Below, piece by piece: positions 1 to 64,000 of a stretch of 64,000 nt of DNA. A program made the translations under genes and the position numbers. Below the pieces are notes generated by a model that ran no database searches, had not been told where the DNA came from, and was given only the letters and a program-made list of their open reading frames with translations. Numbering within the stretch: the stretch's first letter is position 1; each line of letters opens with the position of its first letter. This stretch comes from Octopus sinensis (Eukaryota): positions 21,638,001 to 21,702,000 of the forward strand of contig NC_043020.1 of NCBI RefSeq assembly GCF_006345805.1, in the 5' to 3' direction.

Positions 1-2700
1 GATCCTGCTATGGAAGACAGGGCCCAGCCTGAACGCTGTGTGGACTGACACCAGGTATCAATGGTCAACCCTACCAAATGCATTGGACTGGTCTAAATGG
101 ACCAGAGCCCCACCCTTGCCAGATTTATTTATGCTCTCTAAGGTATAGTGTATAAGGCAGAGATTGCCGTGAATGGCACAAGTTTGCACTTTCCCTATGA
201 GTTCCTCTGTGACATGTGCCAACCTTGGAAAAAATTTTCAACTCTGCGTTCTGCAGAGTGATAGGCCAAAGATTATCAATGTTTGAGTCCTTTCTGAACA
301 GTGCCATAACCCTCAGCACACAGATCTGGGAGTGAACCCACTCTGCTGTCAGTTGGTGAATACACTAGCCAGTAGGTGTCCAAAAGAGTCTGGCATACTG
401 TTTGGGATTGGTTCGTAGCAAAGACCATCTAATCCCAATGACTTACCCCGCCACAATCTGACAAAGCTTTCTCCACCTCCACAGCCATGACTGGTCCATC
501 ACAGCATGCCACATCCTGTCCCGAGAGACACAGCAAACCGATGAAGAAGTCCATGGGGTCCTCCCTACACTTCCATCCATCGCTCATCCCGAACAGCTGA
601 GCAAAATGCTGCTGGAAGACCTTACACATTTCCTTGGGTTCATTTACCAAGACAACTTGATTTGTCAAAGACCTTATTGTGGCACTATTACCACGTCAAG
701 CTTCAATCACGCAGGCCCATCCTGCAGCCCTATTCCTTCTTGCCTCATTGTATGAAGCTTTGCTTTGACCAAGCATCCCTTGTATTTGGGTTTGAGGTGT
801 TTGTTGAGAACCAATCTTGTTGCCAAAACTCGGTCTGCAGAGCTAGAACTCATTGCCTCTTCTAAGTCCTTAACTAAATCCCATCCTACTTTGTTTTTCT
901 TAGCCACTAGTTCCTTACTGAATCTAATTGACTCAAATTTGATAGCTCGATTTAGGGCGTACCACCATTTATTGTTAATGATAGTACATGTTAAGGCCCT
1001 CTGAATAAGTGACCTAATCCCGCTCCTGTACTCCTCAACCATCAAAAGGGACATGTTGAGTTTCCAGTAGCCAGAGCCTAATCTACATAGCCTATCTATG
1101 TCAAACATACAGGTACATGTTTGTGATCACTGTAATTGATGTACGTAAATTGTGGACACTTAGTTATTTCTTTGTCTGACTTTCTAAAAAAGATTCTATC
1201 TAGGTAACATCTAGAAGACCCATTGTCGTTAGTCCAGGCCTACACTGGAACATCTGGAAATTCTAGTCTGTATCAATCTGCTAGCCAAAACCAACATAGC
1301 AGATCACTGAGGCATGAGTTTCCCCTTCTATCCTGTGTTGAGCCAACACAATCTACGCATGCATTGCAGATTGTGTTAGAGTCATCTAATCAAATTATAG
1401 AATGTGATGTACCAAGAAAATTCTCTTGGTCCCAAAAGAAATCTATCTGTCACCAAGCGGTGCATAGACAGCCACCAACCTGAATGAGCTACTACTGCTG
1501 AACGTCACATCTAGGACAACCAGCCTCTCTGGATCAATAAAGATTGTCTTTATCTCTTCAACCAGGTTTTACTTGAGTAGAAGAGCAATGCTCCTTTCCC
1601 AATCTTGGTCTGCCAGGAGAAATAAATTTCTCATAGACATCCAAAATCAGAAAGAAGCCCCTCTGTCCACTCAACCAGGTTTCAGTGGCAACTATCACAT
1701 CTAGATTATGCAGCTGACAGTCGTGTAGGAAATGCTCTTGTTTCCACAATGACCCTAGACTGCACACATTTAAACAATCTACACAAACAGTATGCATGAA
1801 AAGGTCTTCCCTGGATTTTGGAGATGGCCAGGTAGGTTCATCTTTTTCCTCCATTATTCTGGTGCTTGTATGGTGTGGGTCACGATAAGACCCTCAAAGA
1901 TCTGTGTCATGAAATCCTTGCATAGAGGGCCTACACTATTGGGGAATTACCTTTTCAATATTTGATAGTTCATGTGATCAATTTTGTAAAGTCTTATATT
2001 TTTGGGAACATCCTGCTGAATGGCTACTGCCGTGGGCATCTCTTTTATTTTTGCTAGAAGTCATTGGTTAAATGTTAAGTTTAAAGTATAGCTTTGTTTT
2101 GAAGGCTGAAGTTCAGTGGTGTAATTTGACTGTTGTATGTTGTGTATTGATTTTTTAATCCATGAAGGACTTGTGTAGGTATTTAAGGGACTTTTTCTTT
2201 TTCTGCATTTTTGTTTGCCACCCCGCTCATGTTCTGGGGTGGTCTCATTCATTTCTGCCCCCTCTATAGACTCTACATCTGAGGGGGGCTTCTTACATTT
2301 GGGTTGGTGTAGTGTCTTTTTCTGGGAAGGGGGACATATTTGCTTTCTCGGGGTGAAGGTTACAATCTGCTCTAATGTGTCCTTTTTGCCCACATTTAAA
2401 GCAGTGTGACTTCCTCCCTTTCACCAACACTTGCAGGATGGTGTTCCCTATCTGAATCATTTCTACAATTTCCTCTAGGTCGACAGGGGCTGCTTGAATG
2501 ATCATTTCAAGCCCTGTCCCTGCCAGTTTTGTTGAGCTATTGCTGTTGCTTGCAGGATTGTTATTTTGTCTTCAAAGTGAGGTAAGACATATTGTTCCAT
2601 ATTGGCCTCAAGCATTTTTCTACTGCTTCTCTTGAGGCATTATCTAATTTTTTATTTTTTACACAGAATGTTTAGTAAATTACTGTTATTCTTTCTGTAG
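1..2700 (-). mobile_element. Decayed L1/Tx1-clade LINE (ORF1 zinc knuckle, APE endonuclease, start of RT)
   Basis: CFKCGQKGHIRADC CCHC knuckle (2293-2505), APE start CLNVCSL...LDVIVATET (1558-1854), GSGYWKLNMSLL (707-1108), RT entry NLWPITLQNAELKIFSKV (125-319); many stops and frameshifts. Confidence 0.85.
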
Positions 2701-2729
2701 TATGGATAATTTCGCTAAGAGGGGTTACT

Positions 2730-3905
2730 TTTATCTCTAATCCCTCCTACAATTACATAGTTTATTGGATGTTACTCTGGTCTGAGTCTTCTTATTTTTA
2801 TTTTCGTTCTTATCTGTATGATTATTATTACTATTATTCATATTGATGCTCTTATTTTTGTTGTCACTAATAACATGATTAGACTTAGGTTTGGTAGTTG
2901 ATTTCAAAATTATATTTTTATTGTTATAGTTATTATCCTTAGCCATATACTTAATTCTGTTTCCATCTAATCCTGTATGCAAGGTATTGTTATTAGCTAG
3001 TATTATGTTTATCAGTAACACATTTAACTTTTCTCCTATTTATTGAGGCTATTATGGCTCCTAAATTCAGCATTACAAAATATGAAAATTTTATAGCGGA
3101 TTTAATGCATATGGTATAATATTTATGGGGTTATGGGAAATTTGATTGTAGAATTTCAAAGAAAAGTTTAGGTAAATTTCTAACCCTGAGTGAGAAAGCA
3201 GGAGTGAACCACACAACCTCACATATTCTAGGTTTAGAATTACAGGATATATTCAGATTTTCAGAGGTAGTTTATAGTTATATTTATTACAATTATTACA
3301 ATGCTTATGGTTTCTCGAGCCAAACCCTTCAGTTGATTAGTGCTAAGTATATTTAATGAGCCTAATTTCCCTAAATCTACAGAATTATTAGAAGTGATAT
3401 TTGCCATCTTCATTTTTAATTTTGTATTTGGTATATAATAAATGTTTTTATCAAATCCACTTCATTTCAGTGTTGTTTAGAGATATCTTTGTTAGCTAAG
3501 TTTGACAACCTAATTGGAATAGTTACCATGATGCTATTAATAGTTGAGTAGGGGTGGTTTTGAGGATACATTGATGTATTGAAGGGTTTGGTTCGGTTTC
3601 TTATATGGATAAAAGAGACCTTTATTTAAGTGTAATGTAACACCAAGACAAGGTTATAAAAATTTTTTATAAAGTTTTTAGATCTCCTTTTAATCTTACT
3701 ATGGCAGGATTAGATAGATTGTGTGTGATAAATAGGGCAAAAAAGGATTTAAAGAGATTTATAACCTTAAAATCGGGCTCTACTATCCGTATAGGAAACC
3801 AAACCAAACCCTTCTATATGTCAATGTATCCTCAAACCTCTCCTACTCAACTATTAATAGCATCATGGTAACTATTCCTATTAGGTTATCAAACTAATCA
3901 ACCAT
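2730..3905. mobile_element. Decayed Penelope-like element fragments in inverted arrangement
   Basis: Minus-strand RT C-terminal part and Asn-rich linker ending in CNCR (2737-3021). Segment ~3500-3610 is repeated inverted at ~3785-3896 (YRKPNQTLLYVNVSS...IPIRLS). Confidence 0.65.
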
Positions 3906-4283
3906 TCAAGTTATGCTCTGATTTTACAAGTCCTGGGTCGCCACTGTTACCTTTGGATTATTCAAGTATATGTTCATGTAGATACACTCATACCCAACAT
4001 TTTTACAACTTTCATCCATCTTTTCACAAACACGTTGTACAACAGGCATCTTTGCTCCAACCTTAAGGAAAACTACCTCACTAGGGCTGGAGATGAAGAT
4101 GCCTGTCGCAACTCCTTTCGTATGAATTTTCCAAGCAACCTCTTTTCTTACAGCTACCACTGCGAGAAAAGATGCCTTTCCTTCTTTACCAAAGGCGGAA
4201 GGCGGGATAATCTTTATAATTGACTCAGAGGACAACTGTACTCTTCCCATACGGGACAGCAGCTGTTCGACATATACCTACAT

Positions 4284-4471
4284 AATACAGTTCAGTTCTG
4301 TATTTAAGATATGAGGAATTATGTACATTATTTACATTTGATGGATATTTGTCCTCATCTTGTTTGTTGTTAACACAATGTTTCAGCTGATATACCCACG
4401 GGCATATGGTGTAGTGGTTAAGAGTACAGGCTACTAACCCCAAGATTCTGAGTTCGATTCCAAGCAGTGAA

Positions 4472-4523
<52 letters not shown>

Positions 4524-4654
4524 TTGAAAAATACCTTAAGAAATAGAACCCAGGTTCGAAATTTCCCCAAGACACTTGATGAAGGCTGGAGGGTATATCA
4601 GCCGAAATGTTGTGTTAACAATAAACAAGATGAAGACAAATATCTGTCAAATGT
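4284..4654 (+). mobile_element. Non-autonomous PLE-derived element with tRNA-like head, (AAT)n and hammerhead motif
   Basis: 12-bp TSD atatacctacat (4272-4283) / atatacccacat (4655-4666); inverted PLE termini; A box TGGTGTAGTGG (4407-4417), B box GAGTTCGATTC (4450-4460); homologous to 11150-11373. Confidence 0.8.
4572..4615 (+). ncRNA. Minimal type-I hammerhead ribozyme motif (degenerate)
   Basis: acac-tTGATGA-aggctg(gagggtatat)cagcc-GAAAt-GTT-gtgt; stem I acac/gtgt; two core substitutions relative to the consensus of the window's copies. Confidence 0.7.
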
Positions 4655-4759
4655 ATATACCCACATCTCCATAATTTTGGACACTGTACAATCGCATGCA
4701 GGACAGTTTCAAAGGTAACAGTGGCGACCCGGGATTTGTAAAATCAGAGCATAACCCAT

Positions 4760-4925
4760 CTCCCCACTCCATAGTAACATTTGTTGTATTGTCCAACCAT
4801 TCAATTTTATTGTTCATTTAATTTTTGAAGTCGCTTTTTGTGTAAATTCATTCGTTTTCATGATTCCAATAATCATTGTACTGTCCACCTGTATGTTTAG
4901 CTCCTAGTGGGTAATAAAGAAATAT
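4760..4925 (+). mobile_element. 3'-end fragment of a LINE-like element
   Basis: Ends ctgtatgtttagctcctagtgggtaataaagaaa, the same tail as the SINE at 19993-20208. Confidence 0.5.
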
Positions 4926-4973
4926 TTTAATCTATCAAATTATTACTATGTAGGATTTCATCATGAAGGAAAC

Positions 4974-5064
4974 CATCCTGATGAGGGGGGCATTATGTTT
5001 CTGTATTTGGAATACTTAAAACGCCATTTATACATTTATTGTAGCCCTGAAATGGCTGTAGAAG
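4974..5064 (+). ncRNA. PLE-type hammerhead motif with long stem-II loop (decayed)
   Basis: catc-CTGATGA-gggg...ccct-GAAAt-ggct-GTA-gaag; same architecture as 6097-6178. Confidence 0.6.
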
Positions 5065-5546
5065 ATATCCTTTACTCTAATTCACCTGAATCTGTAAATA
5101 TTTATTTTATCTACCTATTTACCCTTGAACTTTTAAATTTTGAACTCTCATCCATCATTTTGTATAAACATCAAATTCTTAATCGATTTGAATAGTTCCT
5201 TTTGGAAGCCCGTACCTCAAATTTTTATCTCTTTATTTATCACTCCTCCATTCAGTACTTGAACCCAAAATACATGATGCATAGTTTTCACATATGGCTT
5301 TTACATGTAATTTTGTCCACTGATTTATAAATTTATATGTATATTAATTTCGTTGTGTTTTAAGTTATGCTTTGGAATTTGTATTGATTGCCTAGATGTG
5401 TTCCTTCTATAATTTCCTTAATACATACATACATACATTTATTCCTACCTCAGTTCATTTAATTGTATATATCTTTCGTTACTTTTCATAAAAAACCTTT
5501 ACTTTTTTATTTACAATGTGCATTTTCGTTGATTTTTCTTACTTCC

Positions 5547-5586
<40 letters not shown>

Positions 5587-5608
5587 GCACGCACACCCAC
5601 ATACATAT

Positions 5609-5730
5609 AATGGTCTTCTTTCAGTCTCTGTCTGCCATAGCTACTCACAAAGTTTTGGTTGGCCCAAGGCTATAATAGAAGACACTTGCTCAAGGAGCAA
5701 ATTTCTTACCAAACCATCACACCTGCACCT
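5609..5730 (-). mobile_element. Old tRNA-derived SINE fragment
   Basis: cttctttcagtctctgtctgcc...ggcccaaggctataatagaagacacttgctcaagg core resembles an abundant octopus SINE; internally deleted. Confidence 0.6.
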
Positions 5731-6096
5731 ATACATTTAAAAAAAATATTTAACATTCATTTGCATTTCTCAATATAAATTAAATCATAATATAACAATT
5801 AAAAGAAAAAATAGCAATTAGTATAAAATGTATCAAGGACTTGAACTCGAATATGTGGCTTTGCATGAATGGGAGAAATTAAAAGATTAAAAATTTAATT
5901 GAGTGCAGAAGTGAATTAGTCCAGATGGAGCTGTGCGCATACCATTTACTATAGCTGCTAGATTGAATTATATGCTTATAAAGTAGCATTCAGTATCTAT
6001 GAGAATTTTGGGGACTACATAACGTCTGGTCTTTTGCATGTAGTCGGTATGTAATTGTGCATTTGTTTCCGTGTACTATGTGTTGTGTGTAAAAAA

Positions 6097-6178
6097 CATC
6101 CTGACGAGGGGAGTGTCAATTTTAAATATATGATATGTTTCATATTAATTGGCACATCTCCGAAACGGCCCATAGATG
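6097..6178 (+). ncRNA. PLE-type hammerhead ribozyme motif with extended stem II
   Basis: catc-CTGACGA-[ggggagtgtcaatt...aattggcacatctcc, 14 bp with one bulge]-GAAAC-ggcc-cATA-gatg; both core boxes intact, stem III/cleavage triplet altered. Confidence 0.72.
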
Positions 6179-6385
6179 AACTTTTATGTATTTTTGTAAA
6201 TTTGTATATTTATCTTCTATGCATTTTTCTCTGGAATTTTAATTCGTCTTTTTAATATGTCATTGTATGTTTTATTACCCCAAATAATGCTAGTAATTAT
6301 ATATTTGTCTTTGTCAAGTTTTTAAGTAAAGATCCCATCCCCTCAAAAAAAAAAAAATGCTGCATAGATATCTAAATAAATTCAC

Positions 6386-6460
6386 CTGTAAATTTTTTAT
6401 TTCTTCTTTCAAGGCTGTGATTTCGTCTTCTTTATTCAGGTAGAGGAGTCGAAACTTTTC
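6386..6460 (-). CDS. CCDC73: CCDC73-like exon (EKFRLLYLNKEDEITALKEEIKNLQ)
   Basis: Acceptor tttcattatag, donor CAG/gtgaat; 75 nt, phase 0-0. Ungapped match to recalled CCDC73 [25 protein letters not shown]. No further exon found, so the gene probably continues beyond the window start. Confidence 0.82.
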
Positions 6461-7119
6461 CTATAATGAAACATGAAATAAAGTAATTGTTTTTCATACA
6501 GTTTAAAAAATGAATCAGCATTTAGGCATTTGTGAGAGTCCAATGCAGCTGCAATACTATGAATTATTTAGAGCTAATACTCCCAACTGTATCCAGAAAA
6601 GACATACTCCTATTGTGTTTTGCAAAAGGCATCCCTGCTTGGCTTAATAAGCCAAGAAGCGACGTCTTTTCTAGAACACAAAACCTAACCACAGTAAACT
6701 ACAAAGCTCTACATTATGTTTTATCATATGTTTACATTGAATACACCCATAAACCATCTACATAAAACAACAATGCTAAATATAAAAGAGTACTGTAACA
6801 AGCAAGAGGTACAGATTGTTACCACAGCAAACTTCACCATCACAGTCCCTATCACTACATGTAAAATAACCTCCAAACAAATACCTATATATATATATAT
6901 ACATACAACAGTGGAATACCACTACAGCCAATACTATCTATTCCATTTAGCCCAGGCAAGTAAAAAAAATATGCTCTCAGGATTTTGCTAGACTACCTTT
7001 GAATAATCTTGGTAGAGCCTAATGAGTGTTTTTACTTACCAAAAAATAATCTGGAAATAGTTGCAGTTATTGTTGTCTAATCACAGGTCAGTTCTATATC
7101 ACAGACCTATGACCAAAGA

Positions 7120-7546
7120 TGTTGTAGTAGGGCCATAAGAGCTAAAAGGAACAGGGCAGAGTTATGCTCCCTCATTCTGTCATCAGTAGGTGGCACTGCG
7201 ATGTCACTTCTGCTAGAGAGGCATAAAAACCCTACAGGGACAATGACCTTTCTCCTTTTTTGTCACTTTGCTTGTAAACAATTTGACTTGTCAACTGACA
7301 CAGCTGCCAAGGACTGCTAGCTCACTTTGCCTTTGGCCATCACTGTTGCTGCATTATGTAGCAGTCAAATTTCCTATTCTCTTCTGTTTCAGCGTCAATC
7401 ACATAAGATGTTACCATGTTTGTACAACTTTTATTGAACACTGCTATAAAAACTTGTTGAACTTTGACTCGATGTTGTTTGTCACACCAGTGCATGCACC
7501 TTAATGCAATCAAGAACACAGGATTCATGTTTACTCTTCCCTAAAA
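7120..7546 (+). repeat. 5' LTR of the CsRn1-like element
   Basis: Starts TGTTG; homologous to 13222-13653; followed directly by the PBS. Confidence 0.85.
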
Positions 7547-7564
7547 TGGTTACCCTGATGTAAG
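7547..7564 (+). promoter_or_regulatory. Primer binding site, tRNA-Trp-like (decayed)
   Basis: tggttaccctgatgtaag versus canonical TGGTGACCCCGACGTGAT; two of five differences are CpG transitions. Confidence 0.7.
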
Positions 7565-8873
7565 AATATTCACATTGAATATTCTCTCAATGAAAAAATT
7601 GTGTAGAGTCAACATGTATCTGATTCTTCCTCACTGGTTCTATGGCAGCCTATAGGAAGCGACATCTTTTTCTTCATGCTGACCTTCATCCAACATTTTC
7701 TCTACCCTGGAGCAACATGCAACATTCTTTTTAACCCATTTTTAGCAGTGATGTCCGTCTCTGGTTTGCTCAGGTGTAAACTTACTTCACAGCAAGCAAT
7801 ATTTAGTCAAGCCAGTAGCAACTAAGCATTCTACTCAGCACCATTCCTGTTGCCTTAGCCACTCGACTCAAGGATCTAATAACTGACACACCACACAACA
7901 CAACTTATGCATCCATAATTCTTAACAGGACATCTCTATTGGCCAAGTGCCATTTCGAAACCCTGATATATGATGAACATTTGGGTGACAGAAAGCCCAC
8001 AGAATTTCTTCATCACATTCGTGAACTCACAGACAAGTTCCCTGAAGACAGCTCTCACATGTTCAGGCAATTTTGGTGCCCATGATCAAAAGAAGTTTAG
8101 CTGACCAAATTGCAAATTTTGCCAATAAAATCATGGGATTTTCCAGAAATTCGCTCACAGCACAGCAGACAGTGTTGTTGCTGCGACTTCTTCATTGATG
8201 GCTACGGCTGCCACCAACAGCAGCTCTACACAGTCGGTAACTTTAGAAGCCACTTTAAACCTGACCAAGCAGGTGTAGAGATTATGTTCATCCTGAAGCT
8301 TGCAGTGTCATGGTCGCTCAACCAGTGGTGACTGGCGTCTCCGTTGTCCACCTCACCACATGGATTTTGTTGGTACCATGACCATTTTGGCGTGAAAGGC
8401 GGAAATGCCTTTCACCATGTTCGTATGCGTGCCAGGAAAAGTAACCAGGAGACCCTGAGCATGTCAGCAGCTCCCACTACTCCTAATCATGCATTTTTGT
8501 GCTGGACCACAACTCGCACAAGAATTTTATGTCGACACAGGCGCTTCATGTAGCATTCGGCTGGTAAAGTTCTCTCTCGGATTTCTCTGCAAGCTGTCAA
8601 CCATTCTCCTATTGACACATTCGGGCAGATATCTCTCTCACTACAGAGGGAGTTTCATAATTGCAAACCAACCCTATCCTCAGGGCAGATCTCCTCCACT
8701 ACTTCTTGCTGTCGGTGGATGTTTGCCAACAGCATTTGTTGGATAGCTCAATGTAGTCATCGGTTCCTGGTTGTCCAGCATCCACTCCTGTTGTAAGCCC
8801 AGCATTTTTTAATGTTGTATCCGATGATACAAGCCATTCTCCTCTCAACTCTTTCCCAGAGCTTACTGATTTA

Positions 8874-11373
8874 TTTACATTATTTACAATTGATGGATAT
8901 TTGTCCCCATCTTGCTTGTTGTTAACACAACGTTTCAGCTGATATGGAGTGAATTTTAGGGCTAATAAATCTAATATTCTTCTATCCTTCCTTAATACCG
9001 GTTCTCATATGCTGTTCATATCTGCACTCGGTCTGCTTAGGAGGTTGTCGTGTCCTAGCATATGTGCTGCTTCTTTTAGTTTTTGTATTCTCCAGTGGTG
9101 TTCTCTGTCTATTATTTTAACTTCATCCCACAGATGGAGGTGGCCTCCATTTTTCCATACATATTCAGCTATACCCGATTTATCAATATCTCCCCAAGTC
9201 ACAGTTTTGCAATCTTCCTCTACCCTTATTTTTAAGGGGCAGCATGTTTCACCTTTGTATAACCTACATGGCATGGCATGGAGTACACGCAGTTCTTGGT
9301 CATATTCTCTTCTATTGGTGGTTTTACTCGAAGGAGATATTTGCAAAGTGTTGTATTACTTTTGAATACTGTCCTGGTGTTATATGGGCTGCATATCTTT
9401 TGTATCTTTTCAGAGAGGCCTTTCACATAGGGTAGACAGACTGTGGACAGTTTATCGGTTCCATCCTCTCTTTTCTTCATAATTGGAGTAGAGGTATGTT
9501 TTTGGGGTAGTTGTTGCTTAACATTATTGTTGCTGAGCCTGATAATTTCTTCGTGGTGGGTATCGTGATCGCTACTTAAATTCATTGCTCAATGTTTTAG
9601 GCACTGAGCAATCCCTCTCTTTACACTGTATGGATGGTGGGAGTTGAAGTTGAGGTATTGTCCAGTGAAGGTCGGCTTGCGGTATACGGATTTCCTGAAT
9701 CCAAACTTGGTGCGTGTTATTAATACGTCCAGGAATGCTAGCTGATTATCTTTTTCTTTTTCCATTGTGAACTGTATGGATGGCTTTATTGAGTTCACAT
9801 GATCTAACAGCACTTGGACATCTTCCTGGTAGGGCCAGAGTATGAAGGTATCATCAACATACTGCAGCCATAGGATTGGTTTTAGTGGTGTTGATCCTAA
9901 AGCCAAATTCTCAAAGTATTGGCTATTATTGGTGATAATGACAAACCCATAGCTAAACCCTCTTCTTGTCAATATATATCAGTATCCATACTGAAGTAGG
10001 TAGTTTCTACATAGAAGGTGAATATTTCCATCAAGTTTCTTTGTAGTATACTAGTGCAATCTTTTAGATGGGTGTCTGTCACTAGTTTTCTTGAATCACC
10101 GATAGTGCTTCACCAATTGGGACTTTGGTGAACAAACTTATCACATCTAGACTCACCATCTGGTTGGATTCAATGGGGGTATCTTTGATCAATTCTGTTG
10201 TGAAGTGGACTGATTATATCTACAAGGAAGTGGCTCAGTGGATGACATGCCAAACCTCTACAGCTCACTTTAGTTTCTTAATGGAATACCATCCTTGTGA
10301 ATCTTAGGAAGACCATACATGGTTTACGGTAGTGTTGAGTTAGTTGTCTGTACTTCATTGGTGTAAGGTGATCCTTGTTCTTGCTCAAGATCTGTGAAAA
10401 CTTCCTCTCTGTTTTCAAAGTAAGGTCTTTCTTCACTTATAAGACTTGCCAGTTTTTTTGAGTAGTCAGACTTGTTCCTCACCACTGTAGCATTTCCCTT
10501 GTCTACTGGAAGAATTATGGTGGAATCGTCACTCTGTAGTCTTTTGATAGTGAACGTATCTTCCTTAGTGATGTTTGGTTTGGGAAGTTTTCGCTTTTTC
10601 TAGTATCTGTCTCACTTTCCACCTTAGTTCATCTCCCTGAGATTTTGGTATCTTTATGGCTATCTCTTCAATAGGGGCTATTACGTCCAAGTATTGAATG
10701 CGCTTGATGTTTGTTGCAAAGCTGAGACCTTTGTTCAGTACTGCTTCTTCAGAGCTTTCTAGATGTCAGCTACTTACATTAATTACTGCTTTTACAGGTG
10801 GGTGACAGACTTCAGTCTTCATTCTGAGACCTTTGAGTTTCATAAACTTCTTAATCTGGCGTGTCTTCACCATTTCAAATTCTTTCATGTATGACTTTTC
10901 TAGGTCTTGTTGGATTATCTTTCTATCATCATCTCTGGTTATTTTCCTAAGTAATGATGATAATGTCTCTTTGAGAACACCACTGGAAAACACAAAAACT
11001 AAAAGAAGCAGCACATATGCTAGAACACAACAACCTCCTAAGCAGACCGAGTGCAGATATGAACAGCATATGAGAACCGGTATTAAGGAAGGATAGAAGA
11101 ATATTAGATTTATTAGCCCTAAAATTCACTCCATAATCGCCATGGACAAGTTTCCATGTTTGATTCCAGGCAGTGACCTGAATAATAATAACAACAACAT
11201 CAAAAAATACCTTAGGAATGAGAACCCAGTTTCAAAATTTCCCCAAGACACCTGATGAAGGCTGGAGGGTTATATCAGCCAAAACGTTATGTTAACAAGA
11301 AACAAGATGAGGACAAATATCCATCAATTGTAAATAATGTACATAATTCCTCATCTCTTAAATTAGAACTGTT
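8874..11373 (-). mobile_element. Penelope-like element (RT + C-terminal GIY-YIG; Penelope/Poseidon type) with inverted pLTR
   Basis: 11-bp TSD ttactgattta (8863-8873 / 11374-11384). RT WLQYVDDTFILW...FLDV...VYRKPT (9589-9972); GIY-YIG CVYSMPC..YKGET (9005-9346). The 3' end is duplicated inverted at ~10955-11373. Confidence 0.9.
11248..11292 (+). ncRNA. Minimal hammerhead motif in the PLE pLTR
   Basis: acac-CTGATGA-aggctg...cagcc-aAAAC-GTT-atgt. The inverted partial copy at ~8922-8945 retains GAAACGTTGTGT. Confidence 0.7.
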
Positions 11374-13221
11374 TTACTGATTTAACTTTCAACATCGCTG
11401 TACATTCAATGAGACATTTTATCGACACCAACGGTCCACCAGTGTTTGCTCATCCTCACCGTCTTCCTCCTGATAAACTCAAGGCTGCAAAAACAGAATT
11501 TGATCACATGCTTCTGCTGGGGCTTATTCGTCCTTCTATAGCTTCTGGTCTTCCCCTCTCCATTTAGTCCCCAAAGGAAAGACTGATGTCCAGTCAGTTG
11601 GTGATTATTGAAGATTAAATGCTATTACAACTTTGGACAAATATCCTAATCCACACCTGTAGGACTTTTCTTTTACCTTGCACAGTGGTACTGTTTTTTC
11701 TAAGATTGATCTCATCTGGGCATATCACCAGATTCCTTTAAATCCAAATGATATACTAAAGATTGCTGTTACTACACCTTTTGATTCATTTGAATTTCTT
11801 TCAATGCCTTTGGGGTTGTGGAATGCAGCTAGCACCTTTCAAAGGTTTATAGACAAGGTTATTCACAGTCTCAACTATACATATCGATTTAGTTGGGCTT
11901 TGGCCACCTAGCTACAGATTCACATACATTCTTACCTATATTGATTGGTTTTCATGTAGGCCTGAAGCCATCCCTCTTGTCAACAGTAGTGCTGGATCCA
12001 TGACACAAGCCCTCATCTCAGGTTGGATTTCCTGCTTTGGAGTTCCTTTACTTGTCACAACGGACCACAATTCAAGTCACTGTTGTTCAACCAACTTTCT
12101 GCTGTCCTGGGAGTTCGCCATATCTGTATAACCAGCTACCATCCAGCTTCGAACAGTATGGTCGCTTTCACAGGCAATTAAAAGCATCTCTCCATGCATA
12201 CCCTGATCCTCAATGGTAGTGTGAGTACCTGCCTTTCATTCTTTTAGGTTGTCACTCCTCCATGAAAGAGGATTTGGGATTTTCTGCTGCATTGTCTTTA
12301 CCTGGCCAAATACTGGCCCCTGTGGATATTTCAGCACAAGATCCAGCTACCTATGTTCATTGTCTGAAAACCTATTTCTCTGATTTTCCACTGATATCTT
12401 CTAGAGTAGTGTAGCAGTGCCATAAGGGCTAAAAGGAGTTATGCTCCCTCATTCTGTCATTAGTAGGGGGTGCTGTGTTGGAACTTCCACTAGAGAGGCA
12501 TAAAAATCCTACAAGGACAATGATCTTTCTCTTTTTCTGTCACTCTCACTGACTGCTGCTGTTCCAGCTAATATTGATAAATGGACCCACATTTTCCTCT
12601 GGGATGATTCTGTGAAGAGTCCTCTTACGCAATTCTGTAAGGGGCCTTATCGTGTCCTGGGAAAAACGTCAAAAATGTTTTCCATAGACATTAATGGATT
12701 TAAACAGACTGTTTCAATTGATAGGATGAAGCAAGCTTTTTCTGAAGCTCTCACTCCAGAACCAAATGTTCCCATCCACTTTCCATCTCCGATATCCACA
12801 GATACCACACTCATGCAAACACCACCATCACACAAGTATGTCTCTCCCGTTCCACCACCACATGTCACAACTACCTGGGTTGGGCGTCAGATACACTGAC
12901 CAAAAATATTGTGTAAGACTATGTATACTGTACCCTGACTTTTACACATCTTGGCATTTTCCATGCATTTTATTTGAACATTGTAGCACATTCCTGACAT
13001 TTTTCTTATGTGGCACATGCCGTGTCTTCAAACTTTTGGAACTGCTGCATTAATTTTTGCATGTTTTATTTTCTCTTTTCACTGATAGAACTGTTTATTT
13101 TTCCTTTTTCTTCCATTTTGTGCATGCCTTTCCTGATATTTTCACTCCCTCTGTTTTGTTCCCTAGTTTGGCCTTTTACTATGGCATACCTATTTTCAGC
13201 TTACAGCCATGGGGGGAGTAG

Positions 13222-13653
13222 TGTTGCAGTGCCTGCCATGATGGCTAAAAGGAACAGGGCAGAATTATGCTCTCTCATTCTGTCGTCAGTAGGTGGTGCT
13301 GTGTTGGAACTTCCACTAGGGAGGCATAAAAACCCTATAGGGACAATGATCTTTTTCTTTTTCTGCCACTCGCACTCATGAGCAGTTTGACTTGTCAACT
13401 GACACAGCCACCAAGGACTGCTAGCTCACTTCGCCTTTGGCTACCACATTATGTAGTAGATGCATTTCCTACTCTCTTCTGTTTCAGTGTCAATCACATA
13501 AGATGTAACCACAGCTTTTATTTATTCACATTTGTATGAACACTGTTATAAAAACTTGTTGTTGAACTTAGACTTGATGTTGTTTGTCACACCAGTACAT
13601 GCACCTTAACACAAACAAGAACACAGGATTCGTATTTACTCTTTCCTAAAACA
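13222..13653 (+). repeat. 3' LTR of the CsRn1-like element
   Basis: TG...CA termini, preceded by PPT ggggggagtag (13211-13221). Confidence 0.88.
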
Positions 13654-14181
13654 TTTTACTTATGACAATCCAGTCTTTTTGTATATCATGGACTCCATTA
13701 TCAAAATTATCCTTCTTTATTATTAACAGTGGCTTGTTGTGATCTAAAGGGGAGATTTGGCTATTATTTCTAGTAAGTCATTGGCTTACATAAAGGCCTC
13801 CTCATTGGTCCATGTAGAAACTTCTCAAATGAATCAGTAAGATTTAAGTGTATCAGCCATCAACAGCGTAGCATCAGTACAGGGACAGGAATTATTGATA
13901 CTTCTGGTGAAGAGTCCAACAACAATCTAGTATTTCATTCAACCAGATGTGACATTGCCTTTCAACATCTTAATTAACAATAAACATTTAACATGTATCA
14001 GTAACCTATTATTCTTAATTTATAAATAAAAGTTCCTTGTACGATTTCAGTCTAGTACTAGAAAAATACTTCTAGGAATAAGACAGCTACTGATGGTCAG
14101 AGATTAACCTGACTGTGATATAATTTTTAATCTGAAAAGATTGGAAACAGCCCCCCAAAATTATACAAAAAGCCATGTTAC

Positions 14182-14289
14182 CATATTTTCTCCATTTAAC
14201 AATATCTTCTGTTCATATTCATTGTAGGCCTCTTGAATTCTTTTCTGGCATTGTTCTATACAATTGGAATTATTTTTTTGTTCAATATT
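14182..14289 (-). CDS. CCDC73: CCDC73-like exon (NIEQKNNSNCIEQCQKRIQEAYNEYEQKILLNGENM)
   Basis: Acceptor catttcag, donor ATG/gtaaca; 108 nt, phase 0-0, coiled-coil composition. Its 36 aa equal the spacing between the flanking CCDC73-like motifs. Confidence 0.72.
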
Positions 14290-14741
14290 CTGAAATGTAC
14301 AGGATCAAAGTGATTAGCTATTGTCAGACCAGTTCCATTTACTTATCTTCTTGTATTTTTCAAATGGACTTTCTATATTTGAGATCACTTACCTCTGTGG
14401 TAATACTAACATACCCGTGTCATCAAAAATGCAGACAGTTTTATCAATAATAGAAAATGGCACATCAACATAATGGGGGAAAACATTTATAAATGTCAGC
14501 CATCTACTAAATATATGTTCATATACAGAATTGAAGCACTTGAAGATTCAGATACAATGGTAAAGTCTCAGTTGAAAATATCACCATAATGTATGTGTGT
14601 GTATACACACACAAACACACATGTACATATATATGTACATATGAATACACACACACACACATATATATATATAATTGAAATTTACAGAAAAATAAAAGAC
14701 GAAGACAAGTGTATAAACAACAAGCAAGTGTATTAGTCTGA

Positions 14742-15656
14742 CAGGGTGTCCCAAAAAATTTGACATCATTTCATCACCATACAATGTAAATAATTTTCAA
14801 CCAAATTGTCTCAAATCTTAGCAGTATGTCTAGAATTCAATACATTTTAAAAATATGATCTTTCAGGGTTAGACATGTAATTTACTACAACAGAAAAAGC
14901 ATTTTGTGTATTGAGGTATGCCCAAACTCAGTCAAATGTGAATGTGCAACATGTATTTGTTAGAAGATTTCATAAACAAGTGCCAACAGGGAAGCAGATT
15001 TGGACATGGTATAAGAAGTTTCAAGAGGGAGGCTGTTTGTGTTGGAAAAAAGGATCTGAACAACCAGCAGTTTCAGAAGAGATGGTGAACAAACTTCAGG
15101 AAATGCTTAGTTGGAGTCCAAAGAAATCTGTGCAAAGAGCAAGTCTGGAAACCTGGATCCTCAAATCAACTGTATGGCATGCCATAAGAAAACACTTGTG
15201 GTTGACTCCCTACAAGTTCTAGCTTGTGCAGACTTTAAAGCCAGTTGACAAACAAAAGAGTAAAATGTTCTGTGAAGATATGCAAGAGAAACTTTGAAAC
15301 TTTGATATGCAAGATGACAACTTTGAAAACCGTCTTGCTTTCAGTGACAAGGACCACATTCCATATAAATGGTGAAGTGGACAAAATACTCACATTTGGG
15401 GGTGAAGAAAATCCACATGATACAGTTGAACATGAAAGGGATTCACCAAAAGTGAATGTGTTCTGTGCCATCTCAAAGAACAGTGAAAATTTTGGAACAT
15501 TATAAAATTATCATCTCACAGAATTTTTTGTTGGAAATCCGTAGAATAAAACTTGTTATGTTCAAAATTAAGCCTATTAAGTTTCATTTCTCTTGACTGT
15601 GTAGTCACTCTGATATGGACATCTCAAATGATGTCACAATTTTTTGGGACACCCTG
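14742..15656 (+). mobile_element. Internally deleted Tc1/mariner-superfamily DNA transposon
   Basis: TIRs cagggtgtcccaaaaaat...tgacatcattt at both ends, 3' TA. HTH region (14911-15222) and DDE start (HERDSPKVNVFCAIS); the C-terminal catalytic part is missing. Confidence 0.85.
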
Positions 15657-15675
15657 TATATATATATATATATAT

Positions 15676-15724
<49 letters not shown>

Positions 15725-15847
15725 ACTATTATGCAATTCATAATAGTGGTTTTTCTCTAATTTATATATATTATATTGCGAAATTTGGTTTAATACTAAA
15801 TTGAATTTTTCCCTGTAAGTTTGGAGTTATACTCCATATTATTATTA

Positions 15848-15897
<50 letters not shown>

Positions 15898-15927
15898 ATT
15901 ATTATTATTATATATATATATATATAT
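15657..15927. repeat. Compound microsatellite (TA)n(GA)n and (ATT)n(TA)n around a short AT-rich relic
   Basis: Direct reading; includes a 12-bp-arm hairpin accactattatg/cataatagtggt (15722-15750). Confidence 0.85.
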
Positions 15928-15946
15928 AAACAAACAGCGCACACGG

Positions 15947-16342
15947 GTGTGTAGGTTCTACCTGAGAGGTTCCTGCTGGCATGGAAAGCAAGGTGCAGGC
16001 TGCCGCTTTGCACATCGGGGACCCTGCCACAGAGACACGAGGCAGATGGACAAACCATCAACACAAGGAAAAAGGATGGACCACGCACCACCTGCCCCAA
16101 AGCGGAGGTACGCAGATGTTGTGCGTGCCACAAACCGCCAACATGATGTTGTCGAAAGGGCAGCTGCTGAGCAACAATCTTTTTTGTGCATGGCACAAAA
16201 GATTGTACAGCAGCTGACCTGGCTTCATCAAACCCAAGCCCGCAGGTGGGACTACCCGCTATATACCAGACCACCACAGCAAACAGACCCAGGATGGACA
16301 CCGCCGGCAACAACGTACACCTCACCTCGATGCTCCTACTGA
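15947..16342 (+). CDS. LINE ORF1 C-terminal part with CCCH zinc finger (5'-truncated)
   Basis: CRFYLRGSCWHGKQGAGCRFAH = C-x7-C-x8-C-x3-H; overlaps ORF2. Confidence 0.65.
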   Translation: MCRFYLRGSCWHGKQGAGCRFAHRGPCHRDTRQMDKPSTQGKRMDHAPPAPKRRYADVVRATNRQHDVVERAAAEQQSFLCMAQKIVQQLTWLHQTQARRWDYPLYTRPPQQTDPGWTPPATTYTSPRCSY

Positions 16343-19290
16343 ACATCAGAGGGCTGCAAACACTCAGTAACAGGACAAAAATCCCATTCCTGAGAGACTT
16401 TGTTGCATGCAATCAAGCCTTATGCATAGCACTCACGGAAACGCACCTGAAACCAGACATAGCAGATGCGGAATCACACATACCACAGTATGCTGTACTA
16501 CGGACCGACAGAAAAGAAAGGAGTCATGGAGGTGTTGCTATGTACATCCGTGAGGACCTCACACCCCAGGTCCTCTTGTCATACTCAAACTCGGTGTGTG
16601 ACATACTAATTGTACATATTAGGCAACTTGATGTAGTTGTGTGTGCTACATATCGCCCTCCAGATGCCCCAAGCCATGTGGGCAAGTTTGAAGACTGCCT
16701 TATAAAAATAGAAGAAGTTCTAACCACATTAGAACAACACATAAGTGTACTTCTTATGGGAGACTTCAATCTGCCCAATGTCAGATGGCCCGAGGGCCTT
16801 TCTCTCCCAGGAATGACAAGATGTGAACGAGGACAGGCGAGGTCCCTCCTGAACCTCATCAACACCCTGTACATGGAGCAGGTAATACTCCAACCAACCA
16901 GGGCAGGTAACACACTGGATCTCTGCTTCACAAATAATATGGATCTCATCCATAATGTGAAAGTGACACCGACACTACTCTCGGATCACAACATGATAGA
17001 GCTGACCATGTACGGGCCAAAAGAGAGCACGGACATGCAGCCTACAAGAAACCCTCAGAATCTTTCCAGCTTGAACTACCATAAGGCAAACTGGAAACAA
17101 ATTGAGAAAGAGATCCTCAAACAAAACTGGCCTAAATGTCTCTCCTCGCCAGACATCGACGTGAAACTTCAACAATTCATGTCTGTAATGCAAGCCATAT
17201 GCTACAAATGTGTCCCAGGGAGAAAGGCCACTGTACACAAGAACAAAATCCCCAGAGAGAGGAAAATTTTAATGAGACGGCGTACAAAATTTTCAAATCG
17301 CCTAAACAAACAGATTGAAAGCAGTGAAAAGTCTCGCCTAAAAATAAAACTGTTGGAAATCGAAAAATGTCTGCAACTCTCCCATGAAAAAGAAAGAGCA
17401 GACAAAGAAGCCTGGGCTATAGACAACATAAAATCTAACCCCAGAGCTTTCTACAGGTATGCCAAAGAAACAGCTACGGTGCACTGTAGAATAGGGCCAC
17501 TCCTCGAAAAGGATGGCACACTTACAGGAAAACCAATGAGGGTAAGTGAAATACTGAATGAGCAATTCAAGAGTGTTTTCACTCCACCCCTTGGGCATCT
17601 CCAAATCACCAATCCAACTGACTTTTTTACCACTGCAGATACAAAATCAGAGGCGGCGACGATAGATTACATCGATATAAAGGAAGACAATGTAATCAAG
17701 GCTATAGATGAAATGAAAACAGACTCAGCTACTGGCCCCGATGGATTCCCGGCAATCCTCCTAAAAGCATGTAAGAGAGTCCTAGCAAGACCACTGCAGT
17801 TCCTCTTTCAGAGCTTCCTTGCAGCTGGCAAACTTCCAAGAAAACTGAAGGAAGGTAAAATATGCCCCATTCATAAAGGAGGTAGCAGAGCGGAAGCCAA
17901 GAACTACAGACCTATCTCTCTGACTTCACACATCAGCAAGGTCATGGAACGAATAGTCAGAAGGAAGCTGAACACCTTCCTTGAAGGGAATGACTTGCTG
18001 CCCGACACCCAACATGGTTTCCGACCAGGGAGAAGCTGTTTAACTCAGCTCCTACAACACTATGACTGGGTGCTGAAACGGCTGCTCAACCACTCAAATG
18101 TGGAAGTGATATATCTCGACTTTGCAAAGGCCTTTGATAAAGTCGATCATGGAATGATATGTCACAAACTGCGTGATCTCAACATAGTTGGAAAACTGGG
18201 AGAATGGCTTCATGACTTTCTGAAAGATAGAAGTCAGGTGGTAGTAGCCAATGGGGCTACTTCCATTAACACGCAAATAGTGAGCGGTGTTCCGCAGGGC
18301 ACCGTTCTGGGACCACTACTGTTCATAATGGCCCTCTCAGACATGCCCTCAGCAACGCAGAGAGCCACGATCACAAGTTATGCAGATGATACAAAAGTTT
18401 CACAGGCAATACAGAACCCTGAGGACACTAAACACCTGCAATGTAAGCTGGACAAAATATACAAGTGGGCTGAAAAGAATAGCATGCAGTTCAATGCTGA
18501 AAAGTTTCAAGCTCTATACTATCAGCATGCAAAACTAAATGCAATACCCAATGAATACACTGGACCCGGAGGAATAGCAATCCCAGAGGCACAATCAGTG
18601 CGTGACCTAGGTATTTACATGAGTGATGACGCGACCTTTCGTGTACATGTTGCTAAATTGGCAATGAAATGTAGACGACTGGCCGGATGGATCCTCAGAA
18701 CCTTTAGAACAAGAGAACAGGAAACCATGATGGTCCTCTGGAGGACACTTGTCCTAAGCCACTTTGACTACTGCTCTCAGTTATGGTCACCATCCAGTGT
18801 CAAGTTGATCACAGAGCTCGAGGCGATCCAACGTAGCTACACGAAGAAGATAGCCTCTATGCAGAATGTAAGCTACTGGGAAAGACTCAAGAGATTAAAA
18901 CTATATTCCCTGGAGCGTAGGCGGGAAAGATATGCCATAATATACATCTGGAAGATCCTGGAGGGACATGTCCTAAACTTTGGCATCGAGAGTTACGCAA
19001 ATGCCAGAACTGGGCGCCACTGCGTGGTGCCTAGGACTCCAAACTTGCCATCAAGATGTAGGACAAGATTCTGTGATAGCCTGGGCTTCCGAGGCCCACA
19101 GCTCTTCAATATCCTCCCGAAGAACCTGAGAGACCTGATTGGGGTGGATGCAGATGTCTTTAAAATGAAGCTGGATCTCTTCCTGTCAGGTGTCCCAGAT
19201 GAACCAACTTCACGGCAGGAGGGGCAGATGAGGGCAGCTGCATCGAACTCTCTCATGCACCAAATGGCAGTTGCTAGAAAGCTTTCGTGA
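16294..19290 (+). CDS. Intact LINE ORF2: APE endonuclease + reverse transcriptase (998 aa from ATG 16294)
   Basis: LNIRGL, ALTETHL, YRPP, MGDFNLP, LDLCFTN, SDHNMI (APE); NYRPISLTS, QHGFRPGRSC, LDFAKAFDKVDH, GVPQGTVLGPLLF, YADD (RT); no stops. ATG in AGGATGG context; the frame is open from 16171. Confidence 0.93.
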   Translation: MDTAGNNVHLTSMLLLNIRGLQTLSNRTKIPFLRDFVACNQALCIALTETHLKPDIADAESHIPQYAVLRTDRKERSHGGVAMYIREDLTPQVLLSYSNSVCDILIVHIRQLDVVVCATYRPPDAPSHVGKFEDCLIKIEEVLTTLEQHISVLLMGDFNLPNVRWPEGLSLPGMTRCERGQARSLLNLINTLYMEQVILQPTRAGNTLDLCFTNNMDLIHNVKVTPTLLSDHNMIELTMYGPKESTDMQPTRNPQNLSSLNYHKANWKQIEKEILKQNWPKCLSSPDIDVKLQQFMSVMQAICYKCVPGRKATVHKNKIPRERKILMRRRTKFSNRLNKQIESSEKSRLKIKLLEIEKCLQLSHEKERADKEAWAIDNIKSNPRAFYRYAKETATVHCRIGPLLEKDGTLTGKPMRVSEILNEQFKSVFTPPLGHLQITNPTDFFTTADTKSEAATIDYIDIKEDNVIKAIDEMKTDSATGPDGFPAILLKACKRVLARPLQFLFQSFLAAGKLPRKLKEGKICPIHKGGSRAEAKNYRPISLTSHISKVMERIVRRKLNTFLEGNDLLPDTQHGFRPGRSCLTQLLQHYDWVLKRLLNHSNVEVIYLDFAKAFDKVDHGMICHKLRDLNIVGKLGEWLHDFLKDRSQVVVANGATSINTQIVSGVPQGTVLGPLLFIMALSDMPSATQRATITSYADDTKVSQAIQNPEDTKHLQCKLDKIYKWAEKNSMQFNAEKFQALYYQHAKLNAIPNEYTGPGGIAIPEAQSVRDLGIYMSDDATFRVHVAKLAMKCRRLAGWILRTFRTREQETMMVLWRTLVLSHFDYCSQLWSPSSVKLITELEAIQRSYTKKIASMQNVSYWERLKRLKLYSLERRRERYAIIYIWKILEGHVLNFGIESYANARTGRHCVVPRTPNLPSRCRTRFCDSLGFRGPQLFNILPKNLRDLIGVDADVFKMKLDLFLSGVPDEPTSRQEGQMRAAASNSLMHQMAVARKLS

Positions 19291-19719
19291 AGTGAAACCA
19301 AGTAGCAACACCAAATGGCGGTGCCCCAGCATGGCCACAGCTCATAAGCTGAAACTAGAATCAATCAATCAATCAATCAATCAATACTAGTACATAATCC
19401 ATCAATAAGGAAAAACCAATGCTATGTTTAGAATAACATTTCAATTTAATTCAACTATTGTTTGAGAAATACACAAAAGATATAATTTGATAATATATTT
19501 ACATATTCTTATTCATTATGATGTCTACTTGTTCCTGATCTGGTAAATTCTTTTTGATCAGCAAATTTCTTAAGATTCATTGGATCCCCAACTCTACTAA
19601 GAGCAACATGTAACTGGCCATGAGTAAAAACAGGTGCAAGCATGTAGATGCCTCACTTAGAAAGGCTTTGTCCTTGACTTTTGTTTATAGACATTGTGAA
19701 AGCAGGTCTCACTGGAAAT

Positions 19720-20761
<1,042 letters not shown>

Positions 20762-20769
<8 letters not shown>

Positions 20770-20936
20770 ATATTTCGGAATGGTCATATTGCCAGTTTAG
20801 CCAATAAAAACACACGCACTATATATTTGGTGTTATTTTGCTTCAGTGATATTTATTTTTTAATTTCACGAACACATACTGCGTGTGTTTTTATTGGCTA
20901 AACTGGCAATATGACCATTCCGAAATATAACAATAT
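20762..20936. repeat. Perfect inverted repeat, 57-bp arms, 61-nt spacer
   Basis: 20762-20818 is the exact reverse complement of 20880-20936. Confidence 0.9.
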
Positions 20937-21035
20937 CTGTTTCAACACACGACTTCACATAAAAAATCTTGCACAACAAATATTTAAACGTATATATATA
21001 TATATATATATGTAAATATACTTTATTGAAAAGCA

Positions 21036-24000
21036 TGGTCAGGTCACTTGAATGCTACTGGTACCATGAAGTCCAGTACAACCTGTTACATGGTCGGGTT
21101 GTCGGCGACTAAACTGGCAACCCCACCAGGCTTGCTTGGTGAGGCGGGTGTTTGTTGGACACCCTGCAGGACAAAAAATAAGACCTGTCAAAGGGCGGAA
21201 GAACTACAGTGTAGTTAACGGCCATCCGTGTGTGTGGAGTGCTTTGTGCATGTGTGTGTGTGAGTGTGCATTGTATGTATTGCCTTTTTTTTTCAACTCT
21301 GTATATGGTATATATATTGCATTTTAAACTCTGTGTGTGTATATAAAATGTACATATTGTATTGTCACTGTCCCTTGTCTCAGCCGAGGCACTGTAGTCC
21401 AGAAGAGGCGGAAGAACCATTTGGTCAACAGCTCAAATGGAATTTCATGATCATTGGGACCCCAGTTTGGTTAATGACCAAACAAAGACGTATGAACTAG
21501 TCTACTTGTCATCGTATATCAATGGGTGTGACTCCCTGATCTCGCCCTGCTGCCTTGTAGATAGACTTTTCAGTCAAAGGCTCTGGGTGGGGTCTCCTAA
21601 GCTAACCCCCTACTCCGGCCTAGGCAACCAGATAGTATACACCTACTGAAAACCATGGATCCTTTTCTCTCTTTCACCATGGTTTGGATGGCATGGGCAG
21701 AAGGGGCTCATCAGCCATGGTTGGCAACCCTCCTAGGAGAGGATAACTCCAACTTCAAACTTACGGCCCGAGGATCTCGCTGTCACCGTCCCAGCTTGCT
21801 AGGCCATGGCAGATGAACCTCGTGCTTAAAGGGTGGGGCCAGTTTGCACACACTGGTGGAAGATGTAACTGGAAGCTGTATTCTCAACCCTACATGTAGG
21901 TGGCTCAGGAGGCGATGACACCACTCGGCAGCATCCTGAGTGACCAGGCAGCCCTATTTAGGGAGAGCACAGCCTGCTCCACATTAAGAGGGGCGGTAGA
22001 AAAGGTTTGCCTAAACAAAGCTTGTCTCCTCTATACCCAGTTGGCTAGCCGAGGTCAACGGGCATCTTCAGAGTGGTCGAACAAACATGGAAACAAAACC
22101 AAAGAAAATAAACAGGAGTTGAAAGTTGCCTGCTGGAATGTCAGGACCATGCTTGACAAGGCTGACAGCAGCCGCCCGGAACGTCGTTCGGCTCTCATAG
22201 CTCATGAACTCTCCTGTCTCAACATTGACATAGCAGCTCTCAGCGAGGTCTGCTTCACTGACGAGGGCAGCCTCAAAGAACGCGGTGCTGGCTACACCCT
22301 CTTCTAGTCCGGAAAACCATCATCTGAAAAACGTGTCGGGTGAGGAATTCCATCATCTCCAAACTGGAAACGTTACCCACGAGCCACTCGGACGCATCAT
22401 ATCCATGCGCCTACCACTGGAGAGCTAACAACATCTCACACTCTTCAGTGTTTATGCTCCAACTCTACTGGCAGATCCTGCAGACAAAGACAGCTTCTAT
22501 TCTGATCTGCCCAGACTCTTGAACAACACCCCTGCAAACGACAAAGTCCTGATCCTTGGCGACTTCAACACAAGAGTTGGGAGGGACTCTGAGGCTTGGA
22601 AAGGAGTCCTTGGAAGACACGGCATTGGTGGCTGTAATGACAACGGGCACCTCCTGCTTGAGTTCTGCACAGAGCACCAACTTGGATGCATCCCCGGTCC
22701 AAACATTGGCATCTACTTGACTATGTGCTTGTGTGCCAGCGGGACCTGAAAGACATTCTACACACAAGAGTGATGCCCAGTTCGATGAAAATGACAAGGA
22801 GATCCAGGAATTACTAGCAAGGAAGAGAGCAGCTCATCAGGCCCACCTTACACAACCAGCCTGTCCTGTAAAGAAAATTACCTTTTGACGCGCATGCAGC
22901 ACCCTACAGTGAAAACTCAGAGAAATGCAGAACGAGTGGTGGGACCACCTGGCGTGGAGAACCCAGCTGTGCGCTGACCTCAGAGACTATAGAGGCTTCT
23001 ATGAGGCTCTGAAAGCAGTGTGTAGCCCCACCAACCTGGTCCAGAGTCCCCTGCGCAGTTCAGATGGACAGGACCTCCTCACCAATAACACCTCCATCCT
23101 CGCTTGCTGGTCCGAGCACTTCCAAAGCCTCTGCAGTGCAAACCGTACCGTACAGGATGCTGCCATCCTTCGCATTCCTCAACTTCCACTCAAAGAGGAG
23201 CTCAACGAACCACCCACCCTCGAAGAAACGATTGAAGCCATAGGACAACTCAAGAGTCACAAAGCAGCAGGGGTTGACAGCATCCTACCAGAAATCTGGA
23301 AGAATGGAGGTCTGATGCTCCATGACAAGCTCTATGATTTTCTTGTCTGCTGCTGGGAGCAGAGCAAGCTGCCACAGGATCTTCGCAACGCCGTCATCAT
23401 AACCCTGGATGAAAAGTCTGACTGCTCCAACTACCGGGGAATCACCCTATTTTCCATCACCAGCAAAGTACTTGCCAGGATCCTGCTCAATAGGCTAGTA
23501 CCAACCATCGCTGAAGAAAATCTCCCCGAGAGCCAGTGTGGCTTCAGAGCCAACAGAGGCACAACGGATATGGTGTTAGTCCTCCGCCAACTCCAGGAGA
23601 AGTACCAAGAACAAAACAGGGGACTCTATGCTACTTTTGCCGACCTCACAAAAGCATTTGACACAGTGAGCAGGACAGGACTTGGCTGTTCCACCAAGTT
23701 TCTACAGATGGTGATCCAGTTGCATGAGAATTAGCATGGTCAGATCAGACTCAATGCTGACCTGTCGGAGCCCTTCCCCATCTCCAACGGCATGAATCAG
23801 GGTTGTATCTTGGCACCGACTCTTTTCAGCATGATGATCAAGCATGCAACTGAAGATATGGAGGATGAGGATGGGGTGTATGTTAGGTATCGTTTGGATG
23901 GCAGTCTCTTCAATCTACGGTGCCTCCAAGCCCACACCAAGACCCAGAAGAGGATGATCCGAGACCTTCTCTTTGCAGACGATGCTGTCCTTGTCGCCCA

Positions 24001-24967
24001 CACAGGGTGAGCTCTGCAGCGCATCACGTCCTGCTTTGCAGACGCCTCGTGGCTCTTTGACCTGGAGGTCAGCCTCAAGAAGACGGAGGTACTTCACCAA
24101 CCTACACCCCAAGAGGAATACCGCCCACCCCACATCACTATCTGCAGTACCGAAATGAAATCAACTCAGCAGTTTACATACTTGGGCTACATCATCTCAT
24201 TCAATGCAAGGATCGACAAAGAAATTGAAAATAGACTCTCTAAGGCAAATAGGTCCTTTGGTAGATTGTACAAACGTGTTTGGCACAATAATAACCTGAA
24301 GAACAAAACAAAGATCAGTGTCTACAGGGCCATGGTTCTCACCACTCTTCTCTATGGCTCAGAGACCTGGATCACTTACCGCAGTCATATCCATCTCTTT
24401 GAGTGCTTCCACCAGTGATGTCACTGCACCATCCTCAACATCCACTAGAGTGACTTTGTCACAAACATTGAAGTCTTGGGGCGGGCCGAGATTCCCAGCA
24501 TTGAAGCCATGCTACTGAAGTACCATCTCCGATGGGCAGGGCATGTCTCCAGAATGGAGAACCATCGCCTTCCTAAGATTGCCCTGTTTGGCAAACTCTC
24601 CACCAGCCACTGAGTGAGAGGACCTCCAAGGAAGTGCTACAAAGACTGCCTCAAGAAGTCGCTAACAGCATGTCATATTAACCACCAATGCTGGTTAGAT
24701 CTGGCTGCGGACCGTGATGTCTGGCACCACACGATCTTCAACACAGTCAGCACGTTTGAGGAACAAAGAAGAGATGCACTTAAAGAAAGAGACGCAGGAG
24801 GAAGGCGTGAGCCACCTCTTACCCCACACTGGATGTTACCTTCGTCTGTGGACACTGCTCACGGACCTGCCTTTCCCATATCGGACTTGTCAGTCATGAG
24901 CGTGCATGCATGCGACGTGGACAGCCTTCCTGATCTTCGTTCATGAAGCCGAGCCATGATGATGATG
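21036..24967 (+). mobile_element. Near full-length but decayed RTE (BovB-like) LINE
   Basis: 16-bp TSD actttattgaaaagca (21020-21035 / 24968-24983); (GAT)n tail. APE CWNVRTM...ALSEV and LGDFNTRVG; RT NYRGITL, QCGFR, DLTKAFDTVSR, LLFADD; C-terminal C2H2 finger; multiple stops. Confidence 0.92.
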
Positions 24968-25250
24968 ACTTTATTGAAAAGCAGCAGAAATATCACAAAA
25001 ACTGTGACTCAGAATTTCACGTTCCTGTTTGTCAGACAATTAACGACAATATGAGGCTTCAAAAAGGCAGTTGCTCCTGCAAACCAAAATAAAATTTGGG
25101 ATTCGCAGAGGGTGAAAGTTGGTAACAAAAACAGGACAGCGAAGACATGCAAAAAACCAAATAGAAACAAACATGGATGATGAACAGGAACGTGAAACTC
25201 TGAGCAACAGATTTTGTGATATTTCTGCTGCTTTTCAATGAAGCATATTA
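24968..25250. mobile_element. PLE-type inverted pLTR relic with minimal hammerhead motifs (target of the RTE insertion)
   Basis: Inverted arms 24968-25035 / ~25178-25248; tGATGA-acaggaacgt-GAAAC on + and CTGACAA-acaggaacgt-GAAAt on -. Confidence 0.65.
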
Positions 25251-25599
25251 CTCTACCTCTACTATTTGAGTACTATTTTTTCCACCTTGTTTCGCATTTA
25301 AGTGCTTACTCCGGTGTATATGTAAATACATGCATACATACATATATATATATATATATTATAATTAGATTGTATATATATTTTTCAAATTACTTAGTTT
25401 TGCTTTTTTATTTTAATTTACCTCCTGTAAATTTAAGTTGCCTGTATTCTTTGCTGCAATATTTTAAGTAAAAAGTTTCTTATTCTTTACTTGAAATAAT
25501 AGTTTGTCCTATACTTTTATAGGTGTAATAACTTGTCCTGTACTTTTCCATGTTTATAACCTTAAGAATATTACTTTTCATGCTCGCATTTTTCCATGT

Positions 25600-26407
<808 letters not shown>

Positions 26408-26410
<3 letters not shown>

Positions 26411-29400
26411 TTAAAAGAAATAAGTTACTCAGAAATCTGGATGAGTTATATTTACAGATTTTTATTAATATGTCACATGTTTTATAAATGATATATTAGC
26501 GCTTGCATCCACTCTAGTGGATTCATCAGATTGAATTTTTTCAGGACTTTTGTCTCTTTTTATAGTATTATTGTGTAGGGTTGGAGAGAGATATAGGATA
26601 GTAAAAGTGGGTGAGGAATGGGGAGAAAGTGAGAGAGAGAGAGAGAATGTGTGTATGTGTGTGTGTGTGTGTGTGTGCCTTTGTATCTGAAACTTCTATA
26701 TAGCTGGTCAGTTCTTTCAATAGAAAGTGATTCTTGGCCTTTAGAAATGACAAAACCAGGTGGCTACTCTAAGGGGGGGAAGTAAATGTTATTTTTCAAA
26801 AAATTGTCTGGATTACTTTTTATCATTGTCTGGTGAGAGAGAGTGTGTATGTGTGTGTGGGTGTGTGGGTGTGTGTGTGCATGTATGTGTGGGTTCCTGT
26901 GGAGGTTGTTTCGTATCCATCTGCAAGATGGATATGAAACAACCTCCACTATCAAAACAATACAAACACACAATATGAACCATTCAACTACCCACAAGGA
27001 AACCTGAACCCCAGGAATGGAGATTGACCCAACAATCACAGAAGATGGGAAGAAAACAACTACCACAGACAAAACAACCATATAGACCACTCCTACCTCT
27101 ACAAGAAAACCTAAGACCTGAAAATGGAATTTGGAAGCGCAACAACACAACCCCTTTTTTAGGGAAAGGATATTTCAACAATACTCCAGACCAAACACAC
27201 CAAAAATTCCAAACGAACACACAAAACACAGACCCCAAAATAATAAAACTATCTAAAAGAGAACTTAGCAAAAATGAAATGAACCTACTACTAAAAGGCC
27301 TCAAATTTACACCCACATACACTCCAAATCTCATAGAACTAAAAACTGATATAGACAACTTTAGCCACCACCTCCGCCTTATGGAATTCTTTGAAAATAA
27401 GGAAACAGAAGATAACTCAATCATAAGAAAAAAAATCCCATTTCACCCGCTACAAGGGAAGTGACAAACACCTAGATGCATGCATAGAGACAATCTCCAA
27501 ATTCCCTCTGAACACATATAAATGCAAAGAGAACCTCCACAGAGGAGAAAAACAAGCCTTACAAAAACTAAAAAATGACAAGTCGATCATTATAAAAGAA
27601 GCCAACAAAGGTGGGGCAATAGTAATTATGGATACAGATTATTACAAAAAAAAAGATACTGGAGATGCTTAACAATCAGACATACTATAAAGAGGAATCA
27701 ACACCACCGGAGAAAGCAACATTAAAAAAAATTGGAACATTAGTCAATGAATACCAAGACTCCTTTACAGACAAGGAGAAAGACTATTTATGCAACTCAA
27801 GAACCAAAAAAAGCAACTTTTATGGATTACCTAAAGTTCATAAAAGCTCTGAAATACAGAGAGCCATAAAGGAACAGAGGAACCATTATATAAGAATACA
27901 AATGCCCGCAGACCTCACAATGAGACCAATAGTGGCAGGGCCCAAGGTGCCAACACAACAACTAAGCCACTTCATAGATGTACTCCTCAAACCTTTATGT
28001 CCACTGATACCAAGCTACGTAAGGGATGACATAGACTTCCTCATACACACATTCCAAATACGGTTCCGGAAAACACCATACTTGCAAGCTTCAATGTCAC
28101 AAACACGAACATACCACACACCCTGGGTCTGGAAGCGATAAAACAATGGGTAGAAAAATACAGGGAACTCATAGATAAATGTTTCAAAACAGACTTTGTC
28201 ACCAAAGCCACCCAATTAATACTTGAAAAAAACACATTCTCATTTAACAAGACATACCAACAGATAAAGGGCATGGCTATGGGTACGAAATTTGCACCTT
28301 CATATGCCAACCTCGTGATGGGTTTCCTTGAGAACAAACTATGCGGTGAAATAGGGAAAGTCTTCGAACACGACTTCAGAGAAGACATCAAGAAAAAGTG
28401 GAAACGCTACCTCAATGACTGTTCATCTTTTGGAACAGATCAGAAGATCTATGAATATTCCACAACTGCACCCATCTATCAACTTCCCGATAGATACCAA
28501 CCACAATGAACTTCACTTCCTAGACATCAACATCAAGATACACAACTCCATCGTCACAACAGACATCAACTACAAAAGAAATGACGCACACCAATATCTA
28601 AATTTCTACTCCTGCTACCCATCTCACATAAAAAGAAACATTCCATATAGTATGGCAAGATGCATACGCAGCATAGTAATCGACTCACAAACACGCCAAA
28701 TAAGACTAAATGAACTTAAAAACTTCCTACTAGAACAAAAATACCCACTCAAATTAATAAAAAATGGAATCTCAAGAGCAATGAAACTGGACATCATACA
28801 ACTCAGAACTCCAAAAACGAAAAACAAAGCAAACACACACAACCCTGGAGTTACCAACATTTTTCAAATCATACATTCAAACTTACCAATAGTCCTACAA
28901 AGCCCCAAAATGGGAAACATATTAAACAAATATTGCATAAAAAACAGTGAAAGCCAAGACAAAAACCTGAAGAAACAACTAACAAGAGCGAAATTCTCAT
29001 CAGAGATTAAAACCGAATTCTTTGTAAAAGAATGTGGAGATGGTAGATGTGGGATCTGCAGTAACCCCATCTACAAATATATAGAGGAAAACAAACAAAT
29101 AAAATTTAAGAGTGGTCACACATTCAAAGTAAATGCAGACATGAATTGCAAGATGCTGAATGTAATATACTGCATAACCTGCCACACATGCAAGGAGAAA
29201 TATAGGTGAAACTGGAAATCCTTTATGCCAACAAGCCAGAATTCACTGACAACATGTCTGACAGGAGGAACTGTGAAAGATCCCACTGAGTAAACACTTA
29301 GATATGAGTGAAGAAGGAAAATTTAAGATCTTTCCCTTCTATAAATGCCCAAGGAATGACACCTTCTTCAGGAAAAATATGGAAAAATACTTCATAACAA

Positions 29401-30830
29401 ACTTCTCCCCTAAACTGAATTGCTGAAAATATTTCTGTGATGATTTGTACTGGATGAAGGACCAATTTTGTAAATTAAATTATATTAAACACACACACAC
29501 ACACACAGTGGAAGCATTCCATCGGTTACGACGATGAGGGTTCCAGTTGATCCGAATCAATGGAACAGCCTGCTCGTGAAATTAACTTGTAAGTGGCTGA
29601 GCACTCTACAGACACGTGTACCCTTAAGGTAGTTCTCGGGGATATTCAGCGTGACACAGAGAGTGACAAGGCCGGCCCTTTGAAATACAGGTACAACAGA
29701 AACAGGAAGTAAGAGTGAGAGAAAGTTGTGCTAAAAGAGTACAGCAGGGATCACCACCATCCCTGCCGGAGCCTCGTGAAGCTTTAGGTGTTTTCGCTCA
29801 ATAAACACCCACAACGCCCGGTCTGGGAATCGAAACCGCGATCCTATGACCGCGAGTTCACTGCCCTAACCACTGGGCCATTGCGCCTCCTAAACACACA
29901 CAGTACTATACATATGTATATATACATAAATAAAAACAATCTTACATCCAGATTCTCCAACCCATACAAGCATGGGAATCAAACATTGGATTGAAAGAAC
30001 TGAACAGTAGTATAATGTCAACACAATTTTTTCTTCTGCCTTCTTTCTTTCCGTCTCTTTTCCATTAACACTCTTTTCAGATACACAGGCACCCACACAC
30101 ACATTCACACTCTCACTCACCAGACAATGATAAAAGAAATCTAGACGAATTTTTTTGAAAAACTAGAGCCCCCTTGGAGTAGCCACCTGATTTTACCACT
30201 TTTAAAGGACAAGAATCAGTTTCTATTGAAAGAGCTGACCAGCTGCAAAGATGTAAACACATTTTTTTCTTTCTTCTTTCTTTTCTTCTTTTTTCCATTG
30301 ATACTCCTTTCAGAAACACAGGCACCCATACACACGTGCACACATACACTCACACACACACACGCTCTCTCTCAGACAATGATAAAAAGAAATCCAGACA
30401 ATTTTATCTCCCTTGGAGTAGCCACCTGGTTTTGCCATTTCTAAAGGCCAAGAATCACTTTCTATTGAAAGAACTGACCAGCTATATAGAAGTAAACAAA
30501 ATTTTTTCTTCTTTCTCTCTTCCTTCTTCCTTTCCTTCTCTTTTCTGTTGACACTTCTTTCAGATACAAAGGCACACACACACACACACTATCTCTCTCA
30601 CTTTCTTCCCATTCCTCACCCACTTTTACTATCCTATATCTCTCCACCCCTACACACTCAATAATACTATAAAAAGAGACAAAAATCCTGAAAAAATTCA
30701 ATCTGATGGATCCACAAGAGTGGATGCAAGCGCAAATATATCATTTATAAAAACATGTGACATATTAATAAAAATCTGTAAATATAAACCATCCAGATTT
30801 CTGAGTACCTTATTTATTTTAATATATAAT
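26408..30830 (+). mobile_element. Neptune-like Penelope element with ~440-bp inverted terminal repeats and tandem pLTR units
   Basis: Fragmented ORF 26930-29420: LLLKGLKFTPT, FYGLPKVHK, MRPIVAGP, GMAMGTKFAPSYANL, Cys linker CGDGRCGIC, GIY-YIG NVIYCITCHTC. Segment 26408-26850 is inverted at ~30365-30830; ~250-bp tandem units at 29990-30600. Confidence 0.88.
29510..29890 (-). mobile_element. Full-length tRNA-derived SINE inserted in the PLE 3' region
   Basis: Head ggaggcgcaatggcccagtggttagggcag...ggtttcgattcccagacc (A and B boxes); flanked by duplicated taaacacacac(ac)nag. Confidence 0.92.
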
Positions 30831-31292
30831 ACCTGTACATAATCTCCAAACATTCTAATATATTTATTTGGACATACATACATATACACACATATATATA
30901 CATACATACCCACACATACATATATATATATATACATACATGCATACACTTACATACATATACAGGTTTACTATTAATACTGACACAGATGTACAGAGAT
31001 ATGTGTTTCTTGTGTTAGTTTAATTTCAAAGTTAATGTGTAATCTTGCCTACGTTTAGATTGAATACTCTTGTTCATAGGGTAAATGTGTTTGAAAGTTG
31101 TGGGTTTCTCTTTCTTTTCTTTCTTTCTTTTTTTAGTATGTTTGTTCCTAAACAACACTTCTTTTAGTGCCGTTGACACTGCCGGATTGAATGGCACTCC
31201 TTAGGTATCAAAACCATATTGATATCCATGGGGCAGCTGATGATGGAGGTATGTTGGATTGTTGAAGTTTCAGAAAAAATTATATTATTTAC

Positions 31293-31438
31293 ATATAAGA
31301 AGGATGACCTGTAAGTGGACATCCATTATGGTAGAAGAAGATCCACTATGGTCTTACCATTCCTTTGTTAGTGGTAAGACCATAGTGGATCTTCTTCTAG
31401 CAAAATGGATGTCCACTAACAGTTCATCCCTCTTATAT
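31293..31438. repeat. Fold-back palindrome, 67-bp arms with 5 mismatches, 12-nt loop (MITE-like)
   Basis: 31293-31359 versus reverse complement of 31372-31438. Confidence 0.88.
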
Positions 31439-31606
31439 AATAGTTTCACTTTAATAGTTTCAGTATTAAAGTGAAAGCATCTGACATTACAATAGAGAGA
31501 TGTTTTTGTTTCACTTTTTACACGTAATACTGAAATAGTGGAGAAGATATGATATTGCTGTGGGCTCGCCCTAGGCAAGAAGTTAAAAAGGTTTTTGCCC
31601 ATGACA

Positions 31607-31836
<230 letters not shown>

Positions 31837-31980
31837 TTTCAAATGATTCAAAATCAAATATCAAGGTTGAAAACAAATTAGTTAAAAAATAACAAACATA
31901 CAAAATAAGCAAATTGGTAACATTAAATTAGGTAACTGCAAGTTGACAAAATATTTTCTATATAAGGAAAACAAACATAC

Positions 31981-32052
31981 ATAATTCTTACTGAGCTCTA
32001 AATTGGTTTTCCTCAAATCTTGCATTCTTTCTTCATACTCATTGTCATTTTT
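31981..32052 (-). CDS. CCDC73: CCDC73-like exon (KNDNEYEERMQDLRKTNLELSKNY)
   Basis: Acceptor tttctttctcttttag, donor gtatgt; 72 nt, phase 0-0. Aligns without gaps to recalled CCDC73 [24 protein letters not shown]. A competing donor (gtaaga) lies 11 nt upstream. Confidence 0.78.
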
Positions 32053-33105
32053 CTAAAAGAGAAAGAAAATTTTTGTAATTAATTAAATAGATGAAAGAAA
32101 TGCATAAACATAAGAAGATTAAATACACAAATGGGAAGCTTTTGATGAAAGTGAGTTGAAATAGCTACACAGGTCTAAGTGTATACATTAAAAAGTTTTA
32201 GAAAAACATAAACATCATCATACCATTTGTCTTCAATTAAAAATTTTGATCCTCATACTTGCTCAAATAATTAAAATATGTTAATCCTTCACTGTGTAAT
32301 TATTTCTTATACTAATTCAGTTTCTTATGGGGATAGCACCTCTGAATAATTTGCAAGATAGAATATAATATTTCAACTATTCCAAAGAGGAAAACTAATT
32401 ACTTATCAAATCATGCTATCAGTGAAGAAAAGAGAAACACAGCTACCATATAATAACTTCAATGAACCAAATACTGGAAAACACAAAGCAACAAAGTTGA
32501 GATATTCAAAATAGCAATATTGTAATTGGATTTCCATCATCTTCATTCTTTTCCAGTGTCGATTTACATTTTGAATGAGAAAGAACAAATAAAGCCAATG
32601 TAAATGGATAAAAAAAGAACCTATAAGAAAATTTAAACAAGAATTTTATACAGCAAACAAACAGAGAAATATGATGGGTCATGTAAAATATCTTTGCAAG
32701 AACTTATCCTAATCTACTTTGAAGTGACAAAAGATGCAGCTATTGCATTAACAGTCATTTCCCCCAACTGAAATCAGAGTAGTAAAACTATTTTCTCCTC
32801 TGAAATTTATCAAATTGGATCTAAGAACCTTGATGAAAGATCTTGTTGAAGCAATATTATTTTTCAAGGCAACTTAATTTTTTTAGCCTTCCACTTCCAT
32901 TGTGTTATATATTAGGTCGTTTAGATGTTTGTTGTGGAAAGTTTCTGACCACCACCCCAAGTGACTAAGGTGGACTGACTCATTGTTACAAAATAAAGAA
33001 CTGTGAGCAACTGGCAGTTCAGATTGGGTAAGCAGTTTACTGTGAGACATTTGATTGAGAGTGCTGAGACTCGTGTAATAGTAATCATATTGCATTGTGT
33101 AAATA

Positions 33106-33985
33106 TTGGGTTGTCCAGAAAGTTTGTGCTGATTTTTAAAGGAAAGAAAAAGGTCAATAAATACTTGCCATTACATTTTTAATCAACCAAATATGAACCA
33201 TTTTGTTGCACAATGCGTCTTCATCTTTCTTTTAACTTGAAAATACCCTCTTCCCAGAATTGAGGTGGTTTCATGGCAAAGAATTCATCAAGGTGTCTTT
33301 TTACGTCATCCAAGGAATTGAAATTTTTACCATTAAGACTATTCTGCAGAGACCTGAATAAGTGGAAATCCGAAGGAGCAATATCTGGTGAATATGGAGG
33401 GTGTGGTAACACATCCCAGCCAAGCTGCAGCAATTTTTGTCTGGTTTCCAAAGAAATGTGCGGTCCTGCATTATCAAGTTGGTAAACAACACCCTTCCTG
33501 TATGCCAATTCTGGACGTTTCTCTTGAATTGCTGCTTTTAACTTGTCCAGTTGTGTGCAGTATTTCTCAGAATTAATTGTCTGGTTACTTGGGAGAAGTT
33601 CATAGTACAGAATTCCTTTCCAATCCCACCAGACACAAAGCAAGACTTTTTTAGCGTGAAGACCCGCTTTTGGGGTGGCTATGTCGCTTCCTCCAGGATT
33701 GCTTACTCCAGGATCACTTTCTCTGAACATTTCGGTAGATAATCCATTTCTCATTACCTGTCACAATTTGCTTTAAAAAAGGCATGTTTTCATTCTGTTT
33801 ATAAAGCGAATCACAAATGGAAATGCGATCCAAAAAGTTCTTCTCATTCAACTCATGTGGTACCCAAACATCATAGCAATTTGTGTACCCAAGCTTTACC
33901 AGGTGCTCATGAATGACGGATTTTGATAGGTTGAGGCTTTCTGCCAATTCTTGGGTTGTGCAATGTGGGTTATTCTCAATTAAAG
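33106..33985 (-). mobile_element. 5'-truncated mariner (DD34D) transposon
   Basis: WVPHEL, IVTGNEKWI, LLCVWWD, HPPYSPDIAPSDFHLF; 3' TIR ttgggttgtccagaaagt next to TA. Confidence 0.9.
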
Positions 33986-33989
33986 ATAC

Positions 33990-36900
33990 GAAGAAATCTT
34001 CAAAACAAAATGTAAAAGTTGGTTCAACAGAAAAAAGTACAACTATTTTTAAGAAAGTTATCCCCTACTGAACATGAAAAATACAATAATTATATTCTGC
34101 CAAAGAAGGCAGGTGAGATTTGTTTTGATGAAACAAATTTTTATCAAAAATTTCCAGTGAGAGAAGCTCCCTGTTAAATACTTACTAGCAATGTTTAGAT
34201 TTGGTCAAAAAAAGATGATGAAGGGTGATTAACAGAGAGTATGAGAAATTCAATTTGAATGAGTTGATCCTAGACATGTTCAAGTCTTTAATTTTTGTTC
34301 AAGGTCTTACTGCAAGCAAAGATGCAGATATACGTTCCTGGATTTTAACAAAATTAGAACAGGACCAAAATGTAACTCTACAGACAGTTGCAGCAGAATG
34401 TCAGAGGATTATAAATCTATGACATGATACAGATAAAATTGAAGAGAAAGATTGCTCTCATATTCATGCACGTCAACCAATATCAGATAAGAAAAAATGT
34501 CATGACCAAGTCAATGTTATGGGTGCAGTGGTCTAAATTTTAAAAGTATCTGTCCATTTAAAAATATAAAATGCCTTAAGTGTGTCATAAAAAATCACAC
34601 TGTAAAACAAAACCTAAAAAACAGTTCAATAGACAAAATCACATAAACAGCTTATTGGTGACAAAAAATACAAATATCCCTCAAAGGAAATTTGTGTACA
34701 TATAAATTAATAACATAAATGTAAAGTTACAATTCGACATGGGCAGCGATATCTCAATAATTAACACAGATATATAGAAAAAAATCAGGGACCTAGATTT
34801 TAAAAAAACTTTGAAATTATGCGTAGTGTTTTAGGAAAGAAATTATATTTTAAGGTCTAATTGTTAAGTGAAAAAACCATAAAAGCCAAAGTTTTCATGT
34901 TGAATAATACAACAAATTTATTCAGATCTGACTGGATGGAATTATTTAACTTATGGGACCTCCCCATAAATCTTTTCTGTAAAAATGTGAATGGTTTTTC
35001 CGCCAGTACAAATAAGTCATCAAACAAATTGAAAAATATTTTTTAGTATTTTTCTGATAAATTAGGCCTGTGTACCAAAATGAAGGTGAAGTTTCAAATA
35101 AAAGAAAATGCCATACCAACATTTAAACAAAAACAAACTGTACTGTTCACAGCATTAGAACAGAATAACTTAGAGAGACGAGAAAACATTGAATTATCTA
35201 AAAAGAGGAATATAGTCAATGAGCATCACCAGTTGTGTGCATTAAGAAAATGAATAATAAAATCAGAGCGCAATCGGATTTTCCTGCTGGTTTAAACAAA
35301 TGTATCAAAACTGCCACTATCCGCTACCTACTCCGGAGGATATTTTTGCGAAATTAAACGGTGGCAAGATATTTTCTAAATTGGATCTCTATGGCACATA
35401 CCTACAAATTAGAGTAGACAATGAATGCTCTCAATACTTAACAACAATTAACACACATATAGGACTGTATAAAAACAACAGGTTACCATTTGGCTTAAAA
35501 GTTGCATCAGTGATTTTTCAACAGATTATGGATGCAATGTTAGCAGACTGTGTGTTCGCAATTCCATATCTGGATGACATACTCATTAAAAGCAAATCCA
35601 AGCACCAAAACACAGTGCACATAAAGAATGTATTCAAAAAAATTAGGGATTTACTTTGAATGAAGAAAAGTATTAAATTTTCTTACCAAAAATAAGATAT
35701 TTGGGTCATATCATTGACAGAAATGGATGTCAACCAGATCTGCCAAGGGCAAACGCAATTAATAATGTCCCCCTCTAACAAATATTGTGACCTTACAAGC
35801 TTTTTGGGGACTGGCAAATTATTACAAAAATTATATTCCAAATATGCATTCGGTGAGGGTTCCACTGAATAATCTACTAAAAAAAGATGTGAAGTGGAAT
35901 TGTTCAGAAAATTGTCAAAAATGTGTGACAAAATTTGAAAAAATAGTAGCATCTGATTTGTCATTAGTACACTTTGATCTTGCAGCAAAAACTATTGTAG
36001 CTTCAGATGCCTCTGAGTATGGTATAGCAGTAATGCTACATAAATAGAAAGACGGTAACCTGAAGGTGATAGTTCATGCCTCACGTTCTCTGATATCAGC
36101 AGAGAAAAACTACAGCCAAATTGGAAAAGAGGCTCTAATGGTTATTTTTGCCATAAAAAAGTCACAGATTTTTACATGACAGAAGCTTTCAACTACAGAC
36201 TGATCATTGTCCATTACTATCGATATATAGGCTGAAGAATAGGTTGCGAAGCTGGGGTACAATATTATTAAACTATGATTTTAAGATGAAATATATACCA
36301 TCCAAAAAATTAGGCCACACTGATTGTTTATCAAGACTGATTTCAAAAAATGCTGAACCATTTGAAGATACTGTAATTGCTGATTTGCAAGCAGAAAATG
36401 AAATTGAAAATGTTTAGTGTAACGTTATATGTGAGCTGCCAGTTACTTTACAAGACATGAAATTAAAATTAGAAAACGATAAATTAATTTAAAGAATGAA
36501 AGAAATACTGAAAGCTACATGAGATAAAAATATGTGCAACACAAATGCAAACCATTTCTCAATGTGGGACAATGTGTTGATGTATGCACAAAGAGGTGTA
36601 GTGCCAGTCACACTACAAAAGCAATTGTTAAAGGAATTTCACATTGGTCACCAGGGATTTTGAGAATGAAATCATTAATGAGAACTTATGTAAATCTAAC
36701 AATGGACTGTGACATTGATGAATCAGTGAAAGCATGCAGAGGATGTGCCCTAGCTGTAAAAACACTTACCACTAAATGGCAACTGTGACCAAAAACAGAT
36801 ATTCCATGGGCCAGACTGAATGTTAATTATGCAGGTCCACTTGAGGGTGCATATTACTTTGTTGTAATGGACAGTTTTTCAAAGTGGCTAGAAGTACACA

Positions 36901-37620
36901 AATGTTAAAAGCCAACATCTGCAGTTACAGTAAGCTTTTTACATGAATTGTTCACCATATATGGCATTTCTCATACCACTGTGTCTGATAATGGAACTCA
37001 ATTTACATCAGATGAGTTGAGACAACTTTGTAAAATGTTCATCATTGAACATGTGACCACTCCACTGTATCATCCTAGGTCAAATGGAAAAGCAGAGCAT
37101 TTTGTTGACACTTCCAAGAGGGTTTTGAAAAAGGCGAACAATGAAGTAACGGAAGGTCTTGCACTTCAACAATTTTTAAGAGTGTACCGAGTTACACCTA
37201 ATCTGAATACCCTGTCTGGAATGTCATCTGCAGAATTGATGTTTGCCAGAAAGATCAGACGCATCTTTGATAAGCTAATACTGACTGAAAATAGAAAAAA
37301 GACAAACAACAAAAATACTTCAAAATTATTCAAATTAGGTGACAAGGTTTTTTTTAAACCAATAGATATGGTAAAGAAATCGGGGGGGGGGGGCAATGTA
37401 ATTATTAAACAAGTTGGAATAATGTTATTCCTGGTAAAAGGATAAACTGTCAAACAAAAAACATATCAACCAACTTTAAAAAAGATTCACAGTAAAAAGT
37501 CATGAGAAATGAATGCCCATGGAAGTATCGTATGACATGTTAATTTGAAACTACATGTTCTAACACCAGAAAATGGAAAAGAATGGAAACACTGGAATTG
37601 GACCTAAGCATAAAAGATAT
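33990..37620 (+). mobile_element. Decayed Gypsy (Mag-like) gag-pol region
   Basis: Protease DMGSDISII, RT YPLPTPEDIFAKLNGGKIFSKLDL...PYLDDILI, RNase H ASDASEYGI, integrase VSDNGTQFTS...YHPRSNGKAE; LTRs not resolved. Confidence 0.85.
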
Positions 37621-39390
37621 TATGTGAATGTGTGTGTATGAATATCATTTCAATATATTTGGAAAGTGATCAGCTGTGAGTTGATGGATGTGTATGCTGT
37701 GAAAAATGTCTTGTTGAAAAAAGAATTAGGATTTTTCTTTGGGTTAGAGTATTCTTTAGAGTGTCTCCTCCTGTGTGTATGTTTGTGATCACCAGCTGCG
37801 TGTATGTTTGGGTATGTTTGTGTATGTGTGAGAGTGATTTTTTGCAATGTTTTCTTTTGTGTGTATGTGTCTTTGCATGTGTTTTTGTGATGTTTTTTGT
37901 ATGTACGAGAATGTATGTGTATGTGTGTTTGCGATGTTTTCTTTTTTGTGTATGTGCATTTGTTTGTGTGTGTGTGTGTGTGTGTGCTGGCATATATAAA
38001 TATTGGAAAAAAAGATTAGGAAATGATGGGAAGTATTTTTTTAAATGAGCTGTATTTCGTAGTATTACATTTCCTTAAAAATATAGTATTACTGATCACA
38101 AATAATTTTGCCAATACCAAATTATGAATGTTAGCACGATTAACTTGTTTATAAGCTGGCACCGAGAGCCTTTATATGTACTTTATTACTTAAGCCAGGG
38201 CCTAGAGCTGCAAACGCCTATTTTTTAAAAATCTGTTGTATAGTAGTGCTGATCATATGTTAAAATTAGTTAACCACCTTATGGCAGCCAGTCTAAGTAA
38301 AGACACTCTTAAAAATGAGCTATTTATAGACTCTTTTGAAATTATCTCATTTTGAGGCCAGTTTTATATTAAATGGAAAGATAAAGCAGTAGTGAGAAGG
38401 GTTTTCAAAGACAAACATGAAAAGTTAAAAATTATACTACTTTCTTTGATTTCAATTTCTTCTTTGTGAGCCAAGTTGTCTAATTTTTTTAAGCGTATTT
38501 CTATTTTTTTCTGTTTATTCTTACCATTTATTTTTAACTAATTATTTTTATTATTACAAAAATTTAATCCTTAAATTTATTTAATTTTTTGTTGTTGCAT
38601 TTTTATTTATTTTATTCTAATTATTTTCATTTAGTTATTTTTATTTTTATTTGTAGAATCTGGTTTTTAACTGGTTTTTATACACCTGTTAATATTAATT
38701 ATCAATATATAGTGCCCTAAGATGAATAACAAAAGACAAAAACTTGATGTTCGTTCATTTCAATATTTCTGGAGAACTGAGTATGGATTTGTACAACAAA
38801 ATGATTGTTCTGCGTGTGCATTATGCTGTAAATCTGTCACCAGACTACATTTAAAAACTGTGATGAGAAAAGTGAAACCATAAAAAGAGCTATTTCTAGT
38901 TAAAAAAAAGTACTTCTGTTTTTGTTCAAATGCTTGGAACCAAAGATAAAGCCAATGAATGTAGTTACACAATTGCTCAATGTAAAGCTGAGAAACATAA
39001 ACCTTTTAGATGGAGAATTTAGCAAAAAAGCTTTCCTGAGAAGTGCTAAAATTTTGTCCAGTGATTTACCAAATGGTGAAACAATACTGTCTCAAATTCA
39101 AGAAATACTAGCTTCTGCAAGATCAATTGAGAGACTATAACTGATATAGCTGAAAACATAATAATAAAACAAAAAGTTGGATTACAAAAAGCTGCTGCAT
39201 TCAGTGTCACTATTGATGAAAATACTGATGTAAATGACATGGCACACCTAGCAATTGTTGCAAGATACAGTGACAATCATCATATTTATGAAGAATTATG
39301 TTTGATTCCTCTTACCAATACAACTACAGGACAGGACATTCTGATTGCATTTGTAAATTATATCGAAAATCAAGCCATTAATATAAATAA

Positions 39391-42067
39391 ACGTGGTGGT
39401 GGAACAATATTGTAGACAGGGCTATTAGAGAAAAGAGACAGGCTTGGAAGGTCTGGAAAAATGGGGGTAGCAGGGAATTGTATCAGACTGCCAAAAGAGA
39501 AGCTAGGAGACAGGTTTATTTAGCCAGAGGGGAAGCAGATAAGAAAAAATTTGCCAATGTTCTGCGCCGTGAGGACCAAAGACTGGAGGTGTTTCGTGTT
39601 GCAAGACAGTGTGTGAGAGAGAATCGTGATGTGGTAGGAGAGAAGTGTGTTCGCATGGAAGATGGTTCACTTGCGCTAAATGAGGATGCAAAGAGAGAGG
39701 TTTGGAGATGCCACTATGAAAGGTTGCTGAATGAAGAAAATGAATGGGATAAAGAGAGTCTGCCGAATGTTGACCCAACAGAGAGACCAGCTATCCGAGT
39801 TGATAGTTCTGTGGTAGCTAAGGCAATTAGAAGCATGAAGACAGGGAAAGCCCCAGGCCCATCAGGAATCACTGCAGAGATGCTCAAAATGTCTGGTAGT
39901 GTCGGCTATAGCCTAGTCACCCATATAGTTAATCAGGTGATACACAAAGGGGTCATACCCAATGACTGGTGTAGCAGTATAATAGTCAACTGCTACAAAG
40001 GTAAAGGTGATGCCCTAGATACAAATAACTACAGAGGTATCAAGCTGTTGGACCAGGTGATGAAGGTTACGGAGAGGGTCATAGCCCAACTAATTAGAGA
40101 GAGAGTTAGTTTAGATGAGATGCAGTTTGGGTTTGTGCCAGGGAAAAGTACTACTGATGCTATATTCCTGGTAAGGCAGCTGCAGGAGAAATACCTAGCC
40201 AAAGATAAGCCCCTGTACCTGGCTTTTGTTGACATGGAGAAAGCCTTTGACAGGGTCCCCCGATCCCTTATCTGGTGGGCAATGAGAAAACTAGGGATAG
40301 ATGAATGGTTAGTGAGAGCTGTGCGGGCCATGTATAGGGACGCCGCTAGTAGGGTGAGGGTTGGAAATGAGTACAGTGAAGAATTCCGGGTAGAGGTAGG
40401 GGTCCACCAAGGCTCAGTACTCAGCCCCCTCCTATTTATCTTAGTCCTCCAGGCAATAACGGAGGAATTCAAGACAGGATGCCCTTGGGAGCTCCTCTAT
40501 GCTGATGACCTTGCTCTAATTGCTGAGTCGCTATCAGAACTGGAGGAGAAGTTTCAGGTGTGGAAACAAGGATTAGAATCGAAGGGCCTCAGAGTCAATC
40601 TAGCTAAAACCAAAGTCGTAATCAGTAGGAAGGTAGAAAAATCACAAACACCTTCAGGTAGATGGCCCTGCTCGATCTGTAGAAAAGGTGTAGGTAGAAA
40701 CTCTATAAGATGCACCAAGTGTAAGCTATGGACACATAAGAGATGCAGCAATGTCAAAGGAAGGCTAACTAGGAAGATGGTTTTTGTATGTGGCAGATGC
40801 TCAGGAACAATAAACACTGAAAATGCTCTGAGACCAACTTCCGTCACTTTCCAGGGAGAAAAACTAGAAATAGTTGATAGTTTCCGTTACCTAGGTGACC
40901 AAGTCGGCAGCGGGGGCGGGTGTGCTGAAAGTGTAACTGCTAGAGTAAGAATAGCTTGGGCAAAGTTCAGAGAGCTCTTACCTCTGCTGGTGACAAAAGG
41001 CCTCTCACACAGAGTGAAAGGCAGACTGTATGATGCGTGTGTACGAACAGCCATGCTACATGGCAGTGAAACATGGGCCGTGACTGCTGAGGATATGCGT
41101 AAGCTCGCTAGAAATGAAGCCAGTATGCTCCGATGGATGTGTAATGCCGGTACTCACACTCGGCAGAGTGTAAGTACCTTGAGAGAAAAGCTGGACCTAA
41201 GAAGCATCAGTTGTGGTGTGCAAGAGAGACGTTTGCGCTGGTATGGTCATGTGGCGAGAATGGATGAAGATAGTTGTGTGAAAAAGTGCCACACCCTAGC
41301 GGTTGAGGGAACCTGTGGAAGAGGCAGACCCAGGAAAACCTGGGACGAGGTGGTGAAGCACGACCTTCGAACTTTAGGTCTCACTGAGGAAATGACTAGA
41401 GACCGAGACCTCTGGAAGTGTGCTGTGCGCGAGAAGACCCGGCAGGACAAGTAAGTCCACAACCCGTGGCCTTCTACATGGGATGGAGCCAGCCTACGTA
41501 TGCATACCTTCCCTTCTTGGGACACAAAACTCTACTTGTGAAGACGTGTTGAGGCAAGTGAGGATCAGAATCGAAATCGATCAATGGAAATTGCGGATGT
41601 GCTACCAGTGCCGGTGGCATGTCGAAACTCTGCTTGTGAAGACCCATTGAGGCAAGTGAGGATCAGAATCGAAATCGATCAATGGAAATCGATCAATGGA
41701 AATTGCAGATGTGTTACCAGTGCCGGTGGCATGTAAGAGAACTTTCCGTTTCGCGACCGTTGCCAGCACCACCCTGTTTCGTGTCCGTTGCCAGCCTCGC
41801 CTGGCCCTCGTGCCGGTGGCACATAAAAAGCACCATCCGTTCGTGGCCGTTTGCCAGCTCTGTCTGGCACCAGTGCGGGTGGCACGTAAAAAGCACCCAC
41901 TACACTCACGGAGTGGTTGGCGTTAGGAAGGGCATCCAGCTGTAGAAACACTGCCAGATTTGACTGGGCCTGATGAAGCCTTCTGGCTTCACAGACCCCA
42001 GTAGAACCGTCCAACCCATGCTAGCATGGAAAACGGACGCTAAATGATGATGATGATGATGATGATG
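39391..42067 (+). mobile_element. Young 5'-truncated RTE-clade LINE with PHD-containing RT, repeat-rich 3' UTR and (GAT)n tail
   Basis: Uninterrupted 658-aa frame. The 5' break matches 63541 of the sister copy. Confidence 0.92.
39478..41454 (+). CDS. RTE reverse transcriptase (N-terminally truncated, frame intact) with internal PHD finger
   Basis: NYRGIKLL, QFGFVPGKSTTDAIF, DMEKAFDRVPR, GVHQGSVLSPLLF, YADD, then a C4HC3 finger (40669-40800), FRYLG, LHGSETW, RGRPRKTW. Confidence 0.85.
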   Translation: MYQTAKREARRQVYLARGEADKKKFANVLRREDQRLEVFRVARQCVRENRDVVGEKCVRMEDGSLALNEDAKREVWRCHYERLLNEENEWDKESLPNVDPTERPAIRVDSSVVAKAIRSMKTGKAPGPSGITAEMLKMSGSVGYSLVTHIVNQVIHKGVIPNDWCSSIIVNCYKGKGDALDTNNYRGIKLLDQVMKVTERVIAQLIRERVSLDEMQFGFVPGKSTTDAIFLVRQLQEKYLAKDKPLYLAFVDMEKAFDRVPRSLIWWAMRKLGIDEWLVRAVRAMYRDAASRVRVGNEYSEEFRVEVGVHQGSVLSPLLFILVLQAITEEFKTGCPWELLYADDLALIAESLSELEEKFQVWKQGLESKGLRVNLAKTKVVISRKVEKSQTPSGRWPCSICRKGVGRNSIRCTKCKLWTHKRCSNVKGRLTRKMVFVCGRCSGTINTENALRPTSVTFQGEKLEIVDSFRYLGDQVGSGGGCAESVTARVRIAWAKFRELLPLLVTKGLSHRVKGRLYDACVRTAMLHGSETWAVTAEDMRKLARNEASMLRWMCNAGTHTRQSVSTLREKLDLRSISCGVQERRLRWYGHVARMDEDSCVKKCHTLAVEGTCGRGRPRKTWDEVVKHDLRTLGLTEEMTRDRDLWKCAVREKTRQDK

Positions 42068-42707
42068 TGCAATGGTCGGAAAGGAAAAAGGATTTGTTAA
42101 GCTTCTTGAAAATCATATTGGACACAATGTAATGAGTTTTAATTGACTATACATCAGGAAAATTTAGTTGTAAAATTTTGTCACAGAGCTTGAGTTCTGT
42201 TATAGAGACTGCTGCTAAAATAGTTAGCTTCATAGTTTCTCACTCTTCACTAACTCACAGACAATTTAAGTCCCTTCTGTAAGAATTGGACAACAGATCT
42301 CCCATTACACAGTAATGTCCGTTGGCTTAGTCAGGATAATGTTTAGAACGGATTTGTATCATGCTTAGAAGAAATCAAAATATTTCTTGAATAGAAACAT
42401 TTCCCAGAATGGAACAATGAAGACTGGTTATTTAAATTGATGTTTCTAACTGACATAAGCAAACACTTGAATGATTTAAATTTGCATTTACAAGGGAGAG
42501 ATCAAACAGTACTTGATCTTTTTGAAAACTGTAAAGGACTTTTGTTAAAATTAGATATGTTTTGGTGTGATATACTTAGCAACACTTACAAATACTTTCC
42601 AAATGTAAAAGCTTATTCAAATTGATCTAATGTTTAAAAATGAACTTCAAAAATATATTGCAATGTTGAAAGAAGATTTTTCCAAGTGAGATAAAGATTT
42701 CTAAACT

Positions 42708-44020
42708 TCCTCATCATCATCATCGTTTAACGTCCACTTAGCATGGGTTGGATAATTTGACTGAGGTCTGGCGAACAAGATGGCTGCACCAGATTCCAAT
42801 CTGATCTGGCAGAGTTTCTGGGTGCCCTTCCTAAAGTCAACCACTCCAAGAGTATAGTGGGTGCTTTTACGTGCCACCGGCACGAAGGCCAGTCAGGCAG
42901 TACTGGCAACGGCCATGCTCAAACGATGCTTTTTATGTGCCACCTGCACAGGAGCCAGTCCAGCGGCACTAGCAATGACCTCGCTCGAATGTTTTTCACG
43001 TGCCACCAGCACAGATGCCAGTAAGACGACGCATGTAACGATCACGCCCAAATGGTGCTTTTTACGTGTCATTGGCACGGAGGCCAGCTGGTTGCTCGGG
43101 CAACAATCACGCTCATATGGTACTCTTAGCGCTCCACTAGCATGGATGCCAGTCATTGAATTTGATTTCGATTTCACTTGCCTCAACAGGTCTTCGCAAG
43201 CAGAGTTTAGTGTCCAAAGAAGGAAAGGTACGCATAAGTGGGCTGGTTACACCCCTGGCATAGGCCACAAGGTTATGGTCTCACTTCAGCTTGCCGAGTC
43301 TTCTCAAGCACAGCATATTTCCAAAGGTCTCGGTCACTAGTCATTTCCTCAGTGAGGCCAAATGTTTGAAGGTCATGCTTCACCACCTCATCTCAGGTTC
43401 CACAGGTTCCCTCAACCGCTAGGGTGTGGCACTTTTTCAGACAGCTATCCACAGCCATTCTTGCCACATGGTCATACCAGCGCAGTCATCTCTTTTGCAC
43501 ACCACATCTGTTGCTTCTTAGGTCCAACTTTTCTCTCAAGGTACTAACACTCTGTCGAGTATGCACACTGACATTACACATCCATCGGAGCATACTGGCT
43601 TCATTCCTTGTGAGCTTACGCAGTCACGGCCCATGTTTCACTGCCATGTAGCATAGCTGTTTGTACACATGCGTCATACAGTCTACCTTTTACTCTGAGC
43701 GAGAGGCCCTTTGTCACCAGCAGAGGTAAGAGCTCTGAACTTTACCCAGGCTATTCTTATTCTAGCAGCTACACTTTCAGCACACACTTCCCCACTACTG
43801 ACTTAGTCACCTAGGTAATGGAAGCTGTCAACTGCTTGTAGTTTTTCTCCCTGGAATGTAGCAGAAGTTGTTCTCTGCACATTTTCAGTGTTTATTGCTC
43901 CTGAGCATCTGCCACATACAAAAACTATCTTCCCAGTTAGCCTTCCTTTAATATTGCTGCATCTCTTATGTGTCCACAGCTTACACTGGGTACATCTTAT
44001 CCATAGCTTACACTGGGTAC
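42708..44020 (-). mobile_element. Older 3' fragment of the same RTE-PHD family, inverted
   Basis: CTQCKLWTHKRCSNIKGRL...VCGRC (43803-44063), shared 3' UTR and (GAT)n tail. Confidence 0.88.
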
Positions 44021-45164
44021 ATGCTCCTGTATTTTCTTTTCTCATCAAACCCGACTGGATCAATTTGAAAACAAACCCATTTGATCCATCACTTTTTGAG
44101 TGGATTCACATCAATAGTTTTGAAATGGAAATGATCGAATTAACAACTTCAGAATTGTGGAAAACAAAATTTGTGGAATTACAAAAAACTCTTGAAAGAA
44201 GCTGCTTGGAGAAGTCTGTTGCCATCTTCAGTTTCTGGATGTCGTTGCCTGAAAGATTAAATTCTTTGAAGAAAATCTCATATGCATTTTCTCCCTCTCC
44301 ACACCAAATTAATTTCTTAGTTTTTTTCAAATTTTTTATTCTTGATAATCCATGGAGAAAAAAGAGTACGAACTTTTAAGAATTTTACCCAACACTTTCA
44401 AAAAGCTACACACTCCCAATGTTTCACTTTTAGCTTTTTGGAAAGCAGTGAAGTTTCTTCAGAAATAATATCGTTTACCTGTTGTTTCTAGCTTGTCGGG
44501 TTTTCTGGTGGTTGTCTGGTATTTTTTAAGTCTACTATTTTTAATTCTGAAAGCCAGTAGGTGAGTGGGCAAGGTGGGGGAAGGGGCACTGAGTGTTTCT
44601 TTAAGAAAAATTAAGCTGTAAAAAATATATTTTCTAGATTCGTAATCTCTGTATTTTTGTATATAGAGAACAAAAAAAAAATTTGTAAAAATTTATAAAT
44701 TAAGAAATTGCAGTGGGGATAGAGGGAAATTAAAATTTTGAAAACATGACTTCTGGACAAAATCGTATTAACCCCCTTTTATACAATGAAACAATATATA
44801 GTTTCTGATCTGTCTTAAGAACAGAAAGCACTTTCAAGCAAACCCATGCAAATTGTACCCTCACCCTTCACTATTAAACAAAACTATATATCAGCTGTGC
44901 TGATTCTGGCCATAACAAAGGAGCAAATAATACAATGTGCTTGTAGGTCATAACATCCAGGCATCACTGGTATGCATTGCAAGTATTTGATTGGATGAGA
45001 TACATCAATACTGGTAATATTTTCTTTATATAATTTTTAAAATCATTTATTATTATATTCCCTCTTAAATTGAAATGTCTTAGACTTACTTCTGTGCAAT
45101 TTCCATCTCTGTCTTTTATACATAAAAATTTGATTTGTATAGATCTCTAATCTTTTTCAACCTA

Positions 45165-46040
45165 TGGGTTATAACAGCTGAGGACATGTGTAGGATTGAG
45201 AGAAATGAAGTCAGTATGCTTTGCTGGATGTGCAATGTCAGTGTGCATATTCGACAGAGTGTAAGCATCTTGAGAGAAAAGTTAGGCATAAGAGAAATCA
45301 GAAACGGTGTCAAAAAGAGATGACTGTGCTGGTATGGTCATGTGATGTGTATGAATGAGGACAGCCGTGTAAAGAAGTGCTGATCCCTAACTGTGGAGGG
45401 AACCTGTGGTAGGGGTAGACCCAGGAAGACATGGGACGAGGTGGTGAAGCATGATCTTCAAACTTTGAACCTCACAGAGGCAATGACTAGTGACCAAGAC
45501 CCTTTAGCAATGTGCTCTGCTTAAGGGGACCCATCAAGCCAAGTGCACCTGCGCTGATGGCACATAAAATAATCAACCTTTGAACATTGGGCCTCACAGA
45601 GACATAGTGGCTCGGTTCCTTTCAAGCTTTGGGCTCCATGGAGGCAAAGTGGCTGAGTTCCTTTCGAGTGTTAGGCTTCACAGACGCAAGGTGGCTGAGT
45701 TCCTTTCGAGTGTTGGGTCTCATGGAAGCAAGGTGGCCAAGTTCCTTTTGAGTGTTGGGCTTCATGGAGGCAATGCCAAGACGTTTGGCATTATGTCACG
45801 CATGAAATGACCCATCAAGTTGAGCAAAATCACAGTCATGATAGATACCGGTGCCACACAAATGGTACCTGTGCCAGTGGCATGTAAAAGTACCCATTAC
45901 ACTCTCAGAGTGGTTGGTGTTAGGAAGGGCATCCAGCTGTAAAAAACCATGCCAAATCAGACTGGAATCTGGTGCAGCTTTTCAGTGAACCAACCTATTC
46001 AAACCATCCAACAGACATTAAATGGTGATGATGATGATGA
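45165..46040 (+). mobile_element. 3' fragment of an RTE-PHD-family LINE with ~42-bp tandem repeats in its UTR
   Basis: WVITAEDM...LREKLGIR, GRGRPRKTW; repeats at 45580-45780; (GAT)n tail. Confidence 0.85.
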
Positions 46041-46329
46041 TATATATACACACACAATATAAATATATATTTATATATGCAGACATATATACTTCCTGCA
46101 TACAAGCTTACTATTTATATTAATATTAATATATGTTGAGTTCTGAGTCTATGAACAATGGAATCCACTACATCATTGAATGACTAGAATTCATTTACAT
46201 AGATCTAGATAGTTTTATATAACTATACTTATCTAGTCACACATATTCACAGTTAGCTGATAATATATGTAACCTGTGTAATAGATATATAAACACTTTT
46301 TCTTTATCTGTCATCTGAGGTTAATACAC

Positions 46330-46865
46330 AGTGGCAATGACAAGCAACCAAGACCTTTAGAGATATATCATGCTTGAGAAGACCTGGCAAGCCAAGTAGG
46401 ATCGTAGTCATGGCTGATGCCAGTGTTGCAAACTGGCCTGTTTAAGAGCATCCTTCAATCATTAGCCAATATGCCATACTTGTGAAGACCTGTTGAACCA
46501 AGTGAAATCGTAGTCATGGCCTTGCCAGTGCTGCCTGACTGGCACCTGTGCCGGTGGCACATAAAAAGCACCATTCAAACATGGCCGATGCCAGTGCCAC
46601 CTGTCTAGCATGCAAAAAGCACCATTCAAGCGTGACTAATGCCTGTGCCAGTAGCACGTAAACAGCACCATTTGAGTGTGGCCAATGGCACATAAAAAGC
46701 ACCCACTACACTCTCAGAGTGATTGGCATTAGGAAGGGCATCCATCTGTAGAAACCTTGCCAAATCAGATAGAAGCCTGGTGCAGCCTCCCACTCTGCCA
46801 GCTCTCAGTCAAACCATCCAACCCATGCCAGCATGGAAAGCAGATGTTAAATGACGATGATATTG
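46330..46865 (+). mobile_element. RTE-family 3' UTR fragment
   Basis: gtgccggtggcacataaaaagcacc repeats and the ggaagggcatcc...ccaacccatgccagcatggaaag tail. Confidence 0.8.
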
Positions 46866-47009
46866 ATACTTGGCAACAAGTACTTCTACAACCTTGCATC
46901 ACATTTTACATCTTTGGTGATGTTAGTGATGGTGTGATATGTAGAAACAATTGTAGTGATATGAAATAAAGAATGTCATCCAATCCATTTTCTTTTCCTC
47001 TTCTCTTTG

Positions 47010-47140
47010 TGTGTGTGTGTGTGTGCATTTGTGACCCCATTGCTTGATAATTTGGGTCAGTTTGGTCAATTAAACTCAAAGTGGTGCACCAGCATGGCCA
47101 CAGTCCAATGACTAAAACAAGTAAAAGATAAAAGATAATG
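47010..47140 (+). mobile_element. SINE 3' fragment with CR1/L2-type tail
   Basis: ggtgcaccagcatggccacagtccaatgactaaaac followed by short taaaaga repeats; homologous to the LINE 3' UTR at 19320-19355. Confidence 0.65.
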
Positions 47141-48858
47141 GCACAGCTACAACCATCAATTTTTAAAAAATTAAATTTAAAAATTAGCCTGATGATTCAT
47201 TTGGTAACAATGAAACACTGTTCTGGGTAATTATAATCAAAGTATATTTTATACTAGTGAGACCCATGGAAATTTCATGGTGTAAGACAAAATACTTGAA
47301 AACATTATGTTAGTATATTAAGCACAAGCAAGGAACTTCAAAAAGTTTTTTTTTTTAAATTCTGCCATTTAATCAAAACTGTACTTTTAAATATAATTGA
47401 AATGAATTGAAATGGTTCATAGAATTTTTGAAGTAAAATTCATTAACAATATTTAAATTGCTGGAAGAGCATTGTAGAAAATGAAGGAGAGTATATTTTA
47501 GATTAAAAAAGAACTTTGTTTATCTTAATTTTGAAAAACAAAAGAAGTATAAAAAGACGCATTGTTATGGGGCTGACCCAATATATAGCTCATACTGAGT
47601 GTGTATATTTGTCAGTGAGTGTGTATGCATGTGTATAAGAAATTTCATTAGGGTGGTATTGTAATTTAAAAAGGTATGAAAATGTTAATTTATTTTAATA
47701 ACATACTTTCAGTCAATGTTTTTTTTTCTTATTGTAACGATTATAATGATGATCACTAACTTTTTCCCCACTTTTTTTTTTACCTTCAAGGCTTTTCCTA
47801 ACATTTTTTATGTGTATAGTGCAAAAAAAAAATTGGCCAAAATCGGAACTGAGTGAGGGAGGGGGCGAAAATTCATAAATTTTCAAAAATTCTTTTGCTA
47901 CTGTTTTTTTTTTATGGTTGTTTTTAAGTGCATAGTGCAAAATAAAATTGGATGAAATCAGTCCAGAAGGGGAATTAGAAAAATATTTTTCATGAAAAGC
48001 TTTCCCCTATCATTTGCAAGGGTGTGGTGAAAAGAAAAATTTGAAAAATTCTTGTTAAAACAGAGAAAATCCAATTTATGTGGATGTGTTATCCCAAAAG
48101 TCTGCAAAGGTAATCTGTAGTGAAAATTAACAGGCAACAACTTTGCTAGTATATGTATATATGTATCATTGCTTGTCTTCCATGCTGGATGGTTTGACAG
48201 GAGCCAGATAGGTAGAAGACTACACCAGGCTACTGTCTCTGTTTTGGCATGGTTTTTTATGGCTGGATGCCCTTCCTAACACCAACATATATATAAGGCT
48301 CAGTGTAAGTTATTTACCAAATGAGAATATTTTCATTTCAGTTCAGTTCAGCTACCTATCTATTTGTATATCTATTAATATATCTCTCAACCTGCATATC
48401 TGTTGATTTAGCTATGTATCTCTCTCTCTCTGTTTAATTAATTATCACATCTCCTTTCCCTTCTGCCAATGTACATAAGCATTTAAATCTAATAACAAAA
48501 AAGAAAAATGAGCCTTTGGTCTGGAATGCTAAAAGATAAAAGTGTAAAATCCACAGCTATTTGCTAAGGTTATTTCACTTTCATTTAACTACCTATCAAT
48601 ATATCTTTTAATTCATAGATCTTCATGACATTGTTTCATTATGTTAAACATTTCAACTGTGCCAGTGATTTGAACACACAAATGCAGAATAATATAGATC
48701 CCCCTCTCGCTCTTTTTCCATGTTTTCACTTTTCATTTTTTTCCTTGATTCCACAATTCCCATTTCTCACTGTCCCCCTTTCTCCTCTCTCTCTCTCTCT
48801 CTCTCTCTTTCTCTACATCTATCCATTTGAGTTATTACATCCGTTGGAGTAATTGTAA

Positions 48859-49213
48859 TCTCTCTCTATATAAACGGCAGTTTGTCTGCGCGTGTTTCTG
48901 TGTGTCTGTTTGCTTGTACCCTCACCCTGACCACGGCTTTCAACCGATTCTGATGAAACTTGACACACACATAGCCCAATGTCATAATTCAAAACTAACG
49001 CAGCGAAAATTTTGAAAAGTTCCCCCAGTTCTGAAAAAAATCGATAAATTCGACATGGGGTCGAGAATCAGAAACACAAACCGTCTAGGGGACGCAACTC
49101 CACCTTTTTTTACTCTCAAAAAAATTTACCATCATTTTTTGGCTATAACTCTCTAAAAATGCTTTATAGTTATTTCCCTTACAAACCTGAGCAACGCCGG
49201 GCGATACTGCTAG
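48859..49213 (+). mobile_element. Complete non-autonomous Helitron
   Basis: 5' TC, 3' CTAG, inserted between A and T, subterminal hairpin cctgagcaacgccggg; no TSD. Confidence 0.88.
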
Positions 49214-49437
49214 TACACAGATAAATTTGACAGGAACAAGAATAATATAACATTTTATGAACAAACTTTGGTATTTTACAGATAAGAAAGTAAATTTCAA
49301 ATGGAGTAAAACTGTGAAAACAGCAGAAAGATTGGATATTTACTCTTATAAGATAGAAAAAAACCCACCTGCTGGAAATTACTGTTTTCACAGTTTTACT
49401 GCATTTGAAATTTACTTTCTTGTTTGTAAAATAATTA

Positions 49438-51810
49438 CACTGATCAACAAGTATTTTTCATCAAGCATACGTCAAGGTGTATTTAGTGTAGTTTTTAATG
49501 CTGATTTCAAATATACAATTAGTTTTTTGACATCACATACAGTTTTCGAGAGGAGAAAGTTTTCTGGTTCTAGATCACGCATTATATAGAAATTCCAGTT
49601 AATAATGTATATGCATGTATTTCATTTACATGGAAACATACTTTTAAAATAAACTACATTATTCATTGCTGCATAGTTCAGATGCAATATTTCATCATCT
49701 TAAATTAACCAATCAAGTTTTATCTCATGAAATAAGTATTTCAACATCTCAAATTGTCCAGTCATAACTGGTCTGATGAAATATTTCATCCAACTCAAAT
49801 TCAATATAAGTATATCTGTTTGTATCTACTTCTTTACTTGTTTTACAGTGTTAACAATGTCAAAACAGTGTAGAAATCATCCTGATGTGTTTTGTTATGT
49901 CTGTAGACAATTTATTGTGAAATCTCAAAAACATACAATAACACCAGAGATCAAGAAGATTTATAAGCTATACTTTGTCCTCTTGGAAATCAGGCCAAGT
50001 TATGGGCATCAATTTTTATATGCTCGGCTTATTCAAATGGCTTATGTAACTGGTTCAATAATAAGAAGTCCATGCCTTTTGCCATTCCAGTGATATGGAG
50101 GGAGCCAAAAGACCATTTTAATTACTGTTATTTTTGCAAAATAAATGTCACAGGATTTTCTATGAAGAATAAACAAATTGTGTATCCCAATTTGGATTCT
50201 GCAATGAGACCTGTGCCTCAAAATGGAAGTCTGCCAATTCCAGTTCCACCAGATGATGGCATTGAAACATCAGATGATGATGCTGACTGTTAGGATACTG
50301 CTGCTGAGGAAGATTACATGGCTGATGACAATAGCTTTGAACCTCAGAAATTTTCCCAAGTTGAATGAATGACCTTGTCAGAGACCTATCCCTCTCAAAA
50401 GATAAACCAAAACTGTTGCCATCAAGTCTGAAGAAGTATCTGGTAGAGCACGATCCTTGTACAACTTATTTTCAGCAGAGAAATGTGGTTCTACAAACAT
50501 GTTTTTCTGTTGAAGGCCTGCTTTGCTTTTGCAGTAACATCGATGGACTTTTCGAATGTTTATCACAAAATCATGATCCCGCAGAGTTTGTTTATTGACT
50601 TTTCAAAACAAAGTTTAAAAGCTGTACTTCTCCATAATGGTAATTTGAAGCCCTCCATTCCAATTGCACACTTTATAAATCATATGAGAATATGGAACTT
50701 TTACTTCATGCCATTGCCTATGAAAGGTATTTATGGAAAATACGTGGAGATCCGAAAGTCATTGGTATGTTAATGGGAATGCAATCAGGTTTCACAAAAT
50801 ATTGTTGTTTCTTGTGTCTATGAGATAGTCGGGCAACTGACAGACATTATTTGGAATCAAACTGGCAGACAAGAACATCATACCAGCCAGGACTCTCTGG
50901 CATCAAGAATACACCTCTTGTAGACCCATGTAATGTCCTGTTGCCTCCTTTGCACAAAAAGCTTGAACTGATGAAACAGTTTGTAAAGATACTAGGGAAG
51001 AGACATGTCAGAAGGTTTGCATATATTGTAGAAAAGTTTCCCAAAATCACACAGGTGAAGTTGAAAGAGGGTATCTTTGTCAAACCCCAAATTAGAGAAG
51101 TACTCAAAGATGTCAACTTCAAGAGAATACTGTATGAACTGGAACTGCTTGCCTGGAATGCTTTCAATTGGATCTGTAAGAATTTCTTGGGCAACAAGAA
51201 GGCAATGGACAACGAGGATGGCATCAAGGATCTTATAAAATTTTACTCAGCAGTGAGTTGTTACATGTCACAGAAAGTTCACTTCTTGGACTCCCATCTG
51301 TATTTCTTCACAGATAACCTTGGAGCAGTGTCTGATGAACATGGTGAAAGATTTCACCAGGACATTAGTGCTATGGAGAAACGGTACCAAGGCTTCTGGA
51401 ATGACAGTATGCAGGCTAACTGCTGCTGGATACTTTACTGTTATCAACCAGATCAAGAACACCGCAGGAAACCCAAATCACAATGTTTCTAACTCTGTTG
51501 TTCTAACTTTGTCGGTTTTGTCTGACCCATTTTTTGTGTATTCACTCTTTGTGATGACTTATAACTCAATAAACTCATTTACTTTCTAAAAATAATATGT
51601 CCTTATTTATTACGTTAATGATTTCATATATACAAATATGTAAATATTTGCATGTATTTACTGAAAAACTGATATGTGCTGCATACAAATGGAGTGAAAT
51701 TTTGAAATCAGCATGACACTGTAAAACAAGTAAAGAAATAGATACAAACGGTTATACTTATATTTGTTTGCATTCACAATGAGTATAATACATTTAATTT
51801 TGTTGAGTAT
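49438..51810 (+). mobile_element. Decayed Chapaev3-type (CMC) DNA transposon
   Basis: CAC terminus (cactgatcaacaa); subterminal atgctgatttcaaa / tttgaaatcagcat. Transposase CRNHPDVFCYVC, WREPKDH..CYFC, SLKAVLLHNGN, FTKYCCFLCL, LLPPLH, SDEHGERFHQDI. Confidence 0.8.
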
Positions 51811-51953
51811 CAGAGTCAGCACCTTAAAAGTTCAAGGAGTCAGAGTCAGGGCCTAGGTCTACTGACTCAATAATCCTGCTTCAATACCCCAAAATTGGAA
51901 AGGATCCTCCTGATATCTGTATATCTAGAGAAAGCTCTCACATCTCTAAACTA

Positions 51954-53222
51954 TGAAGGTGGACTGAAAAGTTCATAAGCTGACTATGAAGGAGTGATAC
52001 TAGAACTGAGAATTCTAGCAGAATTCAACTTTTCTTATTAATAATTTAATTGGTTTTTTTTCCAAGTAAACAGACATGCAGCTGCTCAAAGAGGACTTCA
52101 AAGGTAACTAGTAGTGACTCCTCTAGAAAATCAACAAAATTTGGCATTGTGCTATTATCAAGTACTTGCAGAAAAAGTTTAGGCTCCAAGGGCATACTGA
52201 TATGGCTGCTTTATTAGGGGATGATACTCCAGATTTATCAACAATGCAAAAGTGAACAGTTCAATTTAGGATGGAAACAGAGTCTTGAAGATGTATCAAG
52301 CTCTGAACATCCTACAACTGCCACCACCAAGGAAAACATTGATTGTGCTTACCACATACTGATGGATGACAGGTGACTGACTATAAATCCTTTAGAATAT
52401 CCTGTGAGAGAGCTGAAAATACTCTGCATAATGAATTTGGCATGATGAACGTTTCTGCTCAGTGGGTGCCATAGCTTATAACACCAGATCAAAAACACAC
52501 TAGGCTAATCATAACACAGGAAAATCTGACATTGTTTGAGGCAAATCCAGCTGGTTTCTTTAAGCATTTTCAAACCCAAGAAGTGTGTTGGCTTCATCAC
52601 TTTGAGCCAAAGACAAAGAGACAATCCATGCAGTGGAAACACCCCTCCTCACCTGCTCCAAAGAAGACCAAGGTATTTCATCTGCAAGGAAAGTGATGGC
52701 CTCAGTTTTGGGGGATGAAAAAAGTATCGTGTTTATTGACTATCATCAAAAGGGGTACACCATCAATGGAGAGTACTGTGGTCAACTTGCTGAGGCAGTT
52801 ATGAAAAGCCATCAAAGCCAAATGCCCAGGAAAACTGACAAAAGGGGTCTTGTTTCATCAGGACAATGTTCTAGTACACAAGTCCTTGCTTTCAATGGCT
52901 GTTGTGTGTGACTGGTTTTAAACTAGTTGATCACCATCCCTATTCTCCTGATTGTCATCTGACTGCCATCTGTTCCTCAACATAGAAAAAAACCACTTGG
53001 CTGGGAAGCAGTATTGCAGTGATAATATCGTCATGTCTGCTGTTGATGACATTTTTGACGAACAGGATGAAAGCTTCTTCACCAATGAGATCCAAGCACT
53101 GCAACAATGATGGAACAAGTGTGTAAACTACAAGGGGGAATTATTTTTAAAAAATAAACCTCATTTGATCAGATTCCATGAGAGTATCTTGGTCAGCCTG
53201 TGAACTTTTCAACCGACCCTAG
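51954..53222 (+). mobile_element. Heavily decayed mariner transposon
   Basis: TIRs gaaggtggactgaaaagttcataagctgac / gtcagcctgtgaacttttcaaccgaccct; SAQWVP, KVMASV, GYTINGEY motifs. Confidence 0.82.
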
Positions 53223-53479
53223 GTTTTAAATTCAATATCAACATTTTCTGAAATACTTGTCAATTATATGGTGCTCTCATCACTTACAATAGTGAGTTGT
53301 ACATACTCATGTTATCTATTTGTAATTAGGTGAACTGAACTATTTAAGAGTTAAATATCTTAGCTTGAGATATAGCACATTAGTGATAGGACACAATAGT
53401 CTGGTTAGCTGTAATTTTCAGAATACTTGTAAAGAGTTTGAATGAATAAATGCATATTTTTTCTCTTCTTTTTACTTAC

Positions 53480-53599
53480 TCTTCTGACTTTCAATTCTTC
53501 AACAATCTCCAGTAATGTGTGTTGCAAGTTCAGGTAATTACTAGTATTAAATATAGCTGTCTTCTCTTCTGGAGCATGAAGTGCCTGACATTCAGCCAT
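53480..53599 (-). CDS. CCDC73: CCDC73-like coiled-coil gene, first visible coding exon (MAECQ...LLEIVEELKVRR); exon begins at 53613
   Basis: Acceptor tttaactttcag and donor AGA/gtaagt; 40 codons, phase 0. LQHTLLEIVEELKVRR resembles the vertebrate CCDC73 N-terminal motif FKTSLLEALEELRMRR (recalled, not searched). The frame is also open 5' of the ATG, so an upstream coding exon is possible. Confidence 0.82.
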
Positions 53600-54134
53600 T
53601 ATTAATCTCTCAGCTGAAAGTTAAAATTGATTCAATTGTATTGTTTATTAAAAAATATTTAGTATTTAAATATTAACATTTGCAATGAATTACATAATTG
53701 ATTAGTCATATTATATGTGCATATTATTTCCAATAATTTTTTATTAACACAAAGTTTTAGATTGTAAAATCTGTTGTTTCTTGTTCATCTTCAGGTCAGT
53801 CCTGATCATGCAGCCCTATGTGATCAAAAGCATTCCATCTGTGACCATCTCATGTTTTTCTTTTTGCATGTCAGGGACTAATTAACCAATATAACCTTTA
53901 TATATATATAACCTTTATTTAAGAGTGTGATTTGAGATGTTTGTCTGATATTTCTGGCAGATCAAACAACCACACAAAGTAGTGGTTCTCAATTTTTAAA
54001 ATATTTATGGTAAACTGGAAATAAAATTTAAAAAATCACTGCTACGCTTTGCATGGAAAGTTAAAAAAATAAACTGTTTTAAAGTTAAAATTTAGAAAAA
54101 ACATACAAAACTGTAGTAAAGGACATTTTATACT

Positions 54135-54850
54135 ACCACCACCACCACGACATCACATTTTGCATATGAGTGTGTATGTGTCTGTCAGTGTGTGTTTGCA
54201 TGTTCATTACATGTTAGGCCTCAGAGAATTAAACAACACACACATTTACACATACATGTGTATATAAGTGTGTATGTATCTGTGTGTGTGTTTACGCATT
54301 CGTTAACCACCACCACCATGTCACATTTTGTATATGCGTGTGTGTGTATTTGCACATTCATTACATTAGGCCTCAGAGAATTAAACACACATGCACATCT
54401 ATACATACATATACATTTGTGTATGAGTGTGTATGTGTCTGTTTGCACATTTGTTACGTACATTAGGCCTCAGAGAATTAAACACACACACATACATATA
54501 CAAATGTGATGACTGACAAGTATATGTGAGTGTATGTGTGTGTGAGTATACATAAATTTTTATGACGAATGACACACACACATGCACATCTAAAGAGAGA
54601 GAGAGACAACAGGAGAGAGATAGGCCGTTATACAGAGAGAGATACAATTAAAGTGTTAGATATTCAGAGAGACAGAGAGAGAAAATGTAATGTCCTACAA
54701 AAGTCTAGAATCGGTTAACACACACATCTACACATACATATACATGTGATGACTGACAAGTATATAATGAATATTAATTACCCTGAGGTGTGCATGAACG
54801 TATGTCTACCTTAGTATATGTGTGAGAGTGTATGTGTGTGTGAGTGTATG
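54135..54850. repeat. Minisatellite with ~110-150-bp units anchored on ttaggcctcagagaattaaacac plus CA/TG tracts
   Basis: Three anchor copies at ~54213, ~54366 and ~54463; tgtgatgactgacaagtatat also recurs at ~54505 and ~54745. Confidence 0.7.
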
Positions 54851-54959
54851 TGTGATTGTCAATTACAACGATGTAAACTGCCTATGTGAAAGAGCTATAC
54901 GATGGGCCATTTAAATCTTCAAACTCCTTTCTCCCCTAACCAGAAGTCCCCTCTCTGCA

Positions 54960-57680
54960 GATTAGCTCAATAGCTAGCCTGCAGTGAAGGTCTCTGTCTA
55001 CAGTTCATTTGTTATGAGTCCATGGGCAATGTCATACACATAGCTTCCCTCAGAACTGTTGACTGACATTGGAACCAGGAAGGTGTTTTCACCACCTGCT
55101 TGTGCATATAGTTACTTGACTGTTTGTTGTCAGAGGTTGGTGTAACTTGCCTAGGACGGCCTTTGTTTGGTGATTGAGCTACTTGAATGTGGCTGTAGAC
55201 ACCGAGACACGCTGGTTTCAGTCTGTCAGTGGAAACTGTGTTTTGTCATCTGCCAACCAAGAGTTGAAATGACTTGTCTCACTTCATATGGGTCATCATA
55301 AGGTGACTGAAGAGGTTTTTATCATGCATCACAACAAACAAACATAAATTTCACATTGTGGAGGTCATTTGGTACTGATAACCTAGATGTACCATGTGTT
55401 GACATGGGTCTAGGGTGTAAATGGCCCACACTGTCTCTCAGTTGCATATCTTTTGACATCTGGATCTAACTGTGTTTGAAATTAACTCCCCCATCACCAT
55501 AAGTGGTGCACTGTACGCCAAATTTTGAGGTTTTCCTTTGGTGAAGTGCAGGTTCCCAGCATCACCCATAAAAGTTGATCAATCTAGTTGGGCCCATTAA
55601 GTCTGGTTGTAAGGGATTCCTTCAAGCCATGGCGAAATTTCTCCACTAAGGTGTTGGTCTGGGGATGGTAGACTGTTGGGTGTTTCATTGTGATGCCAAA
55701 AAGTTCACATCATTCCACAGCTTCAAGGTGAACGGAGGTCCATGATTGGATGAAATGCTGTTTGGAACACTGAAACAGGTGACCCAGTTTGTGATGAAGG
55801 CACAGGTAATTTCCTGTATTTCCATGCTGCAGAGAAGCATAGCCTCAAGCCAAAAGTGAAGCAGTCCACTAAGGTTAGTAAGGATGGGCAACCTTGTGAA
55901 GGTGGTAGGGGGCCTTGAGGTCAATGTTGATGTGGCTGAAATCATCCTGTGGGGGTTCATTGCTGCCAAGAGATGCTTTGGTATGCTGATGTATTTTGGC
56001 TTGTTCACAAGGGATACACGTTTTGGTCAACTCCCCAATTTGCTTGATTATACCATGTCAGATGAATTTACTTGATATCAGGCAGAGCCCATGAACGACA
56101 TCAAAAACTTTCCAGCAGCAGGCTAATGGGTCGTGGTTTTCCAGCAGATACGTTGCAAAGTAGGGTTGTTCCATTGGAGTCAAAGTGCATGTCCTGCAAG
56201 GAAAGGGAGGTGATGGTGGTGTGGTAGGCCCTGATTTCATCATCTGTTTGTTGGAATGCAGCCATAGCCTCATAATCAAGACCTTTTGTTACCGAAGCTA
56301 TGTAGGTGTCAGAGTAGGTAGGGGCTCTGGAGTGTGCATTAGTGACTGGGTTGATTTTTCCAGCTGTGTTGAATGTCTGTAGTGTACCCAGAAATGACTG
56401 ATAACCATCACTGCTGACATGTAGACCATGGCTCTGACAGCTTGCTCATAGCAAAGATGTGCAGTGGACTGTGAACACTGTGAAAGTTCAATCTTCAAGA
56501 AAATAGTAAAAGTGGCAGACACCTAGCAGTTCCCTATCAAATGTGTTGTATTTCTGTTCAGGTTACCATAGTTGTCAACTGAAGTAGGCTAGAGGTTGCC
56601 ACTGGTCATTGATGTATTGTTCCAAAACACCTCCAATGGTTGTCGGAGGTATTGACTGTGAGTGCAGTCAATGCTAACATATAAGGATAGCAAAGCACAG
56701 TTGCTTTAACAAGAGCTTCTTTTTGTAGATTTGAAGGCCGAGGTCATCGCACTGTCTCACTTCACTTGTCTTCTCATCAGTCTTGCTGTCGAGGGGATGA
56801 AACAATGATAACAGTTTACCATGCCCACAAATTGGTGCACAGCCTTGTTTGTGGCAGGGGTGTAGCACTGGTACCTGTGATTTGATGTCCTAGGAAGTCA
56901 ATTTCCTTAACACCAAAGACACATTTAGTGGAGTTGATTACCACACCATATTGTTCAAGTCTATCAAAAAGGGTCACTAGATGCTTTTTGTGTAACTCTG
57001 CATTTTGGCTTGCAATAAGGATGTCATCTAGGAATGCAAAGACAAAATGAAGACCCATGCACACAGTGTCCATCAAGCGTTGGAAGGATTGTGTTGCATT
57101 TTCTAGGCCAAAGGGTGCATGTAGAAATTTGTACAACACCAAAAGAGTGATCACAGCAGTTTTAGGTACATTGTCATCTAGTACTGGTATTTGATGGTAA
57201 CCTCAGATGAGGTCAACCTTCAAGAAAACTGAGTACCCAGCTATCTGGGTTGAGAATTCCTTTATATGCAGAATGAGGTAGCAGTTGGGTGTTTGTTTGC
57301 ATTGAGACAGCGATAATCTTTGCAAGGCTGCCAACCTCCAGTGGGTAGAGGAGACAACCAAGGACTGCTTGATTGGTAAACAATGCCCAAAGCTTCCATA
57401 TTGTCAAACTCAGCCCTCGCAATATCAAGTGCACTGGAGGGCTGGTAGAGGAGAGGTGATGTTTCACTCCATGGCAGGTTGTGGGTTTGGAGAATGTCAG
57501 GGTAGCGAGATTCGGGTGACACACAATGAGATTCAAGAATTCATTTTCAATCTGAGAGATGGCTGCAATGTGAGGAACAGCATGTGCAGATGCTGCAAGA
57601 GAAACAGTGGCATACGTGTTGCTGTTGATGAGTCCTGAAGATCAACCAGCAGTGAGTGTGCCCAAAGAAAATCTGCTCCT
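54960..57680 (-). mobile_element. Decayed Gypsy (CsRn1-like) pol fragment
   Basis: RT APFGLENATQSFQRLMDTV...FAFLDDILIAS...IDFLGH (56816-57154), RNase H and integrase remnants; similar to the 7120-13653 pol. Confidence 0.82.
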
Positions 57681-57683
57681 TAT

Positions 57684-58580
57684 ATACGTGTTTCAATTGC
57701 AACCCTACTATAAAATAGTGCGGCCTCTTCAGGGTCTAATTTGATATCCCTTGGTATGGCTATTTAATGATTTTCTTTTATAAACTCTGCATTGTATAAT
57801 TTAGAGCTGTCCATTAAGTCAGATGTGAACAATCTCTATTTCAAGTTTTTATTGGATAATCATTGTTTCAAAATCTTGTATAGTTTAATGATAATTATTC
57901 ATTTATACTTCACAAATGCAAATTTCCTCATGTGCAAGCATCTCAATGCTTGCTCCTGTCTAGAATTTATTATTTATTATTATGTGAAGATCTTGTAAAA
58001 TACTTCTAAACATAGGTCACATCTATTGGTTCCAGGTCTGTATGGTTTTGCAGTACAAATTAATTCCCATTTAATCATATAGTCCTTAAAAGACCAGATT
58101 AATTTGCTAGGACTCATTTGGAACCTTTTATTTTTGTCTTTAAATGAACTCAAATGATTTGCCAGTCTCCTCTTGAAAATTAATAATGTCCCACCGATGT
58201 AAAAGAATTCCTTACTCTCAGATATAATTATACATCTATATATAACAATTTTAATTTTACACTTATTTTTCACATAGGATTCCCATTTAGAACAATTGCA
58301 AAGATAGCCTTTTATATTTACCTCAGATTTAATTTCAATTTGACCCTTCATTGTAGAATTAAACTCATTTCCACCAAGTTCTTTATTACTATTTACTCCT
58401 TTAGATGTTATCTCTGTTCTATTTCTAGCTGAATTTTATTTGATTTGTCATTATTTATGTTAAATTGGGTTGTTTGCCTTTCCACGACATTTAATTTCTA
58501 AGCATTCCTTTCTATTTGAGTTTCTTTATTCCATTTGACATTATTATGCTATTGTGATTGTAATCGCTTTTTTGAAATTT
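57684..58580 (-). mobile_element. 3' fragment of a PLE (GIY-YIG) with a terminal hammerhead-like motif
   Basis: CNC...VIYRC...FYIGGT..FKRRLANH...WELI...CDLCLE (57980-58351); minus-strand CTGAAGA...GAAAC-acgt at 57684-57736. Confidence 0.75.
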
Positions 58581-58585
58581 CGATA

Positions 58586-58880
58586 TTCATCATCATCATC
58601 ATCGTTTAACGTCTGCTTTTCATGCTAGCATGGGTTGGACAATTTGACTGAGGTCTGGCAAACCAGATGGTTGCACCAGACTCCAATCTGATCTGGCAGA
58701 GTTTCTACAGCTGGATGCCCTTCCTAACGCCAACCACTCCGAGAGTGTAGTGGGTGCTTTTACATGCCACTGGCATGAGGGCCAGTCAGGCGGTACTGGC
58801 AACGGCCACACTCAAATGGTGCTTTTTATGTGCCACCTGCACAGGAGCCAGTCCAGTGGCACTGGCAATGACCTCGCTCG
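58586..58880 (-). mobile_element. RTE-family 3' end fragment
   Basis: Closely similar to 42708-42990; (GAT)n tail. Confidence 0.85.
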
Positions 58881-59329
58881 AATATTATGCGCTACTATAA
58901 TTTGTGCAATATCACAGCTAAGTATTGAGTTAAGATCATAATTTTGACATTTATACCTGTTTTTCAAAGGAGTAAGTATTCTCTGATTTCAGTCCACTTT
59001 AAAGTTAGCATTTATTTTACTTTTTTTTTATTTTTAAATCTTTTAGCTGATCCTATATTAAAAGAATTTGAGATTTTATTAGAGAATACTACATCCTCAT
59101 TTCTATTAGCAGTATGAAGTTAATTAATGGGCCGGTCATAAAGTGACCAAAAGTAATTATTTCTAAACCTACATGGTACAATATAGATACATAAAAACAA
59201 AAATATTTCAAGAAGAATAAGTTAGGGAATTTATAAGAATCAAAATATTGTAAGCGTACATTCTTACCATAAAAGATGTTGACTGCTGGGGTGGGGGGAT
59301 GAGCATTACTAGAAAAATGAGGGAAAATA

Positions 59330-60530
59330 TATACTATATCTTATAGTTCATTATCATGAACATCGGCTTGATGGGTGAAAAACTTAGCCAAAGTTGTCTG
59401 TTGTTTATGACAGATCGTTTCTTTGTATAGCTGAGTATAGAAATTGAGGTCATTGCAAACTTCTCTTGTAAATTTTATGTTACATTTATAATTAAGATCA
59501 TTATCAGCAAAAACATGCGGACCTTTCTCTATAAGTGCCAACCACTTAACAATAATTTTTATTGTCAATTTAAGTGTTGTAGGTGGAACTCCCATTGTCT
59601 CATTTGTATTCTCAGTTTGTTCTTTTTCTTAGCATCAGTTCCTCCTTAAATAAACTTTTTCTCTGGGACACTAGCAATTCAATCACATTGTCCTTTATAA
59701 CTTCTCCAAATCCTACATCTTTTGCAAATGTTACAATATCTTCCCAAATTTGATATAGACTTCCTACTTGAGTGAAACTTCTAATGTCACTGAAACAGTC
59801 TGGCCATATGTTTCTAAGCATTATTCAGAGTTGAAGGTTTCACTCCATCCCATGATTCAGCTATATTATCTACAGCATTCATTACATCCCTGTCATTTGC
59901 TTTCATAAGTTGTTTGAAAGTTCTCATATAACATGCCTTGAAGTTAAAGTTCTCTGGGTGGCTCAGTGCACTGTCTAAAAGAAGCAATGCTTTGTTGGAA
60001 ATGTTAAGTCTGGCACTGTACCTTTCTACATCAGAACAAAAAATCTGTAAACGACTCTTTGCAAAGGCTCTTAGTTATCCGTGCCTTCTTAACTGAATGC
60101 CAAATCAGAAGTAGATTAAACTTTGTGTAACCCTTGAAAGCATTTAGATTTTTGAAGTGATATATGAGTAGGGCCTCAATTTCATATCACTAGTGGCATT
60201 TCATCCCAAAAGAAGTGCAATTTTTAGAAGCTTTAAATCCTAGTATTGATTTGTCTTCTCAAGAAATAAAAGTTCTAGCAATCATACGCTTTCAGAAGAG
60301 TGCAGTCTCATCAACATTGTATACTTACTCTGATGTGTAGCTCTCTTCAGGAATCATTTTCTTCAATTAATAGCAGCCTCTCTATCAATGCTCGTGTTTC
60401 ACTAGTCATTTTTATGTTGTAAACCAGCCTTTACTAGCAAATCATCATATAATCTTTAGGTTCTTTTTTTGAATTCCTATTGTGTTTATCAGCATATTAA
60501 GCTGATTCAAATCCTCAGTCCAAACACTCA
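59330..60530 (-). mobile_element. Decayed pogo/Tigger-type transposase, interrupted by a mariner
   Basis: Minus-strand YNVDETALF, KALLLLDSALSHP, FAKDVGFGEVIKDNVIELL. Confidence 0.7.
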
Positions 60531-60534
60531 AGTA

Positions 60535-61822
60535 CGAGGGACGTTCAATAAGTAATGTCTCGACCCACTTGCAGTTGTTTAATCTAGCTGAAATTTTGCA
60601 TGTGCAATCATTTATATCTCTATAGAGTAAGTGGCAAATTACAGCTCTGAATTAATTGTGGTTTCTGATTTACAGGTGTTTGAACCGAGTCAAGTGTGAA
60701 ATGGAGCCTGTTGAGTGTCGAGCAGTGATCCAGTTTTTATATTTGAAAGGACGCACACCACAGGAGACTTTTGATGAAATGAAAGTAACTGACGGTGATG
60801 ATGCCCCATCATATGACCTTGTAAAACGCTGACATCGAGAATTCAAACATGGTCGGAACTCTGTGGAAATAGCTCCCAGATCTGGTCGCCCCTTCTGCCA
60901 TTGATGAGGCATCTGTTCGTCAAGTTGAGGCTGCCATTTTGGAAGATCGATGCATAATTATTCGCCAAATAGCCCATGAGGTCAAGATTAGTACCGGGTC
61001 TGTGGAAACTATCATTCATGACCATTTGCATATGCAAAAGGTGTCTGCCAGATGGATTCCCAGGTTGCTCACGCCTTTCCAGAAGCAAGAACGCGTTGAG
61101 TGCTCAAGGGTGAATTTGGAGATGTGCCAAGAAGATGAGTCAAAATTTTTCAAAAGACTGATTACACAGGATGAAACCTGGGTCCATCACGATGATCCAG
61201 AGACCAAAGCCCAGTCAATGCAGTGGAAGCACCGTGACTCACCCCCTCCAAAGAAGGCAAGGGTGCAGCCCTCCGCTGGCAAGGTCATGCTCACAGTCTT
61301 CTGGGACCAGGACGGAGTAGTGATGACAGATTTCCTGGCAAAGGGTACCACAATTGCAGGAGCCTATTATGCTTCACTTTTGAGGAAATTAAGAGAAGTT
61401 ATCAAAATCAAGAGGCGGGGCAAGATCAGCAAAGGCATCCTCCTCCTGCAGGACAACGCTCTGGTCCACAACTCGCTTGTCGCCAGATCAGAAGCACAGG
61501 CGTATGGCTATGAACTCCTCCCCATCCCCCTACTTTCCTGACCTTGCACCCTCTGATTTTCACCTTTTCCCAGTCATGAAGTTGTTTTTGAAAGGAAAGT
61601 GTTTCCCAGATGATGCAGCCTTGATTTCTGAAGTCACGTTCAGGTTGGAGGACCAAGCTAGGGTCTTCTACAAAAACGGTCTCCAGAGCTGCATCAAACA
61701 ATGGGAGAAATGCGTAACTCTGGGTGGTTGCTATGTAGAAAAAGACTAATAACTGTGCCAAGTTTCGTTGCTCTACAGCTATGGAAAGTGGGTCAGGGGC
61801 ATTATTTATTGAATGCCCCTCG
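60535..61822 (+). mobile_element. Full-length mariner (DD34D) with few lesions
   Basis: TIRs cgagggacgttcaataagtaatg / cattatttattgaatgcccctcg, TA TSD; VSARWIPRLL, ITQDETWV, LQDNA, PDLAPSDFHLF; one stop and frameshifts. Confidence 0.93.
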
Positions 61823-62519
61823 TATCATTCCATTTTAAGCATTTACTCGAGCTACTTGCTGACAACACGGATCTCAGAAATATGACCAGCTAAGCGATCT
61901 TAACTTTTAACCTGACATTCATATTCATATTTTTAAGCGTTGATCGTAAACCTAATCCCGTTTCTCTATTATCTATATCGCCATGTTGTCAACATGGCTT
62001 CCTGTCTTTTTCAATTCCTTCTTTGCTTTCAGGGCCTTCCCGTGTTATTCCATTCCCCAGGATGCCTTACAAAATACTCTCTCTCTCCCTCTCATTTAAA
62101 TTATGTTCTACTCAATTTCCAAAGTTTCTAGATGGTGTGTAATATTCCCTACGAATTATATTCATTCTCGTTACGAATTATATTCATTCTCGTTGCTCCT
62201 CCAATACCGGAAGTTTCTACCACCCCCTCCACCAATACCAGAAGTTTCTACCTCTGTTTTGACTCCCCCCCCCCGCGTATACATCCACTCGCACCCCTAT
62301 GTCAGTTCTATTTGATCATATAGAGCAAAAACGGTGAAACGTATGCAGCTGTAGTCTCTCGCCCTCCACCAACACCGGAAGTTTCTAACCCCGTCTTGCT
62401 TTACTACCCCCCCAACCACACCCCCATGTAGGGTTTATTTGATCATATAGCGCAAAAACTGTGAAATGTATGCAGGTTGTAGTCTAGTGTTTCAGTATGA
62501 AATCTGCCAAATGCAAGCT

Positions 62520-64000
62520 TTCTTTTCAGGTACATGACATGTCTGTCCCTCATCCCAGGGTCTCAGAGGCCCACACCTCCCACACCCTCAGAGTTGGCAC
62601 ACTCAATGTTGGCACATTGAAAGGTAGGTCTGGAGAGATGTAGAGCTGCTTGAACGGAGACGTGTGAATTTATGCTGCATCCAGGAAGTAAGGTGGAGAG
62701 GAGGTTCCGCTAGGCTCCTCACAGGCAAGGAACACAGGTACAAGATTTTCTGGGCAGGGAACACTGACAGGGTAGGTGGCGTGGGTACACTTCTTGCTGA
62801 GAAATGGGTAGATAAGGTAATCGAGGTAGTCAGAGTAAGTGAAAGAGTACTTAAGATTAGATTAGTGTTTCACCATAGGTCAGCTACCATCATCTCGGCA
62901 TATGCCCCTCAACCAGGGCTACCGAAAGGACAGAAAGACCAATTCTATGACTACCTATTGCGGACTACCTCGTTGACAAATGACAGTGACCTTCTCTTTG
63001 TGGCAGGTGATTTCAATGGACATGTTGGCCGGCATGTCGGGGGCTTCCATGGCGTTCATGGTGGCTATGGTTTTGGCTCTTGAAATGAGGAGGGAACCAG
63101 GCTGCTGGAGTTCTGCGATGCAAATGACCTTATGGTTTGCAATACCAACTTCAGGAAACCCACCTCTCACCTAGTCACCTACCGTTCTGGCAGACACACT
63201 AGTCAGATTGACTACATCCTCACCAGAAAGAGGGAAAGAGGGCTGCTTATAAATGCCAAAACCTTTCCAGGCAAAGAATGTACTCCTCAACATAGATTAG
63301 TAGTTAGCGACATCAGGATCAGAGCTAAATGGTTGCCCAGAAGAAGACCAGCTTGGAGGAGAAGGGTCTGGAAGCTTAAAGATCCTGCAAATGGACAGAG
63401 ATTTAGAGACATACTACTCGAAGCCTTTGACAAAATAGAAGGGGATATAGCTTCACAACTGGAGATTTCTACGGGACAATCTGCTGACAGCCACTGACCA
63501 GATCTGTGGATGGAGCAAAGTCCCGTCTCGACCCAGAGTAACGTGGTGGTGGAACAATGTGGTGGACAGGGCTATTAGACAAAAGAAACAGGCTTGGAGG
63601 GACTGGAAGAACGGTGGTAGCAGGGAATTGTATCAGACAGCCAGAAGGGAAGCTAGGAGACAGGTTTATTTAGCCAGAGGGGAAGCGGATAAGAAAAAAT
63701 TTTCCAATGTTCTGAGCCGTGAGGATGAAAGACTTGAGGTATTTCGTGTTGCAAGACAGTGTGTGAGAGAGAATCGTGATGTGGTAGGAGAGAAGTGTGT
63801 TCGCATGGATGATAGTTCACTTGCGCTAAATGAGGATGCAAAGAGAGAGGTTTGGAGATGCCACTATGAAAGGTTGCTGAATAAAGAAAGTGAATGGGAT
63901 AAAGAGAGTCTGCCGAATGTTGACCCAACAGAGGGACCAGCTATCCGAGTTGATAGTTCCGTGGTAGCTAAGGCAATTAGAAGCACGAAGACAGGGAAAG
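62520..64000 (+). mobile_element. 5' part (APE endonuclease) of an RTE-PHD-family LINE, running out of the window
   Basis: VGTLNVGTLKG, CCIQEVRW, SAYAPQ, AGDFNGHVG, QIDYIL, PQHRLVV; 63541-64000 is closely similar to 39391-39850. Confidence 0.9.

Follow-up and report, generated by a model that had tools for sequence, protein, structure and literature searches.

Among the repeats of the window, by which we mean the whole 64,000-nucleotide stretch of Octopus sinensis DNA analysed here, a short unit at 4284-4654 joins a tRNA-like head to a hammerhead-shaped stretch and to sequence of a Penelope-like element (PLE). The initial annotation had read this unit as a separate non-autonomous SINE/retrozyme hybrid with a short, self-cleaving RNA. 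The question raised by the locus is whether such short copies form a lineage of their own or are pieces of the coding element, and which polymerase would produce the RNA from which they were copied.

Results

The unit and related copies in the window

As had been proposed, the unit was inserted as a whole and carries its own 12-bp target-site duplication (TSD; Table 1). The parts listed for it were likewise recovered, namely the inverted arm, the A and B boxes, the (AAT)n tract, the second B-box-like core and the hammerhead-shaped stretch, but the sequence described as a Penelope terminus is the start of an open reading frame (ORF). The inverted arm also codes for part of the ORF N-terminus, and the 5' end of the window copy, at about -5, lies within the zone where the 5' ends of the family pile up. 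In this copy the ORF start codon is mutated. An intact hammerhead with an AACGTT palindrome in stem III had been assigned to the unit as well; this palindrome is absent from the window copy, in which the core is TTGATGA and stem III is GAAATGTT, as compared with the family form CTGATGA...GAAACGTT. As core and stem III are both mutated, the window hammerhead is probably inactive.

Table 1. Penelope-family features in the window, with positions counted from its first nucleotide.
Feature	Position	Strand	Remark
Left TSD of the unit	4272..4283	+	11/12 match to 4655-4666
Right TSD of the unit	4655..4666	+	
Inverted arm, hammerhead loop II to distal 3' end site (~+283)	4284..4397	-	30-40 nt "tail" included
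Five family-derived bases just 5' of head	4395..4399	+	
tRNA-derived head, likely Pol III type-2 promoter	4400..4473	+	Pol III use predicted
A box	4407-4417	+	In tRNA-derived head
B box	4450-4461	+	Canonical tRNA spacing from A box
(AAT)n spacer	4475..4521	+	Variable length; 5' leader of ORF
First 38 codons of RT/endonuclease ORF, to proximal 3' end site (~+245)	4542..4654	+	
Second GTTCGA core	4553-4560	+	
Minimal type I hammerhead inside ORF	4571..4616	+	Core and stem III positions mutated
Coding copy of same Penelope family	8874..10972	-	5'-truncated, frameshifted
Inverted arm of coding copy	10973..11373	+	ORF end, part-deleted head, spacer, ORF start, mutated hammerhead, tail
Miniature two-armed insertion, same family	19813..19885		In (AT)n tract

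Two 46-bp inverted arms that are 96% complementary (3910-3955 and 4710-4755) surround the unit, which was therefore inserted into a TIR-like element; we take the interior of this element to resemble a piggyBac-type remnant. At 3490-3904 lies a long palindromic, MITE-like element in which inverted arms of 71 and 73 bp are nested.

The coding element at 8874-11373 has an exact 11-bp TSD (8863-8873 and 11374-11384). Its coding copy has lost the head and the first half of the hammerhead at its 3' junction, and the hammerhead of its right-end module (11147-11373) shows GAAA changed to AAAA. This module had been read as the 3' pLTR of the element; a related coding element with a TSD is indeed present, but its ORF lies on the minus strand, and the right-end module is therefore an inverted 5' arm. 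The relic of fused termini noted near 19820-19885 was recovered as a two-armed insertion with slightly wider limits (Table 1).

Other elements were seen in the window. A broken reverse transcriptase (RT) fragment adjoining the coding PLE copy (11400-11900) is presumably Gypsy-like, judged by its motifs. An open LINE ORF of 1039 aa with endonuclease and RT domains (16171-19290) possibly represents a young copy, and a 687-aa open frame (39391-41454) contains an RT domain and a weak PHD/C1-like match under the curated cut-off.

An abundant, decayed family with a tRNA-derived head

Searches of the 2.72-Gb genome with module sequences, as the initial annotation had suggested, yielded thousands of exact matches: a 33-nt hammerhead core occurred 1,997 times, a 33-mer further downstream 3,087 times and a 33-mer from the head, which is partly degenerate, 3,189 times. 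As the reversed controls yielded none, these family motifs are not chance occurrences. Evenly spaced stretches amounting to 599.8 kb contained two head-bearing insertions, both extending to the head start, and one tail fragment; 4 of 93 arms were exact for the 33-mer, and the copy number is roughly estimated to be of the order of 10^4. All sampled copies are decayed and about 10% apart.

The family ORF encodes a PLE-type RT (DKG motif and RVT_1) with 107 protein relatives of 684-1326 aa, which are of Penelope/Poseidon type and include an Anolis PLE; a tblastn search with the Anolis protein gave coverage up to residue 811 of 836. Features characteristic of PLEs were present, including a single ORF that combines this RT with a C-terminal GIY-YIG region, partial tandem pLTRs with inverted, 5'-truncated arms, a 30-40 nt tail at one end only (55/58 two-armed insertions) and a minimal type I hammerhead motif in the pLTR, whose stems I and II fold as expected. 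On the ORF fragments scanned, Pfam gave no direct GIY-YIG match, and Rfam gave no hammerhead match in the window copy or in locus L240. An intact hammerhead core followed by CGT was found in 20 of 93 arms that had not been selected by that motif. A recurrent core variant, CTGAAGA (L181, L238, L240, L172 and others), alters the free position 7 only and is found in short and coding copies.

Of 10 host tRNAs tested, a tRNA-Arg(TCT) matches the head best, with identity at 45-48 of about 72 nt, a value higher than in any of 300 shuffles; ARAGORN and Rfam reported no tRNA match in the window copy or L240. We assign the head a tRNA origin because of these identities and because it carries A and B boxes, a combination also typical of SINE2 elements; in the commonest letters of the family, both boxes are preserved intact and spaced as in a tRNA. 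We conclude that the Penelope/Poseidon family is real, abundant and by now decayed, and that its 5' end derives from a tRNA.

The module is the 5' end of the coding unit

In the family the head is followed by (AAT)n, the ATG, the hammerhead, two 3' end sites (+240-254 and +268-283), the remainder of an ORF of about 2.6 kb and then another head. One locus (L361) preserves a complete natural unit, which begins at -2 and extends 2.8 kb, across the ORF, as far as the following head. The supposed terminus leads without a break into coding sequence in L111. Thirty loci were selected with the first 230 nt of the ORF, three of them being one duplicated insertion, and in at least 22 of the 30 the terminus likewise runs on into the ORF. 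In L222 a natural frame of 390 aa extends from the module ATG, about 34 nt 5' of the hammerhead core, to past the DKG motif, and the closest relative (P0001, 49% identical) keeps the hammerhead-coded peptides TPD(D/E)G and KRCVNN.

At the other end of the unit, no more than about 15 nt separate the ORF end from the head in 27 of the 30 loci selected with the ORF 3' part; four of the 30 are one duplicated insertion. These loci agree with the earlier proposal that a Penelope-like family captured a tRNA-type promoter 5' of its hammerhead, the head being part of the family and not a one-off SINE insertion. It is very probable that the unit corresponds to the 5' end of an autonomous element of Penelope/Poseidon type and that the short copies originated by run-off.

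An independent SINE composed of the head alone was also considered and was rejected, as 28 of 30 loci selected with the head show it continuing into the module. Pairs of hammerhead matches 2-7 kb apart, taken as candidate full-length elements, proved to be separate short insertions. The native junction of ORF end and head is a near-palindrome of the first ten bases of the head, and may record capture of the head by fold-back.

Copies end at the head start and at two 3' sites

The 5'-most positions were read by hand in insertions chosen by exact motifs downstream of or inside the head, nearly all of them from chromosome C1, with L244, 245, 249, 250, 254, 259, 262, 379, 388, 398 and 403 dropped as duplicates. 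Among the 96 insertions of sets A and B, 46 end at -10..+12 of the head, 13 inside it, 10 in the spacer and 12 downstream of the spacer, and 15 extend into the upstream ORF; the 26 new insertions of set C comprise 19 head starts, five that pass through and two that end inside the head. The 10 spacer-ending copies were excluded from the breakpoint counts because target microsatellites confound the breakpoint, and L141, which ends in the spacer, was left out as well.

Counted in this way, 65 of the 85 sampled copies that reach the head stop at -10..+12, about 20 times the background rate. In sets A and B the stop rate is 0.061 per nt at the head start, as compared with 0.0033 inside the head and 0.0023 in the ORF (binomial P ~1e-39). 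The initial annotation had set a start at the tRNA head against random breakpoints, and the observed frequency is far above random. The pile-up persists in the head-anchored set alone (19/24). With a mode at -6, 39 of the 65 ends lie upstream of +1, and most fall 8-16 nt upstream of the A box. We take the pile-up to mark the 5' end of an RNA, placed where a promoter consisting of the A and B boxes would start.

A similar pile-up might be produced structurally, either by RT stalling or cDNA fold-back at the palindrome and tRNA-like fold, or by an RNase P cut at +1. The head can fold stably, many junctions are fold-backs, and 32 of the 65 head starts were not counted as simple junctions; as the 5' junction of the head is near-palindromic, fold-back explains part of the pile-up. 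The 33 simple junctions without fold-back nevertheless stop in the same range (-8..+11), the 39 ends upstream of +1 would be lost to an RNase P cut, and neither ARAGORN nor Rfam scores the head as a tRNA, which together make an artefact of this kind very improbable as the source of the pile-up.

No corresponding pile-up was found at the predicted hammerhead cut site: of 30 arms anchored 3' of the hammerhead, just one starts near it. Secondary arms start at scattered places, a few of them at +190-198, where the palindrome GTTAAC is an alternative cause.

The 3' ends of 177 arms fall mainly at two sites, 93 at +240-254 and 80 at +265-284. Among 58 two-armed insertions, 55 combine one long with one short end, the remaining three have short ends on both sides, and a pair of long ends was never seen; TSDs of at least 10 bp were present in 40 of the 58, as compared with 2.9% of mismatched pairs. 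This one-long/one-short rule is genomic evidence in favour of the two RT start sites observed in vitro, and it suggests that each target strand has one start site. Four loci (L129, L158, L166 and L167) contain internal ORF pieces joined directly to the head start, and these joints suggest template jumps after RT run-off at the RNA 5' end.

Short copies compared with coding copies

Under a rival model, the short copies would constitute a genuine SINE lineage: short masters would be transcribed by Pol III, their RNA would undergo ribozyme cleavage, and the Penelope-like protein would move them in trans. When 39 short loci were compared with 55 coding loci, no compared column differed in its commonest letter; of 16 variable columns, mostly CpG, three had nominal P <0.05, and the lowest value (0.006) belongs to a variable repeat at +247. 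Short masters may have escaped a sample of this size. Short head-start copies do outnumber ORF-bearing copies by 65 to 20, with intact boxes and TSDs, and schistosome SINE-like hammerhead repeats provide a precedent in the accessible portion of the published account (PMC6765202). The CTGAAGA core variant is nonetheless found in short and coding classes alike, and of the 30 anchored arms just the one noted above starts near the cut site. As a distant analogy, the Anolis Poseidon template needs RNA past the RT start sites, at least in the accessible description of that element, and this part would be missing from the short copies.

Comparison with the classes named in the initial annotation leads in the same direction. 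A SINE2 element would be a non-coding lineage with its own masters and a 3' tail in common with the 3' end of its partner; here no diagnostic column separates short from coding loci, the module encodes the ORF N-terminus and the shared part is the 5' end of the partner. A retrozyme would be expected to form head-to-tail arrays, but a neighbour in this arrangement was present for only 3 of 123 insertions (L116, L148 and L258). Among the RNA joints listed, from libraries unsuited to circular RNA, none falls at the hammerhead cut site. It is on these grounds improbable that the short copies form a SINE or retrozyme lineage of their own with a self-cleaving short RNA; most of them are probably dead ends, and insertion can probably proceed without hammerhead cleavage.

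Octopus SINEs named OK, OR1 and OR2, reportedly described by Ohshima and Okada in 1994, have tRNA-derived heads, as does this Penelope family; OR1 or OR2 is cited as a CORE-SINE in an excerpted source. The short form, compared with these three by description alone, may already be catalogued as a SINE, and the family may already be listed in published supplementary repeat libraries.

The ORF lacks a shared TTTT run

Runs of four T residues (T4) terminate transcription by Pol III; this is established for the vertebrate enzyme and is assumed here for the family ORF. If the ORF is transcribed by Pol III, it must therefore be without T4 runs. On the sense strand of 54 ORF segments from 44 copies (61,343 nt, 22.6% T; duplicate loci L224, L049 and L043 left out), 17 T4+ runs were present as against 825 A4+ runs. 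There are 16 T4+ sites, each covered by 18-38 segments, of which 15 are private to one copy and one occurs in 2 of 26. Expected numbers of T4 runs per near-complete copy are 4.1-5.2 from base shuffles and 2.0-2.9 from dinucleotide shuffles (P 0.03-0.08 for zero), and synonymous permutation over three tiled natural frames gave P(0) ~0.04 (product of 0.277, 0.174 and 0.783).

Metagenome contigs served as controls because all 30 best same-genome matches to a distant PLE protein were members of this family; 50 of 80 loci were chosen, as matches of about 1.5 kb or more. None of these 50 Penelope-like ORF segments is without TTTT and four have only one, with a total of 406 runs observed as compared with 400 expected from dinucleotides. 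For 26 T-matched controls, the median was 3.1 TTTT per kb and the mean P for none in 2.6 kb was 0.018. Two LINE ORFs of the window contain 5 and 2 TTTT runs. The chance of an ORF without a shared TTTT is about 0.02-0.04, and the absence is a single evolutionary outcome with modest odds. Counting against the Pol III reading, TTT and near-terminators are not depleted in the family ORF. One control PLE has an A/B-box stretch nearby, which resembles an unrelated SINE. The nearest counter-example to the terminator argument is another control (L266, 76-2421), with one TTTT in 2.3 kb as compared with 5.2 expected and with no A/B box found.

Raw RNA reads from three runs of one study, possibly of a different species, covered the hammerhead region about 3,000-fold, the A box about 300-fold and the ORF about 10-fold, and showed no strand excess and no sharp starts. 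As depth mirrors copy number, it was not used as evidence. No splice-like joint in the 5' leader was found among the RNA joints listed, at an ORF coverage of about 10 reads.

Pol II, starting from an internal promoter at the head, would generate the same anatomy and the same run-off copies, and a start at the same position would give the same pile-up; the A and B boxes would then be a relic and the absence of TTTT a product of chance. Penelope of Drosophila uses a LINE-like internal promoter, according to the accessible text of its description (PMC2377424), a capped RNA would solve the problem of translation, and the expected levels of TTT and near-terminators also fit. Harder to reconcile with Pol II are two boxes that remain intact at tRNA spacing in the commonest letters, with most 5' ends 8-16 nt upstream of the A box, and an ORF without shared TTTT, a state seen in 0 of the 50 controls. 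We consider Pol II transcription unlikely. Transcription by Pol III from the A and B boxes of the head, to which the 5'-end pile-up and the absence of a shared TTTT both point indirectly, is in our judgement probable.

Discussion

The explanation that we favour, and hold to be reasonably likely, is that the unit represents the 5' end of a coding Penelope/Poseidon element with a tRNA-derived leader, and is likely an RT copy of the first ~280 nt of an RNA likely made by Pol III. Transcription would begin a few bases 5' of the head and, with no terminator in its way, could continue through the ORF into the next unit. The protein would nick both target strands about 10-15 bp apart, and cDNA would start at two internal sites, one per strand, as observed in vitro for Anolis Poseidon. 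RT starts in the first unit would give run-off copies of about 280 nt reaching the RNA 5' end (about 3/4 of those that reach the head), and starts in the second unit would give ORF-bearing copies; the two cDNAs would then join or fold back into head-to-head arms within one TSD.

The A-rich leader may help translation of the uncapped RNA, for which viral CAA-rich leaders provide an analogy in cap-less translation; alternatively, the protein could be made from Pol II read-through. Ribozyme-aided cap-independent translation is reported for RNA viruses in the available part of one study (PMC13725137), and is unlike the case of this family because hammerhead cleavage would remove the ATG. We advance only tentatively the proposal that the Pol III RNA also serves as mRNA. 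Similarly tentative, and perhaps somewhat doubtful, is the full scheme of an autonomous coding element that depends on Pol III from end to end, with a captured tRNA promoter, a terminator-free 2.6-kb RNA that is translated without a cap and reverse transcribed, and some ten thousand SINE look-alikes shed along the way.

The family resembles Anolis Poseidon PAc, as far as the latter is described in the accessible sections of Frangieh et al. 2024 (PMC11167929), in its single ORF with RT and C-terminal endonuclease, its hammerhead overlapping the ORF start, its partial tandem and inverted arms, and its two internal RT start sites, which in PAc define the tail, an optional 30-40 nt. It differs from PAc, within the same sections, in having a tRNA-derived leader with A and B boxes, an ATG upstream of the hammerhead core, 5' ends piled at the head and an ORF without shared TTTT. 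In the schistosome SM-alpha and Sj-alpha repeats a Pol III-type promoter likewise precedes a type I hammerhead, but those repeats are described in the available text as non-coding, often tandem and self-cleaving (PMC6765202), whereas the octopus hammerhead is minimal, lies in coding sequence and is part of an autonomous element.

Non-LTR retrozymes are also short hammerhead repeats related to PLE pLTRs, with a proposed use of PLE proteins, and are presented in the accessible parts of two reports as head-to-tail arrays giving circular RNA (PMC7229834; bioRxiv 10.64898/2026.07.22.740005); the octopus copies, in contrast, are dispersed, head-to-head and start at the promoter instead of the cut site. 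A small-RNA-derived Pol III promoter in a terminal repeat is shared with the TRIMp3 elements Cassandra, Helenus and Ajax, which are non-autonomous LTR elements whose autonomous partners are argued to need Pol II in the excerpted account (PMC10886601), whereas in the octopus family the autonomous unit itself bears the promoter. As non-autonomous hammerhead repeats derived from PLEs and schistosome repeats with Pol III promoter plus hammerhead are already published, the version proposed in the initial annotation is less new than the one found here. The more unusual point is that the promoter heads the coding unit itself, and that this unit is without a shared TTTT run. A literature search, with most subscription journals, Repbase and Dfam outside its scope, returned no PLE with a tRNA-type promoter and no coding retrotransposon transcribed by Pol III.

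To our knowledge, autonomous retrotransposons are assumed to need Pol II, since translation is required. If the Pol III reading is true, a coding element driven by Pol III would break this rule and would provide a natural system in which to study how a long Pol III RNA is translated independently of a cap. Such an element would also illustrate one route to SINE birth or mimicry, in which internal RT initiation makes SINE-shaped copies of the 5' end of an element, and annotation pipelines may file such run-off copies as SINEs.
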